64,000 nt of DNA from NCBI GenBank assembly GCA_965238005.1, contig OZ250165.1, positions 4,000,001-4,064,000 on the forward strand, in the 5' to 3' direction. This document shows, piece by piece, positions 1 to 64,000 of the stretch. The position numbers and the translations under genes are program-made. Within the stretch, counting starts at the first letter, position 1; every line of letters begins with the position of its first letter. The notes under the pieces are model-generated. The model did not search any database, was not told the DNA's origin, and saw only the letters and a program-made list of their open reading frames with translations. The stretch comes from Longimicrobiales bacterium (lineage in GTDB: Bacteria; Gemmatimonadota; Gemmatimonadetes; Longimicrobiales; Gaopeijiaceae).

Positions 1-1
1 C

Positions 2-367
2 TTCTCCATGCACCACCAGTGGAACTACCCTGCCCTCAAGCCGCCGGGAGACCTCGACGTGGGCCTGGAGGACGGCGTCGGCGACGAGGAGTACCTGAGA
101 CTCCTACGGAAGCACCTACCCCGTATTCTTGAAGAATTCCGGCCGGAGCTCATCCTGTATCTGGCCGGAGCCGACCCGTACGAAGCCGATCAGTTGGGGG
201 GGCTGGCGCTCTCACTGGAGGCTCTGAGAGCCCGGGACGAGTTGGTCGTGGCGACCGCCGGAGAAGCGGGTGTGGGCGTGGCCGTCACCCTCGCTGGAGG
301 CTACGCCATCCGACCCGAGGATACGGTGGCGATCCACTGCGGAACCGTTGAGGCCGCCCTGTCCTGA
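2..367 (+). CDS. Histone deacetylase family protein (5' end outside window)
   Basis: C-terminal HDAC motifs: NYP, YLAGADPYEADQLG, TLAGGY; frame open from the window edge. Confidence 0.85.
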   Translation, partial: FSMHHQWNYPALKPPGDLDVGLEDGVGDEEYLRLLRKHLPRILEEFRPELILYLAGADPYEADQLGGLALSLEALRARDELVVATAGEAGVGVAVTLAGGYAIRPEDTVAIHCGTVEAALS

Positions 368-454
368 GCCCGGGCGCCGGCCCCCCCGGGTCTGGACGTC
401 CCCCCGTAGCCGCGGGGGGCGTCCGACCCATGACCGCAGGGCGACCCGTAGCGC

Positions 455-1042
455 TCAACGAGGGAGGTTGAGCGCCTCCGTCACCTCCATACCGATGCGA
501 GCCTGCACCGGGTGCAGGTCCTCCGTCTCCCCCACGTCGAACTCCCCGCTCCAGAGGAGGGTGCCGCTGTCGACCCGGTAGAGCTCGGCCACCAGCGTGG
601 TTACGGAAGCACCGGAGACCTCACGTCCCATGAGGATCATGTCGGCTTCGAACCGCCTGCCCACCTCCAGCGGGTCGCCATCCGGATCGAAGTAGCCGGC
701 CGTACTCGCGGGGCCAAGGACTCCGAGCTCTCTCGGATCGATCCGGCCGAAGTAGGACGCCAAGCCTTCACCGAATCCGGCGTAACGGCTGGAACCAGGA
801 GTCGAGCCCTGGAACGGGAGAACCGCCAGGACCGGCCTTCCCTCCGGGATCCGGCGCCCACCTTCCATGACCATGAAGATCAACGACCCGACGAAGAGCG
901 CAGACATCGTGATCACGAGCGCCGCGAGGGTCCGGCGTGCCCCCGCGCGGGGATCGCGCTCCACGATTCGAGTCATGGCTGGAATGTCCGGTGGGCCCTC
1001 GTTGGGCCAGATCTCACGAGAACGCGTCACGGTGTCTCCCAT
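455..1042 (-). CDS. Membrane protein with TolB-N-like domain
   Basis: One TM helix followed by LAVLPF...FGEGL...W(S)GEFD pattern of TolB-like domains; ATG at 1042 overlaps the upstream TGA (TGATG); alternative start at 976. Confidence 0.55.
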   Translation of the reverse strand: MGDTVTRSREIWPNEGPPDIPAMTRIVERDPRAGARRTLAALVITMSALFVGSLIFMVMEGGRRIPEGRPVLAVLPFQGSTPGSSRYAGFGEGLASYFGRIDPRELGVLGPASTAGYFDPDGDPLEVGRRFEADMILMGREVSGASVTTLVAELYRVDSGTLLWSGEFDVGETEDLHPVQARIGMEVTEALNLPR

Positions 1043-1944
1043 CACGGGATGAGGCTGATGCCCAGGCCAAAGAAGGTCTCCTCCGCCTCCCCCAGCTGGC
1101 CCATGGGCGACGAGCCGAAGTGGGCTCGTGCCTCGAGGCGTAGGAGACGCTCGCTGACCCTGAGCCCCATCCCGGTCACCAGCGTCGTCCCCGACCGCCC
1201 CGTGAGGCTCGGGTACTCGAAGTTGGCCGCGAACAAGGGCCAGATACCGTCGTCCACCCCCGGGGCGCGAGCCTCCCACTCCACCCCGGTCCGAAGGACT
1301 GCCCTCGAGATCTCCTCGTTGATGTGGAAGTTGAAGTCGCCGCCGGCGTAGACGCGCCCACCCGAGCCGAAGGTCCGTGCCACCAGGCCCTCCACGCCGT
1401 CCCTGGTCCACTGAAGGAGCCCGTTTCCCTGCAGGCCCACCCGTTCGGGGAAACGGACGAGGTAGTCGTCTCCCACGTGGGAGCTGATGTGCCGAAGGGT
1501 TATCCTGACCTGCCAGTCGTCGTGCCGGACGGAGATAGGTAGGCCCACCCGGAAGTCGACGTTGATCAAGTCCTTTTGCGGGGTCTCCATGAAGAAGCGC
1601 GAGAAGAGACCTAGCTCGAAGCCGAGGGTCACCGCGCGGTCGGCGGTGGTGCCGTCGTCCATCCGCAGGACGGCCACGCTGTGACCGATCACCACCTCCG
1701 CCTCGATGTTGCGTCCAGCGTAGTCCAATGCGTCGGGTCGATCGGCGAGGACGAACGAGCCTCGGAACTGCGTCTCGCGGGGGGCCGCGATGAGGGCCTC
1801 GAACGGACGTAGGTCTGGAAGCCAGCGGGATGCCTTCTGGCCCTTCAGCCCCCCGGGGTGAAGGGAGGAGGGGCCGGCGACCACCAGGGCCAGGAGCCCC
1901 GCTCGTAGCTTCGCCGATTGGCGGGGCCTCACTCGGGGTTCCAT
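1042..1944 (-). CDS. DUF1207-like putative outer-membrane protein
   Basis: Signal-like N-terminus; FEALIAAPRE, DLINVDFRVG and HISSHVGDDY motifs; beta-strand-rich. Confidence 0.65.
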   Translation of the reverse strand: MEPRVRPRQSAKLRAGLLALVVAGPSSLHPGGLKGQKASRWLPDLRPFEALIAAPRETQFRGSFVLADRPDALDYAGRNIEAEVVIGHSVAVLRMDDGTTADRAVTLGFELGLFSRFFMETPQKDLINVDFRVGLPISVRHDDWQVRITLRHISSHVGDDYLVRFPERVGLQGNGLLQWTRDGVEGLVARTFGSGGRVYAGGDFNFHINEEISRAVLRTGVEWEARAPGVDDGIWPLFAANFEYPSLTGRSGTTLVTGMGLRVSERLLRLEARAHFGSSPMGQLGEAEETFFGLGISLIP

Positions 1945-2928
1945 CTATTCGAACGAGCCAGGAACTGCCTCCTCCATCTCGGCCGCCACTTCCTCGGCCG
2001 GGCGCATCGTCGAGAGATCCAGGTCGTAGTCGGGCACCTCACGGGGCTGGAGCTTCTCGATCAGCTCCCGGAACTCGCGACCGGAGAGCCCCATGTCTTT
2101 GAGCTCGTCCGGCGTAAGGCCCCCACCGTCCGACCTAGCTCGCACGCCGTCGTCATCACCCTCCAGGAGGTGGCGCAGCGCCGTCATCTCGGCTCGGCTC
2201 ATGGGCTCGGCGCCCACGCTGTAGTCGAGCCACGCCTCGTAGCTGAGGGGAGCCACCCGCTTCAACATGCCGGCCATCACCCGTGCGAACTCCTGGATCT
2301 CCCACTGGGAATGGGGATCGGCCCGGAGGGTCAGGAAGTGCAAGAGGTTGTGAAGGTCGATCTTCCAATACCACTGCGTATAGGTGGAAAGAGGAAGATC
2401 GATGCGGGCGAGCTCCCGAGCGACCTCCTCCTGCAACATCCATCGGTACCCCTCGGAGGCCTCGGCACGGACCCGCTCCCAGCGCGCCACCGCCTTCTCG
2501 TAGAGCTCCGCAGGAGCGTGCTCGGGCCGCCGGCCCTGACGGTTGTCCGCACTCTGGAGCGCGAAGTGGTCCAAGTCCGGCTTGTAGAAGAGGAGGGGCA
2601 TCAACGAATAACGGCCGCTGTACTCGTTTACAGAGACCGTGCGATGTCGGACCCACTGGCGCGCCACGAACATGGGCATGGCACAGTGGAACTTGACCTC
2701 CACCATCTCGCTGGGCGTCGTGTGGTAGTGCCTGCGCAGATACCGGATCAAACCCCGAGTCTGGCTTACCTTCCGGGTGCCGTAGCCATAGCTGACGCGG
2801 GCGGCCCTTTCCACGTCGTCGTCCGTGCCCATGTAGTCGACCAGGGCCACGAAACCGTGGTCGAGAACGGGAAAATACCCCCCGAGAATCTCCTCCGCGG
2901 CGGGGGTCGTAGGTCTCTTGGTTTCCAT
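1945..2928 (-). CDS. thyX: FAD-dependent thymidylate synthase
   Basis: AARVSYG, HTTPSEM, RQWVRHRTVSVNEYSGRY, ARELARIDLP, HSQWEI motifs; start taken at METKRP. Confidence 0.95.
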   Translation of the reverse strand: METKRPTTPAAEEILGGYFPVLDHGFVALVDYMGTDDDVERAARVSYGYGTRKVSQTRGLIRYLRRHYHTTPSEMVEVKFHCAMPMFVARQWVRHRTVSVNEYSGRYSLMPLLFYKPDLDHFALQSADNRQGRRPEHAPAELYEKAVARWERVRAEASEGYRWMLQEEVARELARIDLPLSTYTQWYWKIDLHNLLHFLTLRADPHSQWEIQEFARVMAGMLKRVAPLSYEAWLDYSVGAEPMSRAEMTALRHLLEGDDDGVRARSDGGGLTPDELKDMGLSGREFRELIEKLQPREVPDYDLDLSTMRPAEEVAAEMEEAVPGSFE

Positions 2929-3087
2929 ACTATGGGGTTCGCGGCGGCAGCCGGTGAGACGACGAGAGTGCCGGCGGAATAGATCCAAAGGGATTCCCAC
3001 CCGCAAGCGGCGGGCGGCACTTGTTGGGCAACCAATATATACTATCAACCAATCTCACCGACCTCGTTCGAGCCTGCCATAGACGCC

Positions 3088-4170
3088 GTGCGCATCGCCT
3101 TTTTCATCTCTCCCCACGGGTTCGGGCATGCGGCTCGGGCCGCCGCCGTCATGGAGGCGCTCCACGCCCAGGATCCGTCCACTCGCTTCGACCTGTTCAC
3201 CACCGTACCGGAGTGGTTCTTCCGGCACTCGTTGGACAGCCTCTTTCGTCACCACCCGTGTGTTGCAGATGTCGGGCTCCGGCAAACCTCTCCTCTCGAG
3301 TTCGACGTCGAAGCCACCCGCGATGCCGTCGAGGCCTTCATCTCGCGGGCGCCGAGGGACGCCGACTCGCTGGCCGAGCAGGTGGATGAGCTGGGATGCT
3401 CGGCAGTCGTGTGTGACATCTCGCCGCTGGGCCTCATGGTGGCGGAGAGAGCGGGGCTGCCCTCCGTGCTGGTGGAGAACTTCACGTGGGACTGGCTCTA
3501 TGAGCCCCTCGTCGCCCAGGACCCCGCCTTCGGCCCGATCGTGGACTGGATGCGCGCCCGGTTCGCGGGGGCAGGCCAGCGCATTCAGGCTCGGCCGAGG
3601 TGCGATCCCCTGGCGAAGTCCGATCTGGTGGTTCCTCCCATCAGCCGGCCCGCCCGGCTGGCCCGTCCGAACGTGAGAGCCGAGCTCGAGGTGGCGAGCG
3701 ATGCACCGCTCGTCCTGATCACCATGGGAGGAGTGAGCCAGCCCCTTCCCTTCCTGGCGGAGCTCCGCAAGCGGGACGAGGTGACCTTCGTGGTGACGGG
3801 CTCGGAGCAGATCACCCGGGAGGGCAACCTACGGCTATTTCACAAGGCCGCACGGGTCTTCATGCCCGATCTGATCCGCGCGGCCGACTGGGTGGTGGCG
3901 AAGCTGGGGTACGGCACCCTCGCAGAGGTCTGGGCCGCCGGCCGCCCGCTCGGCTATGTGGGACGGAGCGACTTCCGCGAGACTGGCCCGCTCAAGGACT
4001 TTCCCCGGAGCGAAATCCCGAGCCTCGAGATCTCCGAGGCGGACTTCTCCACGGGGACCTGGATCGACCGAATCGACGATCTCCTCGCCCTGGGCTCCGC
4101 TCCGGAAAAAATCACCAACGGCAGCGAGGTCGCTGCGCGCTGGATCATGGAGGCGACGGCCAAGGTCTGA
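3088..4170 (+). CDS. GT-B fold glycosyltransferase-like protein
   Basis: ISPHGFGHAAR N-terminal motif, NFTWDW, and DLIRAADWVVAKLGYGT. Confidence 0.7.
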   Translation: MRIAFFISPHGFGHAARAAAVMEALHAQDPSTRFDLFTTVPEWFFRHSLDSLFRHHPCVADVGLRQTSPLEFDVEATRDAVEAFISRAPRDADSLAEQVDELGCSAVVCDISPLGLMVAERAGLPSVLVENFTWDWLYEPLVAQDPAFGPIVDWMRARFAGAGQRIQARPRCDPLAKSDLVVPPISRPARLARPNVRAELEVASDAPLVLITMGGVSQPLPFLAELRKRDEVTFVVTGSEQITREGNLRLFHKAARVFMPDLIRAADWVVAKLGYGTLAEVWAAGRPLGYVGRSDFRETGPLKDFPRSEIPSLEISEADFSTGTWIDRIDDLLALGSAPEKITNGSEVAARWIMEATAKV

Positions 4171-4200
4171 GGATCACCCCCTGCCGTGGGCTGGACCGGC

Positions 4201-5505
4201 TCAGCGCACGCGCTCTCCCGCGATCCACACCGACTCTATACTCCGGGTGTTGGCGATGTCCTCCAGAGGGTCCTCCGTCAGCACGACGAAATCGGCCCAA
4301 CGACCCGCCGCCAGTGTCCCGATCTCGTCCTCCACACCCAGGCAGCGGGCGGCATCCACCGTGGCAGAGCGCAGGATCTGGACGGAGCTCAGCCCGGCCT
4401 CCGCCATGAGGTCCATCTCCATGTGCTCGAAGTAGCCCTGGAAGCGACCGGGAGGGCCGGTGTCGGTGCCGAAAGCGATGGGAAGGCCGGCGTCGGCTAC
4501 CCGCTTGAGATTCCTCTGAGCCACCCGGAGCGCCTCTTTGTAACGCTGTGCGGAAGAGCTGTCCCGCACTCGCTGCTGGCGAGCCGGATCCTCGAGCTGC
4601 CCGAGGACGGTCGGGTCGGCGTGCTCCAGGAAGAACGGGTCGTCGAAGAAGTCGGGTCGGTCCTCGTAGACGTAGGTGGACACCTCTCGCGCCAGCGTCG
4701 GAGAGTAGCAGGCGCCTCTGTCGCCCAGGAGCTCGATGAACTCGTCGTCCACGTCGAGGTCCCGCACGGAGTGGGCGATGAAGTCCGTTCCCGCCCGGAG
4801 CAGGGCCTTGGCATCCTTCAGGTAGAAGAGATGCGACGCCAGCCGCAGCCCGAGAGCATGGGTCCGCTCGATGACGGCGCGGAACACGTCGGGGGCCATC
4901 TTGCGGGTCGAGCCCAGGTTGTCGTCGACTCGGATCTTCATCCAATCCACGCCGGCCTCTGCGTTGGCGTCCACCACCTGCAACGCCCCCTCAGGCGTAT
5001 CGCCGGTCACGACGACCCCCGCCACGTAGAGGCGTGCCCGGTCCAGGCCCCGCGCTTCCTCTTCGTCACGCAGCTCGAATCCCTCGGGTCCGTCACCCCC
5101 GAGGCTGTTTACGGCCGTCACGCCGTACACGGCGTAGAGGCGCAGCTGTCGAAGCAGGTTGTCCCGGTCGTAGTGACCGCCCTCGAGACCCAACGTGCCT
5201 CCCACGTGCCCATGGGTGTTGATGAGGCCGGGAATGACAGTCCGGCCGCTCAGGTCCACAACCTCCGCGTCCGACGGGATCTCGATGTCGCCTTCCGAGA
5301 CCACGCCTAAGCTTCTGCCCTTCCTGACCACCATTACGCCCCGGGGGACGGCGTCGTCGCCCGTTCCGTCCCATATCCGGGCGCCCACGAACGCCGTGAC
5401 CCCGGCACCGTTACCGGCATCGGAGGCCCCGCCTCCACATCCGAGCGCCATCAGGCCACCGAGGCCGAGCAGAAGGGCCGGGTGGCATGCGTAGGTCCGA
5501 GTCAT
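4201..5505 (-). CDS. Amidohydrolase family lipoprotein
   Basis: Lipobox-like ALGC; PGLINTHGH, FGTDTG, GTLAAGRWADFVVL. Confidence 0.85.
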   Translation of the reverse strand: MTRTYACHPALLLGLGGLMALGCGGGASDAGNGAGVTAFVGARIWDGTGDDAVPRGVMVVRKGRSLGVVSEGDIEIPSDAEVVDLSGRTVIPGLINTHGHVGGTLGLEGGHYDRDNLLRQLRLYAVYGVTAVNSLGGDGPEGFELRDEEEARGLDRARLYVAGVVVTGDTPEGALQVVDANAEAGVDWMKIRVDDNLGSTRKMAPDVFRAVIERTHALGLRLASHLFYLKDAKALLRAGTDFIAHSVRDLDVDDEFIELLGDRGACYSPTLAREVSTYVYEDRPDFFDDPFFLEHADPTVLGQLEDPARQQRVRDSSSAQRYKEALRVAQRNLKRVADAGLPIAFGTDTGPPGRFQGYFEHMEMDLMAEAGLSSVQILRSATVDAARCLGVEDEIGTLAAGRWADFVVLTEDPLEDIANTRSIESVWIAGERVR

Positions 5506-6793
5506 TTTCCCCTCCTCAGCTTCGGGCGTTTCACGAAATCCACGGGGATGCCCAACTCTTCCCCCACCAGCGCAGCCAGTGCCTCGGCCGGCTGGCCCCC
5601 CAGGGGATATCGTCTCCGAGACACAGCCGCCGTCCGCCCTTCAAGAACGCGCGGATCCTCACCTTGCGCTCCGCCTTGGCGCCGTCACCTACACGGCTGC
5701 TCACGTCCATCTCCACACGCTCGACGTCCTCGATACGAGCCGAGCGCGTGACGGGCAAGAGAAACCATCGCCGGGCCGAGATCTTTCCGTTCCGGATCTC
5801 GACCACCAGAGAGTTCATGAGTGAATACAGACCCAGGAACATCATGAGAACGCCGAGCCCGCCGAAAGTCACGAGGAAGATCGACATGAAGCCCACAGCG
5901 ACGACGCCGAACACGGTGCCGTCCATCGTCTCCAGGATGGTTTCGAAGAAGAAGACACCCGCACCCGTGAAGACGGCCCCAAAGGCCACGAGCATCACGC
6001 CGGCCAAACCGCCGCGGCCCACTGGATAGTGAAGGGTCAGACCGGGGCCACGCCTCCTCATACGGACCACTCCGTCGGGCAGGTGCGTGGCCTCGACGGT
6101 GGAGGGCGTAGACAGGGCCGACCGGCTGGCGTGCAGAACCGGATCCACGAGCAGCACCGGCACCTCGAAAGTCTGGTCCAGGTCCGCACCGGGAAGATCT
6201 CCCTGTACACGGACGACCCACTTGTGATAGTCGTCGGACTTCTCGGCAGTGGGCGGCAGATCCCCGGGGACCTGGAAGGTGAAGCGAAGGTGCAGGCCCC
6301 TGCCCGAGCGCTGGACCTCGGGAAGCATCTCCACGGCCCACTCGATGGACTCCTTGCGCGATGATCCGTCGCTCGTCTGTTGCAGTCGATCTCGGATGCA
6401 CACCAGGAGGACCCGGGCCTCGAGATCGTCGACACGGTGGAGCGGAAGGTCCAGCGAGCCCCCGACATGGCCACCCAGCGAGCCGGGGTGGGGGTCGAGC
6501 TGCAGGCGGAGGCCGTGGAAGCGCCTCCAGCGAAGAGTCTCTCGAATGGCCATGGCCAGGAGGAGGAACCCCACCAGGGTGAAGACCGGGAGCAAGAGGG
6601 CCAGGAACAGACCCAGCTCGTCGTCTCCGAAGAGGGCGATCCAGCCCACGGGAATCCCGATGACGTTCCAGATGAGGGCCCCCACCCAATAGGTGAGGAG
6701 CTCCCGACCCACGGTCGATCGTGTCCACCCTTCCGGCCAGCCGGGGTGACTGAGGAGCGCCCGCTGAACCCCGTCCGGTGATTGGCTCTGCAC
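5502..6793 (-). CDS. Hypothetical membrane protein (4 predicted TM segments), frameshifted near the 3' end
   Basis: Two hydrophobic helix pairs; GTG start at 6793 after GAGGG; a frame change in the C/G runs at ~5596-5606 extends it to a TGA at 5502 that overlaps the next ATG. Confidence 0.6.
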
Positions 6794-6884
6794 AGTCCCT
6801 CTTCGGCACGGCCCCGGTCTTGCGCGGAGCATTTGCGTCGGTGAATCGTACTATGCCACGGGGTGCGCGGCCACGGGGTGCGGC

Positions 6885-7130
6885 TTGCTGTACCTGTCAG
6901 CGGCGAACGCCAAGACCCCGGAGCTCAGGGAGTACTCCACCTCCCTCCATCCCCCCATGCGGATCGGAGCCAGCACCTTTCTGCTCTTCGACCGTGAAGC
7001 GGTGCTAACCGACCTCGAGCGAACGGCCGAGGACTACCTGAAGATGGGGCTCCCGCTGAACGAGACGTCGCTCCACTTCAAGCTGGATGATCGCCTCGTC
7101 CACGCCCTGGATCTCCGGACCATCGACCGG
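6885..7130 (+). pseudogene. Orphan coding fragment of unknown protein
   Basis: About 80 codons with strong GC3 bias (LYLSAANAKTPELREY...LDLRTID); no convincing start or own stop; runs into the ligase 3' end. Confidence 0.4.
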
Positions 7131-8734
7131 ACCCGTACAGCTCCCGCAGCCGGGTCTTTTGGACCTTGCCGGTACCACTTACAGGCATCGACTCGACGAA
7201 GACGACCGCCTCGGGGATCCACCACTTGGCGACCTTCCCCTCCAGGAAGCCCAACAGCTCCTCCTTCGCGACGTTCGCGCCTTCCCTCGCCTTCACGATC
7301 AGGAGGGGACGCTCGGTCCACTTGGCGTCGGGAATGCCGATGACCGCCGCCATCACCACGCCCGGGTGGCCCATGGCCACGTTCTCCAGGTCGATGGAGC
7401 TGATCCACTCCCCCCCCGACTTGATCACGTCCTTGGCCCGGTCCGTGATCTGCATGTAGCCGTGCGAGTCCAGAGTCGCGATGTCACCCGTGGAGAACCA
7501 CCCCTCGGCGTCCAGGATTTCCTCGTCGTGCTCGTAGTAGCTCGAGCAGACCCAGGGGCCCCGCACCTGGAGCTCACCGATCGCCTCGCCGTCGTGAGGC
7601 AAGGCCTTCCCATCCTCGTCCACGATCCGCCAATCGACTCCGAAGATCCGCCTCCCCTGCCTCACCTGCATACTCAGGCGCTCCTCGACAGGTGCCTGGC
7701 GGAGCTCGGCAGTGAGAACGTTGAGGGAGCCGATGGGACTCGTCTCCGTCATCCCCCAGCCCTGGCGAAACTCGATCCCGAACTCCTCCTCGAAGGCCCG
7801 GATCATGGACCTGGGGGGGGGCCGCGCCGCCGACCGCCACCACCTCGAGGCTCGGAACGCCCGCGTCGTTGGCACGCCAGTAGTCGAGGAGGCCCATCCA
7901 GATGGTGGGTACTCCGGTGCTGACGGTGACCTTCTCATCTCGCATCAGCCGGGTCAGGCTCTCCCCGTCCATGTGTGGACCCGTGAAGACCAGCTTGGCT
8001 CCCAGGATGGCCGCCGAGTAGGGGGCCCCCCAGGCGTTGGCGTGGAACATGGGGACGACCGGGAGCATGGCCTGGCCCTCCTTGACCCCCAACGCGTCGG
8101 GCAAGCTGGCGGCGAAGGCGTGCAGCACCGTGGAGCGGTGGCTGTAGAGGACCCCCTTGGGGTTGCCGGTCGTGCCCGAGGTGTAGCACAGAGACGCCCC
8201 TGTGTTCTCGTCGAGCAGGGGCCATTCGTACTCCCCGGGCTGGCCCTCCAGGAGCTCCTCGTAGCAGAGAAGGTCCGAGAGAGACGACTCGGGCATCGTC
8301 TCCCTCCCCGTCATGATCACCACGTGCTCGACGGTCTCCAGCCGGTCGGCCACCGCGGCGATGAGCGGGACGAATGTCAGGTCCACGCAGAGGATCCGAT
8401 CCTCGGCATGGTTGATGATGTATGTCAGCTGATCGGGATGGAGGCGAGGGTTCATGGTGTGGCAGATGGCCCCCATGCCCGACACGCCGTAGTACAGCTC
8501 CAGATGACGGTAGCCGTTCCAGGCGATGGTCCCCACCCGGTCCCCCACTCCGATGCCCAGCCCGGCGAGGCCGTGGGCGAGCCGGGCCGAGCGCTCCCGC
8601 ACCTCGGCCCAGGTGTACCGATGCACCGAACCTTCCACCGTATGAGAGACGACCTCGATGTGCCCGTGGATGTCCGCTGCGTAGTCGATCAGGGAGGATA
8701 TGAGCAGGGGATGATCCATCATCAGGCCACGCAC
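7078..8734 (-). CDS. Medium/long-chain acyl-CoA ligase (AlkK/DmdB-like), split by a +1 frameshift
   Basis: [42 protein letters not shown] motifs across ORFs 7574-8734 and 7078-7938; extra base in G9 run at 7813-7821; AGGAGG RBS. Confidence 0.88.
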
Positions 8735-8945
8735 GTCGGCCTCCTGACGTTGGGGAGCAGACTCCTAATCATGGGGTGCTGAAAGTATGCCGGGTCACGC
8801 CGGGGTGCACCCCCGGCCCCCGAGAGACCATCTGAGACACCCTTTGCCCCGCGCTATCGACCGGTCCCATCTTAAGGGGCCCCACGTTTGAGGGGCCCCA
8901 CGCTGGCTTTGTGCAGGCTCAAAACACACTGAGATGAGTCGAACC

Positions 8946-11900
8946 ATGAAGATGCCCCGCACCTACGCCACCCTCACGTCCTGGATCCTCGCGTGCGCCC
9001 CGCTCCTGGCCCTCGGCACACCGATCCACGCCCAGGACGGCGCTCCGAGTGACCCGGTGGCCCTCACCAGCTTCCTGAAGTGGCGCGAGATCGGTCCCGC
9101 CGTCGTCGGCGGGCGCATCAGCGACCTCGCCGTAGACGAGTCGGACACGCGCGTCATCTACGTGGGCACGGCCACGGCCGGCGTGTGGAAGAGCACCAAC
9201 CACGGCACCACGTGGACCGCCCTCTTCACCGACGAGTCCACGGCTTCAATCGGTGACGTCACCCTCGCCCCGTCGAACCCGAACGTGGTGTGGGTGGGAA
9301 CGGGCGAGCCGCAGAACCGACAGAGCTCTCCGTGGGGGGACGGCGTCTTCAAGTCCATGGACGGCGGGCGCACATGGACCACCATGGGCCTCCAGGAAAC
9401 CCGCCACATCTCCCGAATCCGGGTGCACCCACGCAACCCGGACATCGCCTACGTGGCGGCCGTCGGCAACCTCTGGAGGTCGAGCCCGGAGCGTGGCGTC
9501 TACAAGACCACCGACGGGGGCGCCACCTGGGATCTAGTCCTCTTAGTGGACAACGATACCGGAGCCATCGACCTGATCATGGATCCGGCCGACCCCAACA
9601 CGCTCTTCGCGGCCATGTACCAGCGCCAGCGGACGGCGTGGGGCTTCAACGGTGGTGGCCCGGGGAGCGGCATCTACCGTACCCTGGACGGCGGCGCGAC
9701 TTGGGGGCGCCTCGAGGAGGGCCTCCCCGAGGGTGACCTGGGGCGCATCGGGCTCGACGTGTACAAGCGGGACGGCAACCTGGTCTTCGCCACCGTTCAG
9801 GCCCGCCGGGCCCAGAGCGGCGTCTACGCTTCGAGGGACCGGGGCGACACGTGGGAGAAGCTGTCGAGCATCAACCCCCGGCCCATGTACTTCAGCATGA
9901 TCCGGGTGGATCCGAACAACCCGGAGCGAGTCTACCTCGGTGGCCAGAACCTCATGCGCTCCGACGACGGGGGACGGACGTTCACGAGCGACGGAGCCCG
10001 TAGCGTCCACCCCGACCACCACGCCCTGTGGATCGACCCCTCCGACTCCAATCACCTGATCCTGGGAAGTGACGGCGGCGTCTCGACCTCGTTCGACGGC
10101 TCAGAGAACTGGCGTTTCTACGACAACCTCCCCGTTGCCCAGTTCTACGAGATTGGCTACGACACGCGGAATCCGTACTGGGTATGCGGAGGACTCCAGG
10201 ACAACGGAAGCTGGTGCGGCCCGACCAACACCCTCGACAACCAGGGCATCCGGAACGCCGACTGGCAGAACATCGGGGGCGGGGACGGCTTCTACGTTAA
10301 GATCGACCCCCTGGACTCGAGCGTGCTCTACGCCGAGTCCCAGAACGGCCGAGTGAGCCGCGTGGACCTCGAGACGGGAGAGCGCACCTCGATCGCACCT
10401 CGGCCCAACTTCGAGCTGGAAGAGGGCTCGTCCCCGAGGAAGGAGCACCCCGCAGCAGACGATCCCGACCCCGAGGACGCTCAGTACCGCTTCAACTGGA
10501 ACACGCCTACGCTGATCTCGTCTCACGATCGGAACACGCTGTACACGGGCAGCCAAATGCTCATGAAGAGCACGGACCGGGGCGTGAGCTGGACCCAGAT
10601 CAGCCCCGATCTGACTTTCGACATGGATCGGTCGCAGCTGCCCATCATGGGCGCCCTGCCCTCGGACTCCATGCTGTCGCGTCACGACGGCGTGTCGTAC
10701 TACGGCACGCTCACCACGGTGGGCGAATCGCCCATGAACCGCGACGTCCTCTACACCGGCAGCGACGACGGTCGGGTCATGGGGACCCAGGACGGCGGCG
10801 CCAGCTGGACGGATCTGACGCCCAACATCACGGGCCTGCCCGAGAACACGTACGTGAGCCGCCTGGTGGCCTCCAACACCCGTGAGAGCCGAGTCTACGC
10901 CACCTTCGACGGGCACTACTCGGGGGACTTCGCCGCGTACGCGTACGTGAGCGACGACTTCGGAGCGACCTGGCGGCCGATCACCGCCGGGCTCCCCCAC
11001 TCGTCGGTGAACGTCCTCGCCGAGCACCCCGACCAGGAGAACCTCCTCTTCGTGGGGAACGAGGTGGGCCTCTACGTCTCGACGGACCGGGGCACGAGCT
11101 GGGAGCCCCTGATGAACGGCCTGCCCACCGTGCCAGTGGACGACATCAAGATCCAGCCCGACCACAACGACCTTATCATCGGGACCCACGGTCGGGGCAT
11201 CTGGGTCATGGATAACATTAGCCCCCTCGAGGAGCTCGCCGGCGGATCCATAGAGGCCTCGGACGCCTACCTCTTCCGTGTGGGCCAGGCGGTGGACTGG
11301 AGGACCTTCCGCAACCAGGAGTGGACCGCTTCCGGTGAGTTCCGGCTCCCCAACCCAGCGAACGGGGCACGCATCCGGTACTGGCTCCCCGAGGGGGCCG
11401 CGACGGCGGCCGACGGTGCGGGGGAGAGTTCCGGCAGCGGGGATGATCACATCACCATCGAGATCATGACAGCCACAGGCCAGGGAGTGCGGACCCTCGA
11501 AGGGCCTTCCTCTCCAGGCGCCCACGAGGTCACCTGGGACTTCCGCATCGACCCGGCGTACGAGGCCGACGAAGACGGGGGTGGCGGTGGCGGCGGCGGT
11601 GGTGGCGGCGGCAGCGGGTTCGGTGGAGGAGGCGCCGAGGGGCCGAAGGTGCTTCCCGGCGTATACCAGATCCAGATCGAGGTCGGTGAGACCACCATGT
11701 TGGGCGACCTGGTCGTGCGCCGGGATCCCCGCATCGAGGTGTCCCGGGAGGACCTGGCCGCGCGACAGGCCGCGCTCATGTCGGTCTACCAGCTCCAGGC
11801 GCCGGTCTATCACGCCGGCCAGGCGATCCGGCGACTCAGGGTCCAGCTCGCCGACGTGGAGGGCCTCCTGAACGACGACGACGACGCGCCCGAGGCCCTG

Positions 11901-12188
11901 AGCGAGGAGGTGGAGGCGATCAAGGAAGAGCTGGAGAGTATCGGGGACGACCTCGATGACCTCCCGGTGCGGCGGATGCGATCGGCCATCGAGGGGTCCA
12001 CGACACGGCCCACCGAGGACCAGTTTCAGGACATCGACGGGGCATGGGGGGACACGCCCGGGGTCATCGAGCGGCTCAACGCTCTGATCTCGGATCGGAT
12101 GCCTGCCCTCAACCGCCGTCTTGACGATGAGGGTATCCGGGCCGATCCCGGGGAGGCCGTGGAGATCCCGAGACGAGGAGGCCGTTGA
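8946..12188 (+). CDS. Secreted VPS10/BNR-repeat (sortilin-like) glycosyl hydrolase-like protein
   Basis: Signal peptide; WREIGPAVVGGRI; many SxDxGxTW Asp-box repeats; GTHGRGIW; poly-Gly linker. Confidence 0.85.
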   Translation: MKMPRTYATLTSWILACAPLLALGTPIHAQDGAPSDPVALTSFLKWREIGPAVVGGRISDLAVDESDTRVIYVGTATAGVWKSTNHGTTWTALFTDESTASIGDVTLAPSNPNVVWVGTGEPQNRQSSPWGDGVFKSMDGGRTWTTMGLQETRHISRIRVHPRNPDIAYVAAVGNLWRSSPERGVYKTTDGGATWDLVLLVDNDTGAIDLIMDPADPNTLFAAMYQRQRTAWGFNGGGPGSGIYRTLDGGATWGRLEEGLPEGDLGRIGLDVYKRDGNLVFATVQARRAQSGVYASRDRGDTWEKLSSINPRPMYFSMIRVDPNNPERVYLGGQNLMRSDDGGRTFTSDGARSVHPDHHALWIDPSDSNHLILGSDGGVSTSFDGSENWRFYDNLPVAQFYEIGYDTRNPYWVCGGLQDNGSWCGPTNTLDNQGIRNADWQNIGGGDGFYVKIDPLDSSVLYAESQNGRVSRVDLETGERTSIAPRPNFELEEGSSPRKEHPAADDPDPEDAQYRFNWNTPTLISSHDRNTLYTGSQMLMKSTDRGVSWTQISPDLTFDMDRSQLPIMGALPSDSMLSRHDGVSYYGTLTTVGESPMNRDVLYTGSDDGRVMGTQDGGASWTDLTPNITGLPENTYVSRLVASNTRESRVYATFDGHYSGDFAAYAYVSDDFGATWRPITAGLPHSSVNVLAEHPDQENLLFVGNEVGLYVSTDRGTSWEPLMNGLPTVPVDDIKIQPDHNDLIIGTHGRGIWVMDNISPLEELAGGSIEASDAYLFRVGQAVDWRTFRNQEWTASGEFRLPNPANGARIRYWLPEGAATAADGAGESSGSGDDHITIEIMTATGQGVRTLEGPSSPGAHEVTWDFRIDPAYEADEDGGGGGGGGGGGGSGFGGGGAEGPKVLPGVYQIQIEVGETTMLGDLVVRRDPRIEVSREDLAARQAALMSVYQLQAPVYHAGQAIRRLRVQLADVEGLLNDDDDAPEALSEEVEAIKEELESIGDDLDDLPVRRMRSAIEGSTTRPTEDQFQDIDGAWGDTPGVIERLNALISDRMPALNRRLDDEGIRADPGEAVEIPRRGGR

Positions 12189-13099
12189 CGGCCCGCTGGC
12201 TGGCTGTATTCAACCTCCACGGGGGCTCATTACGTCGGCGCAGGGCGATCGGTCCCCTCCTCGATCGTCTGGAGCGCCACGCTCCGGCGTTGGACCGAAT
12301 CGAGACTCGACCCGCACCGGCCGAGACGCGCGATCTGGTCCGCAGCCGGCTGGGGCCCGACGTTGAGCGAGTCTTCGTTCTGGGAGGGGACGGTGTGGTG
12401 GGGGACGTGGCCGGAGCCCTGGTGGGCTCGGACGTGCCCCTGGGCGTCATTCCCACCGGAACCACCAACGTCGTGGCGGCCGAGCTCGGTATTCCAGGAA
12501 GTCGCGGTCGGGCGGCGCTCGCTCTCGTACGCTCGTCCAAAACACGCCGGCTCCACACCTGGTCCGTAGGCGACCGAACGCTCGTCCTCGGAGCCAGTGC
12601 CGGGTTTGACGCCGAGATCATGCGCAACGTGAGCGGGGACCTCAAAGCTCGCATCGGCTACGTCGCCATCGTCTGGGCGGGCCTCCAAGCCCTCCTCCGC
12701 TACGACCATCCGCGATTGAAGATCACGGGGACCGACGAGGGGGGGGCCCCGGTCGAGCTTACCGGCACCTCCGTCCTCGCCACCAGCACGAAGCGCTATG
12801 GGCGGCGGGCGGTGACCGTCCCGGCGGCCGACCCCCAAGACGACCTCCTGGACGTCATGGTCGGCACCGCGACCTCGCGGTTGGCGGTTCTGGCGTTCTG
12901 GCTCCGCCTTCTTGCAGGTGGGGGCCGGCAGCTGGAGCACGACGGAGTCCGCTACCTTCGTCTTCGAAGCCTTCGTGCCGAGGCCCAGGGCCCCGAGCAG
13001 GCCGAGGTCCAGGTCAACGGTGATCCGGTGGGAAGGACGATCCTCGAGGTGGTGCCCGCGGGGCGGGTGAGCTTCCTGGTGCCGGAAGCCCGCGGATGA
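12185..13099 (+). CDS. Diacylglycerol kinase / YegS family lipid kinase
   Basis: GGDG, IPTGTTNVVA, SAGFDAEI, QVNGD motifs; TTG start overlaps the upstream TGA. Confidence 0.8.
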   Translation: MTARWLAVFNLHGGSLRRRRAIGPLLDRLERHAPALDRIETRPAPAETRDLVRSRLGPDVERVFVLGGDGVVGDVAGALVGSDVPLGVIPTGTTNVVAAELGIPGSRGRAALALVRSSKTRRLHTWSVGDRTLVLGASAGFDAEIMRNVSGDLKARIGYVAIVWAGLQALLRYDHPRLKITGTDEGGAPVELTGTSVLATSTKRYGRRAVTVPAADPQDDLLDVMVGTATSRLAVLAFWLRLLAGGGRQLEHDGVRYLRLRSLRAEAQGPEQAEVQVNGDPVGRTILEVVPAGRVSFLVPEARG

Positions 13100-13242
13100 G
13101 CTGGTGGTAATTCTGGGAATGGCGAAGATGTCCATCCAGGGGCTGCTCGGGCTCTATCCTGATCTCGGGTGGCCCTCCTCTTGTTTTCCCTCGCCGCCAT
13201 ACCCACGGCGGTCTGGAGAACCTTGGTACACTCCGAGGCCTG

Positions 13243-13360
13243 GCGAGAAAGCGGTCGGCCGGATCCGAATGCTCGAAGCCTAGCCGTCGACTCTCCTGCG
13301 CCACCGCGTGGGTAAGGGGCGCCTCGTGGAACGGGCCTGCCTTCAGCATGCGCGAGACGA
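13243..13360 (-). pseudogene. Remnant of a VapC-like PIN-domain toxin
   Basis: EAPLTHAVAQESRRLGFEHSDPADRFLA matches the HxDPxDR segment of PIN toxins; N- and C-termini absent. Confidence 0.6.
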
Positions 13361-13459
13361 GGGCCGACTGGCGGCCCACCCCTCCCTTTCTCATGTTGCC
13401 GGCGATGTCCGGCCGCCTCGAAGAGGCCGGTCGATGTTCGGTTCTGAGGGAGCTACCCC

Positions 13460-15130
13460 ATGACCATGTTCGAGAATCGTCACGGCCTTCTGCTCGTCGC
13501 CACCTTCCTGGGCGCATTGCTTTCGTCCTGCACGACGCCCGAGGCTGGCGATGAGCGCTTCGACGTCGTCGAGGCGACCATCCCCGAGATGCAGCGCGCG
13601 ATGGAGGAAGGGCGCGTTACCTCTCGTGCATTGGTGGAGGCCCACCTGCTGCGCATCGCCCTCTATGAGGAGCGCGTGAACGCGGCGATCACGATCAACG
13701 CCAACGCGCTCGCGGAGGCGGATCGACTCGACCGGGAGCGCGCCGAGGGTCGAGTGCGCAGCCCGCTCCACGGCATCCCGGTCGCCCTCAAGGACAACGT
13801 TCACACCACCCACTTGCCGACATCCGGGGGGGCGCTGGCCTTCGAGGGATTCGTCCCTCCGTACGAGGCCACGCTGACCACCAACCTCCGCGAGGCCGGT
13901 GCCATTATCCTCGCGAAGACGGTGATGACCGAGCTCGCGAACTTCACCGCCGCCGGCATGCCTGGTAACTACAGCGCGCTGGGGGGCTTCGGCCTTAACC
14001 CGTACGACCCCCGCCGTGATCCACGGGAGGGCCGAAACGACGGTCGCCCCGTGATGGGGACGGGTGGCTCGAGCTCCGGCATCGGCACCGCGATGAGCTT
14101 CTGGGCCGCGAACGTGGGCACCGAGACCTCGGGCTCGATCCTGTCGCCGGCGAACGCGAACATGCTGGCGGCGATCAAGCCAACCGTGGGGAGGGTGAGC
14201 CGCTATGGCGTGATCCCGATCACAGCCGATCAGGACATCGCCGGCCCCATGGCGCGGACCGTCACGGACGCGGCGATCTTCTTCGGGGCGCTCGAAGGCG
14301 CGGCGCCGGATCCGAACGACGCCGCCACGTTACGCTGCGAGCCTCCGCCGAACGGAGACTACACGGAGTTCCTTCGGGCCGACGGGCTGCAGGGGGCCCG
14401 GATCGGCATCCCTCGAGCCGCGTACTACGACTCGGCTCGAGGCCCCGGAAGCGACGGGTTCCGGAATAGGCTGTCGGACGAGGGAAGGGTACTGATGGCC
14501 GAGGCGATCGAGATCCTCATGGTACAAGGTGCGACGGTCGTCGATCCGGCGGACATCCCCAGCGTGATCGACCCGGATCCCGAGAACAACCTGCTTGCGA
14601 ACGGGCGCAGCAGCGTGCTCAACTACGGCATGAAGCGGGACTTCAACGCGTGGCTCGCGACGCTGGGCGAGTCCGCGCCCGTCAAGACCCTGACGGAGCT
14701 GCGCGAGTGGAACCTGGCTCACGAGGGAGCCGGCTCGCTCAAGTACGGCCAGGCCCGACTCGATGGGTCCGACGAGATCGACCTGGACGATGACCGTGCC
14801 AAATACGAGGCCGATCGCGCTCGCGACCTGCGCCTGAACGGCGAGCACGGGATAGACGAGGTGATGACCGACCTCGAGCTGGACGCGCTTCTCTTCCCGG
14901 GGTCGAGCGGCGCCGGCATCTCGGCCCGGCCGGGCTATCCGACCGTGATCGTGCCGTTCGGCTTCCTCGCGTCGGGCGGCCCGCCGATGCCGGAGGGCTT
15001 CGTCGCGAAGCCCCGCCCGTTCGGCGTGAGCTTCGCCGGGATGGCGTGCAGCGAGCCGCGGCTGATCGAGCTGGCTTACGCGTTCGAGCAGGCGACGATG
15101 AGGCGGGTCGCGCCTCCCGGAATGCCGTAG
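13460..15130 (+). CDS. Amidase signature family lipoprotein
   Basis: Lipobox LLSSC; PLHGIPVALKDN, GGSSSG, GTETSGSILSPA (Lys-Ser-Ser triad). Confidence 0.9.
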   Translation: MTMFENRHGLLLVATFLGALLSSCTTPEAGDERFDVVEATIPEMQRAMEEGRVTSRALVEAHLLRIALYEERVNAAITINANALAEADRLDRERAEGRVRSPLHGIPVALKDNVHTTHLPTSGGALAFEGFVPPYEATLTTNLREAGAIILAKTVMTELANFTAAGMPGNYSALGGFGLNPYDPRRDPREGRNDGRPVMGTGGSSSGIGTAMSFWAANVGTETSGSILSPANANMLAAIKPTVGRVSRYGVIPITADQDIAGPMARTVTDAAIFFGALEGAAPDPNDAATLRCEPPPNGDYTEFLRADGLQGARIGIPRAAYYDSARGPGSDGFRNRLSDEGRVLMAEAIEILMVQGATVVDPADIPSVIDPDPENNLLANGRSSVLNYGMKRDFNAWLATLGESAPVKTLTELREWNLAHEGAGSLKYGQARLDGSDEIDLDDDRAKYEADRARDLRLNGEHGIDEVMTDLELDALLFPGSSGAGISARPGYPTVIVPFGFLASGGPPMPEGFVAKPRPFGVSFAGMACSEPRLIELAYAFEQATMRRVAPPGMP

Positions 15131-15169
15131 GGGGACGCGGAACTCGTTCTGAATGACGGAGGCGTGACC

Positions 15170-16264
15170 ATGCTGAACCTGAGGAGTACCCGATTCCTGC
15201 TGTCGGCCCTTTGGGCCGCGTACGTCGCTGTGCCGCTGGCGGCGCAGAGCGGCCAGGTGGCGCGGATCATCCAGACCAACTCGGCCGGGACGAACGCGCA
15301 CATCATCGATCCCGAGACGCACGAGGTGCTGGCCGTGATCGAAGGCCTTCCCCATGCACACGGGGTCGCGGAGCATCCGGAGGGCCTCTACTACTACTTC
15401 TCCAACGAGAGGCACAGCACCGTCGATGTCGTGGACACACGCACCTTGGAAGTCGTCGAACACATCCCGCTTTCGGGGCGGCCCAACAACGTCTCGATGA
15501 GCAAGGAGCTCAGGAAGCTGTACGTGGGGATCAGGGGAGGCGGTCCTTACACGGATGTCATCGACATCGATACTCACGAGGTGATCAAGACCGTCCGCAT
15601 GCACCGCGGAGTCCACAACATCTACGTAACGGAAGACTCCAGGTGGGCGGTGGCCAGCTTGGCCCCCGGTCCTGAAGGACCCGAGGACCCGTCGATCCAG
15701 GTGATCGACACGAGCACCGACGAAGTCGCCTGGGGCATACCGGTGAACGGCCAGCGGACCCGCCCCCTGGCGATCGACTCGAACCCCGACGGCTCCCCGC
15801 GGCGGATCTTCGCGCAGGCGAGCGAGCATCACGGCTTCTACGTGATCGATTGGGACACCAGGGCGGTCGTGGACTTCATCAGTCCGCCCCCCGTTCCCCT
15901 CTCTAGGATCAACGCGGATGGGCGTCAGGACGGACCGAGCCACGGTCTCGAGGTGCTGGCCGACAACTCGGCGGTGTGGGACGTCAGCCGTGTCACGAGC
16001 TCGGTGTACGGATACTCGCTTCCGGACCTGGAGTACATCGGCTCGGTCCATGTCGGGCTGGGAGGGGGAGGAGCGGATTGGGCCACCTCATCGCCGGATG
16101 GCCGGTTCCTGTTCGTTGCCGTCACGGGGGCGGGCGAGACCGTGGTCGTGGATCTGGAGCGGCTCGAGGTCGTAAAGCGCATTCCGGTGGGGTATGCGCC
16201 CAAGCGGGTGCACACCGCGGTGATTCCTGCCCATCGGGTCGAAATCGGGAGCGGTGGACGATGA
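15170..16264 (+). CDS. Secreted YVTN/YncE-like beta-propeller protein
   Basis: Signal peptide; repeated VxVIDxxTxEV blades; SPDGRFLFVA. Confidence 0.75.
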   Translation: MLNLRSTRFLLSALWAAYVAVPLAAQSGQVARIIQTNSAGTNAHIIDPETHEVLAVIEGLPHAHGVAEHPEGLYYYFSNERHSTVDVVDTRTLEVVEHIPLSGRPNNVSMSKELRKLYVGIRGGGPYTDVIDIDTHEVIKTVRMHRGVHNIYVTEDSRWAVASLAPGPEGPEDPSIQVIDTSTDEVAWGIPVNGQRTRPLAIDSNPDGSPRRIFAQASEHHGFYVIDWDTRAVVDFISPPPVPLSRINADGRQDGPSHGLEVLADNSAVWDVSRVTSSVYGYSLPDLEYIGSVHVGLGGGGADWATSSPDGRFLFVAVTGAGETVVVDLERLEVVKRIPVGYAPKRVHTAVIPAHRVEIGSGGR

Positions 16265-17166
16265 CCGGGGCCCGCATCGCCCGGCCGGGCGTGGGCTGGT
16301 GGGGGCCGCTGGCAGGCGGGGCCCTCCTCGTGATGTTGGCCTGCAGCGGAGAAGACGAATCGGCGGTCGCTTCGGTCGCCGCGGCTACCGGCCTGGACTT
16401 CGAGTACTACCTTACCAACGTCGAGCCGATTTTCACGAGGCGGCGCGGCGGCTTCGCGGTCGATAGCCCCGGGGGGCCGTCCTGTGTGATGTGCCACACC
16501 TGGCAGACCAACGCCCCCCTCAAGCTGGAGACTCTCGAAGAGGGGCCGGACGGCGAGACGTCTTGGACGGAGGAGCAGTCGCGCAACAACTTTGTCGAGG
16601 TGGCCCGGCTGATCACGCCGGGGGATCCGGACAACAGTAGGCTCCTCAGGGCCCCGCTGGCTGCCGACGCGGGTGGGCGAGGCCGACATACGGGCGGCAT
16701 GTTCTGGGCGTCGAAGGACGAGCCTGAGTGGCAGGCCTTGGCTGAGTGGGTGCGTATGGCCGAACCCGCCGTAGGCGCAGAGGCCGTGGCCGCGGTTCCG
16801 CCCACGTTGGACTTCGAGTTCTTCAAGAGCTGCGTCCAGCGCATATTCGTCACAACGAGGCCCGGAGCGCTCCCCTGCGCAGAGTGCCACGGAGGGGGGG
16901 CCGCGGGGTTTGCCGGACCCATCGGAGACGGGCGCGACTTCTGGAACGAGGAGGAGTCGCGGCGCAACTTCGCGGTGGCGATGCGCCTTATCGAGCCCGG
17001 GGAACCGACCCGCAGCCGACTCCTCATGCATCCCCTTGCCTTCGAGGGCGGCGGGGACTACGCGCACAACGGTCCGCGGCGCTGGACGTCGATGGACGAC
17101 CCGGAGTGGCAGATGCTGGCCGGTTGGGTCCGGGGTGAGCGGACGGGGAGCGTCTGCCCCATCTGA
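16261..17166 (+). CDS. Diheme c-type cytochrome lipoprotein (tandem duplicated domain)
   Basis: ATGA overlap with the propeller gene; lipobox MLAC; CVMCH and CAECH in two homologous halves. Confidence 0.75.
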   Translation: MTGARIARPGVGWWGPLAGGALLVMLACSGEDESAVASVAAATGLDFEYYLTNVEPIFTRRRGGFAVDSPGGPSCVMCHTWQTNAPLKLETLEEGPDGETSWTEEQSRNNFVEVARLITPGDPDNSRLLRAPLAADAGGRGRHTGGMFWASKDEPEWQALAEWVRMAEPAVGAEAVAAVPPTLDFEFFKSCVQRIFVTTRPGALPCAECHGGGAAGFAGPIGDGRDFWNEEESRRNFAVAMRLIEPGEPTRSRLLMHPLAFEGGGDYAHNGPRRWTSMDDPEWQMLAGWVRGERTGSVCPI

Positions 17167-17227
17167 ATCCGCGCGAGGATCACGTGTCCCTCAACGAGAA
17201 CTCCTTAAGGGAAGGTACGGAATCCCC

Positions 17228-18478
17228 ATGCTGACGTCGCTTTTGACTCGCAAGCAACTCGTAGCGTGGCCACTCCTGGTCGGGGCCTCTGCGCTAACCC
17301 TCTCCTGCTCGGGAGGAGAGGAGGGACCGCCCGAAGCGTCAGCCTCCCCGCCCGAACCGTCCGCTCCCCCGACGGGGTCCTATGAGGACTTCACCCCGGA
17401 AGAGCTGGTACGGGTTTTCAGTCTCCGCGAAAGCGATGTGCCTGTGCGCGACCTACCCGGGTGGGCTCCCCCGAAGAAGGTGGTCGTCGTGGTTCCCGAG
17501 GAGTGGGATCGACATGAAGAGAGGATGGCGTTCCTACAGCCCGTCGCTCCCGGGGTCGAGCTCATTCCTGTCAGGGACCCGAGGGATGCCATCGAGCAAG
17601 GCGTGCTGGCCGATGCCCAGGCGGTGATCGGAATGGCATGCAGTGCGAATAGCCTCGCGGCGATGGGCCCGGAGATCCACTGGATGCAGTCTGGAAGCGT
17701 GGGAGTAGCGGGATGCTTCCGAAGCGGGAATCCGCCGGTTGACATGAGCCGACTTCTCGGTGAACGGAACATCGTGTCCACCTCGATCCGGGGCATGACC
17801 GCACGCGCTATTGCCCAGCACTCTCTCACCATCATGCTCTCGCTGATCGGCGGCATGGATATCCACGACGAGAGACAGCAGAACCACGTGTGGGGGAGAA
17901 CGCAGACCGACGTGGTGAAGGACAAGAACCTGGATAGGGAGTTCCAGGATCACACGCTCTTGGTCGTCGGGCTCGGGAGTCTCGGCACGGAAGTGGGTCG
18001 ACTCGCTCACGCTCTGGGGATGCGCGTGATCGCGACTCGGAACACCAGCCGCTCCGGACCGGCGTTCGTCGACTACGTGGGCCTCTCGGATGAGATGTAC
18101 GCCCTCGCTGCTGAGGCCGATGTGGTGTTCGCCTCGGTACCCAACACCCCCGACACACAGGAGATGTTCGACGCGGAGTTCTTTGACGCGATGAAAGAGA
18201 CCGCGTATTTCGTCAGCCTCGTGCGCCTTCCGGTCATCAACTGGGACGACTTGAAGGACGCCCTCAGGTCGGGAGGCATCGCGGGTTTCGGGACCGACGA
18301 TTTGCCTCAGAACGACTTCGAGCTGTGGGACATGCCCCGTGTCATCCTGACCCCGCATGTCTCGGACTACTCCAACCGATATCGCGACAACCAGTTCCTT
18401 CTCTACCGCGAGAACCTCCGCCGGTACGTCCTGGGCGAGAGGATGTTGAACGTGGTCGACCTTCAGCGGGGGTACTGA
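17228..18478 (+). CDS. D-2-hydroxyacid dehydrogenase family protein with lipoprotein-like signal
   Basis: VGLGSLG Rossmann motif, ILTPHVS, RENLRRYVLGERMLNVVDLQRGY; N-terminal LTLSC lipobox. Confidence 0.8.
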   Translation: MLTSLLTRKQLVAWPLLVGASALTLSCSGGEEGPPEASASPPEPSAPPTGSYEDFTPEELVRVFSLRESDVPVRDLPGWAPPKKVVVVVPEEWDRHEERMAFLQPVAPGVELIPVRDPRDAIEQGVLADAQAVIGMACSANSLAAMGPEIHWMQSGSVGVAGCFRSGNPPVDMSRLLGERNIVSTSIRGMTARAIAQHSLTIMLSLIGGMDIHDERQQNHVWGRTQTDVVKDKNLDREFQDHTLLVVGLGSLGTEVGRLAHALGMRVIATRNTSRSGPAFVDYVGLSDEMYALAAEADVVFASVPNTPDTQEMFDAEFFDAMKETAYFVSLVRLPVINWDDLKDALRSGGIAGFGTDDLPQNDFELWDMPRVILTPHVSDYSNRYRDNQFLLYRENLRRYVLGERMLNVVDLQRGY

Positions 18479-18511
18479 CGCCCCGGGCCGGATCCCCCGA
18501 GCCTGAGATCG

Positions 18512-20020
18512 GTGAACGAGGTGCCACCCAGGCCCATGCCCCTGGAGCCGGCACCGGGCCCGATTGCCATCGAGGCCCGCTCGGGCCTCGAGCCCTGGCA
18601 GGAAGGGGAGCTTCCCGCCCCGCCCCGGCCGAAGGGGCTGGCCTGGCTCGGTGTGGTAGGCCCGGGCATCATCGTTCTGGGCGCGTCCATCGGAAGCGGC
18701 GAGTTCCTGCTCGGCCCCGCCGCGTTCGTGCAGTACGGCCTGACGCTTCTGTGGGTGACGCTGGTCGCGGCCTTCCTGCAGACCGTCCTGAACACCGAGC
18801 TGATGCGGTGGACGATCGCGACCGGAGAACCGGTGTGCATCGGGTTCATGCGCACGAAGCCGTCGGCCTCCTTCTGGGGGTGGTTCTATGCGGGCCTCTA
18901 CTTTCTCCAGCTCGGGTGGCCGGGATGGGCCGGCGCCGCAGCGGGCGCGGTCTTCTTCCTCTTCGCCCGAGATCTGGCTGGTCCGGAGCACGCCAGCGTG
19001 GTGTACTGGATCGGTGTCGGCACGTTCGCCGTATGCGTCGCGATCCTCCTGTTCGGGAAACGTATCGAGCGTACGCTCGAGATCCTGAACTGGATCCTCG
19101 TCACGGTCATCCTGGGCAGCTTCCTCGTACTGGCCCTGATATTCGTGTCCCCCGAAACCTGGTTCGCGGGGCTCACCGGTCTGGTCGGCTACGACCCGGC
19201 GACCACCAGCTTCCGTCTGATGCCGAGTGGTGTGGACTTCTTCCTGATCGGGGCGTTTGCGGCCTACTCGGGCGCCGGCGGTGTCACCAACCTGACGTTG
19301 TCCAACTGGGCGCGAGACAAGGGCTACGGTATGGGAGGCCTGGTGGGCTACATCCCCGCGGCCGTCGGCGGGAAAAAGGTGGAGCTCGCTCATACGGGTT
19401 ACACCTTCCCCGTCACTCCCGAGTCGATGCAGCGGTGGCGCGGGTGGTGGCGTATCGTGAGGGCCGACCAGTGGGGTGTGTACTTCGTCGGCGCGGTCCT
19501 GGGGATGTTCCTCCCGGCCCTGCTCTACGTCACGTTCATCGAGGCCGGAACCGACATCCGGGGCCTGTCGGTGGCGGCCGCCCTAGCGGACGCCATGGTG
19601 ACCCGGGCAGGGGCGCTCTACGGCGGCGTGGTCGCACTCCTGGCCGTCTGGGTTCTGTTCAAGACACAGCTCGACGTCCTCGACGGAATGACCCGGGCAG
19701 TGACCGACCTGCTCTGGACGGGGAGCAAGCGCATCCGTGCTTGGAGGGGCGGCGACGTCAGGGTGGTCTACTACGGCGTGCTGGCCGTGATCACGCTCTG
19801 GGGCATCCTCGCCCTCAGGCTCGCCCAGCCGATCGTGCTCCTGCAGTTGGGCGCGAACATGGCAGGGATCGTCTTCGTGGTGTCGTCCCTGCACCTGCTG
19901 TACATCAACACGCGACTCCTGCCCGAGGCCCTGAGGCCGCCTGTGTGGCGGCGAGCGTGTCTCGTGGCCACGTCGCTCTTCTACGGCGCGTTCGTGATTC
20001 TGTGGCTGCGGGGGCTGTAG
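18512..20020 (+). CDS. Nramp-like / APC-superfamily membrane transporter
   Basis: GPGIIVLGASIGSGEFLLGP motif; about 11-12 TM segments; WARDKGYGMG. Confidence 0.7.
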   Translation: MNEVPPRPMPLEPAPGPIAIEARSGLEPWQEGELPAPPRPKGLAWLGVVGPGIIVLGASIGSGEFLLGPAAFVQYGLTLLWVTLVAAFLQTVLNTELMRWTIATGEPVCIGFMRTKPSASFWGWFYAGLYFLQLGWPGWAGAAAGAVFFLFARDLAGPEHASVVYWIGVGTFAVCVAILLFGKRIERTLEILNWILVTVILGSFLVLALIFVSPETWFAGLTGLVGYDPATTSFRLMPSGVDFFLIGAFAAYSGAGGVTNLTLSNWARDKGYGMGGLVGYIPAAVGGKKVELAHTGYTFPVTPESMQRWRGWWRIVRADQWGVYFVGAVLGMFLPALLYVTFIEAGTDIRGLSVAAALADAMVTRAGALYGGVVALLAVWVLFKTQLDVLDGMTRAVTDLLWTGSKRIRAWRGGDVRVVYYGVLAVITLWGILALRLAQPIVLLQLGANMAGIVFVVSSLHLLYINTRLLPEALRPPVWRRACLVATSLFYGAFVILWLRGL

Positions 20021-20199
20021 GGATCGGCCCTGGAGCCATGGGGCCACACCTCCGTATTTCCTACGATTCGGTGGTTTTCGACTAGCGCACAATCGTTATT
20101 ATGGTCGAAGCGTGGTCGTGAGCGCTTGAACGGGCGGCCGACGATCGCTTCCAGAGCGGTTGAACCGGCCATCGACGATTTCTTCCAACGGAGATCGGA

Positions 20200-21987
20200 A
20201 TGAACACCGTTACAACGACTCGTAGAAGATTTCTCTCCTATTTCTCCGGGGTCGGCCTGACCTCCACCCTGCTGCCCGGTACCCTCTGGGCCCAGATGCA
20301 GGAGCAGCAGGCACAGGAAGTGACTCCGGAGATGATCCGTGAGGCCGGGACGCTCTCGGGGCTCGAGCTCACCGAGGAGCAGGCCGACGAGATGGCGCAA
20401 GGGGTCAATCGCAATCTCCGGGGCTACGCCGAGCTCCACGAGTACGAACTACACAACAGCGTGGCTCCGCCGCTCTACTTCAGTGCCGTCGTCCCGGGTA
20501 CGGAGATCGACCGGTCCGAGAGGCCCTTCCGCGTGAGCTCCGCATCGGGGCTGAGGAGGCCGGCCGATCTCGAAGAGGTCGCCTTCTGGCCGCTGACCGG
20601 GTTGGCCGAGTTGATCAGAACGCGGCAGGTGAGCTCGGTGGAGTTGACCGAGATGTATCTGGGCCGTTTGAAGCGCTACAACCCGAAGTTCAACAACGTC
20701 GTCACCTTCACGGACGATTTGGCGACTGAGGAAGCGCGACGTGCCGATATGGAGATCCGAAGTGGTCAGTACCGGGGCCCTCTACACGGACTTCCCTGGG
20801 GAGCCAAAGACATCCTCTCCGTACGTGGATATCCGACCACGTGGGGCTCCAATGCGTTCAAGGATCAGGAGACGGACTACGAGGCGACGGTGGTGAGGCT
20901 GTTGCGAGAGGCGGGAGCCGTGCTGATCGCCAAGCTCACTACGGGTGAGCTGGCCGGCGGAGATCGCTGGTTTGGCGGGAGGACCAGAAATCCGTGGGAC
21001 TCGACCAAGGGTTCGAGTGGGTCGTCGGCCGGACCGGCTTCAGCGACTGTTGCCGGCTGTGTCGCGTTCGCCATCGGGACCGAAACGAGCGGCTCCATCC
21101 TCAGTCCGTCCGTCGCGTGTGGAGCGACGGGCCTGCGCCCGACCTACGGGCGAGTCAGTCGTTTCGGGGCGATGACCCTGAGATGGACGGGGGACCGGCT
21201 GGGTCCCATCTGCCGCACCGTCGAGGACTGCGCGATCGTGTTCAAGGCGATCGCCCGTCCGGACGATCAGGACGCGAGCGTTCTGGACGTCCCCTTCAAC
21301 TGGGACGCCGAGCTCGACGTGTCGCGGTTCCGCGTGGCGTACTTCCAGGACGCCTTTGAGGACGACGCCGACAAGGGAGCCGACTGGGCGGCAAACGATC
21401 AGCGGAGTCTGGATCAACTCCGTTCGATGGGGATCGCGCTCATCGCCATGGACGTGCCGCTCCGTGACTTCCCGACGGAGGGGCTTCGGCCGCTCTCGGC
21501 GGAGTCGGCGGCGGCATTCGACGACTTCCTCCGCAGCGGACGCGAGCAAGAGCTGTCGAGACCTGGGCGAGCCACCGGATGGAGGGTCAATCAGACGGTC
21601 CCGGCGGTGGCCTACCTCCGCGCCCAGCAGGTGCGCGGCATCATGATGCGGCGATTGGACGATGCGCTCGGAGACTTCGACGTCTACGTGATCCCTTACG
21701 GGGACTCGCGCTCCAGGCTGGCGGAACCCCCACCGGAGAGAGCAGGCGGTGGAGGTGGCGGGGGCGGTCCGCCTCCTCCGAGATCCGCGACGTCGCAGTT
21801 CTTCCAGCTCGCGAACCACGCGTGTCTACCCGCGGTGGCCGTGCGCAACGGGTTCGGGGAAGACGGCCTCCCAACTGGCATCATTTTCGTCGGGAAGCCG
21901 TTCAGCGAAACCAAGTTGCTCTCGCTCGCCAAGGCCTACCAGGATTCGACCGGCTTCCACAGGAGAGTTCCGGACCTGGAGGCGTAG
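20200..21987 (+). CDS. Tat-exported amidase signature family protein
   Basis: TRRRFL twin-arginine signal; PLHGLPWGAKD, GSSGSSAG, GTETSGSILSPS. Confidence 0.88.
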   Translation: MNTVTTTRRRFLSYFSGVGLTSTLLPGTLWAQMQEQQAQEVTPEMIREAGTLSGLELTEEQADEMAQGVNRNLRGYAELHEYELHNSVAPPLYFSAVVPGTEIDRSERPFRVSSASGLRRPADLEEVAFWPLTGLAELIRTRQVSSVELTEMYLGRLKRYNPKFNNVVTFTDDLATEEARRADMEIRSGQYRGPLHGLPWGAKDILSVRGYPTTWGSNAFKDQETDYEATVVRLLREAGAVLIAKLTTGELAGGDRWFGGRTRNPWDSTKGSSGSSAGPASATVAGCVAFAIGTETSGSILSPSVACGATGLRPTYGRVSRFGAMTLRWTGDRLGPICRTVEDCAIVFKAIARPDDQDASVLDVPFNWDAELDVSRFRVAYFQDAFEDDADKGADWAANDQRSLDQLRSMGIALIAMDVPLRDFPTEGLRPLSAESAAAFDDFLRSGREQELSRPGRATGWRVNQTVPAVAYLRAQQVRGIMMRRLDDALGDFDVYVIPYGDSRSRLAEPPPERAGGGGGGGGPPPPRSATSQFFQLANHACLPAVAVRNGFGEDGLPTGIIFVGKPFSETKLLSLAKAYQDSTGFHRRVPDLEA

Positions 21988-22114
21988 GGAGCTGTGAGCG
22001 TCTTTCGCGCTGCTTGCGCCCTCGCTCACCGGCGCTAATGGTACGACCTCGGTCACCGGAGGGCCTTCGGTTCCATCCCCTCGAGGTGGTCCGACCTACG
22101 CGAACCGACTGGAG

Positions 22115-23302
22115 GTGAACGTGTTGTCGCCAGGAACAGGTTGTCCGTCGAGAGCGTCCTCACTCCGCGTCTTCTCCTGCATTGCCATGCTGGCGACTAC
22201 CGCCTGTGCCGGACCCGATACCGGCGCCGCGGGCGCCACCGGCGGAAGCATCGAAGCCGATCACTTCGTGCCCTCGCGCCCCGAGACGGTGAGCTGGGGC
22301 TGGTATCCCATCGACAAGGAGCCCGTGCTCACGATCCAGTCCGGAGAAACCGTCCGCATCAACACGGTGACCCACGCCGGCGCCACCCAGCGAGCCGAGC
22401 CGGTGGAGTACCTCACCAAACTCGGCATACCGCGCGAAGAGATCCATCAGGACGTGCTGGATTTCTGGGCGTCGAGAGATGGGCGACCCCGGGAGGGGCG
22501 GAGCGGCCACGTCATCACGGGGCCGATCTATATCGAGGGAGCCGAGCCGGGCGACATGCTCGAGGTGCAGATTCTCGCGGTCGAGACCCGCGTGCCTTGG
22601 GGGATCAACAACACGAGCTCCGGCGGCGGCGTATTCTCGTCCGGCTATCCTGGAGTCGAAGCCGACGACGACCCACTGGACATCGCGCCGGGAACGCGAC
22701 ACGTGATTCGTACCGGCATGGTCGACGGCCGTGAGGTCGCGTTCTTCTCGCCCGACATCCAGGTGCCGCTGGCGCCCTTCATGGGGATCCTGGCGGTTGC
22801 GCCCGACCCCGTGGTGGGCGAGCCCGGCGTGACCGTGCCCGGCGTCCAGAGCTCGAGGCCCCCGGGTGCTTTCGGCGGCAACATGGACGTGAAGGACCTC
22901 AAGGCCGGCACGACCCTCTACCTTCCTGTCTTCCAGCCGGGAGCGCTCTTCTACACGGGCGACCCGCACGGCGCCCAGGGTGACGGCGAGGTGAGCGGAA
23001 CCGCCATCGAGCAGTCCCTCGCCGGGGTTTTCCGCTTCGTCGTGCACAAGGGCGTGGAGATATCGGGCCCACGCGCCGAGACGGACACGCACTACATGAT
23101 CATGGGAATCGACCTCGATCTCGATCGCGCCACGCGGCACGCGACCTGGGAGGTCGTCGACTTCCTGGTGAAGGAGAAAGGGCTGACACCCGCCAAGGCG
23201 CTCTCGCTCGCCAGCATCGCTGTGGACTTCCGAGTGAGCGAGGTGGTCGACCTCACGCAAGTCGTCACGGGCTTCATCCCGAAGGATATCTTTCTTCGGT
23301 AG
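22115..23302 (+). CDS. Acetamidase/formamidase family protein with lipoprotein-like signal
   Basis: GHVITGPIYIEGAEPGD, FGGNMD, GDPHGAQGDGEVSGTAIE; ATTAC lipobox; start codon uncertain. Confidence 0.88.
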   Translation: MNVLSPGTGCPSRASSLRVFSCIAMLATTACAGPDTGAAGATGGSIEADHFVPSRPETVSWGWYPIDKEPVLTIQSGETVRINTVTHAGATQRAEPVEYLTKLGIPREEIHQDVLDFWASRDGRPREGRSGHVITGPIYIEGAEPGDMLEVQILAVETRVPWGINNTSSGGGVFSSGYPGVEADDDPLDIAPGTRHVIRTGMVDGREVAFFSPDIQVPLAPFMGILAVAPDPVVGEPGVTVPGVQSSRPPGAFGGNMDVKDLKAGTTLYLPVFQPGALFYTGDPHGAQGDGEVSGTAIEQSLAGVFRFVVHKGVEISGPRAETDTHYMIMGIDLDLDRATRHATWEVVDFLVKEKGLTPAKALSLASIAVDFRVSEVVDLTQVVTGFIPKDIFLR

Positions 23303-23528
23303 GCGCTGAGATCCTTCTTGGACATGAACCTCGTACGTATACTCACGGTATAGAGATACGTATACCTCTCCGAAGAGGAAGCCGTTCCAATAAGATCGCG
23401 CCAAAGGGAAGAAGCCTTCTCGCTAGGGCGTCGGGATCAGGTTGTCAGGGCGGACTACAACCGCGACATTCGTCCCGCTTGACATTCCGGTTACCACGAA
23501 CAGCAGCACGACCCCTGAGGAGCGGCCC

Positions 23529-24041
23529 GTGAACCTGGACGAGGTCCAGGCCGTGATCGACAGCGCCAAGGCGCGAGGCACGGCGGTACTGGAGAAGTAC
23601 GTTCGGGACAGAATGCCCGACGCTTCGGAACAGGAGGTCCAGGATGCCGCCGAAGTCGCGCTGGAGATCATCGAGACGGTGCCCATCTTCCTCGCCACCG
23701 CCGCCCAGGAGGCCGAGGAGCGCCATGTCACTCCGGTCGTGCAGCCCCTGCTGGATCGGGCGGTCCGCTACTTCCTCCACCCCGTCGACATCATACCCGA
23801 AATGACCCTGGGATTGGCCGGGCTCTTGGATGACACCTATCTGGTCCTTCGCATCCTCCAGTTGCTCGAGCAGGGACCCCAGCCCCTCGTGGAGTGGGAT
23901 CTGGATCACCCGACGACCTTCATCCGCAAGCTGCTCGGCGAACAGGTAGGCCAGCAGCTCGACGCCATGTCGGCCATCGCGTTCGAGGAGGTGGCTGGAG
24001 CCGCCGGTCGGTTCTGGCACACGGAGCCGCTCGACGCCTAG
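23529..24041 (+). CDS. YkvA/DUF1232 family protein
   Basis: YFLHPVDIIPE...GLLDD motif; GAGGAG RBS before GTG. Confidence 0.7.
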   Translation: MNLDEVQAVIDSAKARGTAVLEKYVRDRMPDASEQEVQDAAEVALEIIETVPIFLATAAQEAEERHVTPVVQPLLDRAVRYFLHPVDIIPEMTLGLAGLLDDTYLVLRILQLLEQGPQPLVEWDLDHPTTFIRKLLGEQVGQQLDAMSAIAFEEVAGAAGRFWHTEPLDA

Positions 24042-24068
24042 CACACCCGAATCATCAAGGAGGGGACG

Positions 24069-25115
24069 ATGCGCATCGTGCATCTGATTCCACTCGGAGC
24101 CCTGGTGCTGGGGCTCTCCGCCGACGCCCTGACGGCCCAAATGGTCCAGGAGATCGGGATTGCCGAGTGGGAGGTACCTTGGGAAAACAGCCGTCCGCGC
24201 GATCCGTACGTGGCCCCCGACGGCAAGATCTGGTTCGTGGGCCAGCGCAGCCACTACGCCGCCTGGCTGGACCGGGAGACCGGGGAATTCAAGCGGTTCC
24301 CCCTCGACGAGGGCACCGGTCCCCACAACCTGATCGTAGACGACGACGGAACCGTGTTCTACGCGGGAAACCGGGTGCGGCATATCGGAAAGCTCGACCC
24401 GGAGACCGGTGACATCGAGAAGTTCTGGATGCCCGACGAGGCGGCGCGCGATCCACACACCCTGGTCTTCGGTGGGGACGACGACCTGTGGTTCACGGTC
24501 CAGGGCGGCAACTTCGTCGGACATTTCGCCCGCGGGACCGGCGACATGCACCTCGTGAAGGCACCGGCGGTCACGAGTGGCAGGGGCTCGTCCAGTCGTC
24601 CCTACGGGATCAAGATGGACGCGAAGAACCACCCGTGGATCGCACTGTTCAACACGAACAAGATCGCCACTGTGGATCCGGAGACGATGGAGCTCACCTC
24701 CTTCGACCTCCCCGACGAGCGCACGCGACCGCGCCGCCTCGTCGTCGACTCCAACGACATCGTCTGGTATGTGGACTACAGCCTCGGCCGGCTGGGTCGG
24801 CTGGACCCCCGGACGGGAGACATCAAGGAGTGGGACACCCCGTCAGGGGCGGCGTCGAGGCCTTACGCGGTGGCCATCGACGCATCGGACCGTATCTGGT
24901 TCGTCGAGACGGGAGTGCAGCCCAACAAGTTCGTCGGCTTCGATCCGGCCACTGAGGAGTTCTTCTCCATCACCGAGATCGCAAGCGGCGGGGGCTCGGT
25001 CCGACACATGTTCTACGAAGAGAGCACCAACTCCATCTGGTTCGGATCCGATGCGAACACGATTGGGCAGGCCAAGCTTCCCCCGCTGAGGCCCCGGACG
25101 GCCACCGACCGCTAG
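24069..25115 (+). CDS. Secreted Vgb-like (virginiamycin B lyase fold) beta-propeller
   Basis: Signal peptide; repeated P..I...DG.IWF...N.IG.LDP.TG blades; GGAGG RBS. Confidence 0.8.
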   Translation: MRIVHLIPLGALVLGLSADALTAQMVQEIGIAEWEVPWENSRPRDPYVAPDGKIWFVGQRSHYAAWLDRETGEFKRFPLDEGTGPHNLIVDDDGTVFYAGNRVRHIGKLDPETGDIEKFWMPDEAARDPHTLVFGGDDDLWFTVQGGNFVGHFARGTGDMHLVKAPAVTSGRGSSSRPYGIKMDAKNHPWIALFNTNKIATVDPETMELTSFDLPDERTRPRRLVVDSNDIVWYVDYSLGRLGRLDPRTGDIKEWDTPSGAASRPYAVAIDASDRIWFVETGVQPNKFVGFDPATEEFFSITEIASGGGSVRHMFYEESTNSIWFGSDANTIGQAKLPPLRPRTATDR

Positions 25116-25552
25116 CCGGGGCCCTCCTCCACCACCACCGTCCCGTCGGGCTTCACACTCGCAGTCCGACCGCTGACCAGCCTGTGGAAGTCTTCGTCCT
25201 CAAGGGCGACCAGCGGAGGGGCCTTGCCGTACATCTCTTCGGCCACGATGGCCGACAGCGCCAGAAAGGAGTCGGTGCCCGACGTCAGGATGGCCGCGGG
25301 CGCGGTTCCCTGCCGGATGGCCTCCAGCAAGACGGCCGTGGTGGTGCTGGATCCCCGCGTGCCGGGAATGGCCAGAATCCGACCCGCCGCGTTCTCCCCC
25401 GAGAGCGGATGACGGCGATCGATGACCTCTCCGGTGGCGGCGTCGTAGCCGCCCCAGAAGCTCAGCGGCTCGTGGGATACCAGAAGGCTCCCACCGGCCT
25501 CGCCCGGTATCAGGGCGCGCCCCGCCAGCACCATGGCGTCACCTGACGCCAT
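25112..25552 (-). CDS. Aconitase X swivel subunit (DUF126)
   Basis: PLSFWGGYD..TG.VIDRRHPL, RGSSTT, APAAI; TGATG-coupled to the large subunit. Confidence 0.85.
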   Translation of the reverse strand: MASGDAMVLAGRALIPGEAGGSLLVSHEPLSFWGGYDAATGEVIDRRHPLSGENAAGRILAIPGTRGSSTTTAVLLEAIRQGTAPAAILTSGTDSFLALSAIVAEEMYGKAPPLVALEDEDFHRLVSGRTASVKPDGTVVVEEGPG

Positions 25553-26817
25553 CAGGTGCGCCAGAGGTCGTCGTCGCGGATCACCCGACCCTGGACCGCA
25601 GACTCCACACAGTCGCTAGTGGAGCCGAAGACCATGGCCCGGCCAAGGAGTCCCGGCGCGTAGTAGGCGTACTTCGCCGAGTTGGTCATGAGGATCTCGA
25701 TCTCGGACGGCAGCATGGGCGTGGTCAGGATACAGGTATCCACCGTCACGTCCCCCCCGAAGTCGTGGAGAGGGTCCAGGAGTCCCGCTTCCTGGGCGAT
25801 GAGCTTCACACCCCGCCCCGTCGTGACCAGGAAGCGCACGCCAGGGTGTCGGCTACGTCCTTCGAGGAGGGGAGCCAGCACCCTGAACTCCTCTAGTGAG
25901 AAATGAGGAGAGCCAAGGACCACCATGTCCAGGCGCTCGCCTTCGGAAGTGGAGAGCTCGTCCCGGGCGGCCCGGAGCTCCCCCATGCCCACGTCGCGAG
26001 TCTCCTCGGCATCCCTCCCCTGAAGGGCCTCCTCCAGGCTCGGCGCCTCGGGCGTGACGCCCACCCAGTGAAAGAGGGCCACCGCCCCCGACGACGCGGC
26101 GGCGGCGGCGAGGGCCTTGAGCTGGTCCTCCGAGGGCGTCACGTCAAGCCCGTCCAGCACGGTGACGCGATCGCCGGCCAGCTTGCCCACCAGATGCCCC
26201 AGGACCGGGTAGAGCTCGTCGGAGGCCAGTAGCGCAGGTGGGATGTCGTGGAAGCGGAAGAGCACCTGCCCCGCCCGGTTCTCGGTCAGATGCAGCCCCA
26301 CGGCGGGCACGCGCCCGGTGATGGCGGCGCAGATGTCGAGAAGGTCCGGATAGCGCTCGGTCCGGGCCCCCAGGACCGAGTTGGCGAACACGATGGCGCT
26401 GGACTCGCCCCAGGCGATCTGGTCTCCGAAGGCGGGCCGCGCCTCGGTCTGGTACGGAGCGCACGTCCAGGATGGGATGCATCCCATGCTCTGATAGGCA
26501 ACCATCTGCCGGCGGGCCTTCTCGGCCCATCCGGGGGGCACCGCCCAGCGTTCCCATCCGTGAGGATCGACGCCGGCCACGTTGAGGGTTGCCGGCACGA
26601 CGACCTTGGCGCCCAGACCGGCGAGGCGTTCGGCATACTCCAGGGTGGCGTCCCCCATGTATAGGGCGCTGTCGATGTGCGCGGCCGTCACCGGAATGAG
26701 CCGCTCCGCCCCCTGCACTTCGGCCGTGCGCACCAGGATGGACATGGCCATGCGGGCCCCCTCGCCCTCCTCGCCCTCCAGGAGGGTCCGATCCGACGCG
26801 GTGAGCTCGAGTGTCAT
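25552..26817 (-). CDS. Aconitase X catalytic subunit (DUF521)
   Basis: AHID, TCAPY, AWGESSAIVFANSVLGART, GSPHFS, DTC, TNSAKYAYY. Confidence 0.9.
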   Translation of the reverse strand: MTLELTASDRTLLEGEEGEGARMAMSILVRTAEVQGAERLIPVTAAHIDSALYMGDATLEYAERLAGLGAKVVVPATLNVAGVDPHGWERWAVPPGWAEKARRQMVAYQSMGCIPSWTCAPYQTEARPAFGDQIAWGESSAIVFANSVLGARTERYPDLLDICAAITGRVPAVGLHLTENRAGQVLFRFHDIPPALLASDELYPVLGHLVGKLAGDRVTVLDGLDVTPSEDQLKALAAAAASSGAVALFHWVGVTPEAPSLEEALQGRDAEETRDVGMGELRAARDELSTSEGERLDMVVLGSPHFSLEEFRVLAPLLEGRSRHPGVRFLVTTGRGVKLIAQEAGLLDPLHDFGGDVTVDTCILTTPMLPSEIEILMTNSAKYAYYAPGLLGRAMVFGSTSDCVESAVQGRVIRDDDLWRT

Positions 26818-26972
26818 GGCACCAGACTATGAGTCCGCACGGGTCGAGAGCAACCCCCCGCCCTTGTCGACGGCCGTCTTCGAGATCGCCAGCCAACGCC
26901 CACAGTTTGCGCAACGTCCGCCCGCCCCCACCTTGAGCGGCGTCCACCCGGCGACGGCACGTAGGAGGCTGC

Positions 26973-27659
26973 ATGGCGGCAAAGTACTTCACCAACTCGA
27001 CATTCACCTTCCTGAACGACCTGAAGGCGAACAACCACCGGGAGTGGTTCCAGGAGAACAAGCACCGGTACGAGCAGCACCTGAAGGATCCGGCGATCCG
27101 GTTCATCATCGACTTCGGTGCCCACCTCAAGAAGATCAGCGAGCACTTCCGCTCCGATCCCCGCACCGTGGGCGGCTCCATGTTCCGGATCTACAGGGAC
27201 ACGCGCTTCTCCAAGGACAAGAGCCCCTACAAGACCTATGTGGGGATCCAATTCCGACACGATCTCGGAAAGGACGCCCACGCCCCCGGCTTCTACCTCC
27301 ACATGGAGGTGGGCGGCTGCTTCGCAGGAGCCGGGATGTGGCGACCCGACTCTCCGAGCCTGAAGCAGATTCGAGAAGCTATGGTAGAGGACCCCAAGGC
27401 GTGGAAGCGGGCCGTGGGCGGCAAGCGCTTCACGCACGCGTACGAGCTCGAGGGCGACCGGCTCAAGCGCCCCCCCAAGGGCTTCGACCCAGAGCACGCT
27501 CTGGTCGAGGACCTGAAGCGGAAGGACTTCATCGGGGTCGCCAAGATCCCGAAGAAGATGATCACCAGCCCCGACCTGCCAAAGGAGCTCGCCAGGGTGT
27601 TCGGAGCAGGCACACCGCTCATGAAGTTCCTCTGTGACGCGGTGTCCGTGCCGTTCTGA
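26973..27659 (+). CDS. DUF2461 (TIGR02453) family protein
   Basis: NNHREWF, FRIYRDTRFSKDKSPYKT, LKRPPKGF; AGGAGG RBS. Confidence 0.9.
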   Translation: MAAKYFTNSTFTFLNDLKANNHREWFQENKHRYEQHLKDPAIRFIIDFGAHLKKISEHFRSDPRTVGGSMFRIYRDTRFSKDKSPYKTYVGIQFRHDLGKDAHAPGFYLHMEVGGCFAGAGMWRPDSPSLKQIREAMVEDPKAWKRAVGGKRFTHAYELEGDRLKRPPKGFDPEHALVEDLKRKDFIGVAKIPKKMITSPDLPKELARVFGAGTPLMKFLCDAVSVPF

Positions 27660-27789
27660 TCTCCCGTGGGCCCCGACCCAGACGCCGTCGCGGACTGCAC
27701 CACGTGGTGCGAGCCCTTGTCCTCGGCGCCCATCTTTTCGAGCTTCAAGCCGCTCGTAGAATTTGGATGATGTGTAAGGAGCTTCCCGT

Positions 27790-29178
27790 ATGAAGACTGG
27801 AACCGCCGTCCTGCTGGGCGCTGTCGTCGTGAGCGGCTCGATGCTGGCCGCCTCGCGCAGCCCCGTGGCACCCGTCCTCTCCTCAATCCTCGCGGCGGCG
27901 CAGAGCGCTCCGGAGGCCGTCGCTTTCACCAACGTCAACGTCGTTCCCATGGACTCCGAGCGGATCCTGAGGGATCAGACCGTTCTCGTGGAGCAAGGCA
28001 GGATCCGCCGCTTGGGATCGGCGGCCGAGGTCCGGGTCTCCGCAGGCGTCACGACGGTAGACGGATCGGGCAAGTACCTCATGCCGGGCCTGGCGGAGAT
28101 GCACGGCCACATGCCCGGTGGAGACGTGGAGGAGATGGTGATGTTCCTGTACGTAGCCAACGGAGTGACAACCGTTCGGGGCATGCTCGGTCGCGACGGC
28201 CACATGGAGCTACGTCGCAAGGCGAACGCCAGCGAGATCGTGGCACCGACCCTCTACCTCGCCGGGCCCAGCTTCAACGGCAACTCGGTCTCCTCGCCCG
28301 AACAGGCCGCCCAGAAGGTCCGCACGCAAAAGGAGCAGGGTTGGGATCTCCTCAAGATCCACCCTGGACTCACCGTGCCCGAGTACGACGCCATGGCCAT
28401 GACCGCCCATGAGGTGGGCATCCGGTTCGGCGGTCACGTGCCGGCCGAGGTGGGACTCGAGCATGCCATCAGAATGGGCCAGGAGACCTTCGACCACCTG
28501 GACGGCTTCATCGAGCACCTGAACGCCTTCGACGAGCCCATCGACCGAGGCAGGCTCGGCGAGCTGGTCACCATGGTGAAGGACGCAGGCGCTTGGGTCG
28601 TGCCCACCATGGTGCTCTGGGACGTGGGCATCATAGGCCGCGGAGACGCCCAGGTCATGGCCAACTATCCGGAGATGCGGTATTGGCCGAAGCGGAACAT
28701 CCCGCGGGTCGTGGAGGGCGTGGAAGGCTGGATCGGCAGACACGCGGGAGGCGCACAACGAGTCCAGGCCGATCCCGATGCGGCCGACCTGTGGGCCGGC
28801 AACCGGCTGGATGTGCTCAAGGCCCTGTCAGACGGCGGGGTGGGCATTCTGATGGGGACCGACTCACCGCAGCTCTTCTCCGTCCCCGGCTTTTCCCTGC
28901 ATCGGGAGATGCAGGCCATGGCCGACGCCGGCATGTCACCCTACGAGATCCTGGTCTCTGGCACACGGGCCGTGGGTGAGTACTTCCGGAGGAGCGACAC
29001 CTTCGGCACGGTGGCCGTGGGACGGCGAGCCGACTTGATCCTCCTGAACTCCAATCCGTTGGACGACGTCGGCAACGTAGCCGACCGGGCCGGAGTCATG
29101 GTCCGAGGTCGCTGGTACTCCGACCGCTACATCCAGGAGCGCCTGGACGAGATCGCTCGGCGGTTCGCGACGGACTGA
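27790..29178 (+). CDS. Secreted amidohydrolase family protein
   Basis: Signal peptide; MPGLAEMHGH, GVTTVR, MGTDSP, GRRADLILL. Confidence 0.85.
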   Translation: MKTGTAVLLGAVVVSGSMLAASRSPVAPVLSSILAAAQSAPEAVAFTNVNVVPMDSERILRDQTVLVEQGRIRRLGSAAEVRVSAGVTTVDGSGKYLMPGLAEMHGHMPGGDVEEMVMFLYVANGVTTVRGMLGRDGHMELRRKANASEIVAPTLYLAGPSFNGNSVSSPEQAAQKVRTQKEQGWDLLKIHPGLTVPEYDAMAMTAHEVGIRFGGHVPAEVGLEHAIRMGQETFDHLDGFIEHLNAFDEPIDRGRLGELVTMVKDAGAWVVPTMVLWDVGIIGRGDAQVMANYPEMRYWPKRNIPRVVEGVEGWIGRHAGGAQRVQADPDAADLWAGNRLDVLKALSDGGVGILMGTDSPQLFSVPGFSLHREMQAMADAGMSPYEILVSGTRAVGEYFRRSDTFGTVAVGRRADLILLNSNPLDDVGNVADRAGVMVRGRWYSDRYIQERLDEIARRFATD

Positions 29179-29285
29179 CCGCCGGCCGGGGCCGTCACCG
29201 ACTCTTGCACCCCACGCAGAGCCTCCCGACCGCCCGGGGCTGAAGCCTTCGTCGGCTTTCGGCGAAGCCCCGGGTCGAGCCCGCG

Positions 29286-30470
29286 TCAGGTCGGCGCCCG
29301 CTCGCCATCGATCCGCAACTGCTCGAGTCCGGCGCTGACCAACCGCCACTGGAGCCTCATCTGATCGAGGACGGGCATGGGGGTCAGCCCACTGGCCCTA
29401 ATCTCGTCGGAGATCGCCTCGCGCTGCTCGTCGGAGATTGCCTCGCGCTGCTCGTCGGACGTCGATCTCGCCACGCCCAGAGCTAGCTGCCAACGGTCCC
29501 GGCGCTCCTTCCAGTGCTCTCCCACCGGATCGGGCGGACCCAGAGTCTCTCCCACCCCCGGCGTTATGAAGAGGGGCATCTCGCTCACGAGCGTCACAGG
29601 ATCGCCACCGAGAGAGCGGATGGCCTCCATGGAGCTCGGCCGGAAGCGGGCGGCCGTCTCCTCGTCGCCGAGCGCCAGGAAGTGGTCCCGCATCGCCGTC
29701 GAGCTCGGCCGGGTGCAGAACCCTCGCTCGATACGGTGGAAGCCCTTCTCCCCCTCCCGCTCCACGTCATGGAGGACGTATCCGAGGCGGTGGGTCTCCT
29801 CGGCGCAGCACCGCTTCACGTGCTCCAATCTGTCCAACCACGCCGGCTCCAGCAGGAACCAGGGGCCGCCGGCCAACGCGATGCCGTGGAGGGTAGCGTG
29901 GAGATGGAACGGCGCATCGGCGCTTCTCCACCAGTCGTGCAGGGCTCGGCTCTCGGGCCGGACGTCGGCATCCGCCGAGGACCGGGGGAAGCCGAACTCC
30001 AGGTCGTCGCCAGGAAGCTCACGAACCACATGGGAGCTGTTCAGGACCGGGTCGTATGCGTCCGACGGCGCTACCGGGCCGTCGACATCTTGCCACCCCT
30101 TGTTCCGCTCCCGGCCGTCGGGGTTGATGTGGGGCACGATCCACCACTGGTAGCCGGTGAGCATCGTGTGGCCGGTCTCGAGTGATCCGAGGAACGCAGC
30201 CAACCTGGCCAGGAAACGGGGCCCGACGGGCTCATCGGCGTGGCATCCGCCGATGAGGCTCACCCGAAGCGGGCCGGAGCCCAGACGGAAGCCCTGGACG
30301 GGCCGCCCTTGTCGGGAGGTCCCCAGACGTAGCCCGGCCTCCGGGTCCACTGGCGGGTGGGCGATGATGGCGTCCGCTAGTGCGTACAGATTCCCTCCGT
30401 CCTCCGGGCCGTCCGGCGACGGCGGCTGTCGCTCCCCTCGCCGTGGTGCACCCCGTCGCGCATACCCCAA
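29286..30470 (-). CDS. M14-like zinc carboxypeptidase family protein (start uncertain)
   Basis: GTSRQGRP, GCHADEP, PHINPDG, TLHG, VSEMP. Confidence 0.7.
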   Translation of the reverse strand: MGYARRGAPRRGERQPPSPDGPEDGGNLYALADAIIAHPPVDPEAGLRLGTSRQGRPVQGFRLGSGPLRVSLIGGCHADEPVGPRFLARLAAFLGSLETGHTMLTGYQWWIVPHINPDGRERNKGWQDVDGPVAPSDAYDPVLNSSHVVRELPGDDLEFGFPRSSADADVRPESRALHDWWRSADAPFHLHATLHGIALAGGPWFLLEPAWLDRLEHVKRCCAEETHRLGYVLHDVEREGEKGFHRIERGFCTRPSSTAMRDHFLALGDEETAARFRPSSMEAIRSLGGDPVTLVSEMPLFITPGVGETLGPPDPVGEHWKERRDRWQLALGVARSTSDEQREAISDEQREAISDEIRASGLTPMPVLDQMRLQWRLVSAGLEQLRIDGERAPT

Positions 30471-30484
30471 CTGACGTCCTCCAA

Positions 30485-30626
30485 GTGGAGCCTCCTCCGG
30501 GTGGAGCCTCCTCCGGGTGGAGCCCTCCGGGTGGAGCCCTCCGAGTGGAGCCCTCCGAGTGGAGCCCTCCGAGTGGAGCCCTCCGAGTGGACCCCCCGAG
30601 TGGACCCCCCGAGTGGAGCCCTCCGG
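30485..30626. repeat. Tandem repeat, 10 units of 13-16 bp, consensus GTGGAGCCCTCCG(A/G)
   Basis: Read directly: 2x16 bp, 5x14 bp, 2x13 bp, 1x14 bp units with no spacers. Confidence 0.95.
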
Positions 30627-30933
30627 GCTCCCCCTCAGAAGTGGCCCGTCACGGCCACGGACATGTAGCCGTCGCGGCGGAATCCGTAAAGGAGGTCCGC
30701 CCCGTCGACGCCGACCAGGTGCTGGGACTCCGTCACGCCCCAGAACTCGCGGCGCAGCCCGGCCGCCACCGCACCACCCATCGAGCGTAGCGGGTCACCA
30801 GGCCGTCGTGATGTATGGAACCGGGGCGCCCATCGGGTGCCTCGGCCGACGACGTTGGGGACCAGCTCCGCAGCCACGGACAAGTGGGCGGCCGAGCTCG
30901 ACAAAGTGGGCCTCGCGCTGATCGCGAGCTGCC

Positions 30934-31318
30934 CTACGTAAGGTCGTTCTTCCAGAGCAGCGTCCCGTCGGCGTTGTAGACCGTTTCCACGGCAACGCCC
31001 TCGTCGAACTCCAGGGCCAGATACCCGTGAGAGTAATAGCGATCCTCGTGCCCCACGATGTATGGGTTTCCCCCGTCGAGGATCATCCCGCCAGGGACGA
31101 ACGGCTTCGGCCGGAGCTTCCTCCACGTGGGGCTCGCAGGGACCTCCTCACCCAGGAGCTTCTCGTCCCGGAACTCGGGGAAACCTCCGTGGCCGATACC
31201 CCGGCCGTACATGTCCCACAGGGGATGCCGGTCGTAGATCACGCACTGATGCTCGTGACCCCAGTACCAAGCGAAGATCTTCTTGCCGTCGAGAAGGTCG
31301 CCCAACTTCCCTACGACG
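30934..31318 (-). pseudogene. C-terminal remnant of a calcineurin-like metallophosphoesterase
   Basis: WYWGHEH motif, GHGGFP; N-terminal metal-binding motifs missing. Confidence 0.6.
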
Positions 31319-31468
31319 GGGAGCCCCGTGTTCGACTCGAAGTGGCAGCTGGTGGGACTGCACCATTGGGGTGGGCACGACGTGGAACGCCTGGACGGCG
31401 GGGGAACCTACGATGCCAATGAAGGCATCCGGATCGGCGCCATCCGGGAGGCCCTGGCGGGCCCCTAG
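31319..31468 (+). pseudogene. C-terminal remnant of a trypsin-like serine protease
   Basis: GSPVFDSKWQLVGLHHWG...ANEGIRI; catalytic GxSG segment cut at the junction. Confidence 0.65.
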
Positions 31469-31474
31469 TGCAGG

Positions 31475-33565
31475 TTAGCGCTCCACCACCCTCGCCCGCA
31501 CGATCACATCACCTTCGGCAACCTGATCCGCCGTGTCCATCCCCCTCACAACCTCACCGAACACCGTGTAGTTGTGATCCAGACGGAGATTATCGATGAG
31601 GTTGATGAACATCTGGCCGTCACCCGTGTCACGACCCCGGGTGGACGTACCCACGGTCCCACGCCAGTGGGAGAGCAAGCCGAGCTCGTCCCGGGCGTAA
31701 GCCGCGTCGCCGGCAAACTCGTTGGCGCCCGGGCTCCCCCCTTGAAGGACGAAGTTCGTGACCACCCGGTGGAAGGTGAGCCCGTCGAGGTACCCGGACC
31801 GGGCGAGGCGGGCGAAGCGTGCGGCATGGGTGGGAGCGTCACGAACGAGCAAGTGGATCTCTATCTCCCCACCCCGCTCCATCTCCAGGACTACACGGGT
31901 TTCGGCCAGGCGGTCGACCTCCTCGGGGGACGGCACGGCGAGCCGCGGCACCGGGTTGGGCTGGGCCTGCCAGCTTCCGCCCGTCCACCGGCTCAGAATC
32001 TCCGCCACCCGCTCCGCGAACACCGGATCGTAGTCCGTGACGTATGGCTGCAGCTCCTCCGCATCGTCCGCACCACCCAACTCGGCGATGCGGTTCAGGA
32101 GGGCCATGCGGGGGTCCCGGGCCGTCTGCCGCCGCTCCTGGGAGATCCGGCTCAGCGCTTGCAGCAGCGGTGCCATGACCCCCCTGGGGCTCGGTATGCC
32201 TTCCAGTAATCCCGCCACCGTCAGGAGGAGGAACGGGTCGTCCTGATCGAGCTGGGCGATCAGGATGGCATCGGCGTCGCGCCCGCGGAGCCGGGCGAGT
32301 CCCTGCACCGCCGCCGTACGGACGTTGGGAACCGGGTCGGACGCGAGGCTCTCCAGCACGTCACCGTCACCGAGGACCGCAGCCGCTCGGGCAGCGTACA
32401 CGCGGGCGAACGGGTTCGAATGTCCTACGAACCCGCCGAGGAGCGGCCCCGCCCGGCCCGGAGAGACCGTGGCGAGAGAGACGAGGGCGTGGGCCGCCCG
32501 GTGCCACTCGGACGGTCCCGCCGCTTCGGCCCCGGCGGCGATGCCGGCCAGCAGTTCGATCTGCATGGCCCGGCCAGCACACGCCTGGCCCAGAAGATCC
32601 AGGGCCGCCACGGCCACGTGCAGGTCGGCGTCGATGGCCGCCTCGAAAAGACGTGGACACTCCTCGGCGCCTGGAGCGCGGGCAGCGTAGCTTCGCACGG
32701 CCTCGACACGAACCCGAGGCGAAGGGTCATCCAGACCTCCCACCAGAAGATCGATGCTCACGTCCGAGGAAGGCTCGCGTCCCATGGTGGTCACGGCGAG
32801 CCGCCGTACGTCCGGATCGCCGTCCTCCAGAGCCGCGGCCAACGTTTCGGCCCCGGGCCTTCCAAACCAGGAAAGAGCCAGCATGGCCGTCCTGCGCACC
32901 CGAGCAGAGCCGTCCGAGCCACCGGACCGGCCGAGTATGGCCAACTCCCGCAGCCTCCTCACGGTGGCCGTCGAGAGTCCCGACGGGCCGAGGCTGCGGG
33001 ACATGGACTCGAGACCCATGACGGCGCCGGTGAGGGTGGCGAGAGGTGCGTCACCTTCCCCGTCCCTGGTGAGCTGGACGAGTATCTGCTCGGCAGCGAG
33101 AGCACGCTCTGTTTCGCCGTACCGCAACCTGCCCAGGGTGCGCGCCACCACGCCCCGGACTCCGGCGTCTTCTTCACGGGAGAGGTGGGCGAAGAGCAAG
33201 TCCGCTACCCCGTCTCCGTCCAACAACAGGACCGCCTGTGCCAAGGCGTTTGCGGCTTCCGCCCGAACGCTCGGGTGAGAGGACGCCAGGAGCGGCGCAA
33301 TCAGACCGAGAGTCTCCGGTTTCTCTAGACGTCCCACGCCCCGCACGGCGATCCTCTGGATGTCCGGGCTCGCCGAGCTCAGGCCCTCCTCCAGAGGCTG
33401 GAGCCCTTCCGGGCCGGCTCCTCTGGCGTCCTCCGCGTCGAGGATGGCGGCTCGCAGCTCAACGTCGGAGCCGTCTTCACAACCGGACAGCACGATGGTC
33501 GCGGCCATGAGAAGCACGGCCAGCGCACGGCGGCCGACGGCCCCAGTGGGCCCGGCAACGCTCAC
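31475..33565 (-). CDS. HEAT-repeat plus cyclophilin-type peptidylprolyl isomerase lipoprotein
   Basis: Lipobox LSGC; HEAT repeats (D..VR..A); C-terminal FHRVVTNFVLQGG, GRDTGDGQMFI, YTVFGEV. Confidence 0.85.
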   Translation of the reverse strand: MSVAGPTGAVGRRALAVLLMAATIVLSGCEDGSDVELRAAILDAEDARGAGPEGLQPLEEGLSSASPDIQRIAVRGVGRLEKPETLGLIAPLLASSHPSVRAEAANALAQAVLLLDGDGVADLLFAHLSREEDAGVRGVVARTLGRLRYGETERALAAEQILVQLTRDGEGDAPLATLTGAVMGLESMSRSLGPSGLSTATVRRLRELAILGRSGGSDGSARVRRTAMLALSWFGRPGAETLAAALEDGDPDVRRLAVTTMGREPSSDVSIDLLVGGLDDPSPRVRVEAVRSYAARAPGAEECPRLFEAAIDADLHVAVAALDLLGQACAGRAMQIELLAGIAAGAEAAGPSEWHRAAHALVSLATVSPGRAGPLLGGFVGHSNPFARVYAARAAAVLGDGDVLESLASDPVPNVRTAAVQGLARLRGRDADAILIAQLDQDDPFLLLTVAGLLEGIPSPRGVMAPLLQALSRISQERRQTARDPRMALLNRIAELGGADDAEELQPYVTDYDPVFAERVAEILSRWTGGSWQAQPNPVPRLAVPSPEEVDRLAETRVVLEMERGGEIEIHLLVRDAPTHAARFARLARSGYLDGLTFHRVVTNFVLQGGSPGANEFAGDAAYARDELGLLSHWRGTVGTSTRGRDTGDGQMFINLIDNLRLDHNYTVFGEVVRGMDTADQVAEGDVIVRARVVER

Positions 33566-34539
33566 AGGCCCAGCAACTCCGCGGCGTTCCCCCCGTGAAC
33601 GCGGGCCTCATCCTCGGAAGAGAGCTCCAGTTGGGCTATGGACGACTGCATCTTCTCGAGGCTCCCGATCATGTGCGGGTAGTCGCTTCCCGCCACCACG
33701 TGATCGGCTCCGGCGAAGTTCAGAGCGAGCTGCAGGCACGCCGGGTCGAAGTTCACGGTGTCGTAGTAGAATTGGCGGAGGTATTCCGTGGGAGGTCGGG
33801 AGATGTTCACGCGGCACCGCGGAAACGCCTCGAAGCCGCGATCTAGGCGCTCGGCCAAGAATGGAATCGCGCCTCCCGTATGGCAGAGCACCCAACGAAT
33901 CCCAGGGAAGCGCTCGGGAACGCCGGCGTAGATCAGGTGGGCGGTGGCCAGGGTCGTATCCATGAGAAAGCCCACCAGCGGCATGAGCATGTACTCCTCC
34001 ATGGCCTCCACCCCCACCGGATACGTCGGGTGGATGTAGATGACGGCTCCGGCCTCGTCGGCTCGTTCATAGAGCGGCCAGAAGCGCTGGTCGGCCAGCG
34101 GCACGCCACTCGCGTTGCTGAAGAGCATGACGCCCGGGAAGCCCAACTCGCCCAGCACCCGGTCCAGCTCCACGGCGGCCGCCTCGAGATTGTTCAGGGG
34201 CAGGTGGGCCAGAGCCGTGAAGCGATCGGGATGCCGGTCCCTGGCGTTCGCGAGCCCCTCGTTGATGATCGAGGCCAGCTCCGCCGCTCGATCCGGGGAT
34301 TCGATGCTCGTACCCGGCGCGGTAAAGGTGAGCACCTGCCTGTCGACGCCGGCCTCATCTAGGACCGTCCGCCGGAAGTCGATGTCCCGATGGCCGGGGA
34401 CGATGACGTTGTAATCGCCGGGAGAGTGGAGGACAGGATTCCCCTCCTGGTCCTCGGTGACCCTGAAGTTGCTGGAACCCGAGCGGATGGCGTCCAGGAA
34501 CTCCGGTGGGAAGTAATGATTGTGGAAGTCGATGATCAT
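33562..34539 (-). CDS. Amidohydrolase_2 family (ACMSD-like decarboxylase/hydrolase)
   Basis: IDFHNH, IYIHP, CHTGG, YYDT, GSDYPH, GGNA. Confidence 0.85.
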   Translation of the reverse strand: MIIDFHNHYFPPEFLDAIRSGSSNFRVTEDQEGNPVLHSPGDYNVIVPGHRDIDFRRTVLDEAGVDRQVLTFTAPGTSIESPDRAAELASIINEGLANARDRHPDRFTALAHLPLNNLEAAAVELDRVLGELGFPGVMLFSNASGVPLADQRFWPLYERADEAGAVIYIHPTYPVGVEAMEEYMLMPLVGFLMDTTLATAHLIYAGVPERFPGIRWVLCHTGGAIPFLAERLDRGFEAFPRCRVNISRPPTEYLRQFYYDTVNFDPACLQLALNFAGADHVVAGSDYPHMIGSLEKMQSSIAQLELSSEDEARVHGGNAAELLGL

Positions 34540-35918
34540 GCCGTGTTTTCTGGAAGTGTGCGATCAGAACGGGCCCAGAGACGGTACACCGGATAGCCGA
34601 TGGCCACCATGCCGAGACCGAGGGCGCTCTCCATTGGATCGTTGATGACCTGATTCGCCACGATAGCGAAGGCGGACGCGGCGAACAAAGCCGGCGCCCA
34701 AGGATAACCCCACGCCGAGTAGGTGCGAGTCACGCCCGGCCGGCGCCGGAGCATGAAGAGGCCGATGGCCATGAGCCCGAAGAAGATCCACTCGGTATAA
34801 ACCACTCGCGTGAAGAGAGCGCGATAGGTGCCCGTGGCCACGAGGATCGAAGCCCAGACCGCCTGCAGCACGATGGCCCGGTGCGGCGTGTGATAGCGGG
34901 GATGAAGCCCGCTCACCCATCGGAACAGCATGCCATCACGAGCCATCGCGTAGTAGACCCGCGGTCCCGACAGGACGATGCCCGCCAGGGCCCCGAAGGC
35001 GGAGAACATGACCAGGCCCGTCATGGCGGCCCCCCCCGCGTAGCCGAACACGGCCTCGGCCGCCTCCGCGGCCACCCTTTCGGAGCCGATGACGGCGTCC
35101 AAGGGCAGCACGTAGAAGTAGACGGCGTTGAGGGCGACGTAACACACGGTCACCGTGAGCACCCCCCACGCCAGCGCCTGGGGGATGGTCTTCCGCGGGT
35201 CCACGGTCTCTTCGGCGTTGTACGTCACCATGTGCCACCCGCCGAAGGCGAAGAGCCCAGCCACCAGAGCCAGGAGAAAGTCGGAGAAGGTGCCGCCTCC
35301 GAGGAGTCCGCCCGCATCGACGGCCTCGGTTCCGGCAGGCCCGAAGACGCCCGCGCCGCCCACGCCGGCAGCATCCGGCGGTGATCCCAGCGAGAAGCCC
35401 AGCGCCACCATGAGGATGATAGCCAGCACCTTGATGGCGGTGAACGCCGTCTGGAGATTGCTTCCCTGCTTCACGCCAAGGTAGTTGACGGCAGAGATGA
35501 GCAGGATCGCCGATATCGCCACGGCACGGGTGCCCACGGGACCCAGCTCGACGAGGAATCCCACGTAGAAGGCGAAGACCATCCCGATGGCCGCGATGAT
35601 CCCCGAGTGCATGGTCCAGAACATGGCCCAGCCCCAAAGGAACCCCAGCCAGCCGCCGAAAGACTCCCGGAGAAAGGCATACACGCCCCCGCTCTCGGGG
35701 AAGGTGGAAGCGAGCTCGGCCGTGACCAGGGCGCCGATGAACGTGAGCGCACCCGCCACGAGCCATACCAGAGCCGCCCCGCTGAGCGACGGAACCCGGC
35801 CGGTGACCTCCGACGGTTGAACGAAGATCGCGGTGCCGATGATGGTCCCCACCACCATGGCCGTAGCGTGGGGAAGGCGGATCGCCCGTGACAGCCCGGC
35901 CTCAGGGCGATGGCTCAT
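34536..35918 (-). CDS. APC family amino acid permease
   Basis: GTIIGTAIF, AELAS.FPESGG.Y, FAFGGW, PRVYYAMARDG. Confidence 0.9.
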   Translation of the reverse strand: MSHRPEAGLSRAIRLPHATAMVVGTIIGTAIFVQPSEVTGRVPSLSGAALVWLVAGALTFIGALVTAELASTFPESGGVYAFLRESFGGWLGFLWGWAMFWTMHSGIIAAIGMVFAFYVGFLVELGPVGTRAVAISAILLISAVNYLGVKQGSNLQTAFTAIKVLAIILMVALGFSLGSPPDAAGVGGAGVFGPAGTEAVDAGGLLGGGTFSDFLLALVAGLFAFGGWHMVTYNAEETVDPRKTIPQALAWGVLTVTVCYVALNAVYFYVLPLDAVIGSERVAAEAAEAVFGYAGGAAMTGLVMFSAFGALAGIVLSGPRVYYAMARDGMLFRWVSGLHPRYHTPHRAIVLQAVWASILVATGTYRALFTRVVYTEWIFFGLMAIGLFMLRRRPGVTRTYSAWGYPWAPALFAASAFAIVANQVINDPMESALGLGMVAIGYPVYRLWARSDRTLPENTA

Positions 35919-35945
35919 GGCGTCGTCCGGGTTGGGACCCCGACC

Positions 35946-37202
35946 CTATCTGACCTCCGTATCCACGTCTGTCTCACCCTCCGAGCGCGCTACGATCGCC
36001 GCGCCGCAGGAATCGCTGAAGACGTTCACGGCCGTGCGGAACATGTCGAGCGGCCGGTCGATGGCGAGCATCGATCCGACGATCACGTTCACGTCGGGGC
36101 CCCGCAGGCCGATCGCCTCGAGCACGACGAAGATCACGACCAGCCCCGCCGAGGGAACCGCGGCAGCGCCCACCGAGGCCAGCAGCGCGGTCAACACCAC
36201 CACGCCCTGCTGCGCGATCGTGAGGTCGAAGCCGAGCATCTGGGCGATGAAGAGCGCACCCGCGCACTCGAAGACCGCGGTACCGTCCATGTTGACGGTG
36301 GCACCCATCGGGAGCACGAAGGACGCGACCTTGTTCGAGGTCCCCACTTTCTCCTCGACGGCGCGTATGGTGACCGGCAGGGTGGCCCCGGACGAGCTGG
36401 TCGAGAACGCGATCAGAAGCGGCTCGCGCATGTTCGCGAAGTGGATGCGCGGGGAGATCCGGCCTATAAGGATCAGCAGGATCGGTAGGCTCACCAACAG
36501 GTGGAAGGTGAGCCCACTACCGATGGTCAGGGCGTACAGCGCGAACGAGCGGAACGCGTCGAAGCCCGTGGTGCCCACCATCCGCGTGATGAGCGCGAAG
36601 ACCCCGATGGGCAGGAACTTTATGATCCCCGACGTGAGCCGCATCATCGTGTGGAAGAGCGCGTCGAAGAGCTGGATGACCGGGTCCCGAGTCTTCTCCG
36701 GCAGCGCGGAGATCGCGGCCCCGAAGACGATGCAGAAGAAGATGATCGCCAGCATGTCGGCGGCGGCCGCCGCCTGGAAGACGTTTTCCGGCACGATGTC
36801 GAGGATGAGCTCGACGGGTGAGCTGGGCGTCGCGAGCTCGGGTAGCTGTCCCTCTCCGGTCGGCGCCAGCGTGGCATCCCTTCCGGGACGGATGAGGTTG
36901 ACAAAGAACAGACCGGTCAGGGCCGCGAGCAGGCTGGAGAGCGCGTAGTAGCCGAGCGTCTTGCCGAAGAGGCGTCCGATGTCGCGACCGCCGCCCACCG
37001 ATGCCACGCCCGAGATGATCGACGTCAGCACCAGCGGCACGATGATCATCCGCAGGAGCTTCATGAAGAGGTCGCCGATCCAGCCGACCTGATCGGCCGC
37101 CGGCACGCCGAAGATGGTTCCGGTCAGAGCACCCAGGCCCATGGCGACGAGTACCTGCCAGTGAAGCTGGCGGTACCAGGGTAGGTCCGGATTGTGCTCC
37201 AT
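35946..37202 (-). CDS. Dicarboxylate/amino acid:cation symporter (DAACS, GltP-like)
   Basis: FSTSSSGATLP, GATVNMDGT, DRPLDMFRTAVNV. Confidence 0.92.
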   Translation of the reverse strand: MEHNPDLPWYRQLHWQVLVAMGLGALTGTIFGVPAADQVGWIGDLFMKLLRMIIVPLVLTSIISGVASVGGGRDIGRLFGKTLGYYALSSLLAALTGLFFVNLIRPGRDATLAPTGEGQLPELATPSSPVELILDIVPENVFQAAAAADMLAIIFFCIVFGAAISALPEKTRDPVIQLFDALFHTMMRLTSGIIKFLPIGVFALITRMVGTTGFDAFRSFALYALTIGSGLTFHLLVSLPILLILIGRISPRIHFANMREPLLIAFSTSSSGATLPVTIRAVEEKVGTSNKVASFVLPMGATVNMDGTAVFECAGALFIAQMLGFDLTIAQQGVVVLTALLASVGAAAVPSAGLVVIFVVLEAIGLRGPDVNVIVGSMLAIDRPLDMFRTAVNVFSDSCGAAIVARSEGETDVDTEVR

Positions 37203-37252
37203 GGCGGTCGACCTTCAGGTTCGGGGATCCCTGGGCTTGAGGCGCTCAGTAG

Positions 37253-39397
37253 TTAGGAAACCCGCCGAAGATAGACCGTGGGAAGGACTCCCGACAGGCG
37301 GGCCGAAGCCTCCCTTGCCCGAGCCATCTCGTCCTCTACAAGCAGCCCCTCGTCGGCTCCCTCGAGAAGCCTCAGGAATCGATTATACGACTCCCGCGCC
37401 CGCTCCCTTTCGCCGGCCTGCTCCAAGGCCCGGCCCAGCTCGTAATGCCGGAGTACCTCGTAGTGGAAGTCGGGCCAGAGCACGTTCCGGAGGAGACGGC
37501 GTCCCTGCTCGGCGGTGGGTGCCCATGATGCCATGGCCGCGACAAGTCGGAAGGCGAGCGCGGCGCCCGTGCCCAACCCACCGATGGCGTCGGAGGGATC
37601 GGTGTTCACGCCCGCCGGAGTCCACCGGCCCGCCTGCGTGAGCCCGGACTGCATCCTCTCGATGGCCACCGCCGTATCCCCCCTGAGGAGCAGAACCCAG
37701 CCTCGGGAAGCAACGAGCAGGCCGGGACCCACAGACTCGAGCTCGCTGGGGGGATCATCCCCCTCGAGCTCGTCCAAGGCTGCCTCACCCCGCTGGGTGT
37801 CTCCGGCGGCCAGATAGCCCACCGCCTGGGAGAAGCGTGTCTCCCACCTCGGAAGCGAGGCCGCGGCTGCGGCGCCACCCGTCACCCTGGTCTCGAGACC
37901 GCGCGTCACCTCGGCCGCATCGATGAACCCCGCCACCGCCGGATAATCCGTGAGGTGGGCCCGTATGACCGAAGCCGGCACGACGTCCAGGCGGGCCGTG
38001 TCGGCCGCCGCCGCCATCCGGCCCGTGCTCGTCAGGAGAAGGGTCCGCACGCTCCAGAGGGTCTCCTTCCGCTCGGCGGGCACCAGAGGGATCACCGCCT
38101 CGAGCCCGCCCCTGAAGTCGGCGGGGCTACCCACGTCCACACGGTAGGAGCCCACCGCATAGGTGAATGCGGAGCCCACATCGGCCATGAGCTCCCGGGC
38201 GACGGCTACACGGGTCTCAGGGGTAAACCAGAGTGCAGTTCCGACACGCCTGAAGTCGGAGCCCCGGCGCAGGCCGGTCGCCTCGGCCATCCCCAGGTAA
38301 CGCTCGAACCGGGCCTGATCACCGAACTGCAACGCAGACTCGATGGGGTGGATCAGGCCCGCGGTCATGGTCGAGTCCAGCGCCAAGAGTCGCTCGACGG
38401 GCTCCGTCAGATCCTCGAGCCCCAACGCGTACAACGGTCGCTGATGGAAGCCGATCTCCGCCAGCAGGTGGAGAGCCTCCAGGTCGTCCGGGTACCTGGC
38501 GAGGAGGGCTCGGAGCGAGTCGGCCGTAGCGCGATCGCTCACGTCCCGACCTGCCTGCCATCGAGCCATGACAAGGCGGCGCTGGCGGGTGGGAAGCCTC
38601 TCGGCGAGCCGATGGGCGGCCTCCGTGTTGAAGGTGGCACTCTCGGTGAAGATCCCGTCCGCCCACCCGTACGTGTCGGAGAGCCGGGAGTACGCCAGAG
38701 CGAAGGTCGTGTCGGCTCGAACCGCGCGGGTGAAAGCACTGGCGGCTGCCCTCCACTGGCCTCGCCGAAAGAGGGCCTCGCCTCGAAGATAGTGGCTCAA
38801 GGCCTGGACATTGCTCGTCGTTACACCGCTGACATCGAACCCGGGCACAGCTTCTCGGGACCGCCACAGGTCTCTGATCAAGGCCTCGGACAGATCATCC
38901 ACGAGAGCAAGCACGCCGCTGGCGGACCCCTCGACCCGGGCCTCGGCTATCTGCCGGCCATCCGTTCGGTGCAGCTCGGCGGACAGCTCGAGTTCGGCCC
39001 CTCGAGCCGTGACGCTCCCTGTCAGGACGGATCCGGCATCGACGCTGCGCGCCTGCGCCAGGGCAGCGGGCAAGTCCGCACCACCCGGCCGGCCCGCATC
39101 TCTGTGGAGACGAAACACGATCCGGCTGTTGGCCGTGCGGATGGCGTCGACCTCCCCCAGGTTGATCGCCAGCAGATCGACGATCCCCTCGGCCAGGTAG
39201 TTCGCCCCCTCGCCCGAGGTCGTGAACGGCAGGACTGCCATTATCTCCGCACCCCTCGTCACCACCCCGTCCCGGTGCTTGAGCCACCAGAACGCCATGC
39301 CGAAAACGGCTACGCCGACGACGAATGCCTTGGTATATCCGGCCAACCGCGCCTCCTGGAGGAGGGCTGGCACTCGCGACCTGGTGGGTTCCTGCAT
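37253..39397 (-). CDS. Membrane-anchored TolB-like/TPR protein
   Basis: TM helix, AVLPF domain, TTSNVQALSHYLRGE, DTTFALAY TPR-like helices; resembles the C-terminal part of Ser/Thr kinase-TPR proteins but has no kinase domain. Confidence 0.6.
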   Translation of the reverse strand: MQEPTRSRVPALLQEARLAGYTKAFVVGVAVFGMAFWWLKHRDGVVTRGAEIMAVLPFTTSGEGANYLAEGIVDLLAINLGEVDAIRTANSRIVFRLHRDAGRPGGADLPAALAQARSVDAGSVLTGSVTARGAELELSAELHRTDGRQIAEARVEGSASGVLALVDDLSEALIRDLWRSREAVPGFDVSGVTTSNVQALSHYLRGEALFRRGQWRAAASAFTRAVRADTTFALAYSRLSDTYGWADGIFTESATFNTEAAHRLAERLPTRQRRLVMARWQAGRDVSDRATADSLRALLARYPDDLEALHLLAEIGFHQRPLYALGLEDLTEPVERLLALDSTMTAGLIHPIESALQFGDQARFERYLGMAEATGLRRGSDFRRVGTALWFTPETRVAVARELMADVGSAFTYAVGSYRVDVGSPADFRGGLEAVIPLVPAERKETLWSVRTLLLTSTGRMAAAADTARLDVVPASVIRAHLTDYPAVAGFIDAAEVTRGLETRVTGGAAAAASLPRWETRFSQAVGYLAAGDTQRGEAALDELEGDDPPSELESVGPGLLVASRGWVLLLRGDTAVAIERMQSGLTQAGRWTPAGVNTDPSDAIGGLGTGAALAFRLVAAMASWAPTAEQGRRLLRNVLWPDFHYEVLRHYELGRALEQAGERERARESYNRFLRLLEGADEGLLVEDEMARAREASARLSGVLPTVYLRRVS

Positions 39398-39539
39398 CCT
39401 CTTAAGGTAACCACTCTTCTCGCGGCGCTCGGAGCATCGCTGCATGTTGTCGGGTCACGCCGCTGTGACAGCCACGCGATGACGGTCGGTCCGAGGCGCA
39501 CCCCCTCCGTCATGCGCCCACATTCTCCACGGAGAGCAC

Positions 39540-41237
39540 GTGAGCCCAGCCACGCTGGCCACCCTGGCCGCCCTACCGATTCTTCTGGGCGGAGTCCTGC
39601 TAGTGGGCTTCCGCATCCCCGCCAAGTGGGCCATGCCGCTCGTGTACGTTACGGCGGTGGTCATCGCCCTGGGCGTGTGGAGCATGCCGGCGACAGACGT
39701 TGCGGCCTCCACGGTCCAGGGGCTGTTCCTCACCTTCGATCTCCTCTTGATCATCTTCGGCGCGATCCTGCTTTTGAACACCCTCGAGCGCTCGGGCGGG
39801 GTCGCCGCCATCCGCCGGAGCTTCCACGGCATCAGCGACGACCGGAGGGTCCAGGTGGTGATCATCGCCTGGCTGTTCGGCTCCTTCATCGAGGGGGCGG
39901 CGGGCTTCGGCACTCCTGCGGCGGTGGCGGCGCCCCTCATGGTGGCCATGGGCTTCCCGGCGGCCGGCGCGGTAATGATCGGCATGATGATCCAGAGCAC
40001 GCCGGTGACGTTCGGCGCGGTGGGTACGCCCATCCTGGTTGGGGTGCAAGGGGGCGTGGCCAGCCCCGAGTTCACGCTGGCCCTGACGGAGTGGGGCGCC
40101 ACCATGAACGACTACATCCGCGCCGTGACGCTCCGCGCCGCCCTCCTCCACGGGATCACGGGCACCCTCATGCCCACCATCATGGTCATGATGATGACCC
40201 GCTTCTTCGGGGAGCGGAAGTCGTGGACCGAGGGGCTCTCCGTCGTCCCCTTCGCCCTCTTCGGAGGGCTCGCCTTCACCGTGCCGTACGCCCTGACCGC
40301 GTGGCTCCTAGGGCCCGAGTTTCCGTCTCTTCTGGGGGCCTTGGTGGGATTGGCCGTGGTGTCCTTCGCCGCCCGGAAGGGCTTTTTGGTGCCGGCCGAC
40401 TCCTGGGACTTCCCCCAGCGGAGTGTGTGGCCCGCCGAGTGGTTGAGCGGCATGGAGGTCGTCTCCGAGGAGGAGGGAGAACACCCGGAGATGTCGGCTG
40501 TAAAGGCGTGGGTCCCGTACCTGCTGCTGGCCGTCCTGCTGGTCCTCAGCCGGCTTCCCTGGCTGCCACTCGGCACCGTGCTCCGGAGCGTGAGCATCGA
40601 GTGGCCCGAGATCTTCGGGACGTCGGTGAGCGCCACGACGACCCCCCTCTATCTACCGGGCACCATCCTCATCGTCGTGGTGGGGATGACCGCACTCCTG
40701 CACCGCATGAGCGGCGCGGCCCTCACGGCCGCCCTGGTGGACTCCAGCCGCGTGCTCCTGGGTGCGGGCTTCGTCCTGGTATTCACTGTCCCCATGGTAC
40801 GGGTCTACATCAACTCGGGCGTGAACGGGGCGGGCATGGCGTCCATGCCCCTGACCATGGCCGGATGGGTCGCGGACACGGTGGGGGGCATCTGGCCTCT
40901 CTTCGCAGGAGTGACCGGTGCCCTGGGTGCCTTCATCGCCGGATCCAACACGGTGAGCAACCTGATGTTCGCGGCCTTTCAGCACGGGGTCGCCACGAGC
41001 CTGGCCATCTCGAGCGCCATGGTCGTGGCGCTCCAGGCCGTGGGCGCCGCCGCCGGCAACATGATCGCAATCCACAACGTGGTGGCGGCGTCGGCGACGG
41101 TGGGGTTGCTGGGAAGGGAGGGCTCGACGCTGAGGAAGACTATAATCCCTACCGTCTACTATCTGGTGGTCATCGGGGTGTTAGGGCTGGTGGCGGTCTA
41201 CGTGCTCAGGGTGGCCGGGCCTCTCTGGGCGGGATGA
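39540..41237 (+). CDS. lctP: L-lactate permease (LctP family)
   Basis: [39 protein letters not shown]. Confidence 0.85.
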
Positions 41238-41291
41238 GCGGCTCGCGCCAGGGCCGAAGCGTCCGATCCAGGGCACCCGCGCCGGGGTGCA

Positions 41292-42626
41292 CTAGCTCAG
41301 CCGGCGCACGAGCTTCTTGAGTCCGCGAGTGTAGCTCGCGTGCTCCACCTCCAGGTGGTGGCGGTAGGTCTTCTGATAGCGAACACCCCCGCTCAGGTCC
41401 TCCTCCGGCGTGCGCTTCCTCTTTTTGAGCCAGGGGTTCACAGTCCCACCACTCCAGCCCGAGGCCAGGTAGAGAGCCACTGCGCGGCATTGCCAGTGGA
41501 CGATCCCGAACTGCCCGCTATCCGGTTGGATCATGCCCACCACGAAAAGGTTGTCACGCTCCGGGTGGAAGACGTGCTTGTAGAGGATGGGCCGCCCGTC
41601 CCGCCAGTTGAGATGGCTCTCGTCCATGAAGGGGAAGGTGATAGCGTAGCCGGTGGCCCAGATGAGGAGATCGATGATCTCCGACGTCCCGTCGACGAAG
41701 TGCACCCGCTCCCCGTCCCACCGCTCGATGTCCGGCTTCGGTGTGATGGCCCCGTGCCGCACGAAGTAGGGCAAGAGGGTGTTGACGATGGGGTGGGTTT
41801 CGAAGAGCCGGTGGTCCGGCTTGGGAAGCCCCAGATCCTCTTGGCGGCCCATGACCAGCCGGAGCGAGACGTTGGCGACGATCCTCTGTATGCCCATGGG
41901 AATCCGTAAGGCATGCATCATGCTCGCCACCTGATCCGAGGGCCGTCCCCAAAGGTACTTGGGCACGTAGTGATAGCCCCTCCGGGTACTGTGGAACGCC
42001 GCCTCGGCCTTGTGTGCCGCCTCGACCACGATGTCGCACCCGGAGTTCCCGCCGCCCACCACCAGAACCCGCTTGCCGAGGAGGATCTCGGAGGCTTTGT
42101 AGTCGGCCGAGTGCATCACCCGTCCGTCGAAATGCCCGGGATACTCGGGAGTCATGGGATCGCTGTTGTGGCCGTTGGCGATCACCAGCGCGCCGTAGCG
42201 CCGCCCCTCACGACCGGCCCATATGACGTCCCAGCAGGACTCCCCGGTGGGCCCGGACGCCGGCGATGGCTCCACGCGCTCTACCTCAGCCCCGTACTCG
42301 ATGAGCGGCTCGAGCTCGAAGTGCTCGGCATAGCCTCTCAGGTAGGCGAGGATCTCCGTGTGGTGCGGGTAATCCGGATAGGAGGCCGGCATGGTGTAGT
42401 CCGGGAACTCCGTCCCGGGCTTTGACGAGATGGTGTGGGTGGATCGATACACGCGTGCCGCCGGTAGCGGGTAATTCCAGTTTCCCCCCAGATCCTCGCA
42501 GGCTTCGAGAATGTCGACCGCCAGGCCGACTTCCCGCAGGTTCCGGGCCGCCGTTAGCCCGGAGCTCCCTGCACCGATCACACAGACCCGGTCGCTCCTG
42601 TCCGAGAATTCTCCGCCTGATGACAT
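41292..42626 (-). CDS. Flavin-containing monooxygenase (FMO family)
   Basis: IGAGSSG, GGNW, F.GRVMHSADYK, VGGGNSGCDI, ATGY. Confidence 0.9.
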   Translation of the reverse strand: MSSGGEFSDRSDRVCVIGAGSSGLTAARNLREVGLAVDILEACEDLGGNWNYPLPAARVYRSTHTISSKPGTEFPDYTMPASYPDYPHHTEILAYLRGYAEHFELEPLIEYGAEVERVEPSPASGPTGESCWDVIWAGREGRRYGALVIANGHNSDPMTPEYPGHFDGRVMHSADYKASEILLGKRVLVVGGGNSGCDIVVEAAHKAEAAFHSTRRGYHYVPKYLWGRPSDQVASMMHALRIPMGIQRIVANVSLRLVMGRQEDLGLPKPDHRLFETHPIVNTLLPYFVRHGAITPKPDIERWDGERVHFVDGTSEIIDLLIWATGYAITFPFMDESHLNWRDGRPILYKHVFHPERDNLFVVGMIQPDSGQFGIVHWQCRAVALYLASGWSGGTVNPWLKKRKRTPEEDLSGGVRYQKTYRHHLEVEHASYTRGLKKLVRRLS

Positions 42627-42689
42627 GGGCGTATCTTAGTCCTTGAAGATCGCTCCGCCACCGGCCTCCTTATCGGACGACCGCATAAT

Positions 42690-42960
42690 CCCCCGGCTGT
42701 CATCGACCTGTTGCACGACGAGCTCGGTCTGGGGCCGCCCAGGCGTTCCACTGGTTCCGCGTCGACGAGACTGCGAGGGAGTTCCGGCGCATCCTGCGTC
42801 CAGGAGGATGGATCGCTCTGATCTGGAACAGCCGCCCGCCGAGCGGAACTCCGTTTCTCTGTGCCTACGAGAGCTTCCTGGAGGAGTGGGGGAACGATTA
42901 CACGGCGGTCCGCAAGACGTACGAGGTAGATGATTCCCTGCCCGGCCTCTTCGGAGCAGG
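42690..42960 (+). pseudogene. Internally deleted class I SAM-dependent methyltransferase remnant (not in ORF track)
   Basis: PAVIDLLHDELGLG joined out of frame to AAQAFHWF...EFRRILRPGGWIALIWN...YESFLEEWGNDY; SAM-binding motif absent. Confidence 0.65.
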
Positions 42961-42984
42961 CCGGGAATCAGCTAGCCGGCGCCC

Positions 42985-43584
42985 TCACTCCACCGGCTGG
43001 CGACCCCGCCGACGACTGGCATATGGCAGGCCGGGCTTGCCGATGCTGGCTCTGACCTCTGCCTCGGCGGAGAACGGCTCTCCGGTCCAGCTCTCGAACC
43101 TCCCCTGAAGATCGAAGGCCACCGACTCGAGGGGAATGGTCATGTAGTTGAACCTGTTCTGCATGAAGGGCGTCACGTAGCGACGAGCGAACTCGAAGAT
43201 TCCCAGCTCGTCGTACTGGACCAGGTGAACCATCTCATGGAAGACCACCGAGTGGGACGGTGGCCCCGGCACCTGGTCGTCACTCACCAGAATGACGTCC
43301 CCGAACGTGATCGCCGCCCACACGCTGAAGTCCAGGGGAATCGACGCTCCGGCCTCCTCGAACTCCCTGTAGAAGGGAGGATTCTCGATCACCGGGACGC
43401 GCCGGATGCGGGCTCTGTCCAGGGTCTCTTGACTGAAGAAGCCCCGAAGCGCGGCCGTGGTCGTGTCCGGCAGAGGCTCGGAGTGGGCTCGGTGTAGATC
43501 GCGTTGGTTCGAGATCCAGTGCCCAGCGTTGTCCGCCAGGTACGAGACCAGTTCCTGCATGCTCAGCCGCTTCGGGTCCGTCAA
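42985..43584 (-). CDS. DUF4157-like zincin (HExxH) protein
   Basis: AAITFGDVI, HEMVHLVQY, PLE..A. Confidence 0.65.
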   Translation of the reverse strand: MTDPKRLSMQELVSYLADNAGHWISNQRDLHRAHSEPLPDTTTAALRGFFSQETLDRARIRRVPVIENPPFYREFEEAGASIPLDFSVWAAITFGDVILVSDDQVPGPPSHSVVFHEMVHLVQYDELGIFEFARRYVTPFMQNRFNYMTIPLESVAFDLQGRFESWTGEPFSAEAEVRASIGKPGLPYASRRRGRQPVE

Positions 43585-43720
43585 CGGGCTATCCCCGAGT
43601 CATAAGTAAGGCACAATCGAGTGTCGGACTGGTTTGACGCACCACCCGTTTCCGAGACGGCGGGCGGCACCGTCGAGTTTCAGGCCTGACTTCAAAGGTA
43701 CCGCCCCCCGCGACCCGGAC

Positions 43721-44215
43721 TCAAGCGTCTCCAGGGCGGGCCCCCGAGAACATCTCCGAGGCCATGACCGCACCCCGGTCCGCACCCACCGCGACGCGGA
43801 TCCCAATCTCGCGGGTCCGCTGCCGCACCGAGAAGGCCATGAGGCTGTAGGTGCCGACCGCCGCCAGCAGGAAGGCGAGCCCTGCAAAGAGATTTAGCAG
43901 CGTACCCTGGAAGCGCGGGGCTGCGACAGACAGATCCAGCATCTCGTCCAGGGAGCCTCGAACCTCGCGAGGATCCCGTCCAACCCGGCGATCACCTGCG
44001 CGGGCTCCGGGTAGTCAGCGTCCGGGAAGGTGAGGCCGAACGTCGTGATACCTTCGGGCTCCAGCCCGAGATCTACGGAGTAGAGGTTGGCCAGGCTCCG
44101 CACCGAAGAGGCCCGCACCCACCAGGAGGATCATGGCCAGCGCGAACTCGGCGACCACCAGACCGTCGCGCACGCGAGCGTGACCCGATTCGGAGCGAAG
44201 GCTCCCGCCAACCCT
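43721..44215 (-). pseudogene. Fragmented ADOP/MacB-type ABC transporter permease
   Basis: Three frames give LVVAEFALAMILLVGAGL, RSLANLYSVDLG.EPEG and PRF...FAGLAFLLAAVG.Y...SVRQRTREIGIRVAVGA; most of the gene is missing. Confidence 0.8.
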
Positions 44216-44235
44216 TCCGCTTCTTCGCTGGCACG

Positions 44236-44420
44236 GTGGTGGACGCCCAGGGTCAGCCAGCCGAGGGGGTCGAGATCTCAGCACGGCGCGTCTCGGACGG
44301 GCTAGACCTCACGCCGGACGATGTGGGCTTCGGCCAGCCAGGCGTCTACGTGGTGCTGACGGACAACGCCGTAGACGACGTGACCGAGGAGGGTACTTTC
44401 GTCGAGGTGGTGGAACGCGA
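44236..44420 (+). pseudogene. Coding fragment (VVDAQGQPAEGV; carboxypeptidase-regulatory-like start)
   Basis: High-GC3 frame with no own stop before the gyrB 3' end. Confidence 0.35.
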
Positions 44421-44436
44421 GGGGGCACCGGGCGCG

Positions 44437-46380
<1,944 letters not shown>

Positions 46381-46436
46381 CTAACGCTCGCTCGGTTGTG
46401 GGCACCGATGTGCTCCCGCGTTCGGCGCGGGAGTCC

Positions 46437-46748
46437 TTACCCGTTCCCCTCCATCAGCGTGAGTACGATCCTCTCGATCGTTCCATCTTTCTCCAACTGC
46501 CCGTTGATCCGCTCCAGCAGAGCCCCCTTCATGAGGTTGAGCTCCATGAGCCAAGCACTACTCCGCACCTCCACAAAGAGCGTCGACACAACGACCGCCT
46601 TGGCCCGCGTCACGCCGGCAATCTTCTCTCCGACCGCCTCTGCCCACGCGTCAAGGGCGCCGACCCGGCGGATCTGAGTCCGGAGTCCGCGCTCCTTCAG
46701 CACGTCGTCGAGCAGATCCCCCACTCGCGACGGCCCGGTATGGCTCAC
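46437..46748 (-). CDS. DUF721 / DciA family protein
   Basis: W.EAVG.KIA..T....V....L.V.V.SSAW..EL pattern; canonical position between recF and gyrB. Confidence 0.85.
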   Translation of the reverse strand: MSHTGPSRVGDLLDDVLKERGLRTQIRRVGALDAWAEAVGEKIAGVTRAKAVVVSTLFVEVRSSAWLMELNLMKGALLERINGQLEKDGTIERIVLTLMEGNG

Positions 46749-47869
46749 GCGCAGATCTGTCCTTCCCGAATGCCCCAGCGGGGAAGAGCACCCTCCTGGA
46801 GATGGACATCGCTCTCTTTAGGGGCCGCCGTGATCACCTGTCCGAAGCGCCCACCCTCCATCAGTTGGAGTACCCTCTCCAGCCGCTCCTCGTCGAGCTC
46901 CGCGAAGGCATCGTCCAGCAGAAGGATCGGATCCGTCTGTCGGGTCTGGCGGATGGCATCACCCTCCACCAACCGGAGCGCTAAGGCCGCGGTCCTGCGC
47001 TGTCCCCCCGAGCCGAACTCCCGCACCTCCGAAGGGCGGGGGCCTTCCGTCAAGCACAGAAGAAGCTCGTCGCGATGGGGACCAGCTCCCGTATTCCGGA
47101 ATCGGAGATCCCGGGACCATCCTGCCTCAAGGGCCCTGCCGTAGGCATCGCGCACTCCATCCTCGTCCCATATCTGAACCGCTACGTTGGGCTCATAATC
47201 CATCGACGCCGAGGGACCTCCACTCACCGCCTCGTAGTAGCCGCGAAACGTCTCACCCCACTCCTCCACCCAGAGGAACCGGGCCAGCATCACCAACGCC
47301 GCGCTTCGGGCCAAGGGCTCATCCCAGGCTCGTACCACCGAGGCGGGCTGCTCCGCGCGAAGTGCAGAATTCCGCTGGGCCAACACGTGCTTGAACTCCT
47401 GGAGCGCCGCCAGGTAGCCGGACTCGTTCAGCGAAAGGACGATGTCCAGGAACCGGCGTCGCCGGGATGGTCCGTCACTCACGATGGCCACATCCGCCGG
47501 CGAGAAGATCACGGCGCCTAGGCGTCCGACGGCATCGCCGATCCGTGCAGGTTCCGCTCCATCGACGGTCACCTTTCGGCGACCCCCCGCCCGCTCGTAC
47601 GCGGCCGCCACCTCGGTTGCCGGGATTTCGGCACCCTCCGACGGCTCCACCTGCGCCGACACTCGGAACACGTCCTCCCCGAATGCGATGAGCTGCTCGG
47701 AGCGGGCTCCTCGGAACGACCTGAACGTTTCCAGATAGTAGATCGCTTCGAGCAGGTTGGACTTCCCTTGAGCGTTAGGCCCGACGATGGCCACCCCCTC
47801 CGGCGGAAAGGAGAGCTCCTGGTTCCCTAGGTTTCGAAAGAGCCGGAGCTTCAGCACGCTCAGGTGCAA
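46745..47869 (-). CDS. recF: DNA replication and repair protein RecF
   Basis: GPNAQGKSNLLEAI, RRRFLD, GPHRDEL, GSGGQRR, LLLDDAFAELD. Confidence 0.95.
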   Translation of the reverse strand: MHLSVLKLRLFRNLGNQELSFPPEGVAIVGPNAQGKSNLLEAIYYLETFRSFRGARSEQLIAFGEDVFRVSAQVEPSEGAEIPATEVAAAYERAGGRRKVTVDGAEPARIGDAVGRLGAVIFSPADVAIVSDGPSRRRRFLDIVLSLNESGYLAALQEFKHVLAQRNSALRAEQPASVVRAWDEPLARSAALVMLARFLWVEEWGETFRGYYEAVSGGPSASMDYEPNVAVQIWDEDGVRDAYGRALEAGWSRDLRFRNTGAGPHRDELLLCLTEGPRPSEVREFGSGGQRRTAALALRLVEGDAIRQTRQTDPILLLDDAFAELDEERLERVLQLMEGGRFGQVITAAPKESDVHLQEGALPRWGIREGQICA

Positions 47870-47987
47870 GGCGCGGGTGCCGAGAATGGCCTTTCAAGCA
47901 TGGGAAAATCTAACGATTCTGGGGGTTCACAGCCATCCCTTGGATGAGCCGAAACCCCTTATGCGGCGCCCATTTCCGGAGAGGCCC

Positions 47988-48773
47988 TCACTTGCGCTCG
48001 AAGGCGGGTTTCCTCTTCTCGAGGAACGCGGTCATACCCTCCTTCATGTCGCCCGTGGACGCCAGCAATCCGAAGAGAGCCGACTCGAAGCTCTGGGCGT
48101 CGGCGGGAGCCGAATCCAGGGCCAGATAAATCGACTCGAGGGCCATGCGGACTGCGACCGGGCCGTTTTTCGTGATCCCCCGGGCGAACTCCTTTGCCCG
48201 GTCCATCAATTCGTCCTGCGGGTACACGGCGCTGACCAGCCCGATGCGCTCCGCTTTTTCGGCGTCGAGCATGCCACCCGTCAGGGTGAACTCCACTGCT
48301 CGACCCAGGCCGATGAGTCGAGAGAGTCTCATCGTGCCCCCATAGCCGGGAACGATACCGAGGCCGACCTCCGGGAGCCCGAACCGCGCATTCTCGCTCG
48401 CCACCCGGATATGGCACGCCAGGGCAAGCTCGCATCCGCCACCGAGCGCATAGCCTCCGACGGCGGCGATCACTGGCTTCGGAAATCGCTCGATTTCGGC
48501 GAAGATGCGCTGGCCCTCGCGGCTCAACTGGACGCCACTGAGAGGGGTCAGCTTCGCGAGCTCCCCGATGTCGGCCCCGGCAACGAAGGCCTTGTCTCCG
48601 GCCCCCGTGAGGATCACCCCCCGGACATCGGCGTCGTCGCGCAGATCACGAAAGACGTCGCCGAGCTCCCGGACCACCTCGGCGTTGGGTGCATTCAACT
48701 TCTCCGGGCGGTCGATCACCACGATGGCCAGATCCCCGTCCCACTCCACACGGATGTATTGTAGATCGCTCAT
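47988..48773 (-). CDS. Enoyl-CoA hydratase/crotonase
   Basis: AFVAGADI, ALGGGCELALAC, FGLPEVGLGIVPGYGGT. Confidence 0.92.
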   Translation of the reverse strand: MSDLQYIRVEWDGDLAIVVIDRPEKLNAPNAEVVRELGDVFRDLRDDADVRGVILTGAGDKAFVAGADIGELAKLTPLSGVQLSREGQRIFAEIERFPKPVIAAVGGYALGGGCELALACHIRVASENARFGLPEVGLGIVPGYGGTMRLSRLIGLGRAVEFTLTGGMLDAEKAERIGLVSAVYPQDELMDRAKEFARGITKNGPVAVRMALESIYLALDSAPADAQSFESALFGLLASTGDMKEGMTAFLEKRKPAFERK

Positions 48774-48963
48774 AGCCTGACTCGGTCGTCGCTAATCCCT
48801 TGGAAGGTGCCTTCAGTCAAAGGCGGCAAGGGCAAAACTAGGAGAGGGGCTGAGGCGCCGCCACCCGGCCATAGCGCCTCGTTCGAGCCTTCGATACTTT
48901 GGGCTCCGCCCGGCCAGCGAGCCGGATCAAATCCCCGCATGAAACTCCAAGGAGTACTCTGAA

Positions 48964-49386
48964 ATGAGCCGGTCCCTCAACAAGGTCATGCTCATCGGCA
49001 ACGTCGGAAGCGATCCTGAGATCCGTGCCACTTCGTCGGGTGGTCGCGTCGCGAAGGTGTCCCTGGCCACCAACCGGCAGTGGAAGGACGGCTCCGGACA
49101 ACAGCAGGAGAAGACCGAGTGGCACCGGCTCACCTTCTTCGGTCGGCTCGTCGACATCGTGGAGCAGTGGGTGAAGAAGGGGGATCGCCTCTACGTGGAG
49201 GGCCGCATCGAGTACTCGCAGACCGAGAAGGACGGCCAAACGCGATATTGGACCGACATCGTCGTCGTGGAGATGGTGATGTTGGGATCTACCGGGGCGG
49301 GAGGAGGAGGATTCGAAGGCGCCCCACCTCCGAGTCCAACGCCGTCCACACCGATCTCGGAGCCTGACGACGACTTGCCGTTCTAA
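48964..49386 (+). CDS. ssb: Single-stranded DNA-binding protein
   Basis: LNKVMLIGNVG.DPE, TEWHR, KGDRLYVEG, C-terminal DDDLPF; AAGGAG RBS. Confidence 0.97.
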   Translation: MSRSLNKVMLIGNVGSDPEIRATSSGGRVAKVSLATNRQWKDGSGQQQEKTEWHRLTFFGRLVDIVEQWVKKGDRLYVEGRIEYSQTEKDGQTRYWTDIVVVEMVMLGSTGAGGGGFEGAPPPSPTPSTPISEPDDDLPF

Positions 49387-49733
49387 GCGTCCAGCGCCTC
49401 CCGCAGATCACTCTCCCAAAGACCCAGAAACTGAGCCTCGTATTGGGCGGGGTTGCGGGCGTAGTCTTCCGCCCAAGCGTCGAAGGGTGGAAGCGCCAGA
49501 CGGCGCGAGACCCCGGCCGTGGCTAGGTGAACCATACGCTCATACGTAGGCTCGCCCTCCCCTCCCTCTAGGCGATGGGCTTCTTCGGCCAGCAGATATA
49601 TCTCGTCGGGTGACAGCAGGAGGAGGTGCTCGGCGACCTGAGCCGAGCAATACTCCAGGTACTTCGCCCGCAAGACCGAGTCCGTCTCGGTATCCTGTCC
49701 GTGGGGGGGGGTCTTGGGATCGGCGTCACTCAC
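49383..49733 (-). CDS. Hypothetical protein, 'domain A' only
   Basis: GGGAGG RBS, GTG start; LRAKYLEYCSAQ and LPPFDAWAEDY motifs shared with 50647-51246 and 52769-53494. Confidence 0.75.
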   Translation of the reverse strand: MSDADPKTPPHGQDTETDSVLRAKYLEYCSAQVAEHLLLLSPDEIYLLAEEAHRLEGGEGEPTYERMVHLATAGVSRRLALPPFDAWAEDYARNPAQYEAQFLGLWESDLREALDA

Positions 49734-49853
49734 GCCCGGCCTCCCGAATGCCTCTCAGGCCGGCAGCGCGTACCGCCCTTCGGCGCGCAAATGCAGGCCC
49801 ATCTTACTGTTACGTTCTAGCTGGGGCACCGGGGAGAGTCAACCCCTAGGGAA

Positions 49854-50076
49854 CCTCTCCACAAGTCTGGTGGGCCTCGCGACCCACGCCTTCGGCGTGG
49901 GTGCCCCGGTCTCGCGCGTGCTCAGGGTAGGAACGACGACGAGTCGTAGCGGGGCTACAGCGAGGAGGAGAGACGGCGCATGAGCCCGCGACCCCCCGCG
50001 CCCGCAGCCATATGGAAGACATCTCCCTACAGTGTGTCGGGTTACGGCGGCATGGCCCGCCAGACTTGTGCAGAGG
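49854..50076. ncRNA. Candidate structured RNA/DNA element bounded by a 23-bp inverted repeat
   Basis: 49854-49876 vs 50054-50076 match at 21/23; several internal hairpins; no family recognised. Confidence 0.35.
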
Positions 50077-50272
50077 CGAGCTGCGTCTGCACCTCGCCTG
50101 TGTTCTGGCTCTGGCTCCGCTCACGCAGGTGGCGATAGATCGACCGGCGGGTGAGCCCGTATAGCACGACCCGGCTCAGGAAGTCCGGATCTGTCCTCTG
50201 AACCTCTTCAGCCTGCTCGGCGATATCGCGAGGGAGTCGGACGTTGAGTTGAACGGAGCAGGTTTCCCACAT
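50042..50272 (-). CDS. Small ribbon-helix-helix-like protein (76 aa)
   Basis: GGAGAGG RBS; SVQLNVRLPRDIAEQAEEV...FLSRVVLYGL strand-helix-helix pattern; own promoter upstream. Confidence 0.6.
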   Translation of the reverse strand: MWETCSVQLNVRLPRDIAEQAEEVQRTDPDFLSRVVLYGLTRRSIYRHLRERSQSQNTGEVQTQLASAQVWRAMPP

Positions 50273-50392
50273 GCGCGTGCCTCTCCCTACCTTGATTGTT
50301 GAAATTTCTCGAAATATTGACAGGGATCGGATGACCCCACTGTAAAACCCACATGCATTCCGGGAGGGCGAATCTTGCCTCGAGGCGAACCC

Positions 50393-50421
50393 AGTATACT
50401 GGTGAATTTCTGGGGGCGCAA
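50393..50421 (-). promoter_or_regulatory. Sigma70-type promoter of the RHH-like gene
   Basis: TTGCGC-17 bp-TATACT; the -10 box lies inside the perfect palindrome CCAGTATACTGG (50391-50402). Confidence 0.6.
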
Positions 50422-50646
50422 GCCTTTTTTCAAATTGTCGTGCGCCCAACTAGATCTTGTAACTTGTTGTCATACAACGACTTATGAATACACAGGTTTG
50501 GGCAAAACCAACTGTTCCCCTCTGTTCCGTGACACGGCTGTTTCCTGATTCTCCTGTTTGGAAAACCAGCAACGATGGGGACTTACAGAGTTCACGTGAG
50601 CAGCAAACGGCTTCTGGACTGAAGTCGATTTTTTACAAAACAAGGA

Positions 50647-51246
50647 CTACAGCAGGATCGATCGCAGGAAGGCCGTCAGGGTGGCCGAGGTGAAGGAGAG
50701 AAAGCGGTCGCGGAGGTCCTGGAGCTCCTCCTCACAGAAGATATCGCCTGTTCGCAAGTGGGCCTCGGCGGCGTCACGATGGAAGCGAATGTACCCTCGC
50801 CAGAGATCCTCGTCCCGGTAGAGTTCGAGAGAAGCGTGCCAGCGATCCCCTCCGTGCTCCACCTCCCTGAGCTCCACCGTGACCGGCTCTGACGGTTCGC
50901 CGGCATGGGGGTACGCTACGCCCGCCTTCAGATGCGCGAGGCGATGGGTCTCGTAATCCGCCAACCAGACTTCGAACGAAGGCAGTGGAAGCAGCTCGCG
51001 ACAGAAGCGATGGAGAGTAGCCATCGGATCCTTCGACTCGTGCATCCCGTGGCTGACAGCCCACTCTCTGGCCTGCCGATAGAGCGGGCGTACGCCCTCC
51101 CGTGGCACGAGCTCCAGGAGGCCGGTCGCCTGGCGACTGCAGTACTCTCGGTACTGCCGTCTCAGAGCCGGCGCTGTCGGAGGCCCCACTGTGACCGTGC
51201 GGAGCCGGGTCTTCACGCCCTCAGCCCGGTCGAGGGGAATCGACAC
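50647..51246 (-). CDS. Hypothetical protein, 'domain A - domain B'
   Basis: LRRQYREYCSRQ...LPSFEVWLADY, then WRGYIRF...RTGDIFCE. Confidence 0.75.
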   Translation of the reverse strand: MSIPLDRAEGVKTRLRTVTVGPPTAPALRRQYREYCSRQATGLLELVPREGVRPLYRQAREWAVSHGMHESKDPMATLHRFCRELLPLPSFEVWLADYETHRLAHLKAGVAYPHAGEPSEPVTVELREVEHGGDRWHASLELYRDEDLWRGYIRFHRDAAEAHLRTGDIFCEEELQDLRDRFLSFTSATLTAFLRSILL

Positions 51247-51264
51247 GGGTCGTCGGCCCCTGCC

Positions 51265-51368
51265 CTAGTGTCCCGTTACCAAAGTGTCTCGGCCAGTCGA
51301 GGGCACGGTGCATCCGTGGGCGCCCCGACCCTCTTGGTGGCTCGCGAACTTCGGAAACGGAACACTAG
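51265..51368. mobile_element. MITE-like element, 104 bp including CTAG at both ends
   Basis: Ends CTAGTGTCCCGTTACCAAAGT and ACTTCGGAAACGGAACACTAG are inverted repeats (18/21); second partial copy at 57887. Confidence 0.65.
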
Positions 51369-52276
51369 TGCACTGTCCCGCCGCCGGCGACGGCGGCATG
51401 GGTGCGGAGCGGCACCGACTTAAGGCGACGCTCGCGAACGGGGAGCCGGGCCAGAGTCTCACGAGATCCGAAGGTGGCCAGGTGATGCTCGACAGCCTTG
51501 AAACGACCGGGCTCGAAGCGCGCCAGGAGCCGACCTAGGCCCCGCCGGATGGTCTGAAGCTCCTCACGGGCCTCGACCAAGGTCACCGGCAGGTCGAGGC
51601 GAACATGATAATGTACCGAGCCGCCCTCGTGGACCTCGCTGACGCGCAGCACTTCACGCTGGGGAAACGCCTCGAGGACCGCTGCCTCAAAGATGGCATC
51701 CGGCTCCGGTGACGGAGCGCGGAAGACCAGCGCATTGGCGTCGTAGTCCAGATAGGCTCGGGTGATCCGGTGCTCGCCCACGACGATGCGAACGGAGGTC
51801 CGTTCGTGGAAGTCCAGGTCTCGACAGATGTCACGGAAGCCGATCCGGAGGATCGTGGACCGGGTCAACGGACCGTATCCCATTCTGCCGAGGAGACCCA
51901 AAGCCATCTGGAAACAGTAGGCCCCGAGACGACCTCCATGCTCGTCGGCCTCGGCGCCGGCACGGTCTCTGATGAGGCGGTTCACATGCTCGAGCGTCGG
52001 CTCGTACACCCAGTCCAAAACGACCAGCTCCGAGCTGAGGTCCAGCATCTTCACCGTGGAGCTCCCCAGGTCCAGCACTTCCGCCGAAGACGCGAAGCGC
52101 CCTTCGAGCACCAGCGCCAGACCGATATCCTGAATCCTCCCACCCGGAAGATCGATCTCGTGGAGATCTCGGTACTGGACGACGGCCCGGGTGAGCGGAA
52201 GCTCACAGATTCCGGGCACGTCGGCCATCGCCTCCGGCCGCGCCTCGGACTGAAGCGAGAGAGTCGTCGCGTTCAT
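51365..52276 (-). CDS. Hypothetical protein (303 aa)
   Basis: GAGGAG RBS before ATG; natural amino-acid composition; no family recognised. Confidence 0.7.
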   Translation of the reverse strand: MNATTLSLQSEARPEAMADVPGICELPLTRAVVQYRDLHEIDLPGGRIQDIGLALVLEGRFASSAEVLDLGSSTVKMLDLSSELVVLDWVYEPTLEHVNRLIRDRAGAEADEHGGRLGAYCFQMALGLLGRMGYGPLTRSTILRIGFRDICRDLDFHERTSVRIVVGEHRITRAYLDYDANALVFRAPSPEPDAIFEAAVLEAFPQREVLRVSEVHEGGSVHYHVRLDLPVTLVEAREELQTIRRGLGRLLARFEPGRFKAVEHHLATFGSRETLARLPVRERRLKSVPLRTHAAVAGGGTVH

Positions 52277-52397
52277 CGTGTCTCCTCTGACGTGAAACGC
52301 CCCCAGCACCGGCAAGCCGGCTCACGGGGGCGATTCCGCGAGTCTCGGACAAACAACGCCCTTGACACTCGTTCGACGATCCCTTTACTTTTCTCGC

Positions 52398-52476
52398 AGT
52401 GAACGAGGAAAAGCGGGTCGCCAACCCGTGTCTTCCAGCGAGAGTCCAGGTGCCAACCTGGACTCTCGCTTTTTTT
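52398..52476 (+). ncRNA. Candidate sRNA 1 (~80 nt)
   Basis: TTGACA(52362)-18-TACTTT promoter; two hairpins with GCCA-containing loops; perfect 15-bp stem plus T6 terminator. Confidence 0.5.
52437..52476 (+). terminator. Intrinsic terminator
   Basis: AGCGAGAGTCCAGGT-GCCA-ACCTGGACTCTCGCT-TTTTTT. Confidence 0.8.
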
Positions 52477-52522
52477 CTGGGTATGTCCCGCCCGATCGGC
52501 ACCACATCGTGGCTGACCGGGC

Positions 52523-52618
52523 AAAAAAACCCGGTATTCTCGCCGGGCTTCCTATGCGCTCCCAACAGCCACTATCGACCGTGGGATGCGGCCTTTTGGG
52601 GGCTTCTCCTGCCCCAAC
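52523..52618 (-). ncRNA. Candidate sRNA 2 (~95 nt)
   Basis: TTGCCA(52654)-18-TATCGT promoter with extended -10 TG; hairpin with AGGAGAA loop; CCCGG/CCGGG stem plus T7 terminator. Confidence 0.45.
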
Positions 52619-52768
52619 GGTCTCACGATAACAATATGTTTACCATCCTGGCAAGACGTTTCTTTCGGCGGCCCCGACGCCGCCAATCGTTTTCCTTGCC
52701 CCCGCTGACGCCTTCGGACATCTTGAGGTCGATCATGCCGCCCACGGTCGCCGGCGGTTCCCGCGGCC

Positions 52769-53494
52769 GTGCCCTATGCACCTCGTCCCACTGCAGAATT
52801 GGCCGAACACGCCCTCATCGACCGCGCTCGCCAGCGCTCTCTCGGGTTTCTCCAGTGGGAAGGCCAGAAGTGGTCTTGCTTCCTGATCACCTTCCAGGGA
52901 CGGGACCACCAATGGCACGGTTACCTCTCCTTCCGCCCCAGGGACAGCGAGGGCGACGTAGACGAGGTCCGCACGGCGGACATCTTCATGGAAGCTTCCG
53001 AGTCGGAGATCGACCAAAAGGCGAGGGGGCTCGGGCAACCCCTACTGAGAGCGCTGTTCTCCTCCGCCCTCCATACCCAGCAGAGGGACGAGGTGGCCTC
53101 GCCCAGGCTGCGCAGGTGGTTCCGCAATCTGCTTTCGGAGAACTCCCAGGAGATAGCGGCTGCCGCCCGAGACTGCCTCGACGACCCGTCCGGCCAGGCG
53201 GACGTGGCGGAGCTGCGGTCACTGTATGCCTCGTACAGGCTGGATCAGGTCTGCCATTTCATTGCGCTTCTCAGGCCCGATGACTTCGAGTCGGCTGTGG
53301 ATCGGATCCTCGAGGGACAGCCTGTGGACTTCGGAGCGAAGGACCGGCTCCAACTCGCCATGATGGTGGTGGAGTACATCGAGGCTCTGATACCCATGCC
53401 GCCTTTCGAAGTCTGGACCGTCGATTTCCTGGCCAATCGGGAGGAGTATCTCCTCTACGCCCACACCCTCCATCGTGAGGGGAGACTTCCCTGA
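52769..53494 (+). CDS. Hypothetical protein, 'domain B - domain A'
   Basis: WHGYLSF...RTADIFME, then LRSLYASYRLDQ...MPPFEVWTVDF; start uncertain. Confidence 0.75.
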   Translation: MPYAPRPTAELAEHALIDRARQRSLGFLQWEGQKWSCFLITFQGRDHQWHGYLSFRPRDSEGDVDEVRTADIFMEASESEIDQKARGLGQPLLRALFSSALHTQQRDEVASPRLRRWFRNLLSENSQEIAAAARDCLDDPSGQADVAELRSLYASYRLDQVCHFIALLRPDDFESAVDRILEGQPVDFGAKDRLQLAMMVVEYIEALIPMPPFEVWTVDFLANREEYLLYAHTLHREGRLP

Positions 53495-53560
53495 TACGCC
53501 CGGTACTACTACTTTTTTTAGCTCTGAGCTTGGACGTCTTACCGGAGAAGGGACCCTCTC

Positions 53561-53755
53561 TTGGAAGTAACCATTCAGGACAACGAGAGCCTCGAGCGAG
53601 CGCTCCGTCGGTTTAAGCGTAAAGTGCAGCGATCGGGGCTCTACTCGGAACTCCGCAAGCGCCGCTTCTATGAGAAGCCGAGCGCCCAGCGGAAGCGGAA
53701 GCGCGAGGCCGCCATCCGCCGGGAGCGCAGGCGTCAGAGGCGCGGCCGGCGGTAG
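53561..53755 (+). CDS. rpsU: 30S ribosomal protein S21
   Basis: [14 protein letters not shown]...[15 protein letters not shown] start. Confidence 0.95.
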
Positions 53756-53796
53756 GCACCGACCCGCAGGTCCGTTCTCGGGTCAGCATAGCCCGC

Positions 53797-53830
53797 AAAA
53801 AAACGGCGACCCCCTCGGGTCACCGTTTTT
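53797..53830. terminator. Bidirectional intrinsic terminator between rpsU and the AraC-like gene
   Basis: A7-CGGCGACCC-CCTC-GGGTCACCG-T5. Confidence 0.7.
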
Positions 53831-54644
53831 CTCCTACTGAAAACCACCCGGTCCAAGCAGCCCTCACGAAAAGAGGACCCAGCGCATCCCAACGCCTGAG
53901 ATGCTCTGGCATCAGGAGCTCACGACTGATCCGGGTCAGGACGTGCAGATGCCCCTCCACCGTCGACGCCGCCGACAGCGTGAGCCCCGTGAGGGAGAGG
54001 AACGCGCGGCAGAGATTGCCGTTGCTCGAGTACCCCAAGTGGAACGCCACCCTGGCCGTCGTCATGCCGTGCCGGGTGAGAAGCTTGCTGGCACAGAGCG
54101 CCCGCAGCCGGGTGGTGTACGCGAATGGCGACGGCAAATCCTGGCGTCGGAATCGGGCCTTGAGCGCCCCAGGCGTGAGCCCCACCGCTTCAGCTAATTC
54201 GTCTAGGCGGGCGTACCTGGATGGGAACTCTAAAGTCTTGCGCCCCAGCGCGCCAAGCTCAAGCGGAAGAGGATGTCCCGCCGCACGGCTCAAATCTCGG
54301 AGAAGCCCCTCCACCCAATCCAAGGGGAGCGCCGCTTCGTTGATCAACTGGCGCAAGCTGGCCGGGGCCGTGTCGATGCGCTCAATCGCTATCGCCGATG
54401 CCGAGCGCCGGAGCCCGGGCAAGCCCAAGGGCACTAACTCCAACACGGGAAGATCGGAGCCCCTGGCCTTGATGGCTCGCTCTACCACCCCATCCGCACC
54501 CCGCTCGATGACTGACACTCTCGGGAAGCCCAACTCGAGAGCAGCCATGACATCTTCGACCTCACAGAAGACGTCTTCGGCGGGCAGAGCAGCCCGCCGA
54601 ACCGAGTGGAGCAGAAACGCGTCCCTAATCGCGGCGAGGATCAT
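53820..54644 (-). CDS. AraC-family helix-turn-helix regulator
   Basis: LDELAEAVGLTPGALKARF...SP..Y...LR...A..LL...VAFHLGYSSNGNLCRAF...TG. Confidence 0.7.
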   Translation of the reverse strand: MILAAIRDAFLLHSVRRAALPAEDVFCEVEDVMAALELGFPRVSVIERGADGVVERAIKARGSDLPVLELVPLGLPGLRRSASAIAIERIDTAPASLRQLINEAALPLDWVEGLLRDLSRAAGHPLPLELGALGRKTLEFPSRYARLDELAEAVGLTPGALKARFRRQDLPSPFAYTTRLRALCASKLLTRHGMTTARVAFHLGYSSNGNLCRAFLSLTGLTLSAASTVEGHLHVLTRISRELLMPEHLRRWDALGPLFVRAAWTGWFSVGEKR

Positions 54645-54794
54645 TCACAAAAACTGCACCACCTCAGAAGCTTGTGCACGAGTGCATCGCGTGCCTGTTC
54701 GCTCGAAAGTGGGCCCTCACCCATAGTGGAAAGGGCCCTCGCCCCAAAAGTGGAGAGGGCCGATACCTCACGGATGCCGGCGCCCGCCCACCTG

Positions 54795-55673
54795 TCAGAT
54801 GGGAAGGGGAGTCGGTTGCTCTCCCGACCAGTCGTAGAATCCCTGACCCGTCTTCTTCCCGTATCGCCCCATCGCCGCGATCCGCTTCAGCAGCGGCGGT
54901 GGGGCGTAGCGCTCTTCCCGATACTCGTCGAACATGATCTCCGAGATGCGATAGAGGGTGTCGATCCCCACGAAATCACAGAGTACGAACGGTCCCATGG
55001 GATATCCCAGGCGGAGCGTCATCGCCTTGTCCATGTCCTCGACGCTGGCAACGCCGCGCTCGAGCTGCCTGATGGCATCGAGCATGTAGGGCACGAGGAG
55101 AAGATTCACCACGAAGCCCGAGTTGTCCTTCGCCGCGATGGGCTCCTTCCCGAGGGCTGCGGCGAAGGCGAAAGCGGCGTCGAAGGCGTCGTCACTCGTG
55201 GCGATGGTGCGCACGACCTCCACGAGCTTCATGACCGGCACCGGGTTGAAGAAGTGAAGGCCCACCACCTTGTCGGGCCGACTCGTGCCGGCCGCCATAT
55301 CCGTGATCGGCAGTGAAGAGGTGTTCGAAGCGAAGATCGTATCGGCCCCGCACAGCTCGTCGAGGGCCGAGAAGAGCTCGTTCTTGGCATCCAGGTCTTC
55401 CACGATGGCTTCCACCACGAGATCACGATCGGCAAGGTCGGCCAGATCGGTCGTAAAGCGGATGCGGCTCCAGGCCGCGTCGCGGTCGGCGGCTTCGAGC
55501 TTGCCCTTGTCCACGGCCCGGTCCAGCGACTTCTTGATCGTCCCCTGGCCCGCCTCCAAGAGCTCGTCGCTGACCTCGCGAACGGCGACGTCGAAGCCCG
55601 CCTTGGCGGCTACCTCGGCGATCCCGCTCCCCATGAGACCACACCCGACCACGCCTACCTTTTCTATCTTCAC
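54795..55673 (-). CDS. 3-hydroxybutyryl-CoA / 3-hydroxyacyl-CoA dehydrogenase
   Basis: VGCGLMGSGIA, EAIVE, ASNTSS, GLHFFNPVP, GYPMGP. Confidence 0.92.
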   Translation of the reverse strand: MKIEKVGVVGCGLMGSGIAEVAAKAGFDVAVREVSDELLEAGQGTIKKSLDRAVDKGKLEAADRDAAWSRIRFTTDLADLADRDLVVEAIVEDLDAKNELFSALDELCGADTIFASNTSSLPITDMAAGTSRPDKVVGLHFFNPVPVMKLVEVVRTIATSDDAFDAAFAFAAALGKEPIAAKDNSGFVVNLLLVPYMLDAIRQLERGVASVEDMDKAMTLRLGYPMGPFVLCDFVGIDTLYRISEIMFDEYREERYAPPPLLKRIAAMGRYGKKTGQGFYDWSGEQPTPLPI

Positions 55674-55754
55674 TCGTCCTCCAGATGATCAGGTGCCCCG
55701 CGTCGGCTGCTGGGTCGCCGTCCGACGGCCGCCGACTCGGGGCACTCGTTCGCT

Positions 55755-56612
55755 CTATAGATCTACGTCATCCCCCGACAGCTGGAGCTTGAACCTCCTC
55801 GCTTGACGCGTCACCCACCTCCGCCACGACGCGGGGGGCGGGGAAAGTTCCTCGCCCCGCTCCAAGCGATCGAGGATCCCTTCCAGCTCCTGCTGGACTT
55901 CTTCTCTGCGCTTCCGCGAATAGTGGCCTGTGATACGCACCACTCCGAGCGCCACCGCTCCACCCGCGGCGATCGCGACAGACCATGCGGCAGCCGCGGG
56001 AACCACGAAGACCGATCCCAGGAGAGCTGCCACACCGAAGCTCATTCCCGCACCCGCTCCCAGCCCGCCCATGACCGCGCCGGACGTGTAGTCGCCTCGG
56101 ACGCCCGGATCCACGTCAATCTGCACCAGCGTAGAGCCGTCGTCGCCCTCGTCGAGGCGCACCTCGATCTCCTTGGCAGAAGCCCAGTAGACCGTCTGCG
56201 ACATGGAGGCGCCGGCGCGGGCGAAGTTCGAGATCCAGTCTACGGCGGGCCGGTAAAGGAGAACATCGGACCCCTGCCGGACCGGCTGAAGCAGGTGTCC
56301 GGCCACGAGGAACTCGTCGATGATGAGCCGAAGGCGCTCTTTCCCGCCGGGCACGACGCGCGAAACCTTCACGGTGGCAGACCCGAACCAGCGGGCGATC
56401 ACGCCTTGGGGATCCTCGACACTCCGGATCTCCGTGAGCGCCCGCCGCACGTGGGCATCGGGCAGTCCCACCTCACGAGCGATTCGGAACAGCTCCGCCT
56501 CGTCGAGACCGCCCTCACCCCCATCCGGATCCGAAGTAGCGAGCTCCGATGCACGCTTGATCACGGCCTCGAACTCCCGTCGCGTCAGGCTCCTGCCCTT
56601 CGCCTCGGCCAT
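55755..56612 (-). CDS. Hypothetical membrane protein (two C-terminal TM helices)
   Basis: VIKRASEL...EL..IAREVGL N-terminal helical motif, 2 TM segments; start at MAEAKG. Confidence 0.65.
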   Translation of the reverse strand: MAEAKGRSLTRREFEAVIKRASELATSDPDGGEGGLDEAELFRIAREVGLPDAHVRRALTEIRSVEDPQGVIARWFGSATVKVSRVVPGGKERLRLIIDEFLVAGHLLQPVRQGSDVLLYRPAVDWISNFARAGASMSQTVYWASAKEIEVRLDEGDDGSTLVQIDVDPGVRGDYTSGAVMGGLGAGAGMSFGVAALLGSVFVVPAAAAWSVAIAAGGAVALGVVRITGHYSRKRREEVQQELEGILDRLERGEELSPPPASWRRWVTRQARRFKLQLSGDDVDL

Positions 56613-56680
56613 GGTCACGCCGAGCCCACGTTCGCGTCGAGTCCGCCCACCCGCCGTACCCCGTCCATGCCCGCGGTACC

Positions 56681-57886
56681 CTACGGGATCTCGACGATCA
56701 CGGCCCCGCCCTGCCCACCCCCGATGCACGCGGACCCGAGACCGTAGCGGCCTCCCCGCCGGCGCAGCTCATGGAGAACGTGAATCGTGATGCGGGCGCC
56801 GGACGCGGCCAACGGGTGGGTGATGGCGATGGCCCCGCCATTCACGTTGGTTTTCTCGGGATCCAGGCGGAGCTCCTTCTCCACGGACTTGTACTGCGGG
56901 GCGAAAGCCTCGTTGACCTCCACGATGTCCATGTCCTCGAGGGTCAGGCCCGCCTTCTCCAGCGCCATACGGGCCGCCGGCGCCGGGCCGATGCCCATCA
57001 CGCGGGGCTCCACCCCCACGAAGCCCCAGGACACGATGCGCCCCAGCGGCTCAACGCCGTTCTGCTCGGCCCATTCGGCCGACGCCACCACAGCGCTGGC
57101 CGACCCGTCACCGATGCCGCTGGCGTTCCCCGCCGTCACCAGCCCGTCTTCCTTGAAGTACGGGCGGAGTGCACCCAGACCCTCCACCGTGGTGTCCGGC
57201 CGTATGTGCTCGTCGTATGCGAACTCGGTCTCGCCCTTCCGGGACTCGATCGTGACAGGCACGATCTCCGCCTCGAAGCGACCCTCGTCCCAAGCGGCCT
57301 TGGCCCGCTGCTGGCTGTTGAAGGCGACTTTGTCGACATCTTCACGCGTGACCTCGTAGCGCCCCGCCAACTCCTCCGCCGTCTGGGCCATGGTCAGATC
57401 GCAGTTCGTGTCCAGGAGCGACTCCCAGAGCAGATCCTCGAAGGCGCCGCCGGCAGGTCCGAGCCGAAGGTCGCCCCAACGGACTCCCCGCAGAACGTGC
57501 GGCGCCTGGCTCATGGACTCGGTGCCCCCGCAGAGTGTCACGTCGGCGCCACCCAGCAGGATCTCCTTGGCACCCTGGACGATGGCCTCGAAGCCGGAGC
57601 CGCACAGCCGGTTGACCGTGACGGCCGGCTTCTCCTCGGGGACGCCCGAGCGGAGGGCGACGTGGCGCGAAAGGTAGATGGCGTCCGCCGAAGTCTGCAG
57701 CGCGTTGCCAAAGAAAGTGTGGTCGACCTGATCAGCCGTGATGCCTGCCGCCTCGATGGCGGCCTTGCTCGAGAACACACCCAGATCGGTGGCAGTGAAG
57801 CCCTTCAGGCTTCCCCCGAAAGTCCCGAAGGCGGTCCTTTTTCCCGAAAGGATCACGATGTCCTTCGACTGCCCCTGCGTGCCCAT
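56681..57886 (-). CDS. Acetyl-CoA C-acyltransferase (thiolase)
   Basis: NRLCGSG, TAGNASG, NEAF, GGAIAITHPLAASG, CIGGGQG. Confidence 0.93.
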   Translation of the reverse strand: MGTQGQSKDIVILSGKRTAFGTFGGSLKGFTATDLGVFSSKAAIEAAGITADQVDHTFFGNALQTSADAIYLSRHVALRSGVPEEKPAVTVNRLCGSGFEAIVQGAKEILLGGADVTLCGGTESMSQAPHVLRGVRWGDLRLGPAGGAFEDLLWESLLDTNCDLTMAQTAEELAGRYEVTREDVDKVAFNSQQRAKAAWDEGRFEAEIVPVTIESRKGETEFAYDEHIRPDTTVEGLGALRPYFKEDGLVTAGNASGIGDGSASAVVASAEWAEQNGVEPLGRIVSWGFVGVEPRVMGIGPAPAARMALEKAGLTLEDMDIVEVNEAFAPQYKSVEKELRLDPEKTNVNGGAIAITHPLAASGARITIHVLHELRRRGGRYGLGSACIGGGQGGAVIVEIP

Positions 57887-57940
57887 CTAGTGTTCCGTTT
57901 CCGAAGTTCGCGAGCCGCCAAGAGGGCCGGGGCGCCGTGG
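57887..57940. repeat. Second partial copy of the 51265-51368 element
   Basis: CTAGTGTTCCGTTTCCGAAGTTCGCGAGCCGCCAAGAGGGCCGGGGCGCC is the near-identical reverse complement of ~51319-51368. Confidence 0.85.
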
Positions 57941-58016
57941 GATACGGACACACCGCTGGCTCTGGGCTACCCCCGCCGCGCAGGAACGGTTCGTGGATTA
58001 CCGCTAGGAGCCGGTC

Positions 58017-59096
58017 CTAGACGAACTCCTCTTCGGGCTCGTCCTGCAGGTACTGCTTGAAGGCGTCTTTGTGGTTGGCCTTCATATAGGCCTCGGTGGG
58101 ATCGATGACGCCCGACATCAGGTACTCGAGGATGTGCTGGTCCATGAGCTGCATGCCGTCCTTCTTCCCGGTCTGGATCATGGACGGAATCTGGTGGATC
58201 TTGCCTTCCCGGATCAGCGCTCGCACCGCGTTGGTTCCGACCATGATCTCCCAGGCGGCACAACGGCCCTTCCCGCCCTTCTTGCGCAGGAGGACCTGGG
58301 CGATCACCCCCTTGACGGACTCGGCTAGCATCGACCGGATCTGGTCCTGCTGGTCTGCCGGGAAGACGTCGATGATGCGGTCGATCGTCTTGGGCGCCGA
58401 ACTCGTGTGAAGCGTACCGAACACCAAGTGGCCCGTTTCCGCGGCCGTGATCCCCAATTCGATGGTCTCCTGGTCACGCATTTCTCCCACGAGGATGACG
58501 TCCGGATCCTCACGGAGTGCCGCCCGGAGCGCATTGGCGAAGCTCTTGGTGTTGGTGCCGACCTCCCGCTGGTTGACCAGACACTTCTTGTTGGGATGCA
58601 CGAACTCGATGGGATCCTCGATGGTGAGGATGTGGTCCGCACGGGTCTCGTTGATGAGGTCCACCATAGCCGCCAGGGTCGTGCTCTTCCCCGACCCCGT
58701 GGGACCGGTGACGAGCACCAGGCCCTTGGTGAGCATGCACATCTTTCGGACGACATCGGGCAGCCCCAGTTGGTCGGCCGTCAGGATGTCGGTGGGGATG
58801 GTACGCATGACCACGCCGATCCCGTTCTTCTGATTGAAGATGTTGACCCTGAAACGTGAGAGCCCTGGAATCTCGTAGGCGAAGTCGAAATCCAGCTGGT
58901 CGAGGAACCGCATCCGCCAGTCCTCTTCCATGATCTCGTAGACGAGCTTCTCCATGTCCTTGCCCGAAAGCTCACGGAACTTGATCCGCTGCATGTGGCC
59001 GTGGACACGGATGACGGGTACGGAGCCCGTGGTGAGATGGAGGTCCGATCCCCCCTGGTCCACCATCACCTTGAGAAATTGGTCGATCTGGGCCAT
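58017..59096 (-). CDS. pilT: Type IV pilus retraction ATPase
   Basis: SDLH, GPTGSGKSTT, TIEDPIE, LREDPDVILVGEMRD, GHLVFGTLHT, AVRALIRE. Confidence 0.93.
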   Translation of the reverse strand: MAQIDQFLKVMVDQGGSDLHLTTGSVPVIRVHGHMQRIKFRELSGKDMEKLVYEIMEEDWRMRFLDQLDFDFAYEIPGLSRFRVNIFNQKNGIGVVMRTIPTDILTADQLGLPDVVRKMCMLTKGLVLVTGPTGSGKSTTLAAMVDLINETRADHILTIEDPIEFVHPNKKCLVNQREVGTNTKSFANALRAALREDPDVILVGEMRDQETIELGITAAETGHLVFGTLHTSSAPKTIDRIIDVFPADQQDQIRSMLAESVKGVIAQVLLRKKGGKGRCAAWEIMVGTNAVRALIREGKIHQIPSMIQTGKKDGMQLMDQHILEYLMSGVIDPTEAYMKANHKDAFKQYLQDEPEEEFV

Positions 59097-59145
59097 CAGG
59101 TGTCCTCGTCGTTCGTATTCTCAATGATACCGTACCTGCCCGTGG

Positions 59146-60408
59146 TCAGCCGTGGAGTGGGTCCAAGCTCCACTCCAGCCGGTTCCCCTCCTGAGCCTCG
59201 ATCTTCAACTCCCATCGGATGCCGGCCTCGAGCGCGATGCGGCTCTCCACCTCACCCGTCCAGCGCACGAACGCGATGGCGGCGATGTCCAGCGCCGACT
59301 GCAGCCACTTCTCCGGATGTCCCGGAAGGTCCACCGTGACCACGTCGAAGTGGAATCCGCGAATGGAGTCCAGCTCGGCCGCCCAGTCGTCCTCGCTCAT
59401 AGGAAGCTCGACCGAGAAAGCATGGCTCGCGGCACGGCTATCTGGGTCCGTGAGGTAGATGCTCCGCCATGAAGTGTCGAGCATGAGCGTGGGCAGGTGA
59501 GGGAGGATGTCGTGGCCGAGCTCCGCCGGGTCCGTGACGACCAGGAATCGGGCCGATCCCGACCGCGCAAGGAGCCGAATCTCGGACAGGATCCCCGCAG
59601 ACGGCGGAGGAAACTGGTCCTGTAGCTGAGCGTACGCGTCGACAGGACGGAATAGATACTCGGCACCGCTCTCGTCGGCCAAGTACTGGACCTCGATGGG
59701 AGTGACCATGCCATCGCGGTTTACATGACCGCTCCAGGAAGCCCTCAGCGCATCGCCGATCTCCTCGTCCGGCGAGGGTGAGACGAGCTCCTGGAGCTCG
59801 GAGTTCCAGAGACCCTCCAGAGGGCGGCGACGAATACGACCGCTGTCGTCGTACCAGGCCCAAGCCCGAGGACCGCGGGTCGAGATGCCGAACCGCTTCG
59901 ATGCCGCATCCAACGCCAGCGAGAACACCTCCTTGATACTAGCGGGGGCGGGACGCTCCTCCTCCTCGTGGGCGGCGCCTCGAGCATACACCTGCCGGAT
60001 CAACTCACGGATGTTCGTCGAGGAAGCCAGCGCCAGCTCGATCGTCAGATCTGTCCGGGCCTCGAGAACGTCCACCGCCTCCGTCTTGATGGGTGAATCC
60101 ACTACGACGGTGAGGACCCTCTCCGTTCTCATGATGGGAAGCGTGAGATTGGCGAGCGCCCATTCGGGCGACACCAGAGCCGCCGCCTCCGGGTCGATGC
60201 TGTCGGGATCCGGGAAGACGTAGGGCAGATCGAACTGGGACGCGAGTCCCCACTCGAGCTCCTCGGGGGTCACGAGCTCGAGGGCCAGAAGCGACTCGCC
60301 GAAGAATCCCCCGGTCTCCTGCTGGTGCGCCAGCGCCTTCTCCACATCCTCTTCCGTGATGCGACCGAAGCCCATGAGGATCTGACCGATGGTACGTCGT
60401 TCAGGCAT
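59146..60408 (-). CDS. GspE/PilB N-terminal (MshEN-like) domain protein without a recognisable ATPase
   Basis: IGQILMGFGRITEEDVEKALAHQ...FGESLLALELVTPEEL...LASQFDLPY; no Walker A seen. Confidence 0.65.
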   Translation of the reverse strand: MPERRTIGQILMGFGRITEEDVEKALAHQQETGGFFGESLLALELVTPEELEWGLASQFDLPYVFPDPDSIDPEAAALVSPEWALANLTLPIMRTERVLTVVVDSPIKTEAVDVLEARTDLTIELALASSTNIRELIRQVYARGAAHEEEERPAPASIKEVFSLALDAASKRFGISTRGPRAWAWYDDSGRIRRRPLEGLWNSELQELVSPSPDEEIGDALRASWSGHVNRDGMVTPIEVQYLADESGAEYLFRPVDAYAQLQDQFPPPSAGILSEIRLLARSGSARFLVVTDPAELGHDILPHLPTLMLDTSWRSIYLTDPDSRAASHAFSVELPMSEDDWAAELDSIRGFHFDVVTVDLPGHPEKWLQSALDIAAIAFVRWTGEVESRIALEAGIRWELKIEAQEGNRLEWSLDPLHG

Positions 60409-60414
60409 CTTGGG

Positions 60415-61491
60415 TCATCCGTTCCTGTGAGACGTCGAGGGCTCGCCCGCCGACAGGACGTCGCAGATCCACCGGCCTACGTCGGCCGTGGAGCTGCTCC
60501 CCCCTAGATCGGGTGTCGTCACGCCTTCGCTGAAGGCCCTCTGGACCGCAGTCTAGACGGTCGCCGACTCCTCGCTCCAACCGAAGTGTTCGAGAAGCAG
60601 GGCGACGCATCGGATCGCGCCCATGGGGTTCGCGATGCCTGCGCCCGCTATGTCAGGTGCAGAGCCGTGGACTGGCTCGAAAAGAGCGTGGCGACCCGGA
60701 TGTACGTTGGCGGAAGGCGCGAGCCCCAAGCCGCCCGTGACCTCCGCGGCCAGGTCGCTGAGAATGTCCCCGAACAGGTTCGAGGTCACAATCACCGAGT
60801 ATTGGTCCGGGCGGCGCACGAGATCCATGGCCATTGCGTCCACATACATACAGTCTTGCCGGACGTTGGGATAGCCCTCACCCACCTCGGCGAAGGTGCG
60901 GCGCCACAGCGAGCCCGCCAAGGGCATGGCGTTCGCCTTGTCCACCATGGTCACCCGATCGCGCCCGTTGGAGACCGAATGCTCGAAGGCTGCGCGAATT
61001 ATGCGCTCCACCCCCGGCCGCGTGTTCAGGTCTTCCTGCATGGCCAGCTCGTCGGGCGTCCCCTCGTCGATGACCCGTCTACGGTTCACGTATAGACCCT
61101 CGGTGTTCTCCCGGAAGATCTCCAGATGGATGGGGCCCACATCCCGGAGGGGACATAGGGACGGGTGCAGGGCCACACAGGGGCGGAAGTTGACGTAGAG
61201 GTCCAGGCGGAAGCGCAGGCCCAGGAGGATGTCCCGCGCGTGTGCGTTGTCGGGCACCCTCGGATCACCCAGCGCGCCCAGAAGGATGGCGTCGCAGTCG
61301 TCCGAGAGGGAGCGAAACTCCTCGTCCGTGATCGTCACCCCGTCCCTGAGGTAGCGCTCGGCCCCGAGGTCCTGCTCAGCGAGCTCGAGATCGAGGCTAG
61401 CAACGTCTCGGACGCACTCCAATACCCGAGTCGCCTCGCGCGTCACCTCGGTGCCGATCCCGTCTCCGGGGATGATGGCGATTCGAGGCAT
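60415..61491 (-). CDS. leuB: 3-isopropylmalate/isocitrate-family decarboxylating dehydrogenase with internal TAG at 60553-60555
   Basis: IPGDGIG.EV, RENTEG.Y, VDKAN, NLFGDILSD, FEPVHGSAPDIAG; TTPDLGG continues in frame after the TAG. Confidence 0.7.
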
Positions 61492-61495
61492 CAGC

Positions 61496-61951
61496 CTACC
61501 GGTCCGCCGAATCCCCCCGGACCGTGACGCTCCCGTAGACGGGCTCTCCGTGACTCCTGCTCGAAAAGACGTACCGCCCCACGGGAGCCTCTCGGAAGTT
61601 CACGAAGAGGCGGGTCCCTCGCTCGAGGAGCGGTGGGCCGTGCAGCTGGCCTGTGGCGAGTAGAAATTCGCGCGCTTCAGGGGAGAGGGAGTCGGCGACG
61701 AACGAAAGGGTGTGCACCCTGCGATCGAGGGTGACGAACTCCACCCACTCTCCCACCGAGATCTCGAGGGTGAGGGGAAGCACGTGCTCCTGCTCCCTAC
61801 CACCCCCCAGCTGGATGACCTGGGTGGCCTCCACCACCGGGAAGGGTGACTCGGCGGCATCCGCGGCATCCTGGGATTGGGGCTCGGCCTCGACACCGCA
61901 CCCCCCCAGAATCAACAGCCCCAGCGTCGCGCGACGGAGCCGGCTATTCAC
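61496..61951 (-). CDS. Cupredoxin-like lipoprotein
   Basis: Lipobox LGGC; P..LEISVGEWVEF...HTLSF...GRYVF...HG...G.VTV. Confidence 0.5.
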   Translation of the reverse strand: MNSRLRRATLGLLILGGCGVEAEPQSQDAADAAESPFPVVEATQVIQLGGGREQEHVLPLTLEISVGEWVEFVTLDRRVHTLSFVADSLSPEAREFLLATGQLHGPPLLERGTRLFVNFREAPVGRYVFSSRSHGEPVYGSVTVRGDSADR

Positions 61952-62822
61952 TCACTTCATTCCCGCAAGAGACACAGAACTGCCATCGCGGCTCGAGCTC
62001 CTCCCCGCACTTGGGACACGGGAAGAGCCTTAGGTCGCTGCCGCAGAACGGGCAAAAGTTGAGTGCCTTCCGGTGCGGCAGGATCTGACGGCACCAGTGG
62101 CAGGCCGCTGGCCGACCGTCGGCGGCTGCGACCGGGTCCGTATCCTCGCCGGGCTCCTCGGGCTCGACGGCGACCGGGTCCGGCGTGTCCTCCAGGCTCG
62201 AGATGTCGGGTGGGTCGTCGGACCGCGCGTCCTCGTGCTCCGGCTCGGTACCGGGAACGGGAACACCGTCGTCGGCCAGCTCGATGTGACCGATCACTCC
62301 ATCGTCACCGGACTCTCCGGCGTCCCTGTCGTCCTCCTCGTCGGTGTCGTCTTCGTCGGGCATCAACTCTGCGATGTCGAAGGCCTCCGGCCCTTCCGCG
62401 CCCGTCTCGTCGGGGGATGCAGCGTCCTCCTCCTCAAGGGCTTTGTCCGGCGACTGGCCACTCGCCTCACCCGCTCCCGTCAGGATGCGATCCGGGTTCA
62501 GGCGGACGTCGGCAGCCGCAAAGTCGCGGAAGAGACCCGTGTTCGGGCTCGGGCTCTCCAGCTCCTCCCGGATTTCGCGCCGGGCCACCTCGGAGTCGAG
62601 AAGGAGGTAGTCCCCCTCCCCTGCCAGGAGCCTCAGCAGGGCGTCCTCGTAGTCCCCGTTCATCTCGACACCGATGAGGTCACGGTGTGACCGGTACGCC
62701 ACCAGGTTCTGGTAGATCTCGGCAACGGTGAACGGTTGCGTCAGGTACTCGGGTCGAGACTCCGATATCTCCTGAAGAAGAACCTGGTGGAACCGGTTCA
62801 GAATTTCGCTCGTTGGAAGCAT
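61944..62822 (-). CDS. Double zinc-ribbon domain protein with acidic linker
   Basis: C-terminal CHWC, CPFCG, CPKCG, CVSCG; N-terminal FTVAEIYQNLVAY domain. Confidence 0.75.
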   Translation of the reverse strand: MLPTSEILNRFHQVLLQEISESRPEYLTQPFTVAEIYQNLVAYRSHRDLIGVEMNGDYEDALLRLLAGEGDYLLLDSEVARREIREELESPSPNTGLFRDFAAADVRLNPDRILTGAGEASGQSPDKALEEEDAASPDETGAEGPEAFDIAELMPDEDDTDEEDDRDAGESGDDGVIGHIELADDGVPVPGTEPEHEDARSDDPPDISSLEDTPDPVAVEPEEPGEDTDPVAAADGRPAACHWCRQILPHRKALNFCPFCGSDLRLFPCPKCGEELEPRWQFCVSCGNEVSE

Positions 62823-62844
62823 GGGGCTCAGTCTAGGAGGGGAT

Positions 62845-63942
62845 TCAGTCTTCGAGATAGACCAGGTCGGTCTGAATAGCGGCCTGGAGGAAGCTCTCGG
62901 GATCCATGAACGGAATCTCTACGCCGCATTGCTCGTGCCAGCGCTCGGCCAGCCGCCGCATGTAGTGCGACAGCGTCTCGTGGGAGAAGCCCGCGTGATC
63001 TCTCATCTGTCGCACGATCTCGTGCCACGTGCCCCGGAAGAGATGTCCGTCGGCGAGGCGAATCTGGTGCAGCTCGGCCTCCCCCGTGCGCTCTCCCCGC
63101 TCGAACAGCTCGAGCTGGCTCGGGTCCGTCAGAGGTCCCTCGACTCCGTTGACCTGAGCCTCCACCTCCGCCAAGAGCCGGTCAATGGGATCCTGGAGAG
63201 CTTCTAGCCCAGCCAATCGCTCCTGCCACGGCACGAGGCGCGCATCGTCGTCTTCCAAATGCCAAAGCGCCCGCTTGAGCTCTATGAGCCTCCAGACGGC
63301 CAGCGAATCCCAATGATCGAGGGGGGGCACGCGCTCGAACTCCCGGAGGGCCCCGTCCCAGTCACGGCGGTCGTACAGAAGGTGCCCGAGGTAGACCCTG
63401 GCCTCGTGGAGGTCGGGGTCCAGCCGCAAGGCCCGCCTGATCTGCCTTCCCGCTCCCACCTCGTCGCCGAGCCTATGGAGCGAGTAGCCGAGAGAGGCTG
63501 CCGCCTCGGCGTTGTCTGGACGGGCTGCAGCGGCCTTCGCAAACACGTCTCGGCTCTCCGCATAGAGACTCTCCCTGTAGAGGGCGCGTCCCATGGTGAG
63601 CATGAGCTCGACATCGTCCTCGAACCCCATGGCCGCCACCCGCTCGAACAGGCCGAGGGCCGCTTCACGCTCACCGAAACGGAGCAAGGTCTCGCCGAGC
63701 CCCACGAGGGCATCCTCATGCCCCTTGTCGAGGACGAGGGCACGCTCGAATGCCTGTCTCGCCCACGCATACTCCTCCCTAGCCAGGCGCGCGTAGCCCA
63801 TTCCGACACAGAGCTCGACGGCATTGGGATACAGAGAGAGGCCCTCTTTGAGCATCTCGAGAGCCCCTTCATAATCACCGTCGTTGTAGAGTTGGTGCGC
63901 CTGTTCGTCGTATTCCTCGGAGCTGAGGAATCGCTCTGACAT
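62845..63942 (-). CDS. Tetratricopeptide repeat protein
   Basis: Multiple TPR-like 34-aa repeats (A..LG..L...G...A.....AL..DP). Confidence 0.8.
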   Translation of the reverse strand: MSERFLSSEEYDEQAHQLYNDGDYEGALEMLKEGLSLYPNAVELCVGMGYARLAREEYAWARQAFERALVLDKGHEDALVGLGETLLRFGEREAALGLFERVAAMGFEDDVELMLTMGRALYRESLYAESRDVFAKAAAARPDNAEAAASLGYSLHRLGDEVGAGRQIRRALRLDPDLHEARVYLGHLLYDRRDWDGALREFERVPPLDHWDSLAVWRLIELKRALWHLEDDDARLVPWQERLAGLEALQDPIDRLLAEVEAQVNGVEGPLTDPSQLELFERGERTGEAELHQIRLADGHLFRGTWHEIVRQMRDHAGFSHETLSHYMRRLAERWHEQCGVEIPFMDPESFLQAAIQTDLVYLED

Positions 63943-64000
63943 CGCGCTATGGCTCCTTCGGCTAGATGTTGAGACGTCTGTCCAGAACTTAATGGAGGCC

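Follow-up and report, generated by a model that had tools for sequence, protein, structure and literature searches.

Between ssb and rpsU in a Longimicrobiales bacterium (Gemmatimonadota; contig OZ250165.1) lie three genes for hypothetical proteins that appear to be assembled from the same two units: A alone, A followed by B, and B followed by A. The question raised by this locus is whether the two units are genuine domains that have been combined in both orders and, if so, what such a set of proteins might do among core genes. The window, i.e., the whole stretch of DNA analysed, comprises 64,000 nucleotides (positions 4,000,001 to 4,064,000 of the contig). An earlier note on it, made by reading the sequence, described the three proteins and proposed an old, lineage-specific regulatory module.

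All three open reading frames and the motifs described for them are found in the window. The A-only protein (49383..49733, minus strand) has 116 amino acids and a pI of 4.4, and consists of the helical domain A alone (domain A HMM, E 2.2e-28). The A-B fusion protein (50647..51246, minus strand) has 199 amino acids, with domain HMM matches of A at 28-117 and of B at 123-204 of the open reading frame. The B-A fusion protein (52769..53494, plus strand) has 241 amino acids; most homologues begin ∼10 residues later. In pairwise BLASTP, where the E-values are those of single comparisons, the A-only protein matches A-B at 2e-5 and B-A at 4e-6. The two fusion proteins match each other in two separate segments whose order is swapped (A part, 7e-5; B part, 1e-4; likewise single-comparison values).

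Profile comparisons give the same picture. Whole-family alignment with hhalign (B-A family, 40 rows; A-B family, 36 rows) recovers domain B with 97% probability and E 1.1e-10. At the domain level, three A-A comparisons reach 98.0-98.7% (E 3.5e-16 to 2.7e-13) and three B-B comparisons 95.8-98.4% (E 6.7e-15 to 6.8e-9), versus at most 8.2% and E of at least 0.004 in five A-versus-B controls. A search of the B-A profile against 1.84 billion representative sequences also matched proteins of ∼200 amino acids in two stretches with the order swapped. A-B and B-A are thus permuted two-domain paralogues in which both domains are significant by profile, with negative controls included, and it is confirmed that A and B are genuine homologous modules fused in both possible orders. 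The earlier note's account of a common domain A and of a domain B in opposite order agrees with BLASTP, hhalign and the controls; the non-significant profile alignments that it had named as grounds for doubt did not materialize.

Domain A is a helical bundle of ∼90 amino acids and domain B a three-to-four-strand beta-meander followed by two helices, of ∼85 amino acids. The AF2 model of A-B (pLDDT 77.1) has helices at 25-105, then the beta-meander and two helices at 122-197; that of B-A (pLDDT 67.7) has B at 21-107 and A at 146-230. The domains themselves are well modeled in both fusions, the pTM is only 0.41-0.43 and no confident packing of A on B is predicted. The domains of the A-only, B-only and B-A proteins are acidic (pI 4.4-5.9).

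A scan of 68,095 six-frame open reading frames of the genome with the domain HMMs found exactly three with domain A, all in the cluster, and three with domain B: A-B, B-A and one stand-alone B-only gene of 101 amino acids (G000:C1:565867-566172), 3.5 Mb from the cluster. In a tree of B domains every architecture forms its own clade. This supports the view, already expressed in the earlier note, that the paralogues are probably old and diverged, each architecture being separately conserved. For A-B, 47 homologues were found. B-A has 754 homologues at E ≤ 0.01, of which the best 120 are 60-97% identical, and its alignment displays 59 invariant columns, the last residues among them.

Several apparent further fusions were set aside. 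Long proteins carrying B (open reading frames of 365-752 amino acids) are artefacts that arise when high-GC DNA is read from stop to stop; the genes proper encode ∼90-100 amino acids. The search of representatives also gave odd matches, namely a repetitive protein of 2284 amino acids, a Tim44-like protein with half an A domain and forms of 324-377 amino acids. These sequences are of low complexity, probably chimeric, frameshifted or just provided with a long linker, and are uninformative as fusions. A-B is split into two open reading frames in 4 of 80 loci; the fragments overlap and look to be products of frameshift or insertion, not ancestral unfused genes.

The trio and the proteins interleaved with it have no match in Pfam, NCBIfam, PADLOC or PHROGs and no clear fold match. 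PADLOC assigned no family to the five proteins, and PHROGs gave nothing below E 0.08. Profile searches of PDB sequences with B-A, A-B, A-only, B-only, the RHH-like protein and orf303, the last two of which are described below, gave nothing below E 0.07. In the ESM Atlas, B-A matched only unnamed Gemmatimonadota clusters. Literature on conserved or lineage-specific proteins and gene fusions of Gemmatimonadetes/Gemmatimonadota, judged by title or abstract, contained nothing relevant. Every named homologue comes from Gemmatimonadota, and only 123 of the 1.84 billion representatives match the B-A profile at E ≤ 1e-3; the families therefore look lineage-specific, confined to this phylum as far as seen. 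It is the families that are new, having no relative by sequence and no clear one by fold. The earlier note had recognized neither domain and had called the module lineage-specific, and both statements hold.

The genes interleaved with the trio are real as genes. The small protein termed RHH-like (50042..50272, minus strand) has 76 amino acids in its best reading and a pI of 8.0, and its ATG is preceded by a ribosome-binding-like GGGAGAGG box. The 303-amino-acid orphan, orf303 (51365..52276, minus strand), has A-B directly downstream and is oriented divergently to B-A. Its orthologues are 44-61% identical (alignment of nine rows), and it has no match in Pfam, NCBIfam, PADLOC, PHROGs or PDB; its best ESM Atlas score, 0.77, is uninformative. 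The gene rpsU, encoding ribosomal protein S21 (53561..53755, plus strand), is co-oriented with B-A and immediately downstream of it.

This arrangement is strongly conserved. B-A is directly upstream of rpsU on the same strand in 80/80 loci, with a median gap of 97 nt, and orf303 is back-to-back with B-A in all 80. These loci are from species-level representative genomes with a B-A gene and are kin, not independent. Where at least 4.5 kb upstream is available (n = 56), the RHH-like and A-only genes are both found in 56, ssb in 53 and A-B in 43. One locus is present per genome in the scan of the window's genome, and the ssb...rpsU slot is the same across genera. The locus appears to be inherited vertically and does not look mobile or toxin-antitoxin-like. 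Since the core genes on either side are likewise conserved, the long synteny in related genomes may in part reflect inertia. The five-gene synteny and the non-mobile chromosomal setting among core genes, both of which the earlier note had singled out, are thus borne out in other genomes.

The domains also occur in simpler arrangements. Of 151 genomes sampled from the phylum, 26 have an orthologue of the A-only protein, and in 22 of 24 loci examined the RHH-like gene is directly upstream, A-only being the downstream member of a conserved pair. The pair is found in three chromosomal contexts: next to ssb (which A-only abuts in family f1), after Ku-LigD (genome G049) and beside an SDR gene. In the sister family, f7, RHH-like, A and B genes are adjacent on one strand in five of six genomes, where the stop of A adjoins or overlaps the start of B; the sixth genome has B 2.2 kb away. 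Neither ssb nor rpsU adjoins them. Family f1 displays a nested series in the same ssb...rpsU slot: six genomes have only the RHH-A pair, four have orf303 and A-B in addition, and three have B-A as well. Most of the phylum has B without A (in family f4, B is found in 62/71 genomes and A in 1/71), and B therefore has a role independent of A.

The reading that best fits these data, to which we assign a probability of about 0.4, is that the cluster is a Gemmatimonadota chromosomal module for housekeeping control, built on A and B as a partner pair with an RHH-like autoregulator. Homology, swapped order, copy number, nested vertical distribution, very stable synteny and the lack of a known family are established. 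The ancestral unit would consist of the small RHH-like gene with an A gene downstream. With the B gene that abuts A in the sister family, the unit becomes an operon of three genes. Duplication and fusion in the window's family may have produced the single-chain A-B behind the new 303-amino-acid gene and, in a sublineage, also B-A in front of rpsU. A and B would be physical partners of each other by the Rosetta-stone argument, and the fusions a hard-wired pair. The small basic protein may be the DNA-binding member, controlling its own gene via the conserved inverted repeat in front of it. The acidic A and B proteins would act by protein-protein contact, modulating the small protein or a shared target, and orf303 might be a further partner of the fused forms. 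The module would thus serve housekeeping control and not be a mobile or addiction element; a regulatory role for the cluster is plausible but unproven.

The earlier note favored another arrangement, in which A-A and B-B contacts build hetero-oligomers with the A-only protein as a modulator; A-only would then titrate or cap the fused proteins. This is unlikely. It accords with the coexistence of three A and three B copies in one genome and with the separately conserved, old clades, the architectures therefore not being redundant; the low pTM of the fusion models would also fit a lack of packing between the domains. However, it leaves unexplained the abutting separate genes in f7 and the presence of both fusion orders, and it sits poorly with the six f1 genomes that have RHH-A without any fused form, where A-only therefore has a role of its own. 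Partnership of A with B is more likely than like-with-like contacts, we infer, because the sister family has the two as separate abutting genes and the window's family has them fused in either order. The domains are thus separate neighbors elsewhere (five of six f7 genomes), as the Rosetta-stone argument expects. A predicted complex of the f7 pair of genome G100 (A 36-141 with B 15-103; alignments of 24 and 28 rows) scored 0.00 in two runs without controls, a result that counts neither for nor against the pairing.

A bolder form of the partner reading is possible, though doubtful: A and B would be two new folds or families forming a heterodimeric switch, which together with a divergent RHH-type binder and orf303 makes a phylum-specific circuit wired to S21 and translation and to SSB and DNA metabolism, a housekeeping device without counterpart outside Gemmatimonadota.

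These proteins might instead be accessory factors of the adjoining core machinery, e.g., the acidic B-A (pI 5.05) as chaperone or regulator of the very basic S21, or A acting with SSB or DNA repair. The invariable position of B-A before rpsU, its unusual conservation up to the last residue and the placement of A-only beside ssb or after Ku-LigD are all in keeping with this. Yet rpsU is at the same place in genomes without B-A, the RHH-A-B genes of f7 adjoin neither core gene, and B-only genes are in other, unrelated stable neighborhoods; adjacency among relatives can also be inherited without functional linkage. This explanation is therefore given little credence. Type II and tripartite toxin-antitoxin systems and defence systems are patchy, mobile and often multi-copy, and the toxin always adjoins the antitoxin. 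That the cluster is such a cassette, with an RHH regulator or antitoxin and two small proteins, one of them toxic, is very improbable, since none of its components matches PADLOC, Pfam, NCBIfam or PHROGs, it is a single, vertically inherited, nested locus in a fixed slot, B occurs with neither A nor the RHH-like gene in 62 of the 71 f4 genomes, and conservation is far above that usual for such cassettes.

The autoregulation proposed in the partner reading draws on the low-GC region upstream of the RHH-like gene (50393..50518, minus strand). It contains a GGAACAGnTGAnTT box (50505-50518), an inverted repeat of roughly 27 bp (50460-50484) and a weak promoter-like TTGCGC-17-TATACT (50421-50393) whose hexamers were read by eye and were not picked up by a consensus promoter scan. 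By alignment, box and inverted repeat are recognizable in 13 of 14 genomes of the same family, and the genome (4.84 Mb) contains just two instances of the strict palindrome pattern. Looser GTAACT...AGTTAC palindromes at its other sites do not constitute a regulon; they are unrelated and are found in mobile-element contexts (ArdC, VirB8, AIPR). The palindrome precedes the suggested start site by ∼85 nt, an unusual placement for the binding site of a simple repressor. Contigs from four RNA-labelled metatranscriptome runs (three studies), which are no proof of transcription, are 90-99% identical to the window and cover parts of A, RHH-like, A-B, orf303, B-A and rpsU. Contigs from three of the runs cover the RHH-like gene, and contigs from RNA-labelled runs end at 50354-50376.

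Part of the structured intergenic sequence of the earlier note is dispersed repeat. In the window, such a repeat of roughly 100 nt fills the 118-nt gap between orf303 and A-B; relatives have 20, 18 or 14 nt there, or a 1-nt overlap. No RNA family was identified by Rfam in the intergenic sequence (one match, E 0.68, below gathering). Nor does B-A generally have a long, hairpin-bearing leader, as the spacing between the HMM starts of orf303 and B-A varies from 113 to 753 nt.

The RHH (ribbon-helix-helix, CopG/Arc/MetJ) fold has an N-terminal beta-strand, then two helices, and forms an intertwined dimer. Assignment of the 76-amino-acid protein to it is based on nothing but a sequence pattern (VQLNVRLPRDIAEQAEEV...), and no profile confirms it. 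With hmmscan, six orthologues gave no Pfam RHH family and no Pfam match at E ≤ 0.5, and a profile of eight orthologues (alignment of eight rows) searched against PDB sequences gave at best an unrelated nucleoprotein (E 1.4). Neither a significant RHH family nor a solved RHH structure is thus matched.

Gemmatimonadota abound in soil and water and have barely been studied genetically. With its four or five small proteins and a single operator-like repeat, the cluster offers a concrete entry point to phylum-specific regulation, and B-A is among the most conserved lineage-specific proteins in these searches. The unfused A and B, A-B and B-A in one lineage represent a clean natural experiment in how partner proteins become single chains. 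Even if the function proves trivial, two new domain families are defined for databases.

Among known systems, the WGR domain (PARP-type) and AcrF1 and similar small alpha/beta proteins may resemble domain B in structure, though none is a clear fold match. Small operons with an RHH regulator at their head, tripartite toxin-antitoxin systems such as omega-epsilon-zeta among them, likewise begin with a short gene, here with a beta-strand-then-two-helix-like pattern, in front of small genes; a conserved inverted repeat preceding the short gene is a further likeness. The cluster differs in that its short gene has no RHH profile match. Unlike omega-epsilon-zeta, it has no toxin or antitoxin family, is single-copy, vertical and syntenic, and its B is also found alone across most of the phylum. 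Another parallel is with Rosetta-stone or domain-fusion pairs, whose partner proteins are separate in some genomes and fused in others. A and B are likewise separate abutting genes in the sister family and fused in the window's family, but here the putative partners belong to no known family, and both orders, A-B and B-A, coexist beside unfused A and unfused B.

Domains A and B are two new domain families, and one lineage holds both fusion orders together with unfused copies. The genome that holds the window (G000:C1:4000001-4064000) is one 4.84-Mb contig, assigned to Gemmatimonadota by the names that its homologues carry. In the window, a five-gene cluster lies between ssb (48964-49386, + strand) and rpsU (53561-53755, + strand). 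An A-only protein of 116 amino acids (49383-49733, - strand) is followed by the small RHH-like gene, named for its sequence pattern (50042-50272, - strand; 76 amino acids in the preferred reading, with GGGAGAGG upstream of the ATG), the 199-amino-acid A-B protein (50647-51246, - strand), orf303, a 303-amino-acid orphan whose start was picked from the orthologue alignment (51365-52276, - strand), and the 241-amino-acid B-A protein (52769-53494, + strand). The A, B-only and B-A proteins are acidic, with a pI of 4.4-5.1; that of the RHH-like protein is 8.0. Beyond rpsU, a conserved 324-amino-acid open reading frame without a Pfam match (55755-56729, - strand) adjoins 3-hydroxybutyryl-CoA dehydrogenase and thiolase genes and is found in most of 80 related B-A loci.

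The earlier note had described the A-only, A-B and B-A proteins as paralogues that carry no recognised domain. The motifs it quoted are all found in the three translations, and the similarity is above chance. By pairwise BLASTP, A-only matches A-B at E 2e-5 and B-A at 4e-6, and A-B matches B-A in two distinct stretches of swapped order (7e-5 and 1e-4). Whole-family hhalign, with alignments of 40 B-A and 36 A-B rows, pairs domain B of the two families at 97% probability (E 1.1e-10). With the families split by domain and 8 A-only and 5 B-only sequences added, three A-A pairings reached 98.0-98.7% (E 3.5e-16 to 2.7e-13) and three B-B pairings 95.8-98.4% (E 6.7e-15 to 6.8e-9), as against at most 8.2% in five A-versus-B controls. 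Profile searches led to no known family: the five cluster proteins have no significant match in Pfam (best E 0.087, far short of the cut-offs), none in NCBIfam or PADLOC and none below E 0.08 in PHROGs. Pfam likewise gave no significant match to 23 orthologous small proteins, profiles found nothing below E 0.07 among PDB sequences, and the sole ESM Atlas returns were unnamed Gemmatimonadota clusters. Neither family is described in the libraries or, by title and abstract, in the literature searched. AF2 models of B-A (pLDDT 67.7, pTM 0.41) and A-B (pLDDT 77.1, pTM 0.43) both predict B as a beta-meander of three to four strands with two helices after it, and A as a four-to-five-helix bundle; no inter-domain packing is predicted with confidence, and the linker is disordered.

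A scan of 68,095 six-frame open reading frames of at least 40 amino acids with the combined A and B HMMs detected three copies of A in the genome, namely the trio, and three of B: A-B, B-A and a 101-amino-acid B-only gene outside the window (G000:C1:565867-566172; 5868-6173 of extracted locus L036). The latter is preceded by MoxR-DUF58-TgpA (transglutaminase) and followed by a Macro-domain gene; its orthologue in genome G116 likewise has TgpA and Macro as neighbours, and every sampled genome of the window's family, f1, has one such gene. Two more B-only subfamilies, each with its own stable neighbourhood, are found in family f4 (loci L038 and L040, of G042 and G056, and L042-L044, L047 and L049). 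One lies between an M50 peptidase gene that adjoins rho and a SpoIIM/RDD membrane protein gene, the other close to a futalosine-type menaquinone gene (VitK2_biosynth), which a response-regulator/HD-domain gene adjoins in three of five loci (L042, L043, L049).

Among 151 genomes drawn evenly from the phylum, domain B is present in 89 (f1 16/16, f4 62/71, sister family f7 6/6, f8 2/2, f5 0/31, f10 0/13), mostly as a solitary gene of ∼90-100 amino acids. Domain A is present in 26 (f1 15/16, not counting the window's genome, f2 1/1, f6 1/1, f7 6/6, f4 1/71, f5 1/31) and full-length B-A in four. This distribution makes B the older and wider family. A database search at E ≤ 0.01 gave 754 homologues of B-A (2209 candidates), the best 120 of which are 60-97% identical; A-B has 47 homologues (324 candidates), and the B-only profile 460 matches (3122 candidates), the names shown being all Gemmatimonadota. 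The B-A profile matched just 123 proteins at E ≤ 1e-3 among 1.84 billion representatives, including ∼200-amino-acid proteins matched in two stretches of swapped order. The proposal that the module is lineage-specific is borne out by these counts and names. One locus with the usual order orf303, B-A and rpsU (L119, JAHEKL010000196.1) is from a MAG labelled Gammaproteobacteria; its 5.3-kb contig is probably mis-binned. A 214-amino-acid database protein (P0224) with a Tim44-like domain and the C-terminal half of domain A is in all likelihood no real architecture and instead a gene-calling artefact, chimeric or frameshifted.

A B-domain tree covered the complete set of 28 B-only rows, along with 10 of the 40 B-A rows and 12 of the 36 A-B rows. 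In it, the B domains of B-A form a single clade (support 99/99), as do those of A-B (99/94), the f1 B-only genes (91/83) and the f7 B-only genes (99/99). The junction of the A-B and B-A domains is weak (90/72) and carries a long-branch warning. With each fused form in its own clade, the paralogues are old, as had been supposed, and separately maintained.

In five of six f7 genomes the RHH-like, A and B genes are adjacent on one strand, and A and B either touch or overlap; the remaining genome has B 2.2 kb away. Of 24 A-only loci examined, 22 have the RHH-like gene upstream, the two in which it was not found being in G133 and G087, and this pair occurs in three neighbourhoods: beside ssb (f1/f2), Ku-LigD (G049) and an SDR gene (G100). 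The ssb to rpsU slot of f1 holds a nested series of gene sets: RHH and A only (G143, G124, G141, G079, G080, G117), orf303, RHH and A (G130), these with A-B (G123, G132, G064, G071), and all five genes (the window, G113, G116). The f2 genome G027 has B-A, orf303, RHH and A and lacks A-B. Species-representative genomes yielded 119 stretches with a B-A relative. In all of the best 80, rpsU comes next after B-A in the same orientation (median gap 97 nt) and orf303 is divergent from B-A; A-B is interrupted, frameshift-like, in four. Where at least 4.5 kb lies upstream (n=56), RHH and A-only are found in 56/56, ssb in 53/56 and A-B in 43/56. Since these loci are related and their flanking core genes are conserved as well, what the counts show is a locus passed on stably by vertical descent, not separate events of selection. 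Inheritance is vertical and at a single locus; RHH-like is tightly linked to A, A to B (in the fusions and in f7) and orf303 to the fused forms. The expected co-location in other genomes and the housekeeping-like character are supported.

The structured intergenic regions of the earlier note are partly explained by two dispersed repeat families, which enlarge the orf303/A-B and RHH-like/A gaps of the window; in relatives, orf303 and A-B are 20, 18 or 14 nt apart or overlap by 1 nt. One repeat (51264-51364), of ∼100 nt in two halves, gives more than 100 blastn hits genome-wide, and many other copies have ∼80 nt extra between the halves. The other (49843-49997) is ∼155 nt with ∼20 hits. Both look like MITE/REP-type elements, and contigs of RNA-labelled runs stack up and break, with loose ends, precisely at both. 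Contigs 90-99% identical to parts of every cluster gene come from four metatranscriptome runs, labelled as RNA, of three studies and weakly support expression, since such libraries can contain DNA; an 821-nt contig spans 52523-53318, and three cross the RHH-like gene, with ends at 50354-50376. The divergent orf303/B-A region has, ∼300 nt before B-A begins, a hairpin (52437-52470, + strand) with a perfect 15-bp stem, a 4-nt loop and a T7 run, which may mark the end of a small RNA or be a leader terminator; two short contigs of the RNA-labelled run X3 lie at 52432-52534. It is not general, as the spacer varies from 113 to 753 nt across 80 loci.

Upstream of the RHH-like gene, GC is low in most of the family, and a GGAACAGnTGAnTT box with a ∼27-bp inverted repeat (50460-50484) can be made out in 13 of the 14 genomes aligned. 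A genome-wide search with the strict palindrome pattern gives two occurrences; looser look-alikes were set aside as situated in mobile elements. These AT-rich GTAACT...AGTTAC palindromes (G000:C1:660682, 831029, 2727955 and 853248; loci L082-L085) lie near ArdC anti-restriction genes, in two paralogous regions, and near VirB8 and an abortive-infection gene (AIPR), contexts that indicate integrated conjugative elements in the genome.

We favour, at a probability of roughly 0.4, a set of regulatory partners in which A and B would bind each other, the small basic RHH-like protein would bind the conserved inverted repeat and the acidic proteins would act through protein contacts. The low pTM of both fusion models, the unconfirmed RHH label and the A-independent existence of B count against it. 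The model first proposed, heteromers built by like-with-like domain contacts, seems unlikely, and an accessory role linked to S21 or SSB somewhat more so. A toxin-antitoxin or defence cassette is very improbable, given no family match whatever, single-copy vertical synteny and a B domain solitary in most of the phylum. The cluster displays a clean evolutionary pattern and striking conservation.
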